From an uncultured Methanomassiliicoccales archaeon (GTDB lineage Archaea; Thermoplasmatota; Thermoplasmata; Methanomassiliicoccales; UBA472), in assembly GCA_963695345.1 (NCBI GenBank), contig OY968769.1, positions 96,001-160,000 on the forward strand: DNA of 64,000 nt, in the 5' to 3' direction. The position numbers and the translations under genes were made by a program. How positions within the stretch are numbered: the first letter of the stretch is position 1; each line of letters starts with the position of its first letter. The notes under the pieces were generated by a model. The model was not told the DNA's origin, ran no database searches, and saw only the letters and a list, made by a program, of their open reading frames with translations. Below are positions 1 through 64,000 of this stretch, piece by piece.

Positions 1-98
1 TCCCCATGATGATCTCCATAATCTTGAGCCTAGATTGACTCGCCCAATCCAGCGAATAATCGGTAAAGTGGATAACGAGGAACTGCATACCTGGACTA

Positions 99-536
99 AT
101 GGCGATTCTCAACGTACATTTCCGGGTCTTCTGTCATGCCACCGAGGACGAGGCTAAGGTGGTCCAGGCATTGAAGTTCGCCAGCGGCGCCGATGAACAG
201 ACCAGGGAGGTGACCGAGGGCTATCATGGCAATCCGATCATCGTCCTCGAGGTTTTCATCAAGGAGAAACGCCGTTCCAAGGACTTCTTCTCCAGATTGA
301 GCGCGGACGATCTTCAAGAGATCGCTGACTCCCTGGAGAAGCGGATGGACGACGACTGCAATCTCTATCTCCGCTTGGACAAGCAGGAAGCCTATCTCGG
401 GAACCTGAAGATGACGACCAGCGATGATGCCATCGCTGTCAGGGCCAAGGTCGAGAGCTATCCGAAGAAGCTGGAGAACGCGATGAAGAGCGCCACCGAG
501 TTCCTCGAATCATTGATTCAGTCCAAAAAAGGTTAA
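99..536 (+). CDS. Archaeal RNA-binding domain protein (DUF54/PF01877-like)
   Basis: Motifs HATEDEAKV, EGYHGNPI and LYLRLDKQEAY are typical of this archaeal family. Confidence 0.8.
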   Translation: MAILNVHFRVFCHATEDEAKVVQALKFASGADEQTREVTEGYHGNPIIVLEVFIKEKRRSKDFFSRLSADDLQEIADSLEKRMDDDCNLYLRLDKQEAYLGNLKMTTSDDAIAVRAKVESYPKKLENAMKSATEFLESLIQSKKG

Positions 537-566
537 CTACGGGAAAGGCATCAACGGCCTCGCTAA

Positions 567-653
567 GCAGGGGTAGTCAAGCTTGGCCAAAGACGTAGGA
601 CTTAGGATCCTATTCCTAGCGATTCAAGGGTTCAAATCCCTTCCCCTGCACCA
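567..653 (+). tRNA. tRNA-Leu (anticodon TAG), CCA encoded
   Basis: Acceptor stem GCAGGGG/CCCCTGC; anticodon arm TAGGA-CTTAGGA-TCCTA; long variable region; T arm AAGGG-TTCAAAT-CCCTT; ends ACCA. Confidence 0.95.
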
Positions 654-776
654 CGATTCTCACATACCGGCTAGGGGAAGAATTGGATTGTTTTATCTAA
701 CATTGTTTAGATAATTGTACCCATCAGGCCCGCTTTCGATAGGACCTGGCATGACGAGCAGAGAAGGAGCCGGGTA

Positions 777-1090
777 ATGCTGTCCGAGAAGGAAATCAAC
801 CTAGTCTTAGGTAAAGACCTAGTCGTAGGGAAGAAGAAGGAAGAGCTCAGCTTTAGGGATTGGCTGACGGTGAAAGGGTATTGCACCGTTGACGGTCAAG
901 CACACCATCAGCTACGTCAACCATATGTTGCGGGAGAACAACACGCCCTTTCCTAAACGGGAGGACGCCGAGAAGATCGGGCTGAAGGTGCTGAACTCGG
1001 CGTATTCGAAGAGCTATCAGAAGCATTTGCTGACGGCATTGGAGTTGTATATGGAGTATGTCGGGTTTCCTATCAAGTTCAAGAAACTCT
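777..1090 (+). pseudogene. Truncated N-terminal part of a probable tyrosine integrase
   Basis: MLSEKEINLVLG...FRDWLTVKGY, then +1 shift near 888, then TVKHTISYV...ALELYMEYVG. Resembles a helical core-binding domain and lies next to the att site; no catalytic domain follows. Confidence 0.5.
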
Positions 1091-1142
1091 GGGATCTAAT
1101 TATCGGTTTAACAAATATTAATACGATAGGACGAGCAGTTTA

Positions 1143-2864
1143 CTATGCTGCTCTTATTCCGTCCCGCGGTGGGGCAATAACGAATTTTGCCCCTTTCTCT
1201 AGCTCGCCATCTTCGGTTATCGTTATGCCAGTAATTGCGAGGATCTCACGGGAAAGGAACAGCCCGAAGCCATGGTCCTTCCCTACACCTTTAATGAAAA
1301 GTCTTGTCTTCATTTCTGGGGAGATGCCGACACCATCATCTTCGCAGACTATGGCACGGACTCCATCATGTTCTTCGAGATAGAAGTGGATGATTGTCAC
1401 TATTTCGCCATGAATTACTGAGTTATACATCAGGTTATGGAAGACCTTGACTGTCATGGGGTCAGCGAATAACTCGACGCCTGCTGGAATGCCGTTCACT
1501 ACTCTAACCTTTTCTAATTGCATAGTTGCTTGGGCATTTGCTATCAGTGTCCCAACATTCTGCCAGATAGGAGAGTGGATACCAATGTCTTCATACTCTT
1601 TGGTGAATTGGACCATTGTAGATATTCTCTCGGCCGACGTCACTGCCTTGCTCAGATACTCCTCAGTTAAAGGATCGTATTCATTTCTTTCCAGCAAAGC
1701 CAGATTGCCTGATAGCACCATTATCTGGTTATTAAGATCGTGCCGTGTGATGCTGGATAGGAGGTTCAACTTCTTGTTGGCGAGCGTGAGTGCGGTCGTT
1801 GTCCTTTTTTGTTCCGAGATATCCCTGACCACCGATATGACCACATTCTGACCCTGCAATTTCACAACATGGGCATTGACCTCCACCGGGACGATGACCC
1901 CATCTTTGCGGCGATGTCCTGTGACGAATCTAGCTTCACCCGTATTCCTCAGGGTCGTTTGTATCTCTTCCCTTGTTGGATCGTAATAATCAGTGGAAAT
2001 GTCAGCGGGGGCCAATCCAAGCATTTCTTCTCGGGAGTAGCCAAGCATATTACACCCAACCGCGTTGATGTCCATGAAGCGCCCTAAGACACCACCTTCG
2101 GTGAATTCATATATCTGAATTCCGTCATTGGCATGGTTGAATATATCACGGAACTTCTCTTCACTTTCTCGTAATCTACTCTCCATTCTATTACGCTCGG
2201 TTACATCCACTAAGGATATCACAAGCTCATGCGGATCAATATGGCTTCCAGATACCAGGCATGTCCGTGCATCGCCCGATTGAGAGCTTACGACCATCTC
2301 AATGTCAGCAAAATCCTGGGTCGTTCCATGCAATTCTTTGATTTTTAGAATATCTTTCTCCTTGAAGAAGAGTTTAAGGTCTTTACCTTCGACCGTCTCA
2401 TTCCCTGTGATCTCATGGAATCTTCTGTTCGCCTCCTTGATTTTTTCGTCATCTGATAATACAGCAACCATTCCCGATTCCGATTTTGAGAAGATGGTAT
2501 GATATCTCTTTCTTTCATTATCAAGTCTGATCGAAAGATATGCCACAACAATGGATATTAGAACGAAAATGACAGATCGTATTAGGGCCTGAAACAACGG
2601 GTCAATTTGCGGGCTATAGTAAGCGCTCAGGAACAAGTAAGTTGCGCTCAAAGTAAGAGTGAAGATCACCCCCCTCCACTTGTACCAGTATGCTGCTAGG
2701 ATGATAGCGAAATAGTATATGTTCTGGAAAACAATGGTAGTCCCTTGAGATAAGTAATATACTGTGATTGCCAGATCTGCAATTGTACTGATCGCAATGA
2801 TCATCAATACATATCGTCCCGCTAAACTGGATATGTTCAGAGGTGGTTTCCTTTCGTTTTTCAA
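1143..2864 (-). CDS. Membrane-bound PAS/PAC sensor histidine kinase
   Basis: About 4 N-terminal TM helices, two PAS domains, H-box SITRHDLNNQ, HATPase motifs EDDGVGI and GFGLFL. Confidence 0.9.
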   Translation of the reverse strand: MKNERKPPLNISSLAGRYVLMIIAISTIADLAITVYYLSQGTTIVFQNIYYFAIILAAYWYKWRGVIFTLTLSATYLFLSAYYSPQIDPLFQALIRSVIFVLISIVVAYLSIRLDNERKRYHTIFSKSESGMVAVLSDDEKIKEANRRFHEITGNETVEGKDLKLFFKEKDILKIKELHGTTQDFADIEMVVSSQSGDARTCLVSGSHIDPHELVISLVDVTERNRMESRLRESEEKFRDIFNHANDGIQIYEFTEGGVLGRFMDINAVGCNMLGYSREEMLGLAPADISTDYYDPTREEIQTTLRNTGEARFVTGHRRKDGVIVPVEVNAHVVKLQGQNVVISVVRDISEQKRTTTALTLANKKLNLLSSITRHDLNNQIMVLSGNLALLERNEYDPLTEEYLSKAVTSAERISTMVQFTKEYEDIGIHSPIWQNVGTLIANAQATMQLEKVRVVNGIPAGVELFADPMTVKVFHNLMYNSVIHGEIVTIIHFYLEEHDGVRAIVCEDDGVGISPEMKTRLFIKGVGKDHGFGLFLSREILAITGITITEDGELEKGAKFVIAPPRDGIRAA

Positions 2865-3090
2865 GAACCTGACCTATCTTGCCGATTAAGGTATTGATAT
2901 GATAAGCATTTCGACAAAAATATTCGATGAAGCCAGTCCGCTATGTTGCCCATTCTTGCTGGTAAACCTCGGACAAGATCCGTCGTATTCGTACATCCCT
3001 AGGATATTCGAATTTCGGTTTTAACGATAGTGAATTGTATTAGCTAGATGTCGATAGAGCTTATTAATGCTTAGGTTAGGCTTATGATCA

Positions 3091-3134
3091 TATTCCTAGC
3101 GATTCAAGGGTTCAAATCCCTTCCCCTGCACCAC
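3091..3134 (+). repeat. att site: exact copy of the tRNA-Leu 3' half
   Basis: tattcctagcgattcaagggttcaaatcccttcccctgcaccac is identical to 611-654; the preceding 10 bp match 8/10. Confidence 0.95.
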
Positions 3135-3334
3135 TCAAATCAAAATACGTTTTGGAAAGTAGCGAGAAGTTATCTTTCGTCATTCTTTCGGGCTATATCA
3201 CAAAGGATGAGTCGTCAGCCTGTTCGATTCTGGAAGGCAACATCCTGCTGGCGATACTCAGGCCCTATGGGATTAATAACTTCACGTGATTTTACGCACA
3301 TCGTTCGCAATCGTCACTATGGAGTTATGCTCAA

Positions 3335-4967
3335 ATGAGCCAAGGCAACAAGATCGCAGCCCTTCTGATCGTCGCACTGGTCCTTGCCGCAGGTCTGTCC
3401 GTGAGTGCTCGTTCAGTCGGAAAGTGTGGATGAAAGGAGACTGGCGATCATCGTGACCAACGACCTTCATAGCCACGTCGTGAGCTTCAAGAACTCCACT
3501 GGAATTGACGTGGGAGGACTGGACCGGATATCATCATGCGCCAAGAGCGTTGAGGCCCGCTACTACGATACCCTTCTGGTGTCATCGGGTGATGATGTCT
3601 CCGGTAATTTCTTCAACACTTTCCAGGGCATACCGGAAATGACCGCAATGTCCCGCATCGGTTATGATGTGGCCACACCCGGCAACCACGAGTTCGAATA
3701 CGGCCTGGATGATTACCGTATCGCATTGAACGGTGCAGACGGGGAGATCATCTCGTCGAATCTCAGGTTCGATGACCAAGTGGTGAACTCCACCGTACAC
3801 GAATCAGGCATCAAGACGCTCGGCAACCTCAAGGTGGGATTCTTCGGCCTTACCACGCCTGACCTTCCGACCCTGGTGAAGTTGGACCAGAGGGTGACCG
3901 TGCTGAAGGATGTGATCAACATCTCCAGGGCCATGGTTGCCCATTTGGAGGGTGAGGGTGTGGACATGATCGTGGCATTGTCCCACTGCGGGGTGGATGT
4001 GGACAGGTCGATCGCCGGGAATGTCAGCGGCATCGACCTGATCGTTGGCGGACATGATCACATCAACTACCATCATGTCATCGAAAGCCCTGATGGCTGG
4101 AGCACTCAGATCGTCCAGGACGGCTGCTTCGGAGAGAAACTGGGCGTGATGAGCTTCCGATTTGGCGGAGGTATGGAGGATGTTGAATGGCAACAGGTCC
4201 CTTTGACGGCGGACGTCGGTTCGGACCCGGCGATCCTTGACTATTTGGCACCGTACATGGCCGAATACGAGCACCAGTTCTCCAAATTGATCGGCAACAC
4301 CACAACGGCTCTTGATGCCAGAAAGATCGCCATCAGGCACACCGAGACGAACCTGGGGAACCTGGTCGCAGATGCCATACAAGACGCGTTCCCAGATGCC
4401 GACGTCGCGGTATTCAACAGCGGTTCTATCCGGGGGGACACCGTCTACCCATCGGGCAACATATCATTGATGACCGTGGATTCGATCCTGCCATACGCGA
4501 ACACGGTCTATCTGGTGAAGGTCACCGGCGCACAACTGAAACAGGTCCTGGAGATCTCAGCTGCCAGCAACCGAACATCAGGGGATGGGTGGCCCGGGGA
4601 TAGGATATCGGACGCGGCTTTCCTTCAGGTGTCTGGAGTGCGATGCACCATCAACACGAACGCCACCCCATTCTGCGCGTTGTATAACGGTAGTTCCGTG
4701 CGGGAAATATTCCACCTTGGGGAGAGGGTGAGCCAGGTTCATGTCATGCTCGAAGGTGTCTGGACCGACCTGGACCTGAACGCCACCTATACGATGGCAA
4801 CGAGCGATTATCTGCAGGCCGGCAGTGATGGGTACTATATTCTGGGAGACATACCCACTGAGTCCAAGTTGTTCACCTCAAAGGCCATGCAAGACATTCT
4901 GGCCGATTATGTGAGGACACACTCGCCGATATCGCCTTTTGTGGACCACCGGATCTTGATGGAGTGA
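3335..4967 (+). CDS. Secreted 5'-nucleotidase / bifunctional metallophosphatase (+1 frameshift near 3400)
   Basis: Metallophosphoesterase motifs TNDLHSH, SSGD, PGNHEF, LSHCG, GGHDH; C-terminal domain ETNLGNLVAD/NSGSIR. The signal peptide MSQGNKIAALLIVALVLAAG starts at 3335 in the adjacent frame. Confidence 0.85.
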
Positions 4968-5015
4968 GCCGACTATTCCAGAAGCATGACCATGATGTGC
5001 TCGTCGAATCATATT

Positions 5016-5076
5016 GCCTTTGACCAACGGCATAGGAATTAGGATCCCGTCCCTAGCCATAGAGGTTCGAATCCCT
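5016..5076 (+). pseudogene. Degenerate tRNA-Leu(TAG) copy (old att scar)
   Basis: gaccaacggcataggaattaggatcccgtccctagccatagaggttcgaatccct aligns with ggccaaagacgtaggacttaggatcctattcctagcgattcaagggttcaaatccct; acceptor stem lost. Confidence 0.7.
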
Positions 5077-5667
5077 ATATTTTTAAAACGATTCTCAGCT
5101 ACCACGGGCAGCCCCGATTTCTTAATTAATGTTCCAGACTTGACATCCTTACTCATCGATGTTAAAGTCAGAGATCGAAAACCAGCTGGACAGAACAGTC
5201 TCAAATCCTCTCTCAACTGAAAGCCCCTTTATGTGAAATATTCAGATTTTCATAAAATGAGGGAACTAGAACGCAGAATGAGAATATGCACATGGTATGC
5301 GTTCATCGAACAGAACGGCGAAAGGGAAATATTTAGCTCGCCAGCTTATCTAATTCCTATTTCTAGAGTGGAAAGACACTTGCCACACCATATGATTGAA
5401 AAACTGAAATAACGAGAAAGAAGAAAAATGGGAAATCAGAATTCCTTTTCATTGCATGAACGAGTGGAACTCCATGATTGACCTATCAGACAAATGTCAA
5501 GGATGCAACTTGAGATATTGCATCATTAGTCCAAAATGAACCGAATCCCAAGTCGGGGATTGTATTTCAATCGCATCACTTAAAATCAAGAGGATCAGCT
5601 CATATGATGGTTACTTACCGATCTGTTGAAATTCTTCCCTTCATTATTCATCCGATTGTTGAGCTCT

Positions 5668-5955
5668 TTATTTGACCGAATCAAGAATGGACATGAGTCC
5701 GGTCTTCAGCGATTTCTTTGGCGGAGCCTTCTTTCTGGTGGTCTTCGCTTTGGTGCTATTCGCCTTTTGAACCTTCTTCACGGGAGCTTTCTTCTCGGGC
5801 TTGGGCTTGACGGTTTTGGTTACTGGTTTATTGACCTCCACTCGGTCAAGCCTTTTTTCCAGTTCGTTTATCCTCTCGATGATCTCGTTCATCTTCTCCG
5901 CTTTCAAAAGGTCCCCGACCTTAACCTTAGCTAAGGGTTTCTCCATACTTACCAT
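5668..5955 (-). CDS. Small protein with coiled coil and Lys-rich tail
   Basis: 95-aa ORF; a decayed paralog at 10677-10943 supports that it is a real gene. Confidence 0.6.
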   Translation of the reverse strand: MVSMEKPLAKVKVGDLLKAEKMNEIIERINELEKRLDRVEVNKPVTKTVKPKPEKKAPVKKVQKANSTKAKTTRKKAPPKKSLKTGLMSILDSVK

Positions 5956-6225
5956 CCCTAGTATTTGCTAGGGATTTTGAGAATATAATGTATGGGATTA
6001 CATATATGGGGCGATCAATGAATCCGATCTAACCAAGCCTCGCGAAAGGTCCTGCATCTCGAGAGGTGCCCGCGCTTCGGTGAACGGAATGAAAACCCAT
6101 ACCAGGCCGGCGGAACCACCTCGATATCTCGGCCAGACATCCAACGAAGGGGAAACAGGTCGACCGTGGGACACAAGCCCGAATGCTCGATCGATCATCG
6201 TGGTCCCGCCGGCCACTAGTACCGC

Positions 6226-8661
6226 TTATAGGACGAAGATGACCATGACGAAGTACATGACCAGCGTCGGAACGAACAGCACGGCCCAGGCCCACTTCTT
6301 CCATTTGTACACCTTGTGGCCATCCATCGGCACGAAGGGCATCATGGCATAGGCGGCGGTCAGCAGGTTCATCGATGCACCCAGCTTTCCTAGGGTCGAA
6401 GCCGTTCCCCCCAGCGGTATGAGGGCGGCGAACAGCCCGAACAGGATGATGCTCACCACCGGGCCTGAACCGTAGACCATGGCCTGCTGCTTCACCGTCA
6501 TCTTGTCTGCCTCCTCGATGGCCAGCCTCGAGGGCGACGAGTACACCACCCCAAAGGCGAGGGCGGTGATGAACATGATGGCGGTCCCCAGGAACCAGAA
6601 CTTGTACTCCGTGGGAACGTTGTGACGCCAGGCCATATATCGGTGCACCAGGTCATGGATGGAGACGGCCAGGCCTGCCACCACAATGTAGATCAGCCAA
6701 TCACCGAGGGATCCGAGGTCGATGTGGTTGGTGAGCATGAACGCCAGCCCGAGGAAGACCGATGTGAAGAATATCACGCTCATCTCCCAACCCGAGAAGC
6801 CGGCGAACATTGGTCGTCTCTGCACCACGTTGGTGCCTTCAGGCTCGACCTTAGCCACCTGTTTCCAGACGTAGGAATGTGCCCTTCCTTTGAAATAGCC
6901 CGACACGAAATCGAAAACCTTGTCCAGCCGGAACAGCCTCCTGAGATAGGACCGGACCGAGTCGACCCCGTTGGACACGGCGGTCGCCGTCTCCGTGGCC
7001 CTGCTGACCACGAAGGCCCCTATCAGGGCGAGACCTGAGCCCACTGCCACGGCCGCCACCGGCGGCAGCGCCGCCTGCATCATCGAGGACGATGTTGGCT
7101 TTCCTTGGATGGAGGATTGCGCTCCCGCTCCGATCGAGTTCACCGCGACCACGTAGTATGAGTAGCTGTCGTTCGCCGTGCCGTTCGTGTCCAAATACGT
7201 CAAGGTACCGGCCGTAACGTTACCAATGATAGCATATTGGCCTCCCGAGGAATTGGCCCGGTAGATGTCATAGCGCAATATGCTGGACCCTCCGTCCTCG
7301 GCCGGTACGTTCCAAGTGAGGGTTATGTTGTTCGGATTGAACCTGACCATGAGTCCCTGGGGCGCCGACGGGGTCGTCGGGCCCCCCAGGTTCACGATCA
7401 CCTCGTTGGTCGGCAGGCTCAGGCCGACGGAGTTGGTCGCCCTTACGGCGTAATAATAGTTCATTCCGGGGGTCACCGTGTTGTCCACGAAGGTGGTCGT
7501 TCCCGGGGTCTCGGTGGCAATCCCCACATAGACGCCCGAGCTTACCCCCCGGTAGACGATGTACCAGCCGATGCCTGGACTGCCAGCGTCGGCAGGAGCA
7601 GCCCAGGTGAGGACGACCATGTTATTTCCTGTGACGGCCCGCAGGCCGGTCGGAGCACCGGGTACGGTTTGCGTCCCGGCCAGGACTGAACCCATGGTCA
7701 GTCCGCCAAATGAGCCTCCTGTCGCCGGGAAGTTCGAGGCGGCGAGAGCGTGACCCTTTAACTCGGTCGGTGTGCCCGAAAACCAAAAGGTACCCAAGCT
7801 GGTCGGGGCGGTGAGCCCCATGAATGATATGGAGGTCAGGGCAGAGCATCCCTTGAAGGCACTGGGTCCGATGCTGGTGACGCCTCTGCCGATAGTGACG
7901 GAGGTCACCGATCTGCAGCCATCGAAGGCATATTCGCCGATCTTGGTGACATTCTCGGGAATGGTGATGGAGGAAAGGGCCCAGCAGCCGGCGAACGTGT
8001 CATTTTCGATGATCGTGAGGCTCTCCGGGATGGTGATTGAGGAAAGGGCGATGCATGAGGAGAATGCGTATTCCCCTATATGGGTGACCCCTTCCGGGAT
8101 GGTCACCGAGGTCAGAACGATGCAACTATCGAAGGCGGCGGTGCCAATGGATGTGACGCTGCTTGGAATGGTGACGGAGGTGAGGGAGGTACAGTGCTCG
8201 AAGGTGTAGTCGCCGATCGTCTGGACGCCGTCGGGAATGGTGACGGAGGTGAGGGCGGGACAGTAGTCAAAGGCATAGTTTCCGATCGTCTGGACACTGT
8301 TTGGGATGTTGACGTAAGTAAGCGCTGAGCATTGCTCGAATGCGAAATCGTCGATCGTCTGGACGCCGTTCGGTATGGTCACGGAAGTTATCGCTCCATT
8401 GTTGGTGAAGGCCGAGTCCCCGATCGCCACCGTGGCGTACCCGCCCAAAATAGAGGGTACCGTGATCGCTCCGCCGGCTCCAGTGTATCCGGTAACCGTG
8501 GCCGCCAGTGGACTGCCCTCGACCGTATACATGAAGTCCCCGTCCTGGGAAGCGGCCGCTGTCTCTGATCCGAACAGAAGCACCGAACTCGAGACCAGCA
8601 ATAACCCTATGAGCAAGAACCCCCCGACTCTTGCTAGACTCTTCTCTGCCACAGCACCCAT
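6226..8661 (-). CDS. Surface protein: signal peptide, BspA-type LRRs, 2 FN3 domains, C-terminal multi-TM M50 (site-2 protease)-like domain
   Basis: Repeats LTSVTIPxxVxxIGxxAF; FN3 motifs LTWAAP...YYYAVRATN; TM region with HDLVH, GSGPVVS and MPFVPMDG. Confidence 0.85.
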   Translation of the reverse strand: MGAVAEKSLARVGGFLLIGLLLVSSSVLLFGSETAAASQDGDFMYTVEGSPLAATVTGYTGAGGAITVPSILGGYATVAIGDSAFTNNGAITSVTIPNGVQTIDDFAFEQCSALTYVNIPNSVQTIGNYAFDYCPALTSVTIPDGVQTIGDYTFEHCTSLTSVTIPSSVTSIGTAAFDSCIVLTSVTIPEGVTHIGEYAFSSCIALSSITIPESLTIIENDTFAGCWALSSITIPENVTKIGEYAFDGCRSVTSVTIGRGVTSIGPSAFKGCSALTSISFMGLTAPTSLGTFWFSGTPTELKGHALAASNFPATGGSFGGLTMGSVLAGTQTVPGAPTGLRAVTGNNMVVLTWAAPADAGSPGIGWYIVYRGVSSGVYVGIATETPGTTTFVDNTVTPGMNYYYAVRATNSVGLSLPTNEVIVNLGGPTTPSAPQGLMVRFNPNNITLTWNVPAEDGGSSILRYDIYRANSSGGQYAIIGNVTAGTLTYLDTNGTANDSYSYYVVAVNSIGAGAQSSIQGKPTSSSMMQAALPPVAAVAVGSGLALIGAFVVSRATETATAVSNGVDSVRSYLRRLFRLDKVFDFVSGYFKGRAHSYVWKQVAKVEPEGTNVVQRRPMFAGFSGWEMSVIFFTSVFLGLAFMLTNHIDLGSLGDWLIYIVVAGLAVSIHDLVHRYMAWRHNVPTEYKFWFLGTAIMFITALAFGVVYSSPSRLAIEEADKMTVKQQAMVYGSGPVVSIILFGLFAALIPLGGTASTLGKLGASMNLLTAAYAMMPFVPMDGHKVYKWKKWAWAVLFVPTLVMYFVMVIFVL
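7800..8430 (-). repeat. About 9 tandem 69-bp (23-aa) LRR_5/BspA coding repeats; boundaries approximate
   Basis: Recurring units such as ggaatggtgacggaggtgaggg and gatcgtctggac. Confidence 0.8.
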
Positions 8662-9023
8662 TCAAACACCCCAAGACAAAGACAAATTGGAGCGATGTAT
8701 CGTCCCAAGCGTAACTTAATGATTTGCCAATAATGAGCCCTGTGGAATATTGAGTGGGTCTTACCAACATCTCTATTCTTGAAGACTCATTGAAATTGAT
8801 GGGGCAAGAAATCACTTGGCTGACAGCTCAACGGCATTGTCACAAATTAGATGTCTGGCTCATCGTGGATAATTGCATAAAATTACCCGCATTTAAATAA
8901 ATATATTGTATAATGACAATTAATTTGCTAGGGAGAATCCAGAAAAAAGGAGACGGGATAATCATATCCCATCGAATGATTTTCCCTGCTGGGCTGCCAT
9001 TAAAATAATTCGTCCCTACGAGA

Positions 9024-9515
9024 TTACAGTTTTATCCCGATCAATACCCCGTGGACAAACCTCTTCGTTTCCTCAGATGCCGTGGTAACCAGCGGACCCT
9101 TCAGACCAGTGACGCCGATGTGGAGCACTTTCTCCTGAGCGTTGAACCCCATTTCCTTGGCTCGGTCACGGAGCTTCGGAGCCGCCCCGTTGGTGGCCCA
9201 CTTGCCTTTGTTCCTCTCATCCATATCCTCAGGAACATCCATCATGGTATCAAAGAAGATCACGGGTTGTTTGTTCCACCCCAAGGACTTCATCTCTTTC
9301 AAGAAATTTTTCGCGCTCCGGGTCTCCTTGAACATACGGGTCGGTGAGCCAAGGAACATGAAATCACCTGCCAATAACTTCGGATTGTCTTCAACCGACA
9401 TAATTTGGGCCTCGTGACCATCTTTTTGGATCTGGAGGACGATGGCCTCAGCGACCGTTTTTGTGTTTCCATATACGCTGTCATATGCAACAATACCTTT
9501 CATTTTCATCACCAT
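9024..9515 (-). CDS. Flavodoxin domain protein
   Basis: FMN-binding YDSVYGNTKTVAEAI and LGSPT. Confidence 0.9.
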   Translation of the reverse strand: MVMKMKGIVAYDSVYGNTKTVAEAIVLQIQKDGHEAQIMSVEDNPKLLAGDFMFLGSPTRMFKETRSAKNFLKEMKSLGWNKQPVIFFDTMMDVPEDMDERNKGKWATNGAAPKLRDRAKEMGFNAQEKVLHIGVTGLKGPLVTTASEETKRFVHGVLIGIKL

Positions 9516-9703
9516 GCTATTTTCAAATCGTACATTTTCTCACTATGGATCAATAATTGTCCTCGCTTCTCAAATCATCTGACCATATCGACATTCGGAC
9601 GGCCGACGGATATGTTACCAGAGTTTTCATAATACCCCACAGAATCACAGAAGGAATAATTAATATAATTCAATTACGTTTTAATAATTATTTATTAAAG
9701 GTG

Positions 9704-10459
9704 ATGACGATCGAATCTGAAAATGTTTTGAAAAGAATGGATAGGATTGAAAGTGACCTCATCGAACTGCGTTCATCGTTGTCTAGACCGAGAGGAAAGG
9801 AATACAAGCAGCACGTGGTGAGGTATGTTCATAATGCATTCATGGAATTCAACCGCACCAATATCATACAAAAGATAGACTGCATGAATGATTTTGATCA
9901 TTGCTCCAAACGAATGATTTGCATGAAGCACATCAGGGAAGAAATCGAGGCAGCCAGCCTTGCCTACATCCGAGGGGATTTTGAAAAATCTCAGTTCAAC
10001 ATGGAGGAACTGCGGAAAAAATGGGAGGAAATGGGCGAGATATGCGAGTCTGGAAACTGCAATAAGCACTTTGGGATAATCATCGCTGAGATCAGAGCGG
10101 CGTTGATATTGGCCATGAAGATAGAGATGAGTGATATGGAGACGACCCGAAAGATCGAGGAACAATCAGGTCCCTCCTTGGATGCTGCAAACACCTCGCT
10201 GAAGCTGGCCGCCATAGCACATCCTGCCCGATTGGAGATAATTTCCACTCTAGAGAAAAAGGAATTGGCCTTCTCCGAGCTCAGCAGGCAACTGAATCTC
10301 AGAACGGGGCACCTGCAATATCACCTCAAGGTGCTGGTGGAGGAGGGCTATGTACGAAAGGAGAGGAGGGGAGAGTACTCAATTACCCTACAAGGGCTGA
10401 CCGCTCTCGATGGGTTGAGGGAGTTCATGTCAGGCTTGAAGGATGTGGCCCCGGCTTGA
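9704..10459 (+). CDS. ArsR-family winged-helix regulator with Cys-rich N-terminal domain
   Basis: C-terminal AIAHPARLEII...GHLQYHLKVL...YSITLQG; start moved to ATG 9704 after an AT-rich promoter region. Confidence 0.8.
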   Translation: MTIESENVLKRMDRIESDLIELRSSLSRPRGKEYKQHVVRYVHNAFMEFNRTNIIQKIDCMNDFDHCSKRMICMKHIREEIEAASLAYIRGDFEKSQFNMEELRKKWEEMGEICESGNCNKHFGIIIAEIRAALILAMKIEMSDMETTRKIEEQSGPSLDAANTSLKLAAIAHPARLEIISTLEKKELAFSELSRQLNLRTGHLQYHLKVLVEEGYVRKERRGEYSITLQGLTALDGLREFMSGLKDVAPA

Positions 10460-10676
10460 TAAATACTCATTCCCTAATGCCTGGTTCCATGGAAGGTCTG
10501 AGTTCTCCATCTGATCCGCATTGCTAGATTAGGAGCCAGTAATGCTGTCCAAGAAAGTTATCACCGGTGTCCAAATAGATCCTCATTCATGCCAATTGGT
10601 TGTATGTTCGAAGAAATGAACGAAGGACAAGAACAGTGTTATTCTCCATCCCCTTGACATACGAATGCTGAGCTCT

Positions 10677-10943
10677 TTACTTGACCAAGCCGATAGGGGA
10701 CAAGAGACTGGTCATCGGCGATTTTCTTTATTGGACCTTCCTTTCAGGATTATTCACTTTAAGGATCTTGCTTTATGGGACACTTAGCTTTGTCAGCATT
10801 GGTCTCAGCATTCTTCCTGGTAGGACTTTGGATTTTCCAGTTTGTCAAGCCTCTTCTCCAGCTCGTCAATCTTTGTGATAACTCGTTCATTTTGTCCGCC
10901 TCCAGGGGCCCCAGAACTTTTCTTGAGCTAAAGGCCCTGCCAT
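10677..10943 (-). pseudogene. Decayed paralog of the 5668-5955 gene
   Basis: Nucleotide similarity at both ends (gcggacaaaatgaacgag vs gcggagaagatgaacgag; ggtcaagtaaagagctca vs ggtcaaataaagagctca); several indels. Confidence 0.7.
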
Positions 10944-11103
10944 GATATCCCACTCCCTGAATGACTGGTTTTTCTGAGGATCAAAGGGTTAGGGTTTACA
11001 TCCCATCTCAAGTCCTTGGCAATTAGGTCGAAAGAATATCCTGGCCTCATTCCAGCATAATCCCGAACCTCATGGTTTCCCTGACCAAACCTGCCCGAAG
11101 ATG

Positions 11104-11871
11104 TTAGGGCCTGGCCTCATTCCATTGGTCTTCGAAGAGGTCCCTCATCCACCTCATTGATTCTGGATCGGTACCGGCGAGGACCTGGTAATCCATCTTC
11201 CCTTCCAGGTTCGGCAACGACATGCCCGCTGTCTTGTCGGTCAAAACCATCACGGAACAGATCCGGGGGATGAATCTCCTCTCCATTCCCTTTTCGACAA
11301 CGAGTTGTGTTTCTTCCATCGTCTCAGTGATACTTTCCTGCAGCAAGAACCTGACCTTCACTCCCTCCAACGAACGCTCCCTGAGTATCTTCCCATGGTG
11401 CTCCAAACCTTGATCGGACATCACATCGACCCACTTGGCGTTCTTGAAGATCTCGGAGACGGTATTGAGGTTGGGGACCGACTCGGTCAGAAGGACGGTC
11501 TTTGAGAGCTCGCCGAAACGGGCACGGAACTTTGGAGGGATGCGCGACGCATCATGTCCCAAGAAGTACTCCCTATGCTGGGAAAGGAATTGCATGGCGG
11601 AGGCGGATTCGAGGATGAGCTTGGCATACAGGGTGGAGCGATACTTGCCATCGGTGGTCTTCTCCAGGAGGTTGGCGTCCGTCAACCGCTGCAACTGCCT
11701 GAAGGCCTCGGTGGCGGTTATGTCCAGCTTCTTCGCGATCTCGTTCAGCTTGAGGTTCTGGGTCAGGAGCTCGTCGATTATCCTGCGCCGGTCCGCGCTT
11801 GATAGCTGAAAATAAAGCTCGGAGGACCGATCCTCATGGTCGTTCGTTTTCAACAAATGTAACACCAACAC
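11104..11871 (-). CDS. Winged-helix transcriptional regulator (HTH + DUF1724-like)
   Basis: LSSADRRRII...EAFRQLQRL HTH; YFLGHDASRIP and WMRDLFEDQW resemble archaeal DUF1724 regulators. Confidence 0.75.
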   Translation of the reverse strand: MLVLHLLKTNDHEDRSSELYFQLSSADRRRIIDELLTQNLKLNEIAKKLDITATEAFRQLQRLTDANLLEKTTDGKYRSTLYAKLILESASAMQFLSQHREYFLGHDASRIPPKFRARFGELSKTVLLTESVPNLNTVSEIFKNAKWVDVMSDQGLEHHGKILRERSLEGVKVRFLLQESITETMEETQLVVEKGMERRFIPRICSVMVLTDKTAGMSLPNLEGKMDYQVLAGTDPESMRWMRDLFEDQWNEARP

Positions 11872-11952
11872 ACATCTGATAATGACAACACATTCGGCTC
11901 AAATAATGGTTATCAGCCCACCTACGCCCTCACCTGATCTGAGGCTAGGAAA

Positions 11953-12216
11953 ATGGCTGACACGAACGGAAAGGACGAGAGGGCGTTCACGATCGAGCTG
12001 AGGTCCAAGGGAGACGTGAAAAACCTGTCCCTGGACAAAGGGGAACGGGTCTTCATAGAAGGCTCCTTGGGTGTTCTTGAGCGAGCCCGATTCATCGAGG
12101 ACATCGTTCTGGAGGTGATCGGAAGCAACGGCGTGCTCCGGATCGATCTTACCATGAAAGACCTGCGGATGAGCGCGGGGAAGGCTGAGGGACCCAGCAC
12201 CGATGCGGAGGGGTGA
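11953..12216 (+). CDS. Hypothetical archaeal small protein
   Basis: 87-aa ORF with coding-like codon usage; FTIELRSK and GVLRIDL motifs. Confidence 0.65.
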   Translation: MADTNGKDERAFTIELRSKGDVKNLSLDKGERVFIEGSLGVLERARFIEDIVLEVIGSNGVLRIDLTMKDLRMSAGKAEGPSTDAEG

Positions 12217-12369
12217 TGGGATGGACGAAGGACATTGCAGAAGGAACGTTCCGATGCCATTAACAGAGGTTCAGGAACCTCATGAGACCAGACAATTGGT
12301 GGGAAGTGGTTTCCAATGACAATAAGACCAGACAACATGATAGGGGAAGTGGAGGGACGCCACATGCAA

Positions 12370-13414
12370 ATGAAAGCGGTCATATGCCCTAAGATACGGG
12401 CCTCCGGAGGTCCTGGAACAGAAGGACATTGATAGGCCGGTCCCGTTGGACAATGAGGTCTTGGTCAGGATCAAGGCGACGACAGTGGTCCAAGCGGACA
12501 TCAGGATGCGGGCCTTCCGGGTCCCTCTTTCATTTTGGGTTCCAGCTCGGTTCGCCATCGGCATCACCAAACCGAAGAGACCCATACTGGGAACGGAGTT
12601 TGCCGGCGTGGTAGAAGGAATCGGGAAGGATGTCCAGAGATTCAAGGTCGGAGACGACGTGTTCGGCCTCACTGGCCATGATGGTGGATGCTATGCCGAA
12701 TACCGGTGTGTGCCCCAGGATGGTCCAGTGGCATTGAAACCAAATGACCTAAGCTTCGAGGAGGCGGCCGCCCTGCCCATGGGCGGACTGACGGCATGGC
12801 ATTTCCTGAGGAAAGGGAGTGTGGGCCGGGGTCAGAAGGTCCTGGTCTACGGCGCATCGGGGAGCATCGGGACCTACGCGGTACAGCTGGCCAAGCACCT
12901 GGGGGCGGAAGTGACCGGGGTGACCAGCACCGCCAATCTCGACCTGGTCCGGTCGCTGGGGGCGGACAATGTCATCGATTACACCAAGGAGGACTTCTCC
13001 CAGGCGGGCGCGGTCTACGACGTGGTCTTCGATACGGTGGGCAAGAGCTCGATCTCGGCCAGCATGAGGTCATTGAGGAAAGGAGGCTGTTATCTTCAGA
13101 CGGTCGCCACGCCCGGGACGAGCCTGCGCATGCGCTGGGCGGCGTTCACCACCGGCAACCGGCTGATCGGCGGCGTGATGGCGGGGACAGGCGATGACCT
13201 GGCCTTCCTGGGGAAGCTAGCCGGAACGGGGAAGATCAAACCATACATCGACAGGTCGTTCGCAATGGAGCAGATCGTTGAAGCCCACCGATATGTGGAA
13301 CTGGGACACAAGAAGGGCAATGTCACCATAACCGTGGGAGGCGGCCAGACTCCGCCAGCAGTAGGGAAGTTCCTACCTTTTGCTATTGAATCCTCGTCGT
13401 CCCGGAGGGGATGA
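12370..13414 (+). CDS. MDR-family NAD(P)-dependent oxidoreductase (quinone oxidoreductase-like; +1 frameshift near 12390)
   Basis: MKAVI start in the adjacent frame, then YGPPEVL, LGTEFAGVV, VYGASGSIG, GHKKGNV. Confidence 0.88.
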
Positions 13415-13415
13415 C

Positions 13416-14393
13416 ATGACAGGAGAGAACATGATGTCGGCAGCGACCGGTGGCGAAGAGCAGTCCGATCATCCCATATCGGCCAGGGATGTGGTGGTGA
13501 AGTTCGGGGCGACGACGGCGCTGGACCACTTCAGTGTGGACATCCCCAAGGGAGTGGTCGGGCTCCTAGGACCGAACGGGGCAGGTAAGAGCACCTTCAT
13601 CAAGACCGTGCTGGGCCTGGTCCAGCCGCGAAGCGGCCAGGTGACCGTCGCCGGGCTGGACGCCAGGAAGGATATGCTCACCATCCGCGATAAGGTCGGC
13701 TACATGCCCGAGCATGACTGCCTGATCGACCAGATGACCGGGGTAGAGCTGGTGTGCTACATGGGCAGGCTCTCCGGCATGTCGAAGGAGGACGTGGTGC
13801 CGCGCAGCCACGAGATGCTGGACTTCGTCGGCCTGGGCGAGGAGCGCTATCGCATGATAGGCTCCTATTCCACCGGCATGAAGCAGAGGGCCAAGCTGGC
13901 ACAGGCCTTGGTGCACGACCCGAGCATACTCTTCCTGGACGAGCCCACGAATGGCATGGACCCGCTGGGGCGGGAGGAGATCCTCGAGCTCATCGGGCGG
14001 ATATCCGCCACGGATAAATCCATCATAATCTCGTCGCACATCCTCCAGGATGTCGAGCACCTCTGCCGTGAGGTCGTAATCGTGAGCTCGGGTCGGGTGG
14101 CGGTGCAGGGAGAGCTGAAGGCACTGCTATCCCGGGGCAAGGGTCGCAAGCGCATCACGGTGAGGGGACCTGACCAGGGGCTCAAGTCCTTCGTCTCACG
14201 GCTGAGTTCGCTGGCGGAGGTACTCTCGATATCGGAGGAAGGCGGGCAGGCGACGATCGTCCTGGACATGAAGGACGGGAGCGGCACGGTCTTTGAGCTC
14301 GCCTCCGAGGAAGCGGTGCAGGTCCGGGCGTTCGTTCCTGACCGGGTCAGCCTGGAAGACTTCTTCATCGACGTGGTCAGGGAGGGACACTGA
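13416..14393 (+). CDS. ABC transporter ATP-binding protein
   Basis: Walker A GPNGAGKST, signature YSTGMKQR, Walker B LFLDEP. Confidence 0.93.
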   Translation: MTGENMMSAATGGEEQSDHPISARDVVVKFGATTALDHFSVDIPKGVVGLLGPNGAGKSTFIKTVLGLVQPRSGQVTVAGLDARKDMLTIRDKVGYMPEHDCLIDQMTGVELVCYMGRLSGMSKEDVVPRSHEMLDFVGLGEERYRMIGSYSTGMKQRAKLAQALVHDPSILFLDEPTNGMDPLGREEILELIGRISATDKSIIISSHILQDVEHLCREVVIVSSGRVAVQGELKALLSRGKGRKRITVRGPDQGLKSFVSRLSSLAEVLSISEEGGQATIVLDMKDGSGTVFELASEEAVQVRAFVPDRVSLEDFFIDVVREGH

Positions 14394-15214
14394 TGGGCCT
14401 CAATCCCATCGAGTACCGACCCTGGAAGGGGAAGCGGGTTGAGCATGGCCGCCGTCCTTTGATCATCGCCAGTAAGGTCGTTGAGCAGAAGCTGGGCTCC
14501 AAATGGCTCCTCGGCCTGCTGATCCTCGGCGGTTTCCTGGTGCAAGGACTGTCCCTCATCCTCCTGTCCACCATGCCGCACCAGTCCCTCACCCCGGAGG
14601 CCATGGCCGGCCAGATGCAGGGAGCTCTGTTCTACGTCTTTGCCATCATCCTCGTGGCCATGACCTGCGGCGACCTGCTGGCGGAGGATTTGCGCGCCAG
14701 TTCCTTGGTGCTCTATCTCACCAGGGGGATCAGGACCTACGGTTACCTGCTGGGGAAGCTGTTGGGCGCCACCATCGTCATCGGGATATTCACCCTGGCC
14801 CTGCCCCTGGTGCTGGCCTGCGCCTTGACCGCCACTCAGTCCGGCAGCGATTACACGGCGAGCCTGGAGGTCATCGGCCGCACCGTGGCGGCTGGCGCCT
14901 GGACCACGGTGCTGTTGATGCCGGTGGGCCTGCTGTTTTCCTCCCTCACGAGCAAGAAGACCTACGCGGCTGTCGGGGCCTTCATGACCTTCTTCGTCAT
15001 GGAGATCATGGGCAACTTCCTTTCCCAATTCGATGCCGATTGGGCCGTCCTCGGGCCGCAGAGCCTCCTGTCCCATTCGTTCGAGGTCATCTACGGTCTG
15101 GAGGTGACGGGGGGTGTGGACCTGTGGTTGATGGCCATTGTATCACTCGCGCTCATCGTGCCCCCGGCCATCATCACCTACCTCAACGTGTACAAAATGG
15201 AGGTGGGGCAATGA
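14393..15214 (+). CDS. ABC-2 type permease
   Basis: About 6 TM helices, YLLGKLLG motif, translationally coupled to neighbours. Confidence 0.85.
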   Translation: MGLNPIEYRPWKGKRVEHGRRPLIIASKVVEQKLGSKWLLGLLILGGFLVQGLSLILLSTMPHQSLTPEAMAGQMQGALFYVFAIILVAMTCGDLLAEDLRASSLVLYLTRGIRTYGYLLGKLLGATIVIGIFTLALPLVLACALTATQSGSDYTASLEVIGRTVAAGAWTTVLLMPVGLLFSSLTSKKTYAAVGAFMTFFVMEIMGNFLSQFDADWAVLGPQSLLSHSFEVIYGLEVTGGVDLWLMAIVSLALIVPPAIITYLNVYKMEVGQ

Positions 15215-16143
15215 GCGATCCTGTCGTCCAGGCCATCGAGGTATCCAAATGGTACGGGGACGTGATCGGTCTGAACGGCCTCAGCATCGAGGTGCCCAAA
15301 GGCATAACCGGCATCGTCGGCCCGAACGGCGCGGGGAAGAGCACCTTCTTCAAGCTGGTGGCGGGGACCGTCCGGCCGAGCGCCGGACTCATCACCGTGC
15401 TGGGCGAGAGCACATGGAAGAACCCGGCCCTGCTAGGCCGGATAGGTTTCTGTCCAGACTTTGACTTCCTGCCGGCCGATCTGAGCGGGCGGGGGTACCT
15501 GCGGCTGTGCGGAGGGCTGCATGGCATGAACGGGGGACCGCTGGTGCAGAGGATTGACCAGGTGCTCGATACCGTGCACATGGTCAAAGACGCGGACCGC
15601 AAGATGGGAGGTTACAGCAAGGGCATGCGGCAGAGGATCAAGATCGCCGGGGCCCTGCTCCATGATCCTGAGGTCCTCTTCCTGGACGAACCGTTCTCCG
15701 GGACGGACCCGGTGGTCAAGCGTGAGCTCATGGACCTGACCAGAGAACTGAACCAGAGCCATGGCCACGATATCGTCGTATCAACGCATGTGTTGCATGA
15801 GGTGGAGCGGCTCACACACTCCATTGCCTTGCTCTACAAGGGGAGGGCGGTGGCCACCGGGGATGTCTCCGAGATACGGGGGCTGATGAGCGCATATCCA
15901 CACCATATCGTCATCGAGGGGACCGGGATCTTGAAGCTGGCCAAGGAGCTGATCGACCAGGACTTCACCGTCTCGGTCGAGCTTCGGCCGGACCGTAAAG
16001 GGCTCACGGCCATGGTCAGCAGGCCGAACGATTTCTTCAACGAACTACCCTCGATGTTGAGACGAACGGAGAGCGAGATTGAGCGTATGGAAAGCACGGA
16101 CGACGACCTGGAATCGGTGTTCCGCTATCTGGTGAGGTGGTAA
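15211..16143 (+). CDS. ABC transporter ATP-binding protein
   Basis: GPNGAGKST, YSKGMRQR, LFLDEP; true start is ATG 15211 (ATGA overlap). Confidence 0.93.
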   Translation: MSDPVVQAIEVSKWYGDVIGLNGLSIEVPKGITGIVGPNGAGKSTFFKLVAGTVRPSAGLITVLGESTWKNPALLGRIGFCPDFDFLPADLSGRGYLRLCGGLHGMNGGPLVQRIDQVLDTVHMVKDADRKMGGYSKGMRQRIKIAGALLHDPEVLFLDEPFSGTDPVVKRELMDLTRELNQSHGHDIVVSTHVLHEVERLTHSIALLYKGRAVATGDVSEIRGLMSAYPHHIVIEGTGILKLAKELIDQDFTVSVELRPDRKGLTAMVSRPNDFFNELPSMLRRTESEIERMESTDDDLESVFRYLVRW

Positions 16144-16144
16144 G

Positions 16145-16895
16145 ATGATCTCGAACGGCTGGATTGGGCTAAGGACGATGCTATGGTTCTCGACAAGAAA
16201 ACTTTTGCTTAACCGCAGATGGCTGATCGTGGCACTGCTCGCCCTGCTGGTCGCCGCCTTCTCAGGCTTTTCGGCGACGCAGAACATCGACCGACTGGAG
16301 GATGGGAGCAACATACTGGCAATGCTCATCCTCTCCTTCCTCCTGCCGGTGCTGGCGCTGGTATACGGGGCTTCGATGATCCGGAACGAGATCGACGACC
16401 GCAGCATCACAACCGTCGTCACCTCGCCCCTGGACCGCCGCGTATCCTACCTGGCATACTTCCTGGCGCTCATCCTGGTGCTTGGGGCGATGATGCTGTT
16501 GCTCAACATCGTGGGATGGTCGAGCTTTTTCCTGGTCGCCGGGATGGACGCTGAGGCGGTGGACCTGCTGCTGGGTTACTCGCTCATCCTGTTGATAGGC
16601 GGAGTGGTGTATGCCTCCCTGTTTTTGGCACTGGGCGTGGTGCTCAGGCAGCCGATCTATCTCGGACTCATCTACGTCTTTGTCTGGGAGGGGTTCGTGG
16701 GCTCGGCGCCCGGTGCCATAGGGGAGTTTACCATCGGGCACCAGCTGGGAGTAATCGCCTCCCAGGTCATCGGTGAGGGTGGGATATCACGCCTGAGTGG
16801 CGATCCCCTGATATCGGCGATGGCCCTTTTGGCGGTGACGGCAGTCAACCCTGGTCCTGGGGGCAGTGACCTTCCACGGGAAGGAGCTCCCCTGA
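16145..16895 (+). CDS. ABC-2 type permease (+1 frameshift near 16846; corrected stop at 16893-16895)
   Basis: TM helices and EIDDRSI motif; the corrected frame ends TLVLGAVTFHGKELP*, followed by a GC hairpin and T tract. Confidence 0.8.
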
Positions 16896-17342
16896 ACCGG
16901 CCATGGCCGAAAGGCCGCCTTTTTTTATTCTTTTTCAGGCAAGGATCGTTCGGAGACCTCCGACCCAGGGTAACTGAGATGGCATTGCGTTGTTGGGCGG
17001 TGAAGAGGGCTTTCATACCCTTCTTTCTCCCTATCGACGAAGACCAGGCCGATTGTTGGCACCGCCAGCGGAGCTGTGTATCCAATTGGCCAGGATCGTT
17101 CCGTCAGATCCATTCGATGCCGTGGTCGTGGCAGGGGGCGAAACGCTCGCCGACGATGACTGAGTCCCAAACCGCCGGAGCTGTGGCATGCATCTTGACT
17201 GCGTGGATAGGATCGCAACGAGGCAGGTATGGAGGGGATGAAAGCCCGCACGTTCTACGGCATTCGTTCGTCAGGACGATGTAAGTAACCGATGTGATCT
17301 TACATCTGTTGAACATAGCCCCTGAGATAGCATTCCCAATGA

Positions 17343-18498
17343 TCAGGCCGCAGGAGTGGGTATCTCTCCTTTCCCCGGTGGCGGCGTCGCCGAAGAGGAT
17401 GGCGCTGTTGTTGGTCAGGTCTCCCTTCTTGATCATCAGCTCGGAGTTCAGGAACTGCCGCGCCCCGAGGAACGCCATTCCGATGTTGTCCACCTGGAAG
17501 AGCCTCCCGTAGAACTGTTGGGTGAAGAGCTCGGCGCCGACCTCGGTCACCGGCCAGAAATAGCCGGCATAGGCCTGCACCCCTCTGGCGATGAAGGCGG
17601 CAGCGATCCCGTTGCTATGGTTCTCGTTCGACACCAGCCGCTTGCCTCCCGCCGCCCGCCCTGATTCACAGGCGCTGTTGAAGACGATGTACGGCGGTTT
17701 CTTCCATTTCAGGTCGAAGATCTCGTCAGCGGTAAGGTCCCCGTCCGCGAACCGTACCGCACTGGTCTCCGGTGCGGAAGGGTCGAATGAGCCGTGCCCG
17801 GAGAAATGAACGATGTCATAGTCCTCACTGGCCAGCCTTTCGGAGAAGGCCGCCAGCGTGGCCTGTTCCCGGGTCAATACATCCACCCTGACACTGAACC
17901 GGTCATACGGACCTTCCAGCTTTCGGAGCGCGTCGATCTCCCGTTCCCCCGCGGTCAGGTCGAGGGTCGGATTTCCGATCGCCAGTATCTTGACCACATT
18001 GTCCTCGTTCAATGGGTTGGCACCGGGTTCGGGGAATATCCTGGTGGTGACCAATCGACCGAAGGGGGTCACCATGGCCATCGGGACATCCCGGGCCATG
18101 AGCAGTTCCCAGGGAAGGTTGAGGATGGTCTCATCCACGTTCAGAAGGATCGCCGTGGGCTCGATGTTCGCCAGTACCTTGGTCCCCGGAACACCGATGA
18201 AGATGTCGTACAATCTCTTTCCCAGCAGTCGAACCCGTTCCTGGGCCTCCTTCGGTGAGAGGTCCTCTCTGACGCTCCACAGATAGAGCTCGTGCGTCGT
18301 GTCCAGCAGGTACCGCTCATCCTCCGGCTCTACCGTGATGTTCTGTTGCCAGGTCACCCCGGTCCCCTCCTCATGTATGGAGACGAGGAACTGGAGCGAC
18401 TCGCCATCCATTGGCAGGTCCCTGCTGTACCGGGCGATCGAGATGTGCAGCACTCGCGGAAGAGACTTCTTCATGCCTTTGCGATATTCACCTATCAT
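17343..18498 (-). CDS. CHAT domain (caspase-HetF) protease
   Basis: LNLPWELL, catalytic His in IVHFSGHG, catalytic Cys in FNSACESG, GYFWPV, LFGD. RBS ggagg lies upstream. Likely true stop at 17343 after a +1 shift. Confidence 0.88.
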
Positions 18499-18538
18499 GG
18501 CCAGGATACCTCCCTCCTTTCTTGTTTACACCCTATGA

Positions 18539-19361
18539 TCAGATCGTCAGCACCTTTTGCATTTCGAACGCGTCGTCCTTGTTCCCTACCCGGTCCAGGT
18601 TCGGTCTTTGATTCTTGGGCATCATCTTTACTATGCTCTCGTGCAATGTCAGGTAGTTCCCGTCGAACTGACCGTCGTTCCAGACCGCCCTCAGCATGGA
18701 AGTGAACAGACTGTTCCTCTCGCCGTCCCTGGATTGCTGCCAATCCTGGCAGCCGGAGATCAGGAGGACAGAGGCCTTCACGTCCTCTGCCCTGACGTTT
18801 GCGGTCTCCCTCTGGAGCTGGTCATAGAATTCCCTGTTGCTCTCGTATACGTCCTTCACGATCGAATCTGGCATCGCCTTCACCCGTGATCGGAACGGTG
18901 TACCCTGCTGCAACGAACGGATGACGTCCCCTTTGATGATCGTCCCGCTGTGGCAGCTGTCGGAGAAGACGATCACGCGCACCCCTTGGGCGAATTTGGA
19001 GTACAGCGCCAGGAGCTCATCGTCCATGATCTCACCGTCATAGAGGCACCAGGTCTCATCCTGTTCGTCGTCCTCGTCGCCATTCACATCCGGTAACCAG
19101 CTGCCATGGCCGGAATAGTAGAGCAGGAAAATGTCCCCCGACACCAGCACATTGGCCGCTTTCGTCATCTCGTCGATCACCGATTGCCTGGTCGCCTCCG
19201 CGGTAAAGAGGGCCTTTACCTCGAATCCTTTTGACCTGGCAATTTCGACCATGTCATTGGCATCCCCCTCACAGGCGTTCAGCTCGCCTGACCATTCGTT
19301 CGCGTACTTGTTGAGGGTCGACCCGGTTCAACCCGATTATCAATGCCTTTCCTATTGCCAT
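18539..19361 (-). CDS. Metacaspase (peptidase C14; +1 frameshift near 19315)
   Basis: N-terminal ALIIGLNRVDP...GELNACEGDANDM, dyad YYSGHG and FSDSCHSG, p10 region ISGCQDWQQSRDG. Confidence 0.92.
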
Positions 19362-19584
19362 ACGATCCCCTCGGCCACCCTGGATCGGGCTGGGCGTAAA
19401 TCGATCAATATTCATTCGTTATCGAAGTTATAAAACATTTCCGCCCGCCCCGGTTTCGATTCCTTGAAACTTATCGGACAAGGATATTGCCATATGGCGA
19501 TCGAGCTGACATCACCCTTGCATTGGTCAATTATACATTTTAATAGATGCAAATGCGTTAATTATACGATCGAGGGGGAGACAC

Positions 19585-20157
19585 ATGAAATGTCCTAAAT
19601 GTGGAGAGGAGAATCCGGATAATGCGTTGAAATGTGCCGCGTGCGATTATCCATTTACCAAGGCACCGCCACCGAGACCGGGCATAGACCCGTCCAGACC
19701 CCAGGATCCCGATTATGCGAAGAGGTACTGGGAGAGATTGGACCAGTTGTTCTACGACACGCTGAAGAACGCTGAGACGGCTTATAAGGTCAACCTGATC
19801 ATAAACCTGATCGTGGTCGCCGTCGGGATATCGCTCCTGGCATATTCGATGTATTATAGCTGGTTCAACAATCTGGATATCTACTCGGTGGGTTTTGGAG
19901 CATTGGGAGTGGTCACCTTCATAACCACGTTCTTCATCACCACGCAAAAGAAGATCCAAAGAAGGGTGGGGGACCTGACCCAGATCCAGATCGTGTACCG
20001 CTCCTATTGTCTCTTCGAGGAGGCGGTGGGCGACTGGGAGAGGAAGCATTCCGATGCGGACATGACGCTGCAGAACTTGGACGAGATAAATGCCCAACTT
20101 TCCAAGATGATGGCGTCGGCCACGAACAGCATAGAACAGGTCGTTGGGGAGGACTGA
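19585..20157 (+). CDS. Zinc-ribbon protein with two TM helices and helical tail
   Basis: MKCPKCG...CAAC zinc ribbon, Pro-rich linker, two hydrophobic helices; RBS gagggg. Confidence 0.8.
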   Translation: MKCPKCGEENPDNALKCAACDYPFTKAPPPRPGIDPSRPQDPDYAKRYWERLDQLFYDTLKNAETAYKVNLIINLIVVAVGISLLAYSMYYSWFNNLDIYSVGFGALGVVTFITTFFITTQKKIQRRVGDLTQIQIVYRSYCLFEEAVGDWERKHSDADMTLQNLDEINAQLSKMMASATNSIEQVVGED

Positions 20158-20333
20158 GGTACCGGTCACAGGCTGGACCGGTTCCGCCCCGATGGACAAG
20201 ATGAGGGGTTTCGATCATGCGGTGTCGGAGCCCATCTAGATATGGCAACCAAATCGAAATCCAAATATGCCCAGAACTTACGTAAAATTCATTCGCCATT
20301 ATACATGATCTTAATTTGACGGAGGAACGAGCA

Positions 20334-20625
20334 ATGATACCGGAGAAGCTGATGGAAATCATGGAAAAGGATGGAGTTGTCGCTATCGCCACCTTGGGCC
20401 CCGGCGGTCCACATATGGTCAATACTTGGAACAGCTATCTCAGAATTTCAAAGCAGGGGCAATTATTGATCCCAGTAGGCTACATGCATAGGACAGAGGC
20501 CAACATTGCCCACGATCCGAACATATTGATCACATTGGGCAGCAGCAAGGTAGAGGGCTTGCACGGAGCGGGCGCCGGTTTCCTGATCAAGGGAAAAGCG
20601 AGATTCTTAACCTCTGGCCCTGAAG
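20334..20625 (+). pseudogene. 3'-truncated pyridoxamine 5'-phosphate oxidase-family FMN-binding protein
   Basis: GVVAIAT, HMVNTWNSY, GFLIKGKARF; homology stops at TSGPE where the repeats begin. Confidence 0.75.
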
Positions 20626-21128
20626 ACCCCGGCGGAGTAACGGTTGGCAAGGATGCTATTCTGACCGGAGCTATCTATCTGCTGCCACACCACCATGGCA
20701 TTGCCGTTGATGTCCATGGCGATCTGCGGATTGGTTGCCTCCCCTGTACCGGACTCTAGCCAAACTGCCCCTCCCCAAACCCCGGCGGAGTAATGGTTGG
20801 CTAATATACTTTGGTTCCTTGAGCCGTCTGTCTGCTGCCACACCACCATGGCATTGCCGTTGATGTCCATGGCGATCTGCGGATTGGTTGCATTCCCGGT
20901 GCCAGCCTCTAGCCACACTGCGCCTCTCCAGGTCCCCGCAGAGTAACGGTTGGCGAGTATGCTCGTGTTACTAGAGCTGTCAACCTGTTGCCATACCACT
21001 ATGGCATCTCCATTGCCTGACCTGGCGATCTGCGGATTGGTTGCATTCCCGGTGCCAGCCTCTAGCCAGACCACTCCACTCCAAACCCCGGCGGAGTAAC
21101 GGTTGGCCAAGATGCTATAGTGACCGGA
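20626..21128 (-). repeat. 3.3 tandem 153-bp (51-aa) beta-propeller-like coding repeats; gene fragment
   Basis: Unit SILANRYSAGVWxGAVWLEAGTGNATNPQIAMDINGNAMVVWQQ; accccggcggagtaa-like start at 20626, 20779, about 20932 and 21085. Confidence 0.85.
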
Positions 21129-21363
21129 TTCCATTTCCGGCCTGGACGGATGAAAGAGAGCGGGATCGATCATGCCGACTCTCCTTTCATCTTCCCAATT
21201 TCCCCTTGAACCAATGATGGACCCGCGAACCGCCCTGCCAGATACTGAATGGATTCTTTTGATTCCCCGAACAAGAAATTTCGAGGAACCGAAATCTTCG
21301 GTTATTATTGGTTCAGAAACCTTCTTTATTGGCATCTGCCTGGGTTTGCCCCATGATCTGCTC

Positions 21364-22381
21364 TCAGGTCATTGTGGAGCGGCCTAATGCCTTGATGTTC
21401 TCAATCGGCGCATCGAACGGTATCTCCCCGGCCGAGGTAACGATAAGACCGCTTCCATCACCAGAGGTACTGATCAACTCTGATACCTTTTCCATTATCT
21501 CTTCCGGCCTTGATCGGGCAATGAAATGGGGTTGAATGCCAGCAACGAGGCAACCTCTACCCTTCAGCATGCTCACAGCGCCTGGATACCCTTCCCAATC
21601 GAAGGATGTGTGAATCGCGGTGGGTTTTACCGCATCGAATTGAGCGTCGAGATAGGCTCCCTTCGCACAATTGCTCAGTATCGTCATCAAGCCATTCTGG
21701 TGGAACCTCTCCGCCATTGCCTGGGCATAGTCGATATCGAAGGTCTTTGCCAGCTGGAATTCATTCTGCTCTGAGTCTGCGCTCCCATCTTCGATGAATA
21801 CGATCTCCACTCCGGAATGGTCCTTTAGCAACCGTCCATATTCGATGAGCGAATCGGTGAGCACATTCAGGAGATGATGGGTTCGGCCTGGCTCCATGAT
21901 CTCATCCATTAGAAGGCCGTCGAAACCTCGGACCGAAGCGGCCAAAGTAAACGGGTCGCTCACCTGACCGATGACCGCGACCTCGTTCCCTACCTTCGCG
22001 TTGATGATCTTCGCGGCTTCCAGGGAGGTCGACCAAACCTTGTCTTTGATCGGATCGACGTATTCCAGCCTATCGACCTCCTCTGGTGATAATGGAGCGC
22101 CCCTCGGGTAATCCTCGTCTTTAGGGAATGTTAGTTTGACCCCAAAGGCCTGGGCTTCATTTAACAGGTCGCCCCACCCTACCATGATGTTGTCAAAACC
22201 GAACTCCTGCGTCGCGAGACATATCTTAGCGAATTTGTTTGGGTCCGAATAGGCTTCCCTTATGGTCAGTCCGGTGACCTCCTGAATGCGATTTCCTCCA
22301 CCCAGTTGAATGTGCATGGTCGGGATCCTATCTGGCATATCAAGGCTGAAGGGCAGAGTGGAATCTTTCTTTGGGAGACAT
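21364..22381 (-). CDS. Uroporphyrinogen decarboxylase / MtaA-family protein (+1 frameshift near 22345)
   Basis: MSPKERFHSAL start in the adjacent frame, then PDRIP, EAQAFG, DPFTLAASVRG, APIENIKAL. Confidence 0.8.
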
Positions 22382-22810
22382 GGCAGAAATATTGGAACGG
22401 CCTCGGCTTTAAACCTATGATAGGAGAGCGGCCATGGATGACCTGGAACGATGTTTGTATGTCATCCTGTGTGGATGCATTTTCCCGGATCGCTGTGTTT
22501 CCCTTCTTCATGCTCGGTTTCAGGTTCACTACAAGGACACCCATCTTCCTTCAACTATCATCTGAAAATATCTGAGAAGAGAGTAGAGTTAGACACTTTT
22601 TTAACTATTATTAGATTTAAATAATCTGCATAGCCTGCATACTCAAGTACGATTGACAGGGAATAATTTCACTACATCTAGGACTTTTGATCTTATCCCA
22701 TGTTATCCAACAGTCCATATCGTTCCTTAAACAGTTTATCCAATTTTCCTTTTGACTGAAATCGTATCATTAACGAATTGACAAAAACGGACTGGGAGGT
22801 CCGTTTAGGT

Positions 22811-23236
22811 TTATAAGGTCAAATAGATGTTATATGTTCCACCATCTGCAACTTCTATCGTGGTTGAATCCGAGGAATCTCCCAGACCACCACCGGTTCC
22901 AGTACCGGAAATTGTGATGTTGCCCGATGATCCAGACAGCCAAGCATCATATTGATAGACCTGTGAGCTCAATGCGCTCAGGGTATCCGATCTGATCCAG
23001 TTACCATTGACATATAGATTGATATCAATAACATTCGCGATGTGGGCACTTGTGACGTGGATGTATATGGTTGCTTTGAATTTGTTTGCACCTATATAAC
23101 CACCCATCGACAACGCCAACAAGGCAACGATTACAATCACAACAATGACGACGATACCGATTACGATTTTTGTTTTCTTTTTCTTTGCTGATGGTTGATT
23201 TAGGTTAGAGTTGTTTGATCCGTTCATTATAGTCAT
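22811..23236 (-). CDS. Hypothetical membrane-anchored secreted protein
   Basis: Basic stretch KKKKTK, one TM helix, beta-rich Ser/Gly/Thr ectodomain. Confidence 0.7.
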   Translation of the reverse strand: MTIMNGSNNSNLNQPSAKKKKTKIVIGIVVIVVIVIVALLALSMGGYIGANKFKATIYIHVTSAHIANVIDINLYVNGNWIRSDTLSALSSQVYQYDAWLSGSSGNITISGTGTGGGLGDSSDSTTIEVADGGTYNIYLTL

Positions 23237-23373
23237 CCTTTGTATTTTTATGAAAAGCCTTAGTAAGTCTTCAGATTACACCCAGAATATGGGTGTCTGG
23301 TCGATTCATTCTCCCAGAATAATCGACGGACCTGCTCATATTAATAATGGATGACTTAGCAGATTGTTCTTAC

Positions 23374-23553
23374 ATGAGCGATGCAGATATGAATCCTAAC
23401 AATTTCGATGATGCATCTTCTTTGATAAGTACATCAAATTGAGAAGGAGTCTATTTGATTACAATAACCTGATCGAGCAGCCAGCAATGAGGGCACTATT
23501 GCCTGACCTGAGGGGAAAAGGATGTCGTCGACCTAGACTGCGGATATGGTTCG
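23374..23553 (+). pseudogene. N-terminal fragment of a class I SAM-dependent methyltransferase
   Basis: FFDKYIKLR...NNLIEQPAMRALLPDLRGK and DVVDLDCGYG (motif I) read across frameshifts. Confidence 0.65.
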
Positions 23554-23560
23554 AATTTCG

Positions 23561-23680
23561 TTCTTCTTATCGAGCAGAATATCTGGCTGGGTAGCCCATG
23601 TGATCGAACAGTTTGAGGATGCGGTTCTCTTCGTCCGTCCCAAGTTTATGTTGGAGAGTACGGAAAGGCATACATCCCCA
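23561..23680 (+). pseudogene. C-terminal fragment of citrate synthase, paralogous to about 43951-44068
   Basis: SSRISGWVAHVIEQFEDA; DNA tcgagcagaatatctggctgggt is shared with the full gene. Confidence 0.8.
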
Positions 23681-23807
23681 TCTAGCAATGATGAACTTAA
23701 GCACACGAATCGTTATCATGATCAAATCGTCCATTTTTATTCGGATGGAAAAGGATATTTTTCGTTTCCTAATCTGGTAGCCGCTGGTTCAGTAGATTAG
23801 GTTATTT

Positions 23808-25271
23808 TCAAAGCTCAGACCGGTTTTCATTTCCAAGGCTAGGATTGGACCTCAGAATGGCCCAAATTTTGTAAGGAGTGAACCGTTCGAATAGGCAGAT
23901 CACCGTCAGAACGGTAATGGCGAATATTCCTAAGAGCAACAGGAAGGAGAGCAGGCTTGGAACTGGGAACTGAACAAACCGGACCATTGAGACAGTTGCG
24001 ATTCCGGAGCAGGCCAGTAAGAACGGATAGATCAGAAGGGGATAGACCTCGTTCGCTTCGGTATGCATGATGCTTTTTATCGCATTTAGAGAAAGAAATA
24101 GCACTGGGATGGAACTAAACAAGACCGCTATCGATACACCCACCAGACCATAGTATGATATCAGGGGGAAGAACAGGACCAGAAGCAGGATCACCTGAAC
24201 GAATTGAAGCCTGGAATATATACGAGGCTTGCCGACTGCCATGAACAAAGCGGCCGCTGCCTCTCCCAAGCCTCGGATTAGGCCCCACCAGGCCAGTATT
24301 TGGATCAATGGTATTATGGGCGACCAGCTGTCACCCAGGAAAAACAGGGTGAAGTCGGGCGCCAGAGCTACCAGGAAACCGATCAGCAGGAAAGAGAAGA
24401 AGGAGGTCAGCTTGAGCGTCCTCAGGAAGAGGTGCTTCAACTGAACCAGGTCGTCCTGCAGCTTTGAATAAACGGGAAACGCCACCTGAGAGAACATCTG
24501 ACTTATCTCAGTGGAGGGGGTGTTTGAGAAACCGTAGGCCATTTGATAAAAGCCCAGGGCGGCGACTCCCAATATTCGACCTACCAGGATGTCATCCCCC
24601 TGGATCAATATGAACACCAGGGCCGATGACACCAGTATCCATCTCCCGTAATTCGAGAGGTCACGGACCTTCCTCAGGTCGAAATTGAGCTTGGGTCGGT
24701 AGGGGTGGATGACATAGCTCAATACCAGAAGGGTCAGGTCCTTGGCGATGAGACCGAACACCAAAGCCCAGACATTCTGGAAGATGAGGACGGCTGTCAT
24801 GCATACTATAAAATCAGCCAGTGTGCCGCTGAACCGGAAGAGGAACTGTTTCCGGAAATCCAGGTCCTTAAGGAAAAAGAATGTGCCTGGGTTGGTCAGC
24901 CCTTGGAATATCAGTGAGATCCCGATCACCTGGAGCACGGGAACTGCCTCGAGCGTGCCAAAGAACTCAGCTATGAGAGGCGCCAGCAGGAAGAGTGCGA
25001 CGAACAGTAGGGCCCCTCGAACGGCCAGAACGGTCCAGACAGCGTCGAGGTCCGTGGTGATGTCGGACTTCTTGTGTACCAAGGCCTGCTGCAACCCGGT
25101 CTGGGAAAAGACGTCCAGACCATACATGGTGAGAACCGCGATGCCTAGGAGACCGAAGTCAGAAGGAAGTAGGAGATGAGCGAGAACAATTAGACGGGCC
25201 AAGGTGAGTATCTGCTGTATGGCGTTAGTGCCAAAGGACCACAGGCTGCCTCGGAACATCTTCCGGCCCAT
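23808..25271 (-). CDS. Polysaccharide flippase (Wzx/PST family)
   Basis: About 12 TM helices; LAHLLLPSDFGL, GDDILVGRILG, LGFYQMAY. Confidence 0.88.
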   Translation of the reverse strand: MGRKMFRGSLWSFGTNAIQQILTLARLIVLAHLLLPSDFGLLGIAVLTMYGLDVFSQTGLQQALVHKKSDITTDLDAVWTVLAVRGALLFVALFLLAPLIAEFFGTLEAVPVLQVIGISLIFQGLTNPGTFFFLKDLDFRKQFLFRFSGTLADFIVCMTAVLIFQNVWALVFGLIAKDLTLLVLSYVIHPYRPKLNFDLRKVRDLSNYGRWILVSSALVFILIQGDDILVGRILGVAALGFYQMAYGFSNTPSTEISQMFSQVAFPVYSKLQDDLVQLKHLFLRTLKLTSFFSFLLIGFLVALAPDFTLFFLGDSWSPIIPLIQILAWWGLIRGLGEAAAALFMAVGKPRIYSRLQFVQVILLLVLFFPLISYYGLVGVSIAVLFSSIPVLFLSLNAIKSIMHTEANEVYPLLIYPFLLACSGIATVSMVRFVQFPVPSLLSFLLLLGIFAITVLTVICLFERFTPYKIWAILRSNPSLGNENRSEL

Positions 25272-25640
25272 GGAGTGGTTCTCAGCTTGGTCTGTACCAG
25301 AGTGGTGAGTCGAACTCCTCCTATTCCCTGCCAGCCATCCTGTGATCCGCCCTATATGTTTCCCTCTTCCCTTTTACCCGGCTCACCTATATATATTCAG
25401 GCTTGTGATCGATAAGAATTCGGATATCCAGGAGTTCCATTTTCAATCGATCTGGTCAAATGGATGACCATTAACATTCAAACTGGATGTTGAAGATCGG
25501 GTTACGTGTTCTCGGATGTAGGTTGAATTCTTGATTACGATTCACTCAATAATTAATTCGAACCATTGAGAGTAAGGGGCGTCGAGCATGATCACACGAT
25601 GGTGATAAGTCCAACTGCCTTCGTAAGAGGGAAAATCCGA

Positions 25641-25808
25641 TCAAGCGGATTTCCTCTTCACCTTCCCGATTTCTTCCTGAACCTTACCTTCGACCTGTTG
25701 AAGCTTGCCTTTGACCTGTTCTGATTTATTACCAGTCAATTTGCCTACTTCCTCACGTACCTGTCCCTCGACCTGTTTGACTTTTCCTTTCACTTCATCA
25801 TTGCCCAT
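25641..25808 (-). CDS. CsbD-family stress protein (55 aa; below the ORF-track cutoff)
   Basis: MGNDEVKGKVKQVEGQVREEVGKLTGNKSEQVKGKLQQVEGKVQEEIGKVKRKSA*. Confidence 0.85.
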   Translation of the reverse strand: MGNDEVKGKVKQVEGQVREEVGKLTGNKSEQVKGKLQQVEGKVQEEIGKVKRKSA

Positions 25809-26433
25809 GATCGTTCAACTTAGCCATGGCATTATAAAGGAATGGTGTCGATTGCTCACGCATTACGACAAATCTCGCTTGAAACGATGTGGAGCCACGT
25901 CCTCGAGAAGTCCCATGACATCGATGAGGATGATTCAAGGCAGAAAATGCTTGATGATGAGATAGCTGCGTCGGAGGAGGGTTCATGCGCTGTTGGGATG
26001 AAATAAAGGAAGGTGGAAAGAAGCACAAAAGATAACGAATATTAGGAAAAGGCATCGGTGGAATTGGTTAAGGAACAATATACGAAGGATTAGAATATCC
26101 TTATCAGTTTAGCGAGTTTTCATAATCTGGCATAAGCTTATGTCGATAAGCAAGTAAGATCGCTGATATCACAATAGTAATGCCATCCAAGTTATTTTGT
26201 CAGATCTTATCTGGCACCACTTCTACCCGGCGGACTAGGTCGAGCAATAGTATTTATAGCCAAGCCGAGCTAGGAATGAATCAAGATTAGATCGGCCCTT
26301 TCATCCAGCAGCCCGATCTTCTTCCTTAGAATCGACTGAAACTTGGTTCCTTTGAACCTTAATTGTCCTTCTCAACGAGCAGAATTCCAATTCTGGAACG
26401 AATCACCAACCGCACATCCTCGAAAGAGCATAA

Positions 26434-26844
26434 ATGGACGAAAGCAACATGAACTGTGAAGATTCCATAATTCTCCTCATTTACAGAAACCGCTCACATT
26501 TGAATGACCGTCGCTTGCCCTTCGAGGTGTGTCGTAAAGGAATCGGGGCGACAGAAGGCTTTTCCGTGATCCAGGTCTCAGAAGGAGTTCACAAACTCGA
26601 ATGCTCTGGATTCGTATTCGGTGAGAAAAGGTACGTAGAAACACGCCGTGGTCCCTGCATGGCTTATTCACTGACCCCTCTCGGGACGCTACGAGCCAAG
26701 ATCCTTGGATCATCAAACTACGTTCCTCCAAAATCGATCCCGGTCAAGGCAGAAAGGGTTGAGGACATTGCCCTTTTGAACCGACGATCAATAGCATTAA
26801 TCACGAAGTCTTTGTCACGAAAGATCGGTGGAAAGCACAGATAA
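26434..26844 (+). CDS. Hypothetical winged-helix protein
   Basis: PFEVCRKGI...VSEGVHKL...YSLTPLG wing motif. Confidence 0.55.
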   Translation: MDESNMNCEDSIILLIYRNRSHLNDRRLPFEVCRKGIGATEGFSVIQVSEGVHKLECSGFVFGEKRYVETRRGPCMAYSLTPLGTLRAKILGSSNYVPPKSIPVKAERVEDIALLNRRSIALITKSLSRKIGGKHR

Positions 26845-27336
26845 GCTGAATCATTCACAATGGCTGTAATGCCAGTAGTTATGATCCGGTCATGACTGCA
26901 TGGACCGATACATGAAGCATCAATGTACCAATAGCCTTTGACATCCCTGCATCAGACCAATGAATAATCTATGAAATCATTCCTTGCCAAAGGTCGATTT
27001 CTTGATGCAGTCTATCTTCTTCAACCATTTCCAATCGACACCGATATCGAATAAACCCAAAATGGCGATAAGGATGTTGAACGCAACACCACTCGATTCC
27101 AATACACGATTATTTTGGTGGCCATTAACATGACGCCTGAAGGATTTTGGCTGGTGATAATTTCTCTTGACTGCTCTTTTCACCTTACAGTTTCAGAAAA
27201 TCATCATGCTGATGCGGATCCTGAAGAAATGGCATCATATAACGACAATACACTATCCGCGAAATGGGTTAATTGGCTATTTAAGTAACTATTTATAGAA
27301 GTGCTAATCTAGTGTTGGTCTAGTAGGAGTCAACTG

Positions 27337-28984
27337 ATGTCGAGTGGTCAACAGATTATCATTCTTAGGGAAGGTACCGAGAGGACTAAGAATAGGGACG
27401 CGCAGACGAACAACATCGCTGCTGCCCGCGCCGTCGCTGACGCGGTAAGATCGACCTTAGGGCCCAAGGGAATGGACAAGATGCTGGTCGATTCTATGGG
27501 AGACGTCGTCATCACCAACGATGGGGTCACTATACTGAAGGAGATTGACATACAGCATCCCGCGGCAAAGATGGTCGTCGAGGTCGCGAAGACCCTAGAT
27601 AGCGAGTGCGGAGATGGGACGACATCTTCAGTCATTATGGCAGGTGAACTTCTAAAGAATGCGGAATCACTCATCGAACAGCATATTCATCCTACAATAA
27701 TCGCGAACGGGTATAAGTTGGCGGCCGCTGAGGCATTGAAGGTATTGGATACTATTGCCGTCCCCGTCGCCGCCGAGGATGTTGAGATGCTCACCAAAGT
27801 CGCTATGACCGCCATGACCGGCAAGAGCGTGGGCGGACAGAGGGACTTCCTCTCCGACCTGAGCGTCCAGGCCATCAAGGCCATCGCCGAGAAGAACAGC
27901 GCTGGCAAGTGGACCGTCGACGTCGACAACATCAAGGTGGAGAAGAAGACCGGCGGATCGATCGCCGACACCGAGATCATCAAGGGCATCGTGCTCGACA
28001 AGGAGCGCGTGCACCCGAGGATGGCCAAGGTCGTCAAGAAGGCCAAGATCGCCCTGCTCTCCGCCGCTCTCGAGATCAAGAAGACCGAGGTCGAGGCCAA
28101 GATCCAGATAACCGATCCGTCCCAGATGCAGCGCTTCCTCGATCAGGAAGAGGCGACCCTGAAGAGGATGGCCGACAAGATCAAGGCCGCAGGCGCCAAC
28201 GTCGTCTTCTGCCAGAAGGGCATCGACGACCTGGTGCAGCACTACCTGGCAAAGCAGGATATCTTCGCTGTCAGGCGCCTCAAGGAATCCGACATGGAAA
28301 AGATCTCCAAGGCCACCGGGGCCAACGTCGTCGGCAACATCGACGAGCTGAGCGCCACGGACCTCGGGAGTGGCTGGCATGGTGGAAGAGAAGAAGATAG
28401 GGGAGTCTGAGATGACCCTCATAACAGATTGTAAGAACCCGAAGGCGGTTTCTGTCATCATCCGGGGCGGTACGGAACATGTCATCGACGAGGTCGAGCG
28501 GGCATTGCATGACTCGCTTCGCGTTGTCGGAATCGCGCTGGAGGACGGTAAGGTCGTCCCGGGCGGAGGAGCCCCTGAGATCGAGCTGTCCCTCAGGCTC
28601 GCATCCTATGCCTCCACCGTCGGAGGAAGGGAGCAGCTGGCCATCGAGGCCTTCGCCAACGCCATGGAGATCATCCCAAAGGCGCTAGCTGGGAATGGCG
28701 GACTCGACATCATCGACGTCGTCATCCAGCTGAAGAGCGCGCACGAGAAGAAGAACGGCAAGAACATGGGCATCAACCTGGACACCGGCAAGCCGGACGA
28801 CATGCTGAAGCTCAACGTCATCGAGCCGCTCCGCGTCAAGACCCAGGCGGTCAAGTCGGCCACAGAGGTCGCCAACATGATCCTGAGGATCGACGACGTC
28901 ATCGCCTCCAGGAAGGCACCCCCGATGCCGCCAGGCGCACAGGGTGGAATGCCGCCGGGAATGGGCATGCCAGACATGATGTAA
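27337..28984 (+). CDS. Thermosome (group II chaperonin) subunit (+1 frameshift near 28368)
   Basis: [41 protein letters not shown] and GGM tail, split over two ORFs. Confidence 0.95.
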
Positions 28985-29130
28985 GCACGCCATCCAAGCG
29001 CAAACCCCTTACTAGCCCCTTTTTCCACTAGTTAGTAAGAAATGTCCTCAAATGGACGTTCGAAATGCTGGGCCGGGTTCGTCCAGTAACGAAATCGAGC
29101 ATGCAAGCTTAATTCTTCCCCGCTCTCATT

Positions 29131-29700
29131 CTAACCCCGTTTGCTCTTCCTGTAGCCTTTGCCCACAGACCATGCCGTACCGGAACGGGCACCGAGTTTA
29201 TAGTAACCTTTGTCGGGCATCGAGAACAGCATGGGATCCACCTTCGTTAGATCCAGCTGCCCGCCCACCAGGCAATCATCATCGACATAGGTGTTCACGA
29301 TCCTCCCGATGAAAATGTCGTAGTTGGGGAAGTCCACCGTCTTTAGGAGCTCACACTCCATATTGACCTTGCATTCCTTTATCAGGGGTGCTCCGGTCTT
29401 TCCATAGAATGCATCGAACAAAGCAGATTTGTCCTCGTCCTTGCCGCTCACGAGCCCCACGTGGTCGGTCACTTCCATCAACGCCGTCGATGGGATGTTT
29501 ACCGAGAATGCTCCGCTCTTTTTGATCCCTTGGTTGGTGTGGTGGGCCTTGTTCATCCCCAAAGATATCGAGGTCAGGTCCATTATGCCCACGTGGGCGA
29601 TGGCGATGTAGTTCGGCCTTCCCTCGATCATCGTTCCCACTATGGTGGTAGGCAACGGGTATAGGAGGTTCTTCACCCCGAGTTCGGTCTTCATGACCAT
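29131..29700 (-). CDS. Flavin reductase family protein (flavoredoxin)
   Basis: LYPLPTTIVG, FSVNIPS, GLVSGKDEDK, APLIKEC, AWSVGK. Confidence 0.88.
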   Translation of the reverse strand: MVMKTELGVKNLLYPLPTTIVGTMIEGRPNYIAIAHVGIMDLTSISLGMNKAHHTNQGIKKSGAFSVNIPSTALMEVTDHVGLVSGKDEDKSALFDAFYGKTGAPLIKECKVNMECELLKTVDFPNYDIFIGRIVNTYVDDDCLVGGQLDLTKVDPMLFSMPDKGYYKLGARSGTAWSVGKGYRKSKRG

Positions 29701-29920
29701 AATAATAAATGGCCGATAAATAAATATTGACCTTGACCTAAACCGGTTCACTGGTTTGAATGAATTCAAGCCAGCATACTACGTTTTGCGTTGCAATCTA
29801 GGCTTCACTTCACTTTTATTGCTGTTCGGAGAATGGCGCTTTTTGCGGTGGCCGAATAGCCACCGATTGCGTTGAAACTTCAATTGCATTTCGTTTCTTT
29901 CTTAGCATCTTTGGCAGACT

Positions 29921-30196
29921 TCAAACCTTTTTCCTTGCATTGATTATTACTATCTTGACATCTTCAGACCAGCTGTCATCTTTTGTTCCAGACAATGGTC
30001 TTCCGGTTGGCATCATGTTCTTGGGAACGTGTTCTGATCCCTTCAGTTCCTTGCTTACAATTTTTCTAAAACAGATATTCTGATTATCACCCTTACAATA
30101 CGCTCTGACAAATCCTGCCAAAGCCAATTTTCTAGAGTCATCGTTCGAGAATACCTTCATGAATTCACAGGTGGACAATTTTTCACAATCTGTCAT
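29921..30196 (-). CDS. Small 4-Cys hypothetical protein
   Basis: CEKLSTC...YCKG...CFR...VPKNMMPTG. Confidence 0.7.
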   Translation of the reverse strand: MTDCEKLSTCEFMKVFSNDDSRKLALAGFVRAYCKGDNQNICFRKIVSKELKGSEHVPKNMMPTGRPLSGTKDDSWSEDVKIVIINARKKV

Positions 30197-30653
30197 TTCC
30201 CAACATGTCTCCTTTTTTAAAAAAATGCCATATTTAAATATTTAATGGCCTTGATGCAAAATCCTATTTTGATTATTAGAGCGATATAGTCTATTTAGAG
30301 AGATTCTAAGAAGAACTACCGGGCAGATGTCAGGCATCGAGACCGCCCCTATCGTCCGATCCAGGCATTCAAAAAGAAAGATGTTCCAGGAAAAACCGAG
30401 AGACCCAGACATCTCAGTATTCTTAAGAATGCTCTTATGAGAAGTCTATTTAATTATCGATCTACCCCAACAACAAAAATGCTAGGCTGCGGTTTACCTC
30501 GTGTCACGGATTCTTACGACCCAAGAATCCACTAGCGTATTGGCAACAATGATACTGGGCATGGCAGCAAACTCAAGACAAAGTCGTTGAAGCGTTGCCA
30601 TTTGATGGTCACAGTAAAATTATAAACGCATTCAGCCTTCAATCATTGGGAAA

Positions 30654-31202
30654 ATGATAATCGCGGTCAATGCTTCCACGTACAAGGATGGGTCAGGCGA
30701 GACCATCATGAATGCGGTGGCCGAAGGCGCCAGAGAGAACGGGAAAGTGGTCAAGATATTCAATCTGAACGAGCTCGGCCCGCTTACGGAATGTCAGAAC
30801 TGCGGCTCCTGCAGAGAGACCGGGATTTGCAGGCTCAACGATACTATCGCGGAAATAATGGGTGATATCCGCGACTGCGAGGGATTGATCCAATCTACGC
30901 CGATCAGTTTCAATGTCGAGAACGGACTTTACCGGATATTCCAGAACCGATTCTTCAGTTTCATGGACAGGAACTTTTCCACCACGATCCCCAAGGGGAA
31001 GAAACTGGTGACCATTGTGACCTGCGGCCTGGATAAGGATGCGGCCGAAAACGTTTCGAAAAGACTGGAAAAGACCCTGGAGCAGCACTTCTTCTTTGAG
31101 CCGATCGGACGGATCGTGTGCTGCACTTTCTTCGACCATGATATGGCGAAGAATGACGATGCCTTGATGGAGAAAGCCAGGACGATGGGCCTCAAACTGT
31201 GA
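30654..31202 (+). CDS. Iron-sulfur flavoprotein (Isf-like flavodoxin family)
   Basis: Compact CQNCGSCRETGIC motif within a flavodoxin fold. Confidence 0.85.
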   Translation: MIIAVNASTYKDGSGETIMNAVAEGARENGKVVKIFNLNELGPLTECQNCGSCRETGICRLNDTIAEIMGDIRDCEGLIQSTPISFNVENGLYRIFQNRFFSFMDRNFSTTIPKGKKLVTIVTCGLDKDAAENVSKRLEKTLEQHFFFEPIGRIVCCTFFDHDMAKNDDALMEKARTMGLKL

Positions 31203-31334
31203 TCTTCTGGATGAATAAATCCACTCGATTCCTCTTTGATTCTATTCAATACATGATTGTTAAAAAAACTGAAAGGGGGAAGGTGTGAACTTCCCCCGGT
31301 TTTCAAATTACTACTCCTTGTCCGATCGGATTCA

Positions 31335-32516
31335 TCACATCCCAGTGTGCGTGCTGCCCGTCTGCAGCGTACCGGCGCTGGTCACGGTGAAGGATGTGCA
31401 CAGACCATACGCGTCGAACGTGCCGTCGACACTCCCGCCGACATACACCTTGTAGGTATCGCCACTACCCAGTTCAGGCGAGCTGAAGATGAACGATGCA
31501 CAGCTGGCCAAGGTCTTGAACGCCACTACCGGGTTCCCGGACTGATCGAGGACATAGACCAGCTTGTTAGCGCTTACGGTGATGGAGAAGCTGAAATCGA
31601 TGCAGGTCTGGTCGGACGCACTGCTGGCTCCGTCGTGCATAAGAGCCGTGGCCAAGACCAGCCCTCCGTTGATGATCGTTCCCAGGTCGGAATCCAAACC
31701 GCTGTTCTGGCCATTGGAGAAGCCATAGACCGTTCCGCCATTGATGATGATGTACCCGTTTGAATCGATACCGTCACCGTCGGCGCTTCCGGAGGCGTCA
31801 GCGTATACCGTTCCCCCGTTGATGGTAATGACGCTCACCCCGTCCTCGTTGGCGTTTATCGCGTCCTCCGCCGAGGATATGGATATGTTGCCGCTGTTGA
31901 TAGTGAGATGCATGCAAGATTCGATCCCTTCGAACTCAGACTCGATGTCCAGACTTCCGTTCCCTTCTATCAATAGGGAGATGTCCGAGCTTATTGCGCC
32001 GTCATTGTCGGTGCTATGCGAACCGACGATGGAGTTCGTCGTCCCATCGGCGAGGCGGATGGTCACGCCGGCGTCACCGGCAATCTCCGGGTCATACGCA
32101 TTATGGACCAGTATGGCCGGGGCTGAGCTGCATGACAGGGTGATCCCGTCAAGGATGAGGACTACTTCGTCGCTGTCGTCGGCGTTCACGAATATCTGAG
32201 TTTCGTCGGCCGATCCGCTTATGGAATATACACCGGCCTGGACTATGTCAATGATGGCGATCCCGGAACTGGACGACAAGTATACCGCGGACGTGGAATC
32301 CGATGTTATGGCTGAACCATTGACGGTTACAGTGGTACCGAGAACGATGCTGGAGGTCACGCTTTTGTCCGCAGTGGTGTCTATAGCGGAATCGTCGCTG
32401 CTTTGACCATCGTTTTCATTTGAACCAGCATCGTTCCTGATGAAAGCGACCGCACCGATGAACGCTGCCAATATCACCAGGACTACGGCAATTGTTGCCA
32501 ATTTCTTCTTTGACAT
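31335..32516 (-). CDS. Secreted beta-helix carbohydrate-binding protein (Cthe_2159/DUF4353-like)
   Basis: N-terminal TM; LTINSGNISI, EDAINAN, GDGIDSNG, IIINGGTV repeats. Confidence 0.82.
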   Translation of the reverse strand: MSKKKLATIAVVLVILAAFIGAVAFIRNDAGSNENDGQSSDDSAIDTTADKSVTSSIVLGTTVTVNGSAITSDSTSAVYLSSSSGIAIIDIVQAGVYSISGSADETQIFVNADDSDEVVLILDGITLSCSSAPAILVHNAYDPEIAGDAGVTIRLADGTTNSIVGSHSTDNDGAISSDISLLIEGNGSLDIESEFEGIESCMHLTINSGNISISSAEDAINANEDGVSVITINGGTVYADASGSADGDGIDSNGYIIINGGTVYGFSNGQNSGLDSDLGTIINGGLVLATALMHDGASSASDQTCIDFSFSITVSANKLVYVLDQSGNPVVAFKTLASCASFIFSSPELGSGDTYKVYVGGSVDGTFDAYGLCTSFTVTSAGTLQTGSTHTGM

Positions 32517-32556
32517 GGGCTCACTCTGATTTGTCTGTTTGACTGATAACTAAACT

Positions 32557-32592
32557 CAACTATATAGTTGCTACTACAATGTATAGTAGCAA
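32557..32592. promoter_or_regulatory. Overlapping palindromes upstream of the Cthe_2159-like gene (putative operator over TATA)
   Basis: Perfect CAACTATATAGTTG (32557-32570) and TTGCTACTA-N7-TAGTAGCAA (32568-32592). Confidence 0.5.
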
Positions 32593-32820
32593 ATCTTGAG
32601 TGTTTTTGAGTGCACCCTGATGTGATCGGGGATCCAATGCACTGGAAAACGACTTGAAGAGAGCATAGGTGGACTCTGCATGCCGAATTTGAAAGAGCGG
32701 GGACGAACTCATTCTCATAGGACTGTGGAATAAAAGCGCTGCCGCATTTGTCGGAACTGACGGCCAGGGAATGACAGAAGACTAATTGTTCTTAATCGGC
32801 GGCGTGGTCAATACATAGAC

Positions 32821-33395
32821 ATGCCAAGAAATGAATTGCAGACAGTACCGACGGGTTATCATACCGTCACTCCTTGACTCTTTGCCAAGAACGCTGGACA
32901 ACTTGTTTCTTTCATTGAAAACATTTTCGATGGAAAGGAAATGGAAGGCAGTCGCCTGAGGGATGCGCAGGGGATTATCGACCATGTCGAGGTTCGTGTT
33001 GATGATTCCGCCATTATGCATTTCGACCGCAAAGAAGGCGGGCCATCAAATCCAGGTTTGATGTGACTCTACGTTGATGACGCAGAAGAGGTCATGCTGC
33101 GAGCAAGAGATGCTGGAGCGGCCGTGGTAACTGAATGACACCGCTTTTCTGGGCCGATCGGGTTGGACGTATCCGGGATCCGTGGGGAAATATCTGGTGG
33201 ATCCAAGAACGGATGGATGAGCCCGACCTTCCCGAACAGGAGAGCCGTATGAACGACCCCCGTTCGATCCAGTTAATGAAATTCGTCGAGGAATCGCTAG
33301 ACCGGGCGATGAGGATCATCGATCACAAGAGAGCTAGAGACTTCCATCGCCACGACGAAGATCAATCCCGGCTGACATGTTCCATTCATCGATAA
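32821..33395 (+). pseudogene. VOC/glyoxalase (PhnB-like) pseudogene
   Basis: VPTGYHTVTP*L...GLM*LYVDDA...FWADRVGRIRDPWGNIWWI; TGA at 32875 and 33064 plus a -1 shift near 33135. Confidence 0.8.
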
Positions 33396-33723
33396 TGCTC
33401 TTCAATAACCGATTGATGGCAACAGCGATCCTGCATGGCAACAGTGAAGTTATTGGAGCAGCTGAGACAGGATGGCTAGGTTCTGAAAGAGTGACCTTGA
33501 TCGAAGGCGGGCAGATCGGCATTACTTCATGGTCCGTTATGTCCAGAAGCCAGGAACCGCATGTATGATGATATTTTAACGGTCAATGACAAATAGTAAC
33601 TTCGACCCATCACTTCCATGACAGATACCATAAAATCGATGGTATCAGCATGTTCCATCATACCAATGCAATACAGTGACGTTGAGATATGGTGGCAGAA
33701 ATCATAGTTCGTAGGCGATTGGA

Positions 33724-34839
33724 ATGTCGAATGCTCAGGAAATGATTGACACATGCGTGCAGTGCGGTAATTGTACCGAGGTCTGCCCCTTCTATAAGGC
33801 TACGGGGAATCAAGCGTTTGGGGCAATGGCAAAGGTGGAGGCGGCGAGATCCCTCTTCAGCGAAGAGGACCTTTCGGACGACATGCTGAAGACCCTTTTT
33901 CTGTGCACTCGTTGCGATCGATGCAAATCCGTGTGTCCAGTCGATATTTCGGTCCCGGAGATCATTCAAGTGGCAAGAACTATGATTCGGAAAAGAGGAC
34001 TATGGCCCCAGAAATGCATCAACATCGCCAAGGCGATAATCGAGCATGGGTCACCGATGGCGGCGCCCCCACATGATCGGGTCAGGTACTTGCCCGTTGA
34101 TTACAAACCACCGGAGAAAGCTGAGTACCTTTACATCCCTGGATGCTGGGCAGGAGTGAAGCTCCCGGAAACCGCCAAGGCGACTTTCCAGCTGCTTTCT
34201 CTCGCAGGATTGGACTTCACCGTAGTCGGTGATAAGGAAGGATGCTGCGGCCTGTTCCTTATCGACAATGGCATGATGGACGAAGCGAGGGCGATGGCGG
34301 AGAAGAACACCTTGTTGTTCGAATCGACGGAGGCCAAGGTGATCATCGCCGAGTGTCCCGCTTGTTATGATGTCTATAAGAGCGTCTATCCAGCGCTATT
34401 CAGGAAGCCTAACTATGAGGTGGCCTACATCTCCGAGATCCTGGAAGATCTGATCGGATCTGGAAAGATCAAGGTCCACGGTTCGGGGAAGAAGGTCATC
34501 TTCAAGGACCCCTGCCCCCTGGTCAGAAGGTACGATATGATCGAATCCCCTCGTAACGTCCTGGCCAGCGTGGCCGAGGTGGTGGAGTTCGAAGAGCATG
34601 GAAGGGACGCCGTCTGCTGCGGGGCGCCGGCGGGAGTGAAACCGCTATATCCGGAGATCGCCAATAAGCTGGCGGAGATCCTGCTGGACGAGGCCAGTTC
34701 AAAGAACATCACGCAGGTGGGCGTGGGATGTGCATTCTGCATGTATCACATGAGCGGGGTTCTGAAAGGACCCCAGGACCCACGAAGCATCAAGACATTA
34801 TCACAACTGGTCCTTGAGAACGCCGATACAGAGCAGTGA
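33724..34839 (+). CDS. Fe-S oxidoreductase with CCG domains (HdrD/GlpC-like)
   Basis: Two CxxCxxCxxxCP motifs, two CCG motifs, CPAC, DPC. Confidence 0.88.
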   Translation: MSNAQEMIDTCVQCGNCTEVCPFYKATGNQAFGAMAKVEAARSLFSEEDLSDDMLKTLFLCTRCDRCKSVCPVDISVPEIIQVARTMIRKRGLWPQKCINIAKAIIEHGSPMAAPPHDRVRYLPVDYKPPEKAEYLYIPGCWAGVKLPETAKATFQLLSLAGLDFTVVGDKEGCCGLFLIDNGMMDEARAMAEKNTLLFESTEAKVIIAECPACYDVYKSVYPALFRKPNYEVAYISEILEDLIGSGKIKVHGSGKKVIFKDPCPLVRRYDMIESPRNVLASVAEVVEFEEHGRDAVCCGAPAGVKPLYPEIANKLAEILLDEASSKNITQVGVGCAFCMYHMSGVLKGPQDPRSIKTLSQLVLENADTEQ

Positions 34840-35028
34840 TATGGATCATGGACCAGTGTAACTTTCAGAATTGCACGACTGACAAATTCAATCGAAACAT
34901 TTTACAAGTGAGAATCAATGATTCACCATCACAATGGGACTTGTTCAACAAGAACGTTTGTTCACGAACAGGCATCGATGGTCAATATAAAAATACATTA
35001 TATAATATAAATAGTTAATAATGAAGAA

Positions 35029-36733
35029 TCATGTGATAATCATGTCAGTTTCAAGTTGACGCCAATTGCCTTGGGGAACAACAATCTCAAATCTGGCCCC
35101 TTTGCCTTCTTCACCCGTCTCAGTTATTGTAATTCCAGTCATCTTCAATATCTCTCTGGATATGTAAAGCCCCATTCCACTGTTACTTCCGAAACCCATT
35201 TCGAAGATTCGATCCTTAAGGTCTTTTCTCACTCCAATGCCATCATCCTGGAAGATTATCACGCATTCTTTCCCGGTCTCTTTTTTCTCAACAACGATGG
35301 AATTGACTCCTTTACCATGTCTCTTTGCATTGTCCATCAGATTGTAGAACAGACGTTCGAGCATCAGATCGGCATAGACTTCAAGCCTTCCCGTGTTAAT
35401 AGTAATGTTAACTGGTGAGAATGGTCCAGTGTTTCGCACCTTGGTCAAAAGAATATCCACCCTTTGCCATTCTGGTTGCTTGATACCCACAGCCTGGTAG
35501 TCCCTAGCGAAAGCGAACTGGTCGTCTATTAGAGCTGAAGCATTAATGATGGACCTAGCGTATCGATCTATCTCCTCAGGTCTATTTTTTACCCTGGAAA
35601 GAAGCTCGGCATATCCTCTTATAACGACTATTTGGTTCTGGATATCGTGACGGGTGACGTTCGAAAGGATGTTCAGCTTGGTGTTGGCGTTTGTCAGGGC
35701 ATCCTTCATAATCTTCTCGGTCGTGATATCCCGGACAATAAGGAGTTGACCGGCAGGCCGACCAGCACGGTCTTTCATGGCCGAGACCTGAAGATCATAA
35801 TGTCTCGTACTTCCGTCCTTCAGCACAATTAGCTCTGAATGGCTCTTGGACAATGCATCTGGAGAATGATCCTGCCCCAACCAGGTTATCTCTTCTTTTA
35901 TGCTCTTCCTGAATACTTCGTTCAGGCTTTTACCGATCATTATTTCGGCGGAAGGATTGATATGGACGATCAATCCCTTGTTGTTGAGCACGATTGCCCC
36001 TTCATTCATTGTGCCCATCACAGTATCGGTGGCAATCGGCATCAGGTCGTTCAGTTCATATTTGAGCAACCCGAAGAACATCATTATTCCTCCTACCAGG
36101 AAGGAAAAGATGGTCACCATTGTCATAGAGACTCCATCAAGGCCGATGTAGCCAAATGCTAGGATCAGGAGTGGCACGGTGGAGGTCAGAATCAGGAACC
36201 TTACCTGCTTTCGGAACATCTGACCCGATTTGAGGTAGGTCATGAAGAGGCAGAATAGGGCATAAAAATAGATGATCACCATATTGATCACGGAAAGGAA
36301 GAATATGGGTCCATGTGAGGGTACGAAAGACCCAAAGCCGTTGCCACCGCTGACACTGGTGTAGAACATATGATGCCAATCATTTGTATAGAGCGAAGCG
36401 AGGATGAAAGCGGGAAGAATGGATAGCAGTAACACTCCCTTCTTGTTATTCCAACGTTGGTTGCCTGTATATGCCGTGATGAAAAGGAAATAGAGCGGGG
36501 CCAGTGAAACGTTGGATACGTACTCGAGGTCGTTCCACAGCAATTTGGTTTCTAGATCCGGAGCAAGGATCTCCATGAGGAATGTGATTGCCAGGAAAGC
36601 GACGGCCAATGCTAGGGCTAGAAATGGCCATCTTAAAGGGGACAGAACTCTTTTGAGATGTCAGGAAAGCAATGACTAGGAACAAGACGGCGGCCAGAAC
36701 TAGGGCGAACCCTAAAATGAAATCTATGACCAT
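35029..36733 (-). CDS. N-terminal 7TM (HisKA_7TM) PAS histidine kinase (+1 frameshift near 36635)
   Basis: TM domain with YTNDWHHMFY; H-box VTRHDIQNQ; DDGIG and GMGLY; first TM helix is in the adjacent frame. Confidence 0.85.
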
Positions 36734-36946
36734 TGGGCGGTTGATGGAATGGGTTAAATAAAGAAAGTCCTCTGTTATTATTGGTCTCGATATTCAGTAT
36801 GGCTACCGTTAGTTTGTCTTTCCGCTTTGGTCGTGGAATTTTCAGTATGATTGGTTGAATGATTGGAGGAAATGATCCGATGCCCTGTTGTAGAACATCG
36901 AACATCGGAACCACCTATGAATTAAGGTCCATGTCGGTTCAGTTTC

Positions 36947-37513
36947 TCATGCCTTAACCATTATCTCCCCGAATTGATTGGAGTCGATCGAAAGCATGAC
37001 GATGTCGCCCACTGTCCGAATGTCCTTCGTTGCGATGCTGATCAAAGGAGTCGAGAGCAGGGACCTCTTGGCGTTCATGTCGGCAACGACCCCCTTCGCC
37101 AATCGGACGCTGAAGGATTGGACCATCCAGGGACCCTCGGTACCGAATGTGATTGATTCAACGGTCCCGATCTCGTGACCTTGGCGACCTACCACCCTTC
37201 TGCCGATGATGTTTCCCGCCATCAGCGGCACCTGTGATGGATTGATCAGGGAGTTTCTCAGATCGTCTAGCGTCTTCGAAAGGGTCACCAGGTCCGCAAC
37301 GTTTTCGACGTTGGACGATTCCATGAAGATACAGGCCGCCCCGAACAGTGGCTTGGTAACGCCCAGCGGCGCGTCCACTCCCCGGTTCAAGCAAATCCTG
37401 ACGACTGGCGCTCTCCAGGTTTCCGTGTCGATTGCGATTCCGTCCAGCACCCCGATTATATTCCCATCGGAGCTTATCACTTCGTCCCCTATCACATCTT
37501 CTAGAGCAAACAT
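36947..37513 (-). CDS. Tandem PRC-barrel domain protein
   Basis: Two units IGxxVxxxxGxxIGxV...W...VADLV/VGDIV. Confidence 0.75.
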   Translation of the reverse strand: MFALEDVIGDEVISSDGNIIGVLDGIAIDTETWRAPVVRICLNRGVDAPLGVTKPLFGAACIFMESSNVENVADLVTLSKTLDDLRNSLINPSQVPLMAGNIIGRRVVGRQGHEIGTVESITFGTEGPWMVQSFSVRLAKGVVADMNAKRSLLSTPLISIATKDIRTVGDIVMLSIDSNQFGEIMVKA

Positions 37514-37717
37514 ATCGTTCCCATATCGACTCGCAGGACATTCATTATAAATTTTTCTCCGGATAAGCTTCCATCTGAAAGGCAGAGGATACTATCGACG
37601 TGTGGAAATCCAGTAACCTAAGCCTAAGAGTTTGTGAAATGCCTTTGGAATCGTTCCGCCATCGTGTTTGTTCAGATCATTCCCAGGTCCAGATACCGCA
37701 GGCCTCGAATTGATCAT

Positions 37718-39340
37718 TCAATTCACACGGATCTTGGGGATAGTGAATAAGAAGGTTGCTCCCTTCCCTTCTACCGATTCGACCCATATTCTACCCCCAT
37801 GACGTTCGACGATCTTCTTTGCTATTGCCAGACCGATCCCCGTGCCGGGATATTGATCGACCGTGTGCAGCCGTTGGAACATCTGGAATATTCTATCGGC
37901 ATATCTTGGGTCGATTCCTATGCCATTGTCCTTAACCGAAATGATCCAGGAATCGCCTCCGTCGTGTGCAGTCACAAGAACGACAGGCCTGGCGTTGTTT
38001 CGGTATTTGATCGAATTACTTATCAGGTTTTCCAGCAACAGCACCATCTGCAATTTGTCAGCATTGACCGATGGAAGATTATTTGCCGTTACATCCGCCT
38101 GGCTTTCTTCGATGGAGAACTTGAGGTCGTTAAGAACAATGGCGATTACCTCATCCATGTCGACCGCCGTAAACGGTTTTCCGTTAGTCGTCACCCTGGC
38201 ATAGGCTAGGAGATCTTCGATTATGACCTTCATCCTAAGAGCGCCGTTCATGGCGTAATGCATGTAGTCTTTTGATTCCTCATCCCACCTGTCCCCGTTC
38301 CTCTTTTCCAGTAGATGAAGGTAACTGGTGACCATTCTCAATGGCTCTTTCAGATCATGGGATGCAACGTTGGCGAACTGTTGAAGGTCCTCATTTGATC
38401 TTTTCAGTTCCATTTCAAGGTCCTTCTGATCAGTCACATCGACACTCGTCACAATGTAATGCTCTATGCCAACGGGGACGTGTGTCGTTAGATAGAACCG
38501 ACCATTGAAGTCGAATTGCACAACTTCAGATATCGGTTTACTGGCGGCCAACATTTTCCTGCAACATCCGAGAGATCTTTTTGCCATTTTCGGGCTGAAA
38601 ATTTCTGTGATTTTCTGACCTATGATGTCCTTGGTCGAAAGATTACCCATGCCTACGAGGGCGGCTGCGTTCACATCAATGATTTCAGCATCGACAACCT
38701 CGCCCTTTCCATCGAAAATCAAGCGCCGATAGCTCACGGCCTCTCGGAGATTGTTGAACAGGCTTCGGTACTTGGACTCGCTTTCAAAAAGGGCTTCCTC
38801 AGTTAACCTTTTCTCCGTAACATCGGTGAGGATGGATCTGAACCCGGTGTTCAGGCCTGTTTCGACTCGATTACTTTCGAATTGTACCTGAAGCTCATTT
38901 CCCATCTCCACAGGTATATGGAACACACTAACCTGTTTTTCTTTTCGATTATCCAGCAGTCTATAGTGTAAGTGCAGAGATTCTTGTGAGGTCGGTGCGA
39001 CGAAAGTCGACAATCTCCTATTTATGAGATTCTTTCTATCTGTTACCAGAAGTCTTGAGGCTGCCAAATTTGCCTCCTTTATTATCAATTCTGGCGTAAG
39101 CATGAGGTATCCGACCGGTGCCAGATCATATAGCTCGAAGTACCTGGCTCGCGATACTTCTAGTTCCACCTGGATCCTTAGCAGTTCCTCATTCTGAATC
39201 CTTAGCTCTTCTTGATGGATTATAAGCTCCTCTACTAGCTTTCTTACATCATCTGAATGGGACTGATAGACCAACCCATTTCCTTCGATTCGTTTCTTAG
39301 CCAGCTCCCTTAAGCTCGACTCGTCGAGTTTATTCTCCAT
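37718..39340 (-). CDS. PAS/PAC sensor histidine kinase with N-terminal coiled coil
   Basis: ELRIQNEEL, YDLAPVGY, H-box ASHDLKEPLR, DNGIGI, GTGIGL. Confidence 0.92.
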   Translation of the reverse strand: MENKLDESSLRELAKKRIEGNGLVYQSHSDDVRKLVEELIIHQEELRIQNEELLRIQVELEVSRARYFELYDLAPVGYLMLTPELIIKEANLAASRLLVTDRKNLINRRLSTFVAPTSQESLHLHYRLLDNRKEKQVSVFHIPVEMGNELQVQFESNRVETGLNTGFRSILTDVTEKRLTEEALFESESKYRSLFNNLREAVSYRRLIFDGKGEVVDAEIIDVNAAALVGMGNLSTKDIIGQKITEIFSPKMAKRSLGCCRKMLAASKPISEVVQFDFNGRFYLTTHVPVGIEHYIVTSVDVTDQKDLEMELKRSNEDLQQFANVASHDLKEPLRMVTSYLHLLEKRNGDRWDEESKDYMHYAMNGALRMKVIIEDLLAYARVTTNGKPFTAVDMDEVIAIVLNDLKFSIEESQADVTANNLPSVNADKLQMVLLLENLISNSIKYRNNARPVVLVTAHDGGDSWIISVKDNGIGIDPRYADRIFQMFQRLHTVDQYPGTGIGLAIAKKIVERHGGRIWVESVEGKGATFLFTIPKIRVN

Positions 39341-39577
39341 AAGGATATCGAATACATTGCGATCCTCATTATTAATAAAATAGGATAAATGCTTCTTTTT
39401 CAAAATAGTCATTCGAAGTGGCCGATAACAATTATGATTCTCTGCACCATGTGCAAAATATATGCGCTGAGTAACTTACGGATTTCGACGGTGTTTCTGC
39501 AGGACAAAATCTGTAAGCAAGGACAACCGATACGGTAGATGCCTGAGGTTTATGGTGAGATTCTGAGGGGTGACAGA

Positions 39578-42529
39578 ATGGTAAAAGATGGTATTAAAAA
39601 TGGAAAGGATAGAGGCAAGGTGTCTGCTGAGAAGACCTTCCCATCCGATAAGTCATTCCCAATCGTAGCCATCGGCTCCTCGGCTGGTGGCTTGGAAGGA
39701 ATCGAGGCTTTTTTCAAGTCGGTCCCTCCGGATTCTGGTCTAGCATACATTGTAGTGACTCATCTTGAACCCCATCATTCTAGCATGCTGGCGGAGATCA
39801 TCTCGAAAACCACGACGATGGAAGCGATCCAGGCCGTGAACGGTGCCCTGGTTCGAAAGAACAAAATTTATGTGATCCCGCCGGGAAAGAAAATGATTAT
39901 TGTCGATCGGCGATTGCATCTCTTCGACCGCAGCAGTGAAAATGAACCGTTCATGCCAATAGACAACTTCCTCCGATCTCTGGCCGAAGACCGAAAGGAA
40001 AACGCTATTGCCGTCATCCTTTCCGGCAATGGATCAGATGGCTCTTTTGGCATAAGGGCGATACATTCCAGTCTGGGGATGGTCATGGTACAGAGCCCGG
40101 AAACTGCAAAGTACGATAGCATGCCCCGTAATGCTATCGGGACCGGGTTGGTGGACTATGTCCTTCCTCCGATCGAGATGCCTGGAATGATTCTAAAATA
40201 CATCCACGCATTGGGAACCAGCAGGGTACCGCCAAAAGCGGAGCCAATAGGAGTGGTAGATGCCGAGCACAGGATATTGTCCATCGTAAAGATCGGGACT
40301 GGTCATGACTTTTCCCTCTACAAAAAGAGCACAATTAACCGCAGGATCGAGCGCCGCATGTCACTTCATCAGCTGGAAAGCAAGGACCAATATGCAACCT
40401 ATTTACTGGCCAACCAGGAAGAGATACATTTTCTGTTCAAGGATTTGTTGATAGAGGTCACTAACTTCTTCAGAAATCCAGAGGCTTTCGAATCGCTGAA
40501 GGTTCTATTCCTGAAATCATTCTTCGCCCCCCATTTAAAAAGGGAGGAACTGCGGGTATGGGTGACCGGCTGCTCCACCGGCGAAGAGGTCTATTCCCTC
40601 GGTATCATTCTAAAGGAATTGACAGAAGAATCGGGCAGGAGCCCCATTATCCAAATCTTTGGATCGGACATCAATGAAGACGCCATCGACATCGCCAGAA
40701 CCGGCGAATATCCCCTGGCCATCGCAGAGGATATCTCCTCAAGACGTCTAGATAGGTACTTCACAAAAACGGAAAACGGTTACAGAGTGAAAAAAGAGAT
40801 CAGGGAAATGATCATTTTCGCTCCCCACGATGTGACCCGTGACCCACCATTCATTCACCTTGATTTGATCTCTTGCCGGAACCTGCTTATCTATTTTGAG
40901 CCAGGGCTCCAAAGAAGAGTGCTTGAAATGTTCAGCGCCGCCCTCAATCCTGATGGCATCCTATTTCTTGGGGAATCCGAGACAATCACCGGTTTCGAGG
41001 ACGATTTCGTCTCGATCGATTCAAAGCATAAAATCTACAAGAGAAAGACCTACACGCCTCCCATAGCAATAAAGGAAATGAATATTAAATCCAGGCTGAA
41101 CAAGGATATCAGCCAGAGAGGGATTACTCCCAAAAAGGGACACTTAAACAGCGAGAGAGCTGAAAAGATACTGCTTTCAGAACACACGCCGCCATGCCTG
41201 ATTGTGAACGAAAGAAACGAAATCACCTATTTCCATGGTCGAACCCGAAGATACTTGGAACATTCTCCAGGCAAAGCTAGCCTCACTATCCAAGACCTCC
41301 TGGTAGACGATATCAGGTCTGAAGTCATTCTCGCTCTGAACGAGTCCCGGGAAAGCGGGGGCAAGGTGATCCGGGAAGCGGTCCTGGTCCATACGAACGA
41401 TGACGCTTCTTTCCTCAACATCATCATAAGGCCGCTTGAGGAGATGATTCCAGTCACCGATGTCCTAGTAATCTTCGATGAGAAGAAGATACCACGTAAC
41501 ATCCTCAAAGTGAAACAGGAGCTGACAATCGCACCGAACCGGGAGAATCGGATCGAGGAGCTGGAGAAGGAGCTTAGATTCACCAAAGAGAACCTGAGGA
41601 ACACGATCGAGGAGCTGGAATCCTCGAACGAGGAGCTTACATCCACCAATGAGGAGCTCCAGTCGAACAATGAGGAATTGCAGAGCGTTGTCGAGGAATC
41701 GGTAACGGGAAAGGAAGAGCTCAATTCATTGAATGAGGAACTGCTCACCGTCAACACGGAACTGGAAAGGAAGAACATGGAGCTTTCGGTCATCAATAGC
41801 GACACAAAGAATCTGCTTTATGGGATCGACGAGGCGATCGTCTTCCTCGACCCTCTCCTGAGGATCCGGAGATTCACACCCCAAACGGAAACGATCATGA
41901 ACCTGCTCCCTAGCGATGTCGGTCGACCGATACAGGACATTGCCTTGAAACTGCATTATGAGGACCTACTCATCGACTGCAATGTCGTTCTGGACACCCT
42001 CAACACCATCGAAAAAGAAGTCGTAACAAAAAATGGCCGATGGTATAGGTTGAAGATTATTCCCTACAGAACGGTTGAGAATGTCATTGATGGAGTGGTA
42101 ATGACCTTTGGCAATATCGATGAGCAGAAGCAATCCCAGAATAAATTGAAGCAACTGACATTGGAAGCTAGGGCCTCTCAGGAGTATGCGGAGAGCATAG
42201 TCAATACGGTAAGAGAACCTCTTTTGATCTTAGAACCGAATCTGATCATTCGTTCCTCCAACACCGCTTTTTTTGATACTTTTAAAACCTCTCTGAAAGA
42301 AATCCAAGGCGCCTCACTTGAACAGGTTCTCAACGGAAAATGGAAAATTCCATCGGTCATGACCAAGCTCAAAGAACTAAGCTCGAATGAGGTCGAGTTG
42401 GAAAAAATGAATGGCGAGATCGCCATTCCCGAGGGTGGTATGAAGGCGGTGCACGTTACCGCAAGGAAGATGCAGATTCCATCTGTAGAAACAACACTAA
42501 TTCTCCTCAGCATCCATATGGACGAATGA
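39578..42529 (+). CDS. CheB methylesterase / CheR methyltransferase fusion with coiled coil and PAS domains
   Basis: CheB triad GSSAGG/VTHL/GSDG; CheR motifs VTNFFRN, GCSTGEEVYS, CRNLLIY; heptads NEELQS. Confidence 0.93.
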   Translation: MVKDGIKNGKDRGKVSAEKTFPSDKSFPIVAIGSSAGGLEGIEAFFKSVPPDSGLAYIVVTHLEPHHSSMLAEIISKTTTMEAIQAVNGALVRKNKIYVIPPGKKMIIVDRRLHLFDRSSENEPFMPIDNFLRSLAEDRKENAIAVILSGNGSDGSFGIRAIHSSLGMVMVQSPETAKYDSMPRNAIGTGLVDYVLPPIEMPGMILKYIHALGTSRVPPKAEPIGVVDAEHRILSIVKIGTGHDFSLYKKSTINRRIERRMSLHQLESKDQYATYLLANQEEIHFLFKDLLIEVTNFFRNPEAFESLKVLFLKSFFAPHLKREELRVWVTGCSTGEEVYSLGIILKELTEESGRSPIIQIFGSDINEDAIDIARTGEYPLAIAEDISSRRLDRYFTKTENGYRVKKEIREMIIFAPHDVTRDPPFIHLDLISCRNLLIYFEPGLQRRVLEMFSAALNPDGILFLGESETITGFEDDFVSIDSKHKIYKRKTYTPPIAIKEMNIKSRLNKDISQRGITPKKGHLNSERAEKILLSEHTPPCLIVNERNEITYFHGRTRRYLEHSPGKASLTIQDLLVDDIRSEVILALNESRESGGKVIREAVLVHTNDDASFLNIIIRPLEEMIPVTDVLVIFDEKKIPRNILKVKQELTIAPNRENRIEELEKELRFTKENLRNTIEELESSNEELTSTNEELQSNNEELQSVVEESVTGKEELNSLNEELLTVNTELERKNMELSVINSDTKNLLYGIDEAIVFLDPLLRIRRFTPQTETIMNLLPSDVGRPIQDIALKLHYEDLLIDCNVVLDTLNTIEKEVVTKNGRWYRLKIIPYRTVENVIDGVVMTFGNIDEQKQSQNKLKQLTLEARASQEYAESIVNTVREPLLILEPNLIIRSSNTAFFDTFKTSLKEIQGASLEQVLNGKWKIPSVMTKLKELSSNEVELEKMNGEIAIPEGGMKAVHVTARKMQIPSVETTLILLSIHMDE

Positions 42530-42951
42530 ACAAATATCCCGCCCGCTATGATTAACTGACATGACCCGAAGAATGAAGTGGGTAATGCTGCTCAGGATAG
42601 CTATCAACCAAGTCTAGAGTCAAGATTTGTTGGAACAGGAGGAAGAAGAACTGACCTTTCAGGATTGACTCTGAAGGAACATACAGGGCAATAACTTCGA
42701 AGAAAATTATGTTGGTGAGATCTGGTTGATTTTCATACTCAAGTAGCAGGGATGCAAATGTGCATCGAAAAAAAGTTATAAGATGGGCTCCCCTTCTTGT
42801 CTTCGGCATATATCGATCAGGCCAGCCCATATATGATCTTAAGCACTTGGGCTGAGCAAGCATTCAGCCATATATCGCCATTCGCTTACGCGATTGATCA
42901 GTTCTTGCTCTTGTCGAGCGTCTATGTTCAAAATTGGGATTGTGAGGAAAG

Positions 42952-44085
42952 ATGAGTGAAAAAACAGAAAAAAGTGCAGTGCGCGGACTGAAGGATGTTG
43001 CCGCGGCGGAGACCAGGCTCAGTTTCGTCAATCCAATGGGTTTCCTCTACTATTTGGGATACAACATCGATGATCTGATGGGTAAGGTCGTGTACGAGGA
43101 GGTAGCCTACCTCCTGGTTCACAAGAGACTGCCCAACCGGCGCGAGCTGGATGAGTTCACAGATGCCTTGATTTCCGAAATGAGGCTGCCTGAGGAGATT
43201 GTCGAGAGCATAAGAAGAACCCCCAAACACGCCCATCCGATGGACGTTCTGAGGACCGAGGTTTCCCATCTCGGGGAGTTCGATCTTGACGCCCGAAATC
43301 TCTCGGAAGCCAATAACCTGAAGAGGGCGACCAGGCTCATGGCCCAGGTGCCCACGATAGTGGCCACCCTGCATCGGACCCGCAATGATCTGCCGGTCCC
43401 GACACCGAAGATGGACTTCAGCTTCACCAAGAACTTCCTTTACATGTTCCGGGGGACCCCGCCGAGGGACGACGAGACCGATGTCCTCCATCGCCTCATG
43501 GTGCTTCACGCGGACCACGGGTTCAACGCTTCGACGTTCGCCGCCCGTGTGACGGCCAGCACCAATTCGGACATGTATTCAGCCGTAACGTCCGCCATCG
43601 GGACACTGGTAGGTCCCCTCCATGGCGGGGCCAGCGAGAAAGTGATGGAGATGCTGGATGACATAGGCCTGGAGGGACACGTGGAAGATTATATCCAAGG
43701 CCTGCTGGAAAACGACAGAAAGGTCATGGGCTTTGGCCACCGGGTCTACAAGGTGGAGGACCCGAGAACGAAGCATCTCCGCGGCATGGTCCAGAATCTC
43801 TGTCATCGGGAACGGACGATGAGCCTGTACAACCGGTGCACCAAGATCGAGGAGATCGTTCAGCAAAAGAAGAAGATCTATCCCAACCTGGACTTCTATG
43901 CCGCGGTGGCCATGGACGCGTTGGAGATCCCCAAGAACTTCTACACGCCGTTCTTCTCCTCGAGCAGAATATCTGGCTGGGTCGCTCACGTGATAGAGCA
44001 GTATGAGGATGCGATTCTCCTCCGTCCTTCATCTGAATATGTGGGAGAGTATGGAAAGGCATTTGTCCCGATGGATAGGCGGTGA
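42952..44085 (+). CDS. gltA: Citrate (or 2-methylcitrate) synthase
   Basis: LHADHGFNASTF, GPLHGGA, GFGHRVYK, PNLDFY. Confidence 0.9.
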   Translation: MSEKTEKSAVRGLKDVAAAETRLSFVNPMGFLYYLGYNIDDLMGKVVYEEVAYLLVHKRLPNRRELDEFTDALISEMRLPEEIVESIRRTPKHAHPMDVLRTEVSHLGEFDLDARNLSEANNLKRATRLMAQVPTIVATLHRTRNDLPVPTPKMDFSFTKNFLYMFRGTPPRDDETDVLHRLMVLHADHGFNASTFAARVTASTNSDMYSAVTSAIGTLVGPLHGGASEKVMEMLDDIGLEGHVEDYIQGLLENDRKVMGFGHRVYKVEDPRTKHLRGMVQNLCHRERTMSLYNRCTKIEEIVQQKKKIYPNLDFYAAVAMDALEIPKNFYTPFFSSSRISGWVAHVIEQYEDAILLRPSSEYVGEYGKAFVPMDRR

Positions 44086-44113
44086 GACGACAGCGCAGAT
44101 AGGCCGACAAAGA

Positions 44114-44138
44114 CATTGCCCTTGACCGTGGGGCAATG
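44114..44138 (+). terminator. Hairpin downstream of citrate synthase
   Basis: Inverted repeat cattgccc...gggcaatg. Confidence 0.35.
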
Positions 44139-44488
44139 GACCCTGACATCACATGGTGTTCCTCATATCGAATAGTCGAACAGGCTTGGTTTCCAGGTAT
44201 AGCCCAGAGCAAGATTGAGGGACAACGTGCGTTCGAAGGTCTCCGAGGAAGACACTGGAAAAGACGGGGCTGGTGGAAATGCATTGGAGAAAAACCTAGG
44301 GTCCTTGAAATGATCAGCATGACCATCTAGTGCAAGACGTGTCATAGGCAAACTGCTGTCGTGCCTGATGGCACCCATCCCACGGGTAAAGAGGACGGAG
44401 TCCTATGCCCCGAATTCACGACTCTGTTCTGCAAACCTTTCCACCGAGTACTCTACCGTTGATCAAGCGTGATGGAACTTTCACGAGC

Positions 44489-44740
44489 TCACATTCTTTC
44501 GCGGATCAGCAGCTTCAATTTGGCGCCCAGCATGCTGGGGATCTCTTCTTCGCTGATTCTGTGGGTCTCTGGCAGATAGGAGATATAATCATCGATCCAG
44601 TCATCCAGCTCATTGTCGGTCAACCCTCCCAGCGAATCATAGAAGAAATCCTTCTCGAAATAGCGCTCGATTATCTGCTCATCGGTCAACCTGGCGAACT
44701 CGTAATCCGTTCTGGATTGCATTACAGTGGTGGTCGTCAT
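44489..44740 (-). CDS. Hypothetical acidic small protein
   Basis: 83-aa ORF from ATG 44740 with upstream ggag. Confidence 0.5.
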   Translation of the reverse strand: MTTTTVMQSRTDYEFARLTDEQIIERYFEKDFFYDSLGGLTDNELDDWIDDYISYLPETHRISEEEIPSMLGAKLKLLIRERM

Positions 44741-44924
44741 GTTCGCCCTCCATGGGTTTACGGAGATTTTTAGCGACCCTCCTCTATTTATCGAACGCCC
44801 GATGGTCCAGCGGCCTTGTGGGGTGGAAGACTTGGCAATGTCGGCGCAGGATTGGGAATGGATCGTGTTTGTCCAGCCCGATTTCAGCATTAATTATTTG
44901 TGCCAAATCATACCTGGTGCATCC

Positions 44925-45215
44925 ATGTACGACAAAACGACCGCCATGATAGAGGTATTAAGAAACAACTATCATCTCAGGGTCCAGTTGAGCGGCGGAC
45001 TGTCTGCAAAACTGATCGGGCCGGTCCATAGGATATTCCTGACCACGGGGAAGAAGGAGACGAGATATCACCTCGGGGATGAAGATCTCCAAATCCTAGT
45101 TACCAACATTGCATGGGAGAAACTCGGAGTGGACTTCGATTCCTCCGACATGCAGGAACTAAAAAAGCGTTTGAAGACGCTGACAGCCCAACCACCTGTA
45201 CCATACCAGAAATGA
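44925..45215 (+). CDS. Hypothetical protein
   Basis: 96-aa ORF from ATG 44925 with upstream ggtg. Confidence 0.5.
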   Translation: MYDKTTAMIEVLRNNYHLRVQLSGGLSAKLIGPVHRIFLTTGKKETRYHLGDEDLQILVTNIAWEKLGVDFDSSDMQELKKRLKTLTAQPPVPYQK

Positions 45216-45487
45216 CCGCCTGTTTTTCAGATCTGCCCGTATGACCGACCAGACCAATTTCGGGGCCATCCATCGACCTGAATCCGAGCCTTGATGGTCC
45301 TCCAATTATCTTGTACGACGACTCCGGATCTTACCTCACGAGGGAATAGGATTTGCTTCCAAATAGGCAACAGCGCCGAATATGTTCAAAGTTGAAGGTC
45401 CATTCCCGTGACCGCAATGGAACGATGGGATGAGCATACCCGTTGATATATGGACAATCAGATACTAGTGATTGGTCGGGTGTTCAA

Positions 45488-46036
45488 ATCTCCAAATACA
45501 AGATCGAGAATGTGGTGGCCTCTGCGTCGCTCGGGACAGAGTTGGACCTGCAATCGCTGGCGGTCTCACTGGATGGCGCCGACTACGAACCGGAACAGTT
45601 CCCTGGCCTCATCTACCGGGTAAAGGAGCCGAAAACGGCGACACTGCTGTTCCGCAGCGGAAAGGTCGTCTGCACCGGGGCTAAGAGCCTCGAACAGGTC
45701 AAAATGGCCATCGACAAGGTGATGACCCAGATCAGAAAGGCCGGTGTCGTTCTGAACAGCGAGCCGGAGATCACCGTCCAGAACATCGTCGCATCCTCGG
45801 ACCTGGGACAGAAGATCAACCTGAACATCATCGCCATCACCCTTGGATTGGAGCATGTCGAGTACGAACCGGAACAGTTCCCCGGGTTGGTGTACCGCCT
45901 TGATGAGCCGAAGGTGGTGCTCCTGCTGTTCGGTTCGGGCAAGCTTGTATGCGCCGGTGCCAGGGTCCCGCAGGACATCGAGGCGGCGGTCGACAAGATA
46001 ACCAAGGAGCTCAGAGAGGCCGGACAGCTGTCATAG
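45488..46036 (+). CDS. tbp: TATA-box binding protein (start codon uncertain)
   Basis: Two repeats NVVAS/NIVAS...YEPEQFPGL.Y...LLF.SGK.VC.GA. Confidence 0.95.
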   Translation: MSKYKIENVVASASLGTELDLQSLAVSLDGADYEPEQFPGLIYRVKEPKTATLLFRSGKVVCTGAKSLEQVKMAIDKVMTQIRKAGVVLNSEPEITVQNIVASSDLGQKINLNIIAITLGLEHVEYEPEQFPGLVYRLDEPKVVLLLFGSGKLVCAGARVPQDIEAAVDKITKELREAGQLS

Positions 46037-46200
46037 TCGTAAGAGATCGACCCTGGTTAATAGCGACAGAACCGGTCAAGGGAAGCATTGGCCGGAAATG
46101 GAGGGTTGTTCTCTCGTTAATCGTCCTCCGGCCGCCCAGAGGGTGGCGGTGTATGCGTGACAAACGCCAAAATTGAATACCGCGGGCTCTTTTCTCCGTC

Positions 46201-46705
46201 ATGATGATCGACCGGGCGATGGAGGCGGACCTACCGGAAATCCTAAGGCTACAAAGACTGGCTTTCAAGTCTGAGGCGGATTTCGTTAACGACCCCAACA
46301 TACATCCTATGTCCCAGACCCTTGAGGAACTGAGGCAAGATTCTTGCGGCGGGCGTTATCTTGAAATTTGTCGAGAATGGTCAGATACTCGGATCGGTGA
46401 GGGCGCAAAGAGATGGAGATACTTGTCTCATCGGGAGACTGGTGGTACACCCGGACCATTGGGGGAAAGGCATCGGGAGGAACCTGATGAGAGAGATTGA
46501 GCAAACCTTCATCGATGTCAAGAGATACGAACTGTTCACAAGGATCGACCACCAGCGGACAAGACCGTTCTACCTGAGTCTAGGATATACGCCTTTCAGG
46601 ACCCAGAAGGTAAGCGAATCACTGACCTTCGTTCATCTGCAAAAGTTCAATGAGCGCCAGGCCGACCATAGAATCCCGTCAACGGAGTCTTGGAAAACAG
46701 GATAA
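46201..46705 (+). CDS. GNAT acetyltransferase (+1 frameshift near 46350)
   Basis: ILRLQRLAFKSEA then LGSVRA...GRLVVHPDHWGKGIG...FYLSLGY. Confidence 0.8.
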
Positions 46706-46733
46706 GGTGGGATGCCGATTTCTCATTGTACAT

Positions 46734-47363
46734 ATGTACAAACTTTTCCTGTTCGACATGGACGGCGTGCTGCTGAAACACCGGTCCTCGTGGCAATACT
46801 GTCAGCAGGCCATAGGCTGCGATCTGGAGCATTTCTACGATGAGTTCGAGCAGGACATCCGCGAAGGAAAGAACCTGATAGAGCTGGTCATGCGGAAGAT
46901 GGCGGATCATGGTCTCACGGAGAATGTCCTTATCGAGCTGGCCCGGAACGCGCCCCGGATGAAAGGAGTGGAGGTGGTGCTGGCCGAGGTACGGGCGCGT
47001 GGAGCCAAGGCGGTCATCATCTCCGGCGGCATCGGGTCCTTCGCAGAAGATCTGTCAAAACAATTCCCCATTTCTGGATATGTCTGCAACGAGGTTCACT
47101 TCAACGGTAACGAACGCGTTCCGACCTGCGAGATAAAGGTGGGTCATGAGGATAAGGGCAAGGTAGCCAGAATGATCATGGCGGAGCTGGGAGTCGCCCG
47201 GGAGGAGACCGTGGCGATAGGTGATTATTCCAATGATTGTGCGATGTTCGCCGAGGCCGGGATGAGCGTGGCCTTCAATGGCGACCGCGCCGCCAGGGCG
47301 GCGGCCACCCACAGCGTGAACAGCGATGACTTGGCCGATATCTTGCCCCTATTTTTCTGTTAG
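46734..47363 (+). CDS. HAD-IB phosphatase (phosphoserine phosphatase-like)
   Basis: FDMDGVL, IISGG, K, AIGDYSND motifs. Confidence 0.88.
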   Translation: MYKLFLFDMDGVLLKHRSSWQYCQQAIGCDLEHFYDEFEQDIREGKNLIELVMRKMADHGLTENVLIELARNAPRMKGVEVVLAEVRARGAKAVIISGGIGSFAEDLSKQFPISGYVCNEVHFNGNERVPTCEIKVGHEDKGKVARMIMAELGVAREETVAIGDYSNDCAMFAEAGMSVAFNGDRAARAAATHSVNSDDLADILPLFFC

Positions 47364-47541
47364 GCTTAAAGCCTCGAAGCATATTCTCAGGGCTGGCAGT
47401 ATGGCAACAGGTCCACAATGAACGATCTGCCGATAGGTTTGTAGAGAGGCCATCGACCAAGTCGGTTGAGGCATTTGTCATATTAGTCCGGTACGCTTGA
47501 TTGGTCAGGACCGATCCCGGAAACCGCACCTGTTCAATCGC

Positions 47542-47885
47542 TCAACCTCTCACCAATAGAGGATAGATCATGGATTCGGTCCTATCGGGATTCCTCTTCT
47601 CTTTTCCATGGGCACCGGATATTGGCAGGGCGAAGTAGAAGGTAGCTCCATTTCCTTCCCTCGACTTGACCCATATGCGTCCCCCATGCCGTTCGACGAT
47701 CTTCATGACGATGGCAATGCACCCCCCGGTTCCTGGAAAAGGGCCTTCCGCATCCAACCGCTGGAACATCTGAAAGATCTCCTGTGAATATTCCATGTTC
47801 GCGCCTATCCCGTTGTCCTTGACGGTAATTGTCCACTCACCTTCCCCCTCCTCGGCATTTATGCGGATCTCCGGCGGGAAGATCG
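47542..47885 (-). pseudogene. Isolated HATPase_c fragment of a histidine kinase
   Basis: VKDNGIG...IFQMFQRL...GTGGCIAI...HGGRIWV; similar to the C-terminus of 37718-39340 but with degenerate motifs and no H-box. Confidence 0.7.
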
Positions 47886-48154
47886 ACGATGATACTCCCA
47901 GCGTAGGCCAGGGCGAATAGCCCTGAACACCTTGACAATGGGCTTCCCTGAACCTCGTGACGTCCGTCACAGGGCAAGAGACAATTCTCAACTCACACCG
48001 CCTCGATCCAATTAGGACCACCAGACCGACATCTGAAAAGAGAACGGGCTGAGAATTATTGGCGATCATGTGTTGAGCAAATTTCTTATAGAAGCTCTAA
48101 CAATTATTTTTTTGGGTTGTAAACCCTAAGTTGTCTAGAAAAAGGAGGTCGATC

Positions 48155-48620
48155 ATGGCAGTGATAAAGAGACAGGACAGCTTGGTTCCGGTGGGATTCT
48201 GGAACCCCAGCGGCATGATCCAGGAAATGGAGAGAATGTTCGATGACTTCAGACTGGGGATCGGAGATATGCCCTTCAGGTCATCGGGTTCTCGGATGCC
48301 ATCCGTTGATGTTCGGGATGAGGATGGCCAATATGTAGTGGAGGCGGAACTACCTGGAATCAAGAAGGAAGAGGTCTCGGTGGAGATAGGCGATGAAGCG
48401 GTGATCATCAAGGCCGAGAAGGAGAACAACGTGGAGGACGCAGGGGAGAGGATATGTTCGCCGGGAAAGGGGATTCATCTCATTCTACCGTCAGATTCCT
48501 CTTCCGGCCGATGTCGACAGCACGGAGGCCTCGGCCAAGCTGGAGGACGGCGTGTTGACCGTGACCTTGCCGAAAAAGGCGGAGAAGATCGGGAGCAAGA
48601 AGAGGCTAGAGGTCCAGTGA
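48155..48620 (+). CDS. Hsp20/alpha-crystallin small heat-shock protein (+1 frameshift near 48445)
   Basis: PSVDV...AELPGIKKE; shifted frame gives RRERGFISFYRQIPLP...AKLEDGVLTVTLPK...LEVQ*; RBS aggagg; T tract follows. Confidence 0.9.
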
Positions 48621-48797
48621 ACCCGATCGCCTTCACTTTTTTTATTTTCATTTGTACTTGATTATAGGTCATGAATGATCATTCAATTGCATTTGTTCCC
48701 ATATCAAATCCAGGTCTAACCTTCTCGGCACTTGCATCATCGATTGTGACGAAGTTATATTCTGACGTATCATCATAATGGACCATAGTGAGCGGGA

Positions 48798-49292
48798 ATG
48801 GGTAGGGACGATACAAGCGCCCAATGTCATGGCCAGACCGGAGAACTGGAGATCAATGATGATATCCTGTGCCGCATCGACCTGTTGAAATCGCTGCAAG
48901 AATCTTTTGAGTGCAGGCGTTGCGGAGAGTGCTGTTGCAGTCAGGAGGCTATCGCATTTACGGAAAGTGACCTTCAAAGAGCGTCCATCAGCGTGAGCCT
49001 GACTCCAATGGAGTTCAAGGAAAAATTTGGACTTCGTTTGATCGATGACCCTGGCCAGCTTGTGTTCTATCAATTGCCGACCAGTGAGATCGGTGCGTGT
49101 CCTTTCTATTCAGACCATTTTTGTTCCATTTATGATTCCAGGCCGCTTGTTTGTCAGGGATTTCCTTTTCTTACGCCTCAGAACGTTCAGAATGCATTCG
49201 AAATGAAGAATGCGATACAACTGGGTGGAAGATGCAAAGCAGCCATCGATCATGCCGAGAGGACGTTTGAATTCCGACCATCGACTGAATGA
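48798..49292 (+). CDS. YkgJ-family cysteine cluster protein
   Basis: FECRRCGECC, CPF, CSIYDSRPLVCQGFPF. Confidence 0.85.
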   Translation: MGRDDTSAQCHGQTGELEINDDILCRIDLLKSLQESFECRRCGECCCSQEAIAFTESDLQRASISVSLTPMEFKEKFGLRLIDDPGQLVFYQLPTSEIGACPFYSDHFCSIYDSRPLVCQGFPFLTPQNVQNAFEMKNAIQLGGRCKAAIDHAERTFEFRPSTE

Positions 49293-50046
49293 ACACAATG
49301 GATCCTGGTTTGAATGTTGATAAAAGTAATCTCTAATGATCTATCCTTAAAAAAACCCGATAGTGCCATTAATCTTGTTATGAGAAGAAAATGTTCCGAC
49401 TCGCCTGTGTGAACATAGTGGGGGGAGAAGGGGAGCCTCAATCGACGAGTCGGTATAGGTCAAGATGCCCCTTGACCTTATGATTGAACTTCCTTTCTAA
49501 TAACGAATCAACATTTTTCACTTATAAACCTCATCCCGTCATTATCACTATTGATTCCGTTCAGTACTATCACTGGCAGAGAAGCTTACCTACGCTAGGC
49601 TTAGGCATTGAACCATCGAGCAGGGTTATTAGGACCGGATGCCGACCTTCCGGCAGCACATGTCATTGTTGTTCTGAAGGCCAAGAACATGAGTCCTTTG
49701 ATTCAATGGGACTCCGGGGATCCTTCAGAGGACTGGAGAACAATATATTCACCAAATTGCTACTTAGCAAGATTATTCCCTGAATTATTAACGTTGGTCG
49801 AATAACACCAGACATTTTTTCATTTTTGATAATAATAAACAAACCATTAAGAAATCAGTCAACGGATTTTGAACGTCGTAGCGACATTAACACCAATCCG
49901 AGCAGTTTGTCTGAGGACATGGAAATAGGTCTGAGAATTGCTCGATGCCTTCGTGGGAAATGGATTTGGCAGAGTATGGCCAGATAGATCCTATCCATCG
50001 AAAGGAGACGCGGAAGAGTAGTATCGTTATCGGAGTAGGGTTCGAC

Positions 50047-50337
50047 ATGGCTGTCCGAAAGAAGTTGATTGACAGGGTGGCAGAGCAGATCGCAGAAATG
50101 ACAACCGAGCAGTTCATCGTCTTGGACGTCACCAGCGCCCTAGTCAGCTGCAGCGGCAAACCCCTCGCCACAAATGCCGAGGTCAGCTCGATAATGCGAT
50201 GCTATGGGTTGGCCCGCAATACTGGTGCCATAGTCAAACGTGGGGACGCCACCTTCACCGTCTGGGAAAGGTCCCCGGACCATGCTCGGGTCAGAGGAGG
50301 CAAGAAGGGCGGCGACGGCAATGGAGTGAATGCGTAA
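50047..50337 (+). CDS. Hypothetical protein
   Basis: 96-aa ORF from ATG 50047; no recognised motif. Confidence 0.45.
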   Translation: MAVRKKLIDRVAEQIAEMTTEQFIVLDVTSALVSCSGKPLATNAEVSSIMRCYGLARNTGAIVKRGDATFTVWERSPDHARVRGGKKGGDGNGVNA

Positions 50338-50566
50338 GGGCTGTCCCCTGTTCACTTCATGGGCTTGAAGAGATAGGAAGATGTCACCCCTCATCACTTA
50401 TGGGGTTGCTGTGATTGATCTGACAGGTTATCGAGCCGGTCAAGGTCGATTTATCATGTCATATTGATCGACCATTTTAGGCCAAGTCGAACGCCCTGGC
50501 TCTATCTGAGAGGATCGATATTCCAGCCACTTTAGGCACTCGAAAACCGCTAAGGGCGACAATCCA

Positions 50567-50926
50567 TTATGAGAGATTGGCAGACATCCTTCTCGATGGC
50601 CATTCCCTGGGGACTATCTCCATGCCGATGACGACCCGGTCCTTGTTGGAAAGCTCACCGATCAACTTCTTCAGGGGCGAGGGCAGCTTTCTGATCGAGG
50701 TCAGTACCTCATCGTGCTTGACCTCTTCTGCCAGGTCCGAACCCTCATAGATGACCTCAAGCTCGTAAAATCCGTGCAGCTCCTGCTCACAGATCTCCCT
50801 GACCTTCCTGATCGCATCCTGAGATCTCGAGGTGATACCAGTCACATATAGTCTCAGAATGTACTTCAACCCCCTTTCGTAGACAAATTCCGTTTGGCTA
50901 TCCTTCATAGATAACACTGATCCCAT
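50567..50926 (-). CDS. kaiB: KaiB-like protein (divergent)
   Basis: YILRLYVTG.T..S..AI...YELEVI...LPSPLKKLIGELSN.DRV. Confidence 0.82.
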   Translation of the reverse strand: MGSVLSMKDSQTEFVYERGLKYILRLYVTGITSRSQDAIRKVREICEQELHGFYELEVIYEGSDLAEEVKHDEVLTSIRKLPSPLKKLIGELSNKDRVVIGMEIVPREWPSRRMSANLS

Positions 50927-51165
50927 CCCTAACCACTGTTTGCGCTTTGAGACTACTTGAATCTATTGGGCATAGAATTGAATGGAGAAATAATGCGCAT
51001 GATCTCTGGAATATTGAACCGGTCGATATGCATCAACAATGAGATCTCAATAAAGCAGGGAAAGGTTGAAAAGGTGACAATTATCTCAACACCAGTTCTG
51101 AGAACCAATATCTCTCATGCTTCAGTTTGCTCGCGATTCATGAGGTGATAGATAATCCGGTACGC

Positions 51166-53892
51166 CTAGGTTCCGCCATTTTCCCTGAGGGATCCAGGCG
51201 GGGGGGTGATGACGAATACCGCCCCCTTTCCCGGTTGACCTCGCTCCTCGATGCCCATTCCGGTTATCGATAGGATCTCCCGGGACAGGAACAGGCCAAG
51301 ACCATGGTCCTTGCCGTAACCTTTGGTGAACAGCCTCTCTTTCATTTCCGCGGAGATACCGACTCCGTTATCTTCGCAGATGATTCTGCGGACACCCTCT
51401 TTCTCGTCGATATGGAAACGGATGACTATATCATCGCCGCCATGTCTCAGACAATTGGTGATGAGGTTCTGGAATACCTTGACAATGAGCGGATCCGCGA
51501 ACACCTCGGTGGAGGCAGACACGTCATTGACCACCACCACCTCACCCAATGGGATGCCGTCGATGCTTTCCGCGATCAGCTTCCTTAGATCCTGCCAAAT
51601 TGGCCTATGGAACCCTATCTTCTCATATTCTTCAGAGAACTGGATCATTGCCGAGACCTGGTCTGTTTCAATTTCCGCTTTTCTGAGGTGTTCATTTGAC
51701 GCGAGGGATGGTTGACTGATCGTCAGGAGGGCCAGGTGGCCCTTGATAGCGAAAACCTTGTTACTGATGTCGTGACGGGTCATGCTGGACATCAGGTTGA
51801 GCTTCCGGTTGGCTTCGTGCAAGGCATTCTCGGTGCGTATCCGCTCAGTGATGTCCCGGAACATCCAGGTCCGGCCATAACATTTTCCGTCGCGCCCCAC
51901 GACCGGGGCGGTATATCTTTCCAGCACCATACCGTTCTTGAACTCTAGCTCATCTCGGCTGGTCTCATCGATGTGGTCGTTGAGGTACCTTACCTTTTCA
52001 ATGAAACGTTCAGGGTATTTTGTCAGACAGGAAACGTGTTCCAGCAAGAGCGTGTCATCATCGTTATCGATGATCTGCTTCGGTACATTGAACAGTTCGA
52101 CGATACGCCGATTCACCATTATCCTTTTAAGATCCTGATCTATCACCAGGATCCCATCCAGAGATGCGGTGACCTGGGCCTCGAACAGCGCGGTCTCCTG
52201 GCGCAGTTCTTCGTCCACCTCCAGCTGGTGTGCCTTCGCCCTCAGGTTCTTTATCCCGAAGGCGAGATCGTCCGTCATCTCCTCCAGCAAAGCCACCTCC
52301 TCCTCAGAGAAACCGTTCGTGCGGTTGGAATAGACCATCAGAGCCCCGAAGGCCGCCTCTCCATCCTTAAGAGGGATGGCGACCAGGGATCGGAAACCAT
52401 TCCTCAGGACGGCCTCGCCTTCTCTGCTCCCTTTACTGATCTCCACCAGGTCCTGGACGAGGACGGTCTGTCCGGTCCTGATCGCCATGCCTGCGGGACA
52501 CTTGCCCAGTTCCCTGTCTGACCAGGTGGTGCAGATGTTCTTGACATATTCCTCGTAGAATCCGCTCCAGGCTACCGGTCTCACGGAACGGGCTTTGTCG
52601 GTCTGGGCCATACCGATCCACGCCAATCGATAGCCCGCCCGGACGGATATGATCCGACAGATCTTATCGAGAAGCTCCTGTTCCGTCTCGGCCTTGAACA
52701 ACGCCTGGTTGCATTCCTTGATCGCGATGAACTCCCGATTGATACGCCAATGCTCAGTTATGTCCTGGACAACTCCCAACAGATACAGCGGACGGTTCCC
52801 TCTTCCGGTGGTGACCTCCACGGTGTCCCTGACAGTGATGATCGATCCGTCCGACCTGACCATCCTATGTTCGATGTTCAGGTCTCCCTTGCCCTTCAGC
52901 GATCCTTCCAGCGCCTCGATCACCCTCATACGGTCATCGGGATGGACCATCTCGAAGAACAGGTCATGCTGCGGAGCGGTCTCAGATTTCAAGCCCAGAA
53001 GCTGGGATAGGCCCTCGGAAAACGCGATATAGCCTTTCTCAGCGCTCCATGTCCAGTATCCGATCTTTGCCAGGGAGGAGGCTTTCACCAGGGTGCGCTC
53101 CTTTTCGAGCAGGTCCGACTCCATGCGCTTCCGGTCGGTTATGTCAACGTTCGTGCTCATGTAGCCAGTGACTGATCCTTCTCCTTCCTTCAGAGGCACG
53201 ACCTTTCCCAAGATCCATTTGGTCCGCTGATCTTCGGTCACGTATCGATATTCGAAGGAATATTCCCCATCGCATTCGATGGACCGTCTCCAGTTGAGCT
53301 TGAACGACTCCCTGTCTTCAGGAGGTACACCGTGCACCCATTCCTTGCCCAGAGCTCCCTCCTCGGTCTGCGAGATCATCTCTAGCCATCTTCGATTCGC
53401 GTAAGTGCAATCGAACTTTGTATCGGTCAGGAATATCCCAACAGGCGAACCGTCGATCAGAGATCGGTAACGGGTTTCGCTCTCCTTCAATCCGGTCTCG
53501 GCCCTTGACTTGGCGACCGATACACGGATCTTGTGGGCCAGTTCTGAAAACACGGAACGGGTCTCGCCTCCCTTTTGGACATATGCGTCCGCCCCGCTGT
53601 CAATGGCTTCGATCACGATCTCTTCACGGCCCTTTCCAGTGAAAAGGATGAAAGGGGTGCGATCCTTCCTCGACCTCAATTCCTTGAGGAAGAATATCCC
53701 ATCCTCCGCCGGCATCTGGTAGTCGGACACTATGGCATCATAGCGACGCTGGGAGAGGATGGCCATCGCATCCCGTACCGAGAACGTCATGTCTACGCGG
53801 AAAGAGTCGAAGGTCTCGAGGAATGCTTTGGTCAGGGAACAAAGGTCGGGGTCGTCATCAACCGCCAGGATGCTGATCGAAGCCTCTTTCAT
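51166..53892 (-). CDS. Hybrid sensor kinase REC-PAS-PAS-GAF-PAS-HisKA-HATPase
   Basis: REC motifs VDDD/VSDYQMP/FTGKG; PAS/PAC domains; GAF GYRLAWIG; H-box MTRHDISN; DHGLGLFL. Confidence 0.92.
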   Translation of the reverse strand: MKEASISILAVDDDPDLCSLTKAFLETFDSFRVDMTFSVRDAMAILSQRRYDAIVSDYQMPAEDGIFFLKELRSRKDRTPFILFTGKGREEIVIEAIDSGADAYVQKGGETRSVFSELAHKIRVSVAKSRAETGLKESETRYRSLIDGSPVGIFLTDTKFDCTYANRRWLEMISQTEEGALGKEWVHGVPPEDRESFKLNWRRSIECDGEYSFEYRYVTEDQRTKWILGKVVPLKEGEGSVTGYMSTNVDITDRKRMESDLLEKERTLVKASSLAKIGYWTWSAEKGYIAFSEGLSQLLGLKSETAPQHDLFFEMVHPDDRMRVIEALEGSLKGKGDLNIEHRMVRSDGSIITVRDTVEVTTGRGNRPLYLLGVVQDITEHWRINREFIAIKECNQALFKAETEQELLDKICRIISVRAGYRLAWIGMAQTDKARSVRPVAWSGFYEEYVKNICTTWSDRELGKCPAGMAIRTGQTVLVQDLVEISKGSREGEAVLRNGFRSLVAIPLKDGEAAFGALMVYSNRTNGFSEEEVALLEEMTDDLAFGIKNLRAKAHQLEVDEELRQETALFEAQVTASLDGILVIDQDLKRIMVNRRIVELFNVPKQIIDNDDDTLLLEHVSCLTKYPERFIEKVRYLNDHIDETSRDELEFKNGMVLERYTAPVVGRDGKCYGRTWMFRDITERIRTENALHEANRKLNLMSSMTRHDISNKVFAIKGHLALLTISQPSLASNEHLRKAEIETDQVSAMIQFSEEYEKIGFHRPIWQDLRKLIAESIDGIPLGEVVVVNDVSASTEVFADPLIVKVFQNLITNCLRHGGDDIVIRFHIDEKEGVRRIICEDNGVGISAEMKERLFTKGYGKDHGLGLFLSREILSITGMGIEERGQPGKGAVFVITPPPGSLRENGGT

Positions 53893-53911
53893 CTTACCAC
53901 CCCCTTGTTCC

Positions 53912-54989
53912 TCATTTACTTAAATCTTGATATGATCCGTACTTCTTTGCCGAATCGATGAGGGCCAGTATGTTCCTTTCTGGTAACGCGTGATGGACCT
54001 CGCATCCAGCGCTTAACCAGAACATGCCGTTGTCCTTGGCCACGTCCAGGACCTTCTTGGCCGCCTCTTCGACCTCCTCCGGGGATCCTTTGCACATGAC
54101 CGATCCCGCCTCGGAAACCCCGAGGTTCCCTGCCAGGATCAACTTCGATCCGTACTTCCGCTTCACGGACTCCATATCGACCATTTCATGGAACGAAATG
54201 GCACCGCATCCTGTTCCCACCATATCCTCCAGGAAGGGAGTGGCGTCCTGACATTGATGGAGACAATAGGGGACCTTCAAGACACGACAGGTGTCCGCCT
54301 GGTATGCCGCCACGAACTCTCTGAACTGGTCAGGGCTAATGGTTATGTTGTTGAACCCCCCGCTGACCGAGGCTAAGCCGAACGCCCCGGCGGCGATCAT
54401 CTCCTTACCGAAAAGGATGTTGAAGTCGGTAATCTTTCTGAGAAGGCGGTGCAACAGCTCCTTGTTCTTGGCCAGCATCGGAAATATGGTGGAATAGTTC
54501 CCTGCCAGGATGTCCGTGGCGGAGTCCAATCGGGGATGCCAGGAATCCGATGGTCGGCACTTTGTTGCCATACTTCGCGCTGAGCTCTGAGATCGTCCTA
54601 AGAATGACCTGACATCTTGGCACTTGATTCGGGTCGGGGACCTCCAGTTCGTCTATTTCCTCGATCCTCTGAATGGCATATTCAGTAACGACTGGCATCC
54701 TCATACCCCCTCCGCTCTTCATGGTGTACTCACACCGGCTGCCGAAGGCCTCGCCGGTCAGGCGGAAATCCAGAGGCAGGAAGAAGTTGTCAGCGCCATA
54801 ATACTCGTATTGCTGGCGGACGTTACGATACAGTTTGCTGGAACTGTTCAATAGCTCATGCCAGCTAACGTCGTCACGAACCGCCGCGTGCTGTGCGGCG
54901 GATTGAAAGAACAAGACCACCGGGACCCGGTCCGGAATGTCCCGGTCAATCGTAGCCTGGACCCGCTGTAAGGGGGACGACTCCTTCAA
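53912..54989 (-). CDS. Methylcobamide:CoM methyltransferase-like (MtaA/UroD family; +1 frameshift near 54530)
   Basis: PDRVPV, GEAFG, Zn motif LHQC...AGCEV, LAGNL; ATGA overlap with the corrinoid gene. Confidence 0.88.
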
Positions 54990-55645
54990 TGGTCCACATC
55001 CATCTTAGACCGGACTTCCAACCATGCAATGGTGTACCTATCATTGGCACCGTAGAAATCCGCCCCTATCGAGTCGGCGAATTGCTGCGTCATTTGGCCT
55101 CCCCCGATCAATATCTTCCGACCCTCTCGAAGGCCTTCCTCCCTGATCTGCTGGACCAGGTCACGCACCCCGATCAATGTGGGGGTCATCAAGGTCGATA
55201 TGGCGATATAGTCTGGTCTGGTCTGCTTTATGCTCCCGAGAAAGTCATCGTTCGGAACATCCCTTCCCAGGTCAACGCAGGTGTATCCGTGGGCCTCGAC
55301 GATCACCTTGATCAGGTTCTTGCCGATGTCATGGATGTCCCCTTCCACCACCCCGATGACCATTTTTTGGCCAGGATGGTACTCTCCTACGCTTAGATGG
55401 GGACGGAGTATGTCAAATGCGCTGTAAAAGGCATTGGCCGACGCCAACACCTGCGGGAGGTATAGTTCTCTCCTATCGTACCCTTTCGCAACTTCCTGCA
55501 TACCGGCATTGAGTCCATTGATCACCGCATCATTTATATCCAGCCCCCTAAGGACAATCTCACGGGCGGTATCTGATGCAATTTCACTGTCCATCCTCAC
55601 GATGGCGTTCCTCAACCTTTCCGATAATTCTGAACTCATCTCCAA
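54986..55645 (-). CDS. Methyltransferase cognate corrinoid protein
   Basis: GVVEGDIHDIGKN, DLGRDVP, STLMT, IGGG B12-binding motifs plus N-terminal cap. Confidence 0.93.
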   Translation of the reverse strand: MEMSSELSERLRNAIVRMDSEIASDTAREIVLRGLDINDAVINGLNAGMQEVAKGYDRRELYLPQVLASANAFYSAFDILRPHLSVGEYHPGQKMVIGVVEGDIHDIGKNLIKVIVEAHGYTCVDLGRDVPNDDFLGSIKQTRPDYIAISTLMTPTLIGVRDLVQQIREEGLREGRKILIGGGQMTQQFADSIGADFYGANDRYTIAWLEVRSKMDVDH

Positions 55646-55925
55646 GCCCTTGCTGCCAAGCTTTCTATTCGAAACACATGTTCATTCGACCGCCTTCTTC
55701 CCCAAGTTCGGCCTCGAACTATGGTCTAGTGTGGATGTGCATTCAAGTGTTAACAGACTATACTCTTGGACTCTATTTATACGAGCGTTTTAAAATTCTT
55801 GATGTTGTCCATCAGCCCAAGAAACGGCAACATTGAGATTAGGACCTGAACGGGAAATTAAGATGATGATGAAGATAAATGGAAAAGGTTTATATTTATT
55901 GAAAAGTCGGACTTTGCTTAAGAGC

Positions 55926-56363
55926 TCAGCCCTTGTTCTTGATCATCATTACCTCGATGATCTTCATTGCTTGGGCTTCCGGGATGCCCATCATGACCTG
56001 GATCTTGGTTATGACCTGCTGCTCCTTGGCGTCGACATCCCCGTCCGCGAACACGAGGTCAGTGGCGACGGCGAAGGCGGTCTCCTTGAGATCGGCCGGC
56101 AGTGATTCGTTGGACATCTTCATCAATACATCGAATCCCTGGTGCTGCACGATGTTGATCAGCTTGTTGAGGAGGTTGCCCATCTGGTTCTGGGTGAAGT
56201 TCTTGAACATGTTCATCCGATACAGACCAGTGATGAAACCGCGGCCTTCCTCCTCGGTGATGCTTCCGTCGGCGGCGATGGCGGCCAGGCCAACTGCGGC
56301 GAAAGCCTCTTCCTTGGTCAACTTTTCCGGCTCTTTCGGTAGTACTTTGTCGAACAGACCCAT
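55926..56363 (-). CDS. TerB-family protein
   Basis: EAFAAVGLAAIAADG..EE, ETAFAVATDLVFADG, IIEVMMIKNKG. Confidence 0.85.
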   Translation of the reverse strand: MGLFDKVLPKEPEKLTKEEAFAAVGLAAIAADGSITEEEGRGFITGLYRMNMFKNFTQNQMGNLLNKLINIVQHQGFDVLMKMSNESLPADLKETAFAVATDLVFADGDVDAKEQQVITKIQVMMGIPEAQAMKIIEVMMIKNKG

Positions 56364-56718
56364 ATGAATTCCTCTTGCTCTCCTATTGAAGCTCGAAACA
56401 TGACCGAAACCGGCTACCCAGATTCGATCGAACGCCATTCGAGCCTTCGGCCAGATGTTCGGAACCTTGATTAAGGTTTTCGATTCAATAATGCATTCGT
56501 GAATTGATGACGAGAGTGTCATAATGCAAGCCAGTGGGTCCTTGCATGGAGTGACTAGTGGTGAAAAATGAATTGCCTATCGGTCAACCAGTGGTTCCTG
56601 TTCAACATCTTCTGATACACGGTGATCCTCTTCATCAGCCCATCTTGACATCGGGATAAATGGTCTATGGCAAGTTACATATACTCTTTGTAATCATATG
56701 GTGATAATGGTGATTTAG

Positions 56719-57111
56719 GTGAGAATGACACCTGCGAATGTAGACCCAGAATATGTTTGGCTAAGGGAAGAGAGGCGCCTCAACGCCGGATCGGCAGGAA
56801 CTGGACCCATGAAAGCTGAGCGAAAAGAAAACGCCTCTGACAATGGGATGGGCTTAGGCAATGGCATTAACGCGGCTTACCGTGGATTCACTGAAAGTAT
56901 CATCCGTATGGGGTTAATCGGAGTCTCGCTCCATTGCCTAGGGCTGATTTGGCTCCTATCAGCGGCGGGATTCGATGTTCCCTGGTATTCAGTGTTCCCA
57001 ATTACTACTATGGTCGTCGGAGGGGTTTTAATTCTTAGAGCCATTATCCTTGATCGGGATAGATCAGCGAGGGAGACTTTCAGTGACCGACGTAACCATT
57101 CGAGGAATTGA
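56719..57111 (+). CDS. Hypothetical membrane protein
   Basis: Two TM helices. Confidence 0.5.
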   Translation: MRMTPANVDPEYVWLREERRLNAGSAGTGPMKAERKENASDNGMGLGNGINAAYRGFTESIIRMGLIGVSLHCLGLIWLLSAAGFDVPWYSVFPITTMVVGGVLILRAIILDRDRSARETFSDRRNHSRN

Positions 57112-57463
57112 GGACGAGACCTATTCTCAGTTCGCGGCCGAAGCAAAGAAGCGTGGCATTCCGATCGGTGAGTACACGACCATTGCCATGAAGGCCATGA
57201 TAGCCAATTCCACAGCGCCGGTCTACCACATAGGCAACCTGGAACACCTGTCGGTGTCCAAGGCGGACCTCGAATCCATCGAATTGCCGGTAATACTCAG
57301 CAATATCGAGGTTCTCGATTTCGACCATACCGTTGATTGGCCTACCTTCAACAGACAGGTGAAGGAGATCAACAACATCGAACTGATCCGGGTCCACAAA
57401 TCCCTTTCGAAGTTCCAGGTATTGACCAAGGCAAAGAATGTGGAAACGATAGAATCCAAGTGA
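57083..57463 (+). CDS. Hypothetical protein with N-terminal ribbon-helix-helix-like motif
   Basis: DVTIRGIEDETYSQFAAEAKKRGIPIGE; GTG start after ggga. Confidence 0.65.
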   Translation: MTDVTIRGIEDETYSQFAAEAKKRGIPIGEYTTIAMKAMIANSTAPVYHIGNLEHLSVSKADLESIELPVILSNIEVLDFDHTVDWPTFNRQVKEINNIELIRVHKSLSKFQVLTKAKNVETIESK

Positions 57464-57665
57464 TCGATGGCTGGCAGGGGAGACGGCATACTGCCGAACC
57501 GCTCGAACCGAGATCAACAATGGCTCCTTTCTGAGGAATGATCGATTTTCATGAGTCGAGACCACGAAGCTGTTTAGGCACCACCCATCATCTTTCCTGA
57601 TGTCCGTGTTTTAGAAGGGAAGTTTTAATACCTCGCCGACTCAAGTTGTATGCGAGTACTAGAAA

Positions 57666-58052
57666 ATGAGCGAGAACAACAGCATAAGTAGATTCACATT
57701 ACTGGAGAAGACACTGGAGGCCAAGGCAGGGTTCAATCAGGAGACGGCGCAGGAAGTGACACTGAGGATCCTGAACTATTTCGGATATCACGACGAGATC
57801 ATCGACAACGCGTTGAACCAGGAGGACCGGAGGTTGTTCTATTACCTTCAGGACATAGACCTGCTGCAGACCCACTGGGAGGAGACACAGCTGGCAAGCG
57901 GAAGGAACTGGCGCATTTTCTACTGGGCGCTCAATCTGGAACGGCTCAAGGAGTGCGAGGTCAAGTTGACCAAGAAGGTCGAGGACCCTAACGTCTACAT
58001 GTCCCTTCCAGAGACCGCCTGGAACAAAACGCATTTTCCAGCCCAGACCTGA
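57666..58052 (+). CDS. Conserved Thermoplasmata-type protein (DUF6015-like)
   Basis: LNYFGY.DEIIDN.L..EDR..FY.L...GRNWRIFYW. Confidence 0.7.
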   Translation: MSENNSISRFTLLEKTLEAKAGFNQETAQEVTLRILNYFGYHDEIIDNALNQEDRRLFYYLQDIDLLQTHWEETQLASGRNWRIFYWALNLERLKECEVKLTKKVEDPNVYMSLPETAWNKTHFPAQT

Positions 58053-58094
58053 GCGTTCAAAACCAATTTATCCCCGGTCCTGTATCAATGGACC

Positions 58095-58409
58095 GTGAAG
58101 TTCTGCTATTGTCCTGAATGCAAGGAGCTCCATCCTAAGAATTGGTATGGAGGGCGTTCTTGCGAAAGGTGCAACGGGACCTGCGCCATTATCATCATTC
58201 CCACTTCCATCGTTGGATATCTGATGTACGCATTCAGCCTCCTCGCCGTCGTTCTGATCGCGATCAACCTACTGGCGATCAGATGGGCACTTACCGATTA
58301 CACGATCCCGCTGATCTTCGCCGCGATCATCGCTGGATTCGTCTGCTCTTTCATCGAGATCGGGAGGGGAACGAAACTGGCCTATGAACGCATCCGGAAG
58401 AGAAACTAG
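58095..58409 (+). CDS. Zinc-ribbon membrane protein
   Basis: CPEC...CERC followed by two TM helices. Confidence 0.7.
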   Translation: MKFCYCPECKELHPKNWYGGRSCERCNGTCAIIIIPTSIVGYLMYAFSLLAVVLIAINLLAIRWALTDYTIPLIFAAIIAGFVCSFIEIGRGTKLAYERIRKRN

Positions 58410-58888
58410 GCGTACCTGACCGTCAGCACGTATGAGCAGAGGCCGGAGGGTGCCGCGACGGTCAGGCTGGATACGAAGATGTCGCCGCCGGTATCATTTC
58501 CGAGGGCACTGCCGATAGTGAAGGAATAATCCCCGTCCGAACAGACCCACTCCGCCTTGTACTGGGGTTGGAACAGGCCCCGCAGCATCGCGTCGATCTC
58601 CGTATGAATCCTATCGGGAAGCGGTTTCTTGATGAACAGCAAGGTGGCGATAGCATCCGACACGGGCATGAGTTTCTCAGAGGCTTCTGACCAGGAACTA
58701 AGAGTTGCTCCCATGAGGACCGAGTGGCACTTTTCCACATACGATTGCACATTCCCATCGACATCATGGACGGGGTTAAAGGCGACCAGCACGGTCACGG
58801 AGACAACTGACATCACCGAGAGGAACATGAGCGCGTCGAACAACGCCGCCATTCCGCCCATATCCCCGGACAATCGTCTCATTGCCAC
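58406..58888 (-). CDS. Hypothetical pilin-like protein
   Basis: Basic N-terminus, GG, then a hydrophobic helix ALFDALMFL. Confidence 0.55.
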   Translation of the reverse strand: MAMRRLSGDMGGMAALFDALMFLSVMSVVSVTVLVAFNPVHDVDGNVQSYVEKCHSVLMGATLSSWSEASEKLMPVSDAIATLLFIKKPLPDRIHTEIDAMLRGLFQPQYKAEWVCSDGDYSFTIGSALGNDTGGDIFVSSLTVAAPSGLCSYVLTVRYA

Positions 58889-59349
58889 ACGATCACCGTC
58901 ACCTTGCCGGCATGAACGGTCCTGTCGGAAACGGAGATGAGAACCGGGAGCGAAGACGAACGGGTATCATTGTCCCCAGACATCGGACCTGTCCGCAACA
59001 GGACCTTTGAGGTGGAATTCGTGGATATGTCCTGCAACGTCAGACAGTAGCCAGCTACCATGGCGCCGACGTGAAAGAGCGATGAGTTCAAAAGGCCCAA
59101 GGATGAGCTCTGAAGGGTCTGCCCTTCGAAGAAGGGAGATCCAAGCGAGAAGAACTGGTCAGTGAGCGACTGGCACGTGGCCTGTAGCGAGCTCGTATCC
59201 GAACCGCGCCTCAGGTCGATCCCGACGAACGCCAGCGAGGCGGTCACCAGAACCACCCCGCAGATGACCACCATCATCGCCAGGACCGACTCCATGAACC
59301 CTCCGACGCCGGCCCTGCCGGGACGCCGGCCTATGGTGCGCTCGCTCAT
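58879..59349 (-). CDS. Hypothetical pilin-like protein
   Basis: RRPGRAG/VGGFMESVLAMMVVI resembles a class III signal peptide. Confidence 0.55.
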   Translation of the reverse strand: MSERTIGRRPGRAGVGGFMESVLAMMVVICGVVLVTASLAFVGIDLRRGSDTSSLQATCQSLTDQFFSLGSPFFEGQTLQSSSLGLLNSSLFHVGAMVAGYCLTLQDISTNSTSKVLLRTGPMSGDNDTRSSSLPVLISVSDRTVHAGKVTVIVWQ

Positions 59350-59406
59350 ATGCGGAGATAGAACCCCGGCCACCAAGACGGTAACGGCTACAGTGAGCCT
59401 AACCGC

Positions 59407-61356
59407 TCACGGCACGCCGTTCTGGTAATGGGCGGAGGTGATCGGCCCGCACTTCTTCTTGAGGACCGCCTTGCTCTCCAGGTCCCTTTCGTGGAACACC
59501 TTGGCGGCCATCTCGGCCAGGTCCGGGTGCCTGCGGCGCAGGTCCAGGGAGAACGAGTCTATGCCCATGTCCTCCATCTCCTGCAGGTAGTCGAGCAGGA
59601 ACAGGTCGGACGAGTTGGTTATGTGGGCATAGCCGTCCGTGTCCCGGTAGACCTGGAAACGCTTACCCAGATGGTCCATCAGGAACCCTTCCTTCAGGGA
59701 CGGGTCCTTGGTGATCATGAGCTCCACCCGGCCGAACGCCAGCACCTCCAGCCGTCCGTCGTAGTGCTGCACCGTCTCCCAGATGTCGTCATGCGAAAGC
59801 TCCACCGACATGGTCTGCTGGAAGAGCCGGGGGGTGGTGAGCGAGTTGAAGAAGTTCATCGAGTGGTGACCATAGAGGCGCCGGTCACCGTACTGGTGAG
59901 CCTGGCCCACATTGCAGACCATGATGGACCGGTCTTCGAGCAACGGCATGTCGACCGACACCCGGGGCATGATCGGCACGAACTCCTTGCCGACGTCGGC
60001 GCACATGGCCCTGGCCTCGTCGATCTGCTTGTTCCGCTCGAAGTAGATGCGGTCAGAGAACGGCAATACCTTCTCCAGCACCTTGAGGCTCGAGGCATAT
60101 ACCGACATCTCCGCCTGCCGGGGCTGACGGCGGTGCTTCGCCGGACGGAGCTGGACCGGACGTCTTGTGGCGGTGAGTTCGGGGAACTGCATGTTATCGA
60201 TCATCTTGCGCATGGAGTCGAACTCCCGGTCCTTCGTCTTATAGACCGTGAACTCGCCCACCTCCATCTTGAACGGGGAGCGCAGATAGACGGTTCCATC
60301 CCGGGTGCTGCTCTGCTCCTTGACCTCGAACCCGGCCAGCTTCTCATCGCCCCGGTACATGGTGATCCCGTCCCCCGGCAGGACCTTGTCCGTCTTGAGC
60401 GCGAGCCTGGTGCCGTCGGAGGTCGCCTTTCCCAGCGGCAGACCGCGCGAATCCGCGTACTCCCGGGCCATGACGTTCGTGTCCATCAGGTAGCCGCGCG
60501 AGAAGCCGCGGTTGAACACCGTTTCCAGCAGCTCGCGTTCCCGCGGCGTGATAAGCTCACGGTCGCCCGCCTGGGCCCTCTTGATGACCGACTTGTAGAT
60601 CTTGGTGGCCACATAGACGTACAGCGGGTTGCGCATCCGCCCCTCGATCTTGATGGACTTCACGCCCAGGCGCAGAAGCTCCGGGATCGCCTCGATGCCG
60701 AAGGTGTCGGCGGTGCTCAGCAGGAACCCGCGCTCGTTACCCAGCTCATACTCCTTCCGGCAGGGCTGGGCGCAGAGCCCGCGGTTGCCGCTCCTGCCGC
60801 CAAGCATGCTGGAGAACAGGCACTGGCCGGAGACGCAGTAGCAAAGGGCGCCGTGCACGAAAACCTCGAGGCCGACCTTGGTGCCTTCCTTGATCTTGCG
60901 GATCTGGGCGAGGGACAGCTCCCGCGCGAGAATGACCCGCTCGACCCCCTCCGATTGGGCCCAGAGAGCGCCCTCCAGGGAATCGATCCCCATCTGGGTG
61001 GAGGCGTGCACCGGCATCTTGATGCTCTCCTTGATGAGGCGCAGAAGGCCTCGGTCCTGCACGATCACCGCGTCCGCCCCGATCGCCCGGAGCATATCGA
61101 TGTAACCGGCGGCCGTTTCCAGCTCGCTCTCCTTGATCAACGTGTTGACAGTGACGTACACTTTGACGTGATGGTCGTGGGCGAGCTTGATCGCTGAGCG
61201 CATCTCCCCATCGTCAAAATTCTCGGCCAGACGCCGGGCGCCAAAGTCCTTACCGCCCAGGTAGACCGCGTCCGCTCCTCCGATGATGGCCGCCTTCAGG
61301 GCGTCCTTGTAACCTACCGGCGCTAACAGCTCCACGACATCGGCTATGCACTCCAT
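59407..61356 (-). CDS. U32 peptidase family protein (probable RNA hydroxylation enzyme, RlhA/TrhP-like)
   Basis: ELLAPVG, GADAVYLG, HASTQ, LARELS, HGALCYCVSGQC, SGNRGLCAQPCR, KIEGRM. Confidence 0.9.
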   Translation of the reverse strand: MECIADVVELLAPVGYKDALKAAIIGGADAVYLGGKDFGARRLAENFDDGEMRSAIKLAHDHHVKVYVTVNTLIKESELETAAGYIDMLRAIGADAVIVQDRGLLRLIKESIKMPVHASTQMGIDSLEGALWAQSEGVERVILARELSLAQIRKIKEGTKVGLEVFVHGALCYCVSGQCLFSSMLGGRSGNRGLCAQPCRKEYELGNERGFLLSTADTFGIEAIPELLRLGVKSIKIEGRMRNPLYVYVATKIYKSVIKRAQAGDRELITPRERELLETVFNRGFSRGYLMDTNVMAREYADSRGLPLGKATSDGTRLALKTDKVLPGDGITMYRGDEKLAGFEVKEQSSTRDGTVYLRSPFKMEVGEFTVYKTKDREFDSMRKMIDNMQFPELTATRRPVQLRPAKHRRQPRQAEMSVYASSLKVLEKVLPFSDRIYFERNKQIDEARAMCADVGKEFVPIMPRVSVDMPLLEDRSIMVCNVGQAHQYGDRRLYGHHSMNFFNSLTTPRLFQQTMSVELSHDDIWETVQHYDGRLEVLAFGRVELMITKDPSLKEGFLMDHLGKRFQVYRDTDGYAHITNSSDLFLLDYLQEMEDMGIDSFSLDLRRRHPDLAEMAAKVFHERDLESKAVLKKKCGPITSAHYQNGVP

Positions 61357-61527
61357 GACTTAAAGACAACGCAGAATCGCCACGGAAGCGTAGCTAAAGC
61401 GGGATTGACGATGGCTTACAGAAGCCTACGGAGTTCCTCGAAAGTAAGGATTGTTCCATTAATGGACCTAGGGGGACCGTACTTCCAATGAATGGCAGCC
61501 ATGGGATGACATGACATATCTCGTGGA

Positions 61528-62094
61528 ATGGATAACTGGCAAACATTAACTATCAAATCACTTTACCCTGCCAGAGTGATACGTTTGAGCCGGGAATTCG
61601 ATTCTTACAACGTCGGACGGAATCTGTATCTGAGCAAGTTCTGTCTGGAGTCCGGTCTTGAAGATTCGCTTGAGACGCTCTTCGAGGAAATCTCAAGCTG
61701 CCTGGCGAATCTGGACATCCATATCGAGTCCGCCAACATCGCCGAGGCGGATAACATCGATGAGTTCCTGTTCGACAAGCTGAGCGAGAAAGAGATCGCC
61801 TTGCTGAGCTTGGGGGTCGCGGTAGGAATGATCCGGTCAGCCCTGCTATCTCTCAGCTCGGAGCACAGGCCAACACCTCGATCGACCCAGGACAAGATGA
61901 AGGGGACGATCGACCTGGCACTGCACAGGATCCACATCGTGCTGGCCGAGCTTGGAACCCTGGAGATCGAAGGCACATTGGTGGAGAAAGTACAACCTCT
62001 GCTCGGCGACTTCAGCAAGCTGAAGGCTTCCGTACCGCTCCTTCAATCAGAGGTCCAGGCCCTCGAAAGACGGATCCGGACGCAGTTTGAATAA
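61528..62094 (+). CDS. Hypothetical helical protein
   Basis: 188-aa ORF with coding-like composition. Confidence 0.6.
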   Translation: MDNWQTLTIKSLYPARVIRLSREFDSYNVGRNLYLSKFCLESGLEDSLETLFEEISSCLANLDIHIESANIAEADNIDEFLFDKLSEKEIALLSLGVAVGMIRSALLSLSSEHRPTPRSTQDKMKGTIDLALHRIHIVLAELGTLEIEGTLVEKVQPLLGDFSKLKASVPLLQSEVQALERRIRTQFE

Positions 62095-62417
62095 AACCCG
62101 ATTTAAATGGTCAGGCGGAAGAGCGGTCAAGGTAACGATGTTATTGCATCGTAACATGTGAAAAGAACTCCCTATCTCGAATGGACTGTTGCATGCTATT
62201 CTGTCGCATCGGCAGGTCGTCAGGTGTGACCCCGATACGTCTCGGAAGGTCGCCTTGGAATCGCCATCATTGTTCTCGTGGCTTGTCGAGCACCTATCCC
62301 TGATGCATTGACCATTGATGAATTTCAACGATTACGATCCGTCCCATTCGAGGAAAAGATGTGTAGGGAAGCCCCATCCAACTACCGAGGCTCCCCTTAT
62401 TTCTGGAACTCCTGGGG

Positions 62418-63785
62418 TCACGCGTGCGGTGCCGCGTGGACCTCCGCGCTCAATGGCCCTTCACCGTTCGCGTTGACCGCGGAGACCTTGTAATAGTAGG
62501 TGACTCCGTTCGTCATCCAGGAATCGGTATACGCTGTGCCGGGGCTGATTGTCTTCACGAGCGTTTCAAATCCGGAAGACCAACCCCGGTAGATCTTGTA
62601 CCCGGTGATGGCCGACCCGCCGTTGGACGGTGCGGTCCAGGTCAGCTTGATCACGCCGCTGGCACCGGTCGCGGTCGCGGATAGTCCGGTTACCGTTCCG
62701 GGAACCCCGGAGGCGGTCGGTGGAGCAACCGGAGAGCCTATGGCCGGTGCCGCGTGGACCTCTGCGCTCAATGGCCCTTCACCTTTCGCGTTGACCGCGG
62801 AGACCTTGTAATAGTAGGTGACTCCGTTGGTCAACCAGCTGTTGGTGTACGAGGTGGCTGGGCTTATGGTCGCTACCAGCTTTTCCGTCCCGGAGGACCA
62901 GGCCCGGTAGATCTTGTACCCGGTGATGGCCGATCCGCCGTTGGACGGTTCGGTCCAGGTCAGCTTGATCACGCCGCTGGCACCGGTCGCGGTCGCGGAT
63001 AGTCCGGTTACCGTTCCGGGAACCCCGGAGGCGGTCGGTACCGTGGTCGGTTTTGCCTGGACCTCGGCGCTCTTTGGCCCTTCACCTTTCGCGTTGATCG
63101 CGGAGACCTTGTAATAGTAGGTGACTCCGTTGGTCAATGCAGTGTTAGTGTACGTGGTAACCGCGCCTAAGGTCACCCAGAGCGTTTCCGATCCGGAGAC
63201 CGTAGACCGATAAATCTTGTAGCCTGTGATGGCCGATCCTCCGTTGTATGGCGCGGTCCAGGTCAGCTTAATATTTGCATTCCCGGCGGTCGCGACAACG
63301 TTTTGAGGTGCAGCGGGCGTTACAGAACTGCCGATCAGTTTCAGAATGTACGATTCAAGGTTGGACATGATCGCGTTCTCGCCTATGAGCACTACCATGT
63401 TCCTTATGAACAGCGTAGGTGTGACCTCGCTCCCCGTGTTGAATTCAGCGTTGAATTGCTTGAAAAGTGCATAGTTGGCAGCACTGGCCTTTATATCAAT
63501 TTCCAAGAAGGTGATCTGCGTGTAACTTTTGTATTTTGTTTCCATGCTTTTCATGAACGGTGCCGCAATCGCGCAGTGTCCGCAGCCAGTTTTCCAGAAA
63601 TAGTATATCGTGGTGCTGGACGTCGCGCTTGCTGTGACGCTCACGGAACCGGTGACCGCATTGGTCATGTTATCGTTCGTCTGTGCTATGGGCTGTGTGC
63701 TTCCTCCTGGAACGGCGGGTACCGCAACTAATGCCAGCGAGAGCACTATGGCTAATGCTATCAATATCTTCAAACCAGATTTCAA
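62418..63785 (-). CDS. Secreted protein: thioredoxin-like CGHC domain plus three FN3 domains
   Basis: Signal peptide; YFWKTGCGHC and VTPTLFI; three LTWT.P.NGGSAITGYKIYR...YYYKVSA units. Confidence 0.85.
   Translation of the reverse strand: MKSGLKILIALAIVLSLALVAVPAVPGGSTQPIAQTNDNMTNAVTGSVSVTASATSSTTIYYFWKTGCGHCAIAAPFMKSMETKYKSYTQITFLEIDIKASAANYALFKQFNAEFNTGSEVTPTLFIRNMVVLIGENAIMSNLESYILKLIGSSVTPAAPQNVVATAGNANIKLTWTAPYNGGSAITGYKIYRSTVSGSETLWVTLGAVTTYTNTALTNGVTYYYKVSAINAKGEGPKSAEVQAKPTTVPTASGVPGTVTGLSATATGASGVIKLTWTEPSNGGSAITGYKIYRAWSSGTEKLVATISPATSYTNSWLTNGVTYYYKVSAVNAKGEGPLSAEVHAAPAIGSPVAPPTASGVPGTVTGLSATATGASGVIKLTWTAPSNGGSAITGYKIYRGWSSGFETLVKTISPGTAYTDSWMTNGVTYYYKVSAVNANGEGPLSAEVHAAPHA
62427..63039 (-). 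repeat. Near-identical tandem FN3 duplication, 318-bp period (62427-62721 and 62745-63039)
   Basis: Long identical DNA runs such as ggtccaggtcagcttgatcacgccgctggcaccggtcgcggtcgcggatagtccgg. Confidence 0.9.
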
Positions 63786-64000
63786 ATAAAACCCCCCGAT
63801 TAATACACGACGGATTGACCTTCCTACCCTCGCCCAATGACCATTCATCAGGATTGAGAACAATGAAGGCTGTAGAATATTCTAGACAAACATGCTATAA
63901 AAAATTTTCGCTCGATACATTTGAGGACCTCTGGAGTCCCTTTTCAATACAATCTTAGGTCGGCATCTCAGATGTCGTTCGACCCACCGAATCGTCATCG

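Follow-up and report, generated by a model that had tools for sequence, protein, structure and literature searches.

Do two caspase-fold protease genes lying side by side in an archaeal genome form a protease cascade, and does the divergent gene for a membrane protein next to them belong to it? The question is raised by a locus in the window, which is the whole 64,000-nucleotide stretch of DNA analysed here, from an uncultured Methanomassiliicoccales archaeon. The archaeal origin of the genome is borne out by its small-subunit rRNA, which scores 1522 bits with the archaeal model versus 1104 with the bacterial model. An earlier note on this DNA had proposed a two-step proteolytic cascade that might release a membrane effector with two transmembrane helices (2-TM). 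The features considered are the following:

16145..17284, plus strand: ABC-2 permease open reading frame (ORF), convergent with the CHAT gene, with a +1 frameshift at 16847
17343..18498, minus strand: gene for a stand-alone CHAT cysteine protease ("CHAT382" family), placed by the Pfam CHAT match and family length
18499..18538, minus strand: 40-bp spacer separating the C14 stop codon from the start of CHAT, from ORF coordinates
18539..19361, minus strand: gene for a C14 caspase/metacaspase-family peptidase, GSU0716-type, with its ATG at 19361
19362..19584, no strand: divergent intergenic region between the C14 and zinc-ribbon/2-TM genes, 223 bp, GC 0.46
19585..20157, plus strand: gene for a 190-aa protein with a zinc ribbon, a Pro-rich linker and a 2-TM helical hairpin, from the ORF and an AF2 model

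The two protease genes and their pairing

The longest in-frame C14 ORF in this assembly spans 18539..19252 on the minus strand and encodes 237 aa without the first β-strand; the public gene call (P0001) is this truncated ORF. Peptidase_C14 (Pfam PF00656) matches it with 65.8 bits (cut-off 21.4). The N-terminus typical of the family is encoded by the upstream frame, where a +1 frameshift at about 19311 leaves 17 N-terminal codons out of frame; a contig of a ~96% identical relative (run X1) has one base fewer at 19311 and carries the intact frame. Homologues are 272–278 aa long, and family members share 50–72% identity with the window ORF over 100% of its length. The family profile (alignment A2) aligns over its full length, positions 1–276, with PDB 3BIJ chain 3bij_A, the caspase fold of Geobacter sulfurreducens GSU0716 solved by structural genomics (E 2.7e-135). 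By these sequence comparisons the window C14 is a GSU0716-type stand-alone peptidase, of a family with the same size and dyad as GSU0716; unlike GSU0716, the window copy is frameshifted. In the literature found, as far as its text was accessible, no function is published for GSU0716, which appears there solely as a template for models and in classifications.

The assembled CHAT ORF, 17104..18498 on the minus strand, encodes 464 aa; a single additional base at about 17352 makes it overrun the family end by 80 aa. This base lies two codons ahead of the family stop, which persists as an out-of-frame TGA at 17345–17343, and the shift alters the last two residues only. CHAT (Pfam PF12770) matches residues 92–338 with 97.4 bits (cut-off 24), following an N-terminal extension of ~90 aa; the sole other Pfam match in the ORF is an overlapping Peptidase_C25. 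The closest intact relative, P0121 (384 aa), ends normally and is 96% identical over 383 aa, diverging at the last residues only. CHAT382 proteins are 380–386 aa long and retain 55–70% identity between bacterial and archaeal phyla. No relatives were found among the viral contigs searched.

In both proteases the catalytic dyad is kept. The YSGHG and DSCHSG motifs of C14 coincide with H84 and C135, which are invariant in alignment A2, and the HFSGHG and SACESG motifs of CHAT with H235 and C277, invariant in family alignment A1, so that both enzymes are predicted to be catalytically competent. The C14 gene lies 40 bp upstream of the CHAT gene on the same strand, and the two are probably co-transcribed; a 960-nt contig of the ~96% identical relative bridges positions 18095–19054. 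Among the sequencing runs listed for the locus there was none of RNA. The arrangement described in the earlier note, two different caspase-fold proteases with intact dyads 40 bp apart on one strand, is thus upheld by the ORFs, the Pfam matches and the alignments.

The same neighbourhood occurs elsewhere. CHAT382 genes were sampled at 21 loci in species-representative genomes spanning NC10, Chloroflexota, Acidobacteria, delta-proteobacteria, Bacillota, Methanosarcinales and Promethearchaeota. A stand-alone C14 gene (270–305 aa) is part of the cluster at 12 of the 21 loci, giving the co-occurrence that had been sought as a check on the pair. It directly adjoins CHAT382 at 10 of the 21, six of these with a 4-nt stop/start overlap. 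At 14/21 loci at least one further caspase-fold protease gene lies nearby, a ~400-aa protein of no known family is encoded at six and a STAND NTPase gene at five. In the genome that contains the window (G000), the matches number two for CHAT and two for C14, each C14 beside a CHAT: the second C14 adjoins a different, receptor-like CHAT protein (LRR-Fn3-TM-CHAT) at ~330 kb. Because C14 accompanies CHAT382 at 12/21 loci and this genome holds two independent C14–CHAT pairs, the pairing is genuine and recurring.

The partner subfamily varies. The C14 usually coupled to CHAT382 belongs to a different subfamily, ~30% identical to the window C14, and among the CHAT382 loci examined the combination with a GSU0716-type C14 occurs only in the window and at one further locus (L020). 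The GSU0716-type C14 is without a fixed partner, with a CHAT neighbour at 7 of 80 metagenomic loci, 23 of these 80 being on contigs shorter than 3 kb. The CHAT protein had been described as lacking a sensor, which is correct for this locus and not for the family at large: CHAT382 clusters elsewhere include NACHT/NB-ARC, WD40, TPR and LRR sensor proteins, patatin, CHAT paralogues and multiple proteases. In the genome of the window no NACHT match exceeded the cut-off, and the ~400-aa protein was not found either.

Accessory block and frameshifts

All three genes, including the divergent 2-TM gene, lie within a single block of ~4.4 kb that is unmatched in the regions compared of congener G056, and all three are also present in the ~96% identical relative. 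Of the 151 genomes of the order, two carry CHAT382. Neither the C14 family nor the 2-TM protein was found in the five congeners searched, in which the only CHAT382 is a solitary, 60%-identical copy in G065, situated between LysE/FeoB and GluRS genes. The genes flanking the block encode an ABC transporter and PNPOx-like, URO-D family and ADH proteins; in G056 and G065 the ABC operon is either on another contig than the URO-D gene or at a great distance from it. This distribution suggests that the two-protease module was acquired horizontally and has an accessory, mobile character.

The suspicion that both protease genes carry frameshifts proved correct for this assembly. A third affects the ABC-2 permease ORF, in which Pfam ABC2_membrane covers only residues 26–181 of 379; tblastx similarity to G056 stops at 16846, and the relative's contigs (run X1) lack the extra base at 16847. 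Three +1 shifts, at 16847, ~17352 and 19311, thus fall within 2.5 kb. It is therefore conceivable, if rather unlikely, that the locus is a decaying remnant in which both protease genes and the permease gene are true frameshifted pseudogenes and nothing is functional now. In favour of real decay, the frameshift density exceeds the rate measured genome-wide, where splits affect 3 of 62 conserved genes, with ~4 shifts in the 62 genes. The truncated public C14 call, the lack of sensor and effector genes at the locus and a CHAT382 gene in another genome (L023) that is also split would fit decay as well.

Against decay, all three shifts are single-base insertions, those at 16847 and 19311 duplicate the neighbouring base, and insertions also dominate elsewhere in the genome (three of four shifts). 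The genome is a closed contig of only 85% completeness, as compared with 93–99% in six of seven congeners sampled (the seventh is at 55%); a closed contig that is nevertheless so incomplete indicates an assembly prone to indels. The protease genes contain no stops besides those caused by the shifts, and the 96% identity of CHAT to an intact relative, with a shift that touches its last two residues only, is not what decay would predict. The relative's contigs reach the sites at 16847 and 19311 and not the one at ~17352. Assembly error is accordingly the more likely origin of the protease frameshifts.

A candidate protease cascade and its known counterparts

The closest precedent is the type III-B CRISPR-CBASS hybrid of Haliangium ochraceum, for which Steens et al. 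(bioRxiv 10.1101/2023.06.23.546230) report that SAVED-CHAT, once activated, cuts PCaspase and thereby switches it on, and that PCaspase then degrades many proteins. In two further preprints, PCaspase is listed as one of the protease-associated effector modules of highest abundance (10.1101/2025.11.14.688446), and a bacterial caspase-like protease is described as a promiscuous executioner and, in a section heading, called arginine-specific (10.1101/2024.10.24.620036). Like the Haliangium system, the window has a CHAT gene and a separate C14 gene in one cluster, and a fold model of the CHAT protein (pLDDT 64) has the SAVED-CHAT filament 8tl0_C as its best match, followed by Csx29, DdvA and separase. 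Unlike it, the window is without genes for SAVED, Cas10, CD-NTase, sigma factor, kinase or inhibitor; the window C14 is likened to PCaspase by family and gene layout. The PADLOC SAVED_CHAT model did not match the window CHAT, and the CHAT382 profile, run against PDB sequences, returned no chains at E≤0.01.

Other known systems share single elements with the locus. PADLOC, whose silence had been proposed as a sign of novelty, matched no whole defence system and gave domain-level matches only, to BovA and "caspase". The window CHAT matches the profile of BovA, the single-gene CHAT system Borvo, with E 2.5e-12; unlike in Borvo, only positions 509–665 of 711 are matched and the long N-terminal part is missing. 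Borvo is not known to have a C14 partner. Assignment to Borvo was rejected, as the CHAT domain alone is shared. Craspase (Cas7-11 with TPR-CHAT/Csx29) and the gasdermin-associated CHAT and caspase proteases cleave specific effectors in defence and also use CHAT-fold proteases, with Csx29 among the top fold matches; unlike them, the window has no TPR, CRISPR or gasdermin. The reported lack of gasdermin, CRISPR and cyclase genes nearby holds: a search of the window found no CRISPR array, and a Pfam scan of neighbouring ORFs over 12–25 kb found no cyclase or gasdermin domains. A CRISPR or CBASS link was rejected for want of an array and a cyclase. The trigger and final substrates are not encoded in the locus.

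These comparisons have led us to favour, with a probability of about 0.55, a reading in which the locus carries a horizontally acquired minimal module of a C14 peptidase and a sensor-less CHAT382 protease that acts as a protease cascade in conflict, defence or cell death, the 2-TM gene lying outside the module and the frameshifts being likelier errors of assembly. The window pair would be a minimal form of a widespread but uncharacterised class of CHAT382–C14 gene clusters. An upstream signal would activate the CHAT protease, which would in turn cleave and activate the C14 peptidase, and the latter may act as a broad executioner, probably directed at Arg or Lys. The order, CHAT before C14, is suggested by analogy with SAVED-CHAT and PCaspase. 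Prediction of a complex between the CHAT382 (A1) and C14 (A2) families scored 0.00 in a run without controls, which is not evidence either way. Of the cascade originally proposed, the two protease steps gain from the recurring pair and the SAVED-CHAT/PCaspase precedent, which the earlier note does not cite; the 2-TM protein as its effector is not supported.

A more elaborate arrangement, to which we attach little probability, would make CHAT382 the middle tier between a sensor-linked CHAT protein (LRR, TPR, WD40 or NB-ARC) and a stand-alone C14 executioner, transferred among bacteria and archaea including the Asgard archaea (Promethearchaeota) and split in this genome over two loci. In such a scheme the two loci would be the LRR-Fn3-TM-CHAT gene with its own C14 at ~330 kb and the CHAT382–C14 pair of the window. 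If true, the three-tier cascade would give prokaryotes an equivalent of the initiator and executioner caspases.

It is distinctly improbable that the two enzymes have ordinary roles outside conflict, such as maturation, turnover or DdvA-like regulation, with adjacency reflecting shared regulation and not a cascade. The lack of a PADLOC match to any whole defence system, the metabolic and transport genes on the flanks and the presence of DdvA, a CHAT-containing anti-sigma factor, among the fold matches would agree with such roles, and CHAT382 is solitary at 7/21 loci, that of G065 included, and may then have housekeeping genes as its only neighbours. Its patchy occurrence in the order, its very high cross-phylum identity and its repeated clustering with STAND NTPases, TPR, WD40 and LRR sensors, patatin and multiple proteases are, however, traits of conflict systems rather than of housekeeping.

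The divergent membrane-protein gene and the wider family

The description of the third gene as a head-to-head zinc-ribbon protein with two transmembrane helices and a helical tail, in an accessory region, is confirmed by the ORF, the AF2 model and the congener comparison. The model (pLDDT 80) has long helices at residues 42–95 and 99–154 and a tail helix at 162–187; zinc-ribbon matches fall below the Pfam cut-offs (23.1 versus 25 bits). The protein belongs to an uncharacterised family, counted at E≤1e-3 as 180 representative clusters, which match its residues ~35–189. In this family an (A/V)PPR(D/E/P) motif commonly precedes the TM hairpin, with PPR in 21 of 150 representatives versus 2.2 expected by shuffling; the window protein has APPPRP.

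The suggested kinship with SLATT or TRADD-N-associated 2-TM domains was not supported, as the window protein had no Pfam match to them at E≤1. A Pfam scan of 37 family members at E≤1 gave scattered chance-level matches, none fitting the TM part, and neither SLATT_1-5 nor PF20712 (CyanoTRADDas_TM) was among the 25 families listed of the 79 matched. A protein atlas gave the TRADD-N-associated PF20712 as a lead, with a score of 0.78 that is below the tool's level of 0.9. No PDB fold matched the model at E≤0.001, and PADLOC returned nothing for this protein.

In the EACC1–caspase two-gene system, Kaur et al. 2020 (PMC7159879) describe EACC1 as having one conserved TM helix and as the 5' gene on the caspase strand; there, and in Evans et al. 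(10.1101/2025.11.14.688446), it forms a pore once proteolysis has removed an inhibitory part. The window resembles that system, so far as those descriptions go, in that a small membrane protein is combined with a protease of the caspase superfamily. It differs in that the membrane protein has two TM helices, is encoded divergently and lacks conservation with the proteases. Identification of the 2-TM protein as EACC1 was rejected on the two helices versus one and the divergent orientation, again as EACC1 is described there.

The HMM of the 2-TM family had no match at the 21 CHAT382 loci or at the 80 C14 loci, and neither C14 nor CHAT was present at the 11 other archaeal loci of the 2-TM family; its neighbours at the loci scanned are housekeeping genes encoding UbiA, thymidylate kinase and FAA hydrolase (L127) or an integrase (L123). 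These counts speak against the 2-TM protein as a released effector, and its gene probably just shares the accessory block with the protease module and is not a component of it. Metacaspase-type C14 peptidases cleave after Arg or Lys. This preference, the enriched PPR motif ahead of the hairpin, the weak PF20712 lead, the head-to-head position 223 bp from C14 in a shared block with both missing from five congeners, and the joint presence of the genes in a relative that at ~96% identity is too close for independent conservation would favour a three-gene system, in which the proteases act in sequence to cut the 2-TM protein within its Pro-rich linker and free a membrane-disrupting helical hairpin; given the separate distributions and the lack of any Pfam, PADLOC or fold match, this is very improbable.

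The value of the window copy itself is lowered by its being minimal and frameshifted in the assembly, with neither trigger nor target encoded at the locus, and clusters of the CHAT382 type might already appear in the supplementary gene-cluster lists of the Steens, Evans and Kaur papers. The interest of the family is broader. Cascades of caspase-fold proteases were long thought typical of animals, and one bacterial cascade is now known, from SAVED-CHAT to PCaspase, which depends on CRISPR/CBASS signalling. CHAT382 differs in being very conserved, widely transferred and itself sensor-less, and it is found in bacteria, relatives of methanogens and Asgard archaea, accompanied by a C14 peptidase and often by several further CHAT paralogues and NLR-like NTPases. 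If the CHAT382–C14 clusters are cascades, multi-step signalling of the caspase type would be a common, modular invention of prokaryotes, and could be dissected both in a minimal version of two genes and in a complete one of five or six.

The protease pair and its reading frames

The genome that carries the window (G000), assembled as one contig of 2.56 Mb, is archaeal, its SSU rRNA scoring 1522 bits with the archaeal model versus 1104 with the bacterial one. The two proteases are encoded by the following ORFs:

18539..19252, minus strand: C14 ORF, 237 aa; Peptidase_C14 (Pfam), 65.8 bits against a cut-off of 21.4
17104..18498, minus strand: CHAT ORF, 464 aa; CHAT (Pfam), residues 92-338, 97.4 bits against 24

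The only other Pfam domain in the CHAT ORF is a Peptidase_C25 match that overlaps the CHAT match. As the earlier note had stated, the ORF coordinates place C14 and CHAT 40 bp apart on the same strand, and both carry His-Cys dyad motifs (YSGHG/DSCHSG in C14, HFSGHG/SACESG in CHAT), which coincide with His and Cys columns that are invariant in alignments of 17 and 18 homologues.

The frameshifts that the note suspected are present in both protease genes in this assembly. Homologues of the GSU0716-type C14 subfamily are 272-278 aa long versus 237 aa for the window ORF; the family N-terminus is found in the other frame, from an ATG at 19361, and the frames join at about 19311. Members of CHAT382, the stand-alone family of the window's CHAT protease, measure 380-386 aa in a homologue search, and the window ORF 464 aa. 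Aligned with P0121, an intact 384-aa member from a close relative, the window's CHAT is 96% identical until the last two residues and continues for a further 80 aa; a TGA in another frame lies near the 3' end of the gene, at 17345-17343. An ABC-2 permease ORF (16145-17284), convergent with the CHAT gene, changes frame at 16847, which brings the +1 shifts within 2.5 kb to three. Each is an insertion of a single base, and two of them duplicate the neighbouring base. Contigs of a ~96%-identical relative have one base fewer at 16847 and at 19311, the CHAT site lying outside their coverage, and a 960-nt contig of such a relative bridges the CHAT/C14 junction.

Reading frames across G000 were surveyed against ORFs of at least 250 aa from a congener (G065). 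Three of 62 clear orthologues are split over frames, by four shifts of which three are insertions:

162.5-164.3 kb of G000: conserved gene, split
179.6-180.4 kb of G000: conserved gene, split
1632.7-1633.6 kb of G000: conserved gene, split

The completeness of G000, a closed genome, is 85%, against 93-99% in six of seven congeners sampled and 55% in the seventh. These split genes and the completeness fit an indel-prone assembly, which we consider the source of the frameshifts with a probability of roughly two in three. Real decay of the protease/permease block may account for them instead, since three shifts in 2.5 kb are denser than the G000 average.

CHAT382 clusters and C14 partners

A pair of caspase-fold proteases, both catalytically equipped, recurs in accessory clusters that have spread horizontally and are rich in NLR-like sensors. 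A protein search matched CHAT382 in 234 of 8000 candidates scored; most of the best 120 have 380-386 aa and 54-70% identity, one reaching 96%. In species-representative genomes 21 loci were found, in NC10, Chloroflexota, Acidobacteria, delta-proteobacteria, Bacillota, a cable bacterium, one MAG each of Methanosarcinales and Promethearchaeota, and a congener of the organism that carries the window.

Gene content of the 21 CHAT382 loci
At least one additional caspase-fold gene: 14/21
Stand-alone C14 gene of 270-305 aa in the cluster: 12/21
C14 immediately adjoining CHAT382: 10/21 (7 upstream, 3 downstream)
Adjacent C14 with 4-nt stop/start overlap: 6/21
Further CHAT paralogues (TPR-CHAT, CHAT-NB-ARC-TPR, BspA-LRR-CHAT, ~390-495-aa forms): 11/21
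Conserved ~400-aa protein without Pfam or PADLOC match: 6/21
NACHT/NPHP3_N/NB-ARC STAND NTPase gene, often with WD40 or TPR repeats: 5/21
Solitary CHAT382: 7/21 (two with little flank on the contig)

The congener's CHAT382 (60% identity) is solitary, flanked by LysE/FeoB and GluRS genes. The family occurs in 2 of 151 genomes searched of the window's order, and none was found in viral contigs. In the clusters that contain it, the ~400-aa protein may serve as substrate or effector.

Examples of this protein are found at L007 (5215-6432), L016 (10733-11929) and four more loci. Clusters of C14, a further CHAT gene (CHAT_B), the ~400-aa protein and CHAT382, complete or partial, are seen at L022 and L026 (the Promethearchaeota MAG) and at L016 (the Methanosarcinales MAG).

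The CHAT382 proteins of these three loci, from Asgard and methanogen-related archaea, are 59-68% identical to P0121. An AF2 model of CHAT382, of moderate quality (pLDDT 64), is closest to the CHAT domain of SAVED-CHAT in its activated filament (8tl0_C), with Csx29/Craspase, DdvA and separase next; a PDB sequence search with the CHAT382 profile matched zero chains at E<=0.01.

The window's C14 is of a different subfamily from that usually coupled to CHAT382 (~30% identity). Its own family (~275 aa) is highly conserved, with 6013 matches at E<=0.001, the best 120 mostly 50-57% identical and from Brocadia, Methanothrix, Nitrospirota and others. A full-length match to PDB 3BIJ (GSU0716) was obtained with the family profile (E 2.7e-135); no functional study of this structural-genomics protein was found among the papers listed. 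Neighbourhoods were compared at 80 metagenomic loci kept of 536 confirmed, 23 of them on contigs under 3 kb, and no conserved single partner emerged. A true CHAT-domain neighbour occurs at 7 of the 80, CHAT proteins of 1165-1521 aa adjoin C14 at L084, L090, L094 and L100, and several loci have another C14-domain protein beside the C14. Of the 21 CHAT382 loci, L020 alone has a GSU0716-type C14 as the partner; at L006 this C14 lies beside a patatin gene, 4 kb from CHAT382.

L006 (NC10 MAG, 3017-9149) is a same-strand array of GSU0716-type C14, patatin-like phospholipase, an unknown 381-aa ORF, the coupled C14 and CHAT382.

The sole other C14 in G000 is an intact 273-aa GSU0716-type paralogue, 71% identical to the window's, immediately downstream of the genome's sole other CHAT protein, a receptor-like BspA-LRR/Fn3/TM/CHAT protein:

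L005 6874-12013 (G000:C1 ~329.9-335.0 kb): second protease locus of G000

Two C14 and two CHAT genes arranged as two pairs in a genome of this size are far from chance. At L005 a BspA-type LRR ORF (141 aa) and a 635-aa Fn3, TM and CHAT ORF overlap in different frames, probably as parts of a single receptor-like gene that is frameshifted. Divergent from this CHAT/C14 pair lies a clostripain (C11) peptidase gene.

The divergent zinc-ribbon/2-TM protein

19585..20157, plus strand: zinc-ribbon/2-TM protein, 190 aa, divergent from the C14 gene

This protein comprises an N-terminal CxxC...CxxC zinc ribbon, whose Pfam matches fall slightly under cut-off, a Pro-rich linker, a helical hairpin and a tail helix (AF2 model, pLDDT 80; helices 42-95, 99-154, 162-187). 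The model has no fold match and the protein no PADLOC match. A small uncharacterised family, with 180 representative clusters at E<=1e-3, is defined by residues ~35-189; its N-termini vary, and in 37 members the TM part fits no Pfam family. The earlier note suggested the protein as a possible effector of the protease pair. Ahead of the hairpin, in the variable N-terminal tail, an (A/V)PPR(D/E/P) motif is enriched, PPR occurring in 21 of 150 representatives versus 2.2 expected from shuffling, and the window's protein carries APPPRP. The proposed association did not recur: the family HMM and tblastn found zero members around the 21 CHAT382 loci, the HMM zero in the 80 C14 loci, and subfamily HMMs no C14 or CHAT gene within ~6 kb at any of the 11 family loci outside G000. 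The family is present in 12 of 401 genomes of the phylum and none of five congeners searched; the neighbours scanned at its loci outside G000 are, among others, UbiA, thymidylate kinase and FAA hydrolase (L127) and an integrase (L123). The 2-TM gene shares with the proteases a ~4.4-kb stretch (16.85-21.33 kb) that lacks a counterpart in two regions compared of the congener G056. Position is the sole link between them, and the effector role is unlikely, the PPR motif leaving it a low probability.

A 242-aa ORF (20607-21335, minus strand) with about five ~45-aa repeats (ILANRYSAGVW ... NATNPQIA) and no Pfam match overlaps the 3' end of a PNPOx-like ORF (20316-20759, plus strand).

A putative CHAT-to-C14 cascade

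By analogy, we propose a model whereby the CHAT protease would cleave and activate C14, which may then act broadly. SAVED-CHAT acting on PCaspase is a precedent for such a cascade (10.1101/2023.06.23.546230), PCaspase is listed as an abundant protease-linked effector module (10.1101/2025.11.14.688446), and the caspase-like executioner of type IV Thoeris is described as promiscuous, a section heading calling it arginine-specific (10.1101/2024.10.24.620036). No sensor gene was found at the window's protease locus; no match to NACHT scores above cut-off in G000 as a whole, which also lacks the ~400-aa cluster protein.

The logic of CHAT plus caspase is already known. A full-text word search of the literature, which cannot exclude one, found no prior description of the 382-aa CHAT family or its clusters. 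New are the sensor-less, highly conserved CHAT382 coupled to stand-alone C14 peptidases, and the multi-protease/STAND clusters that contain it and extend into archaea, of which the window's copy is a minimal, possibly damaged, example.
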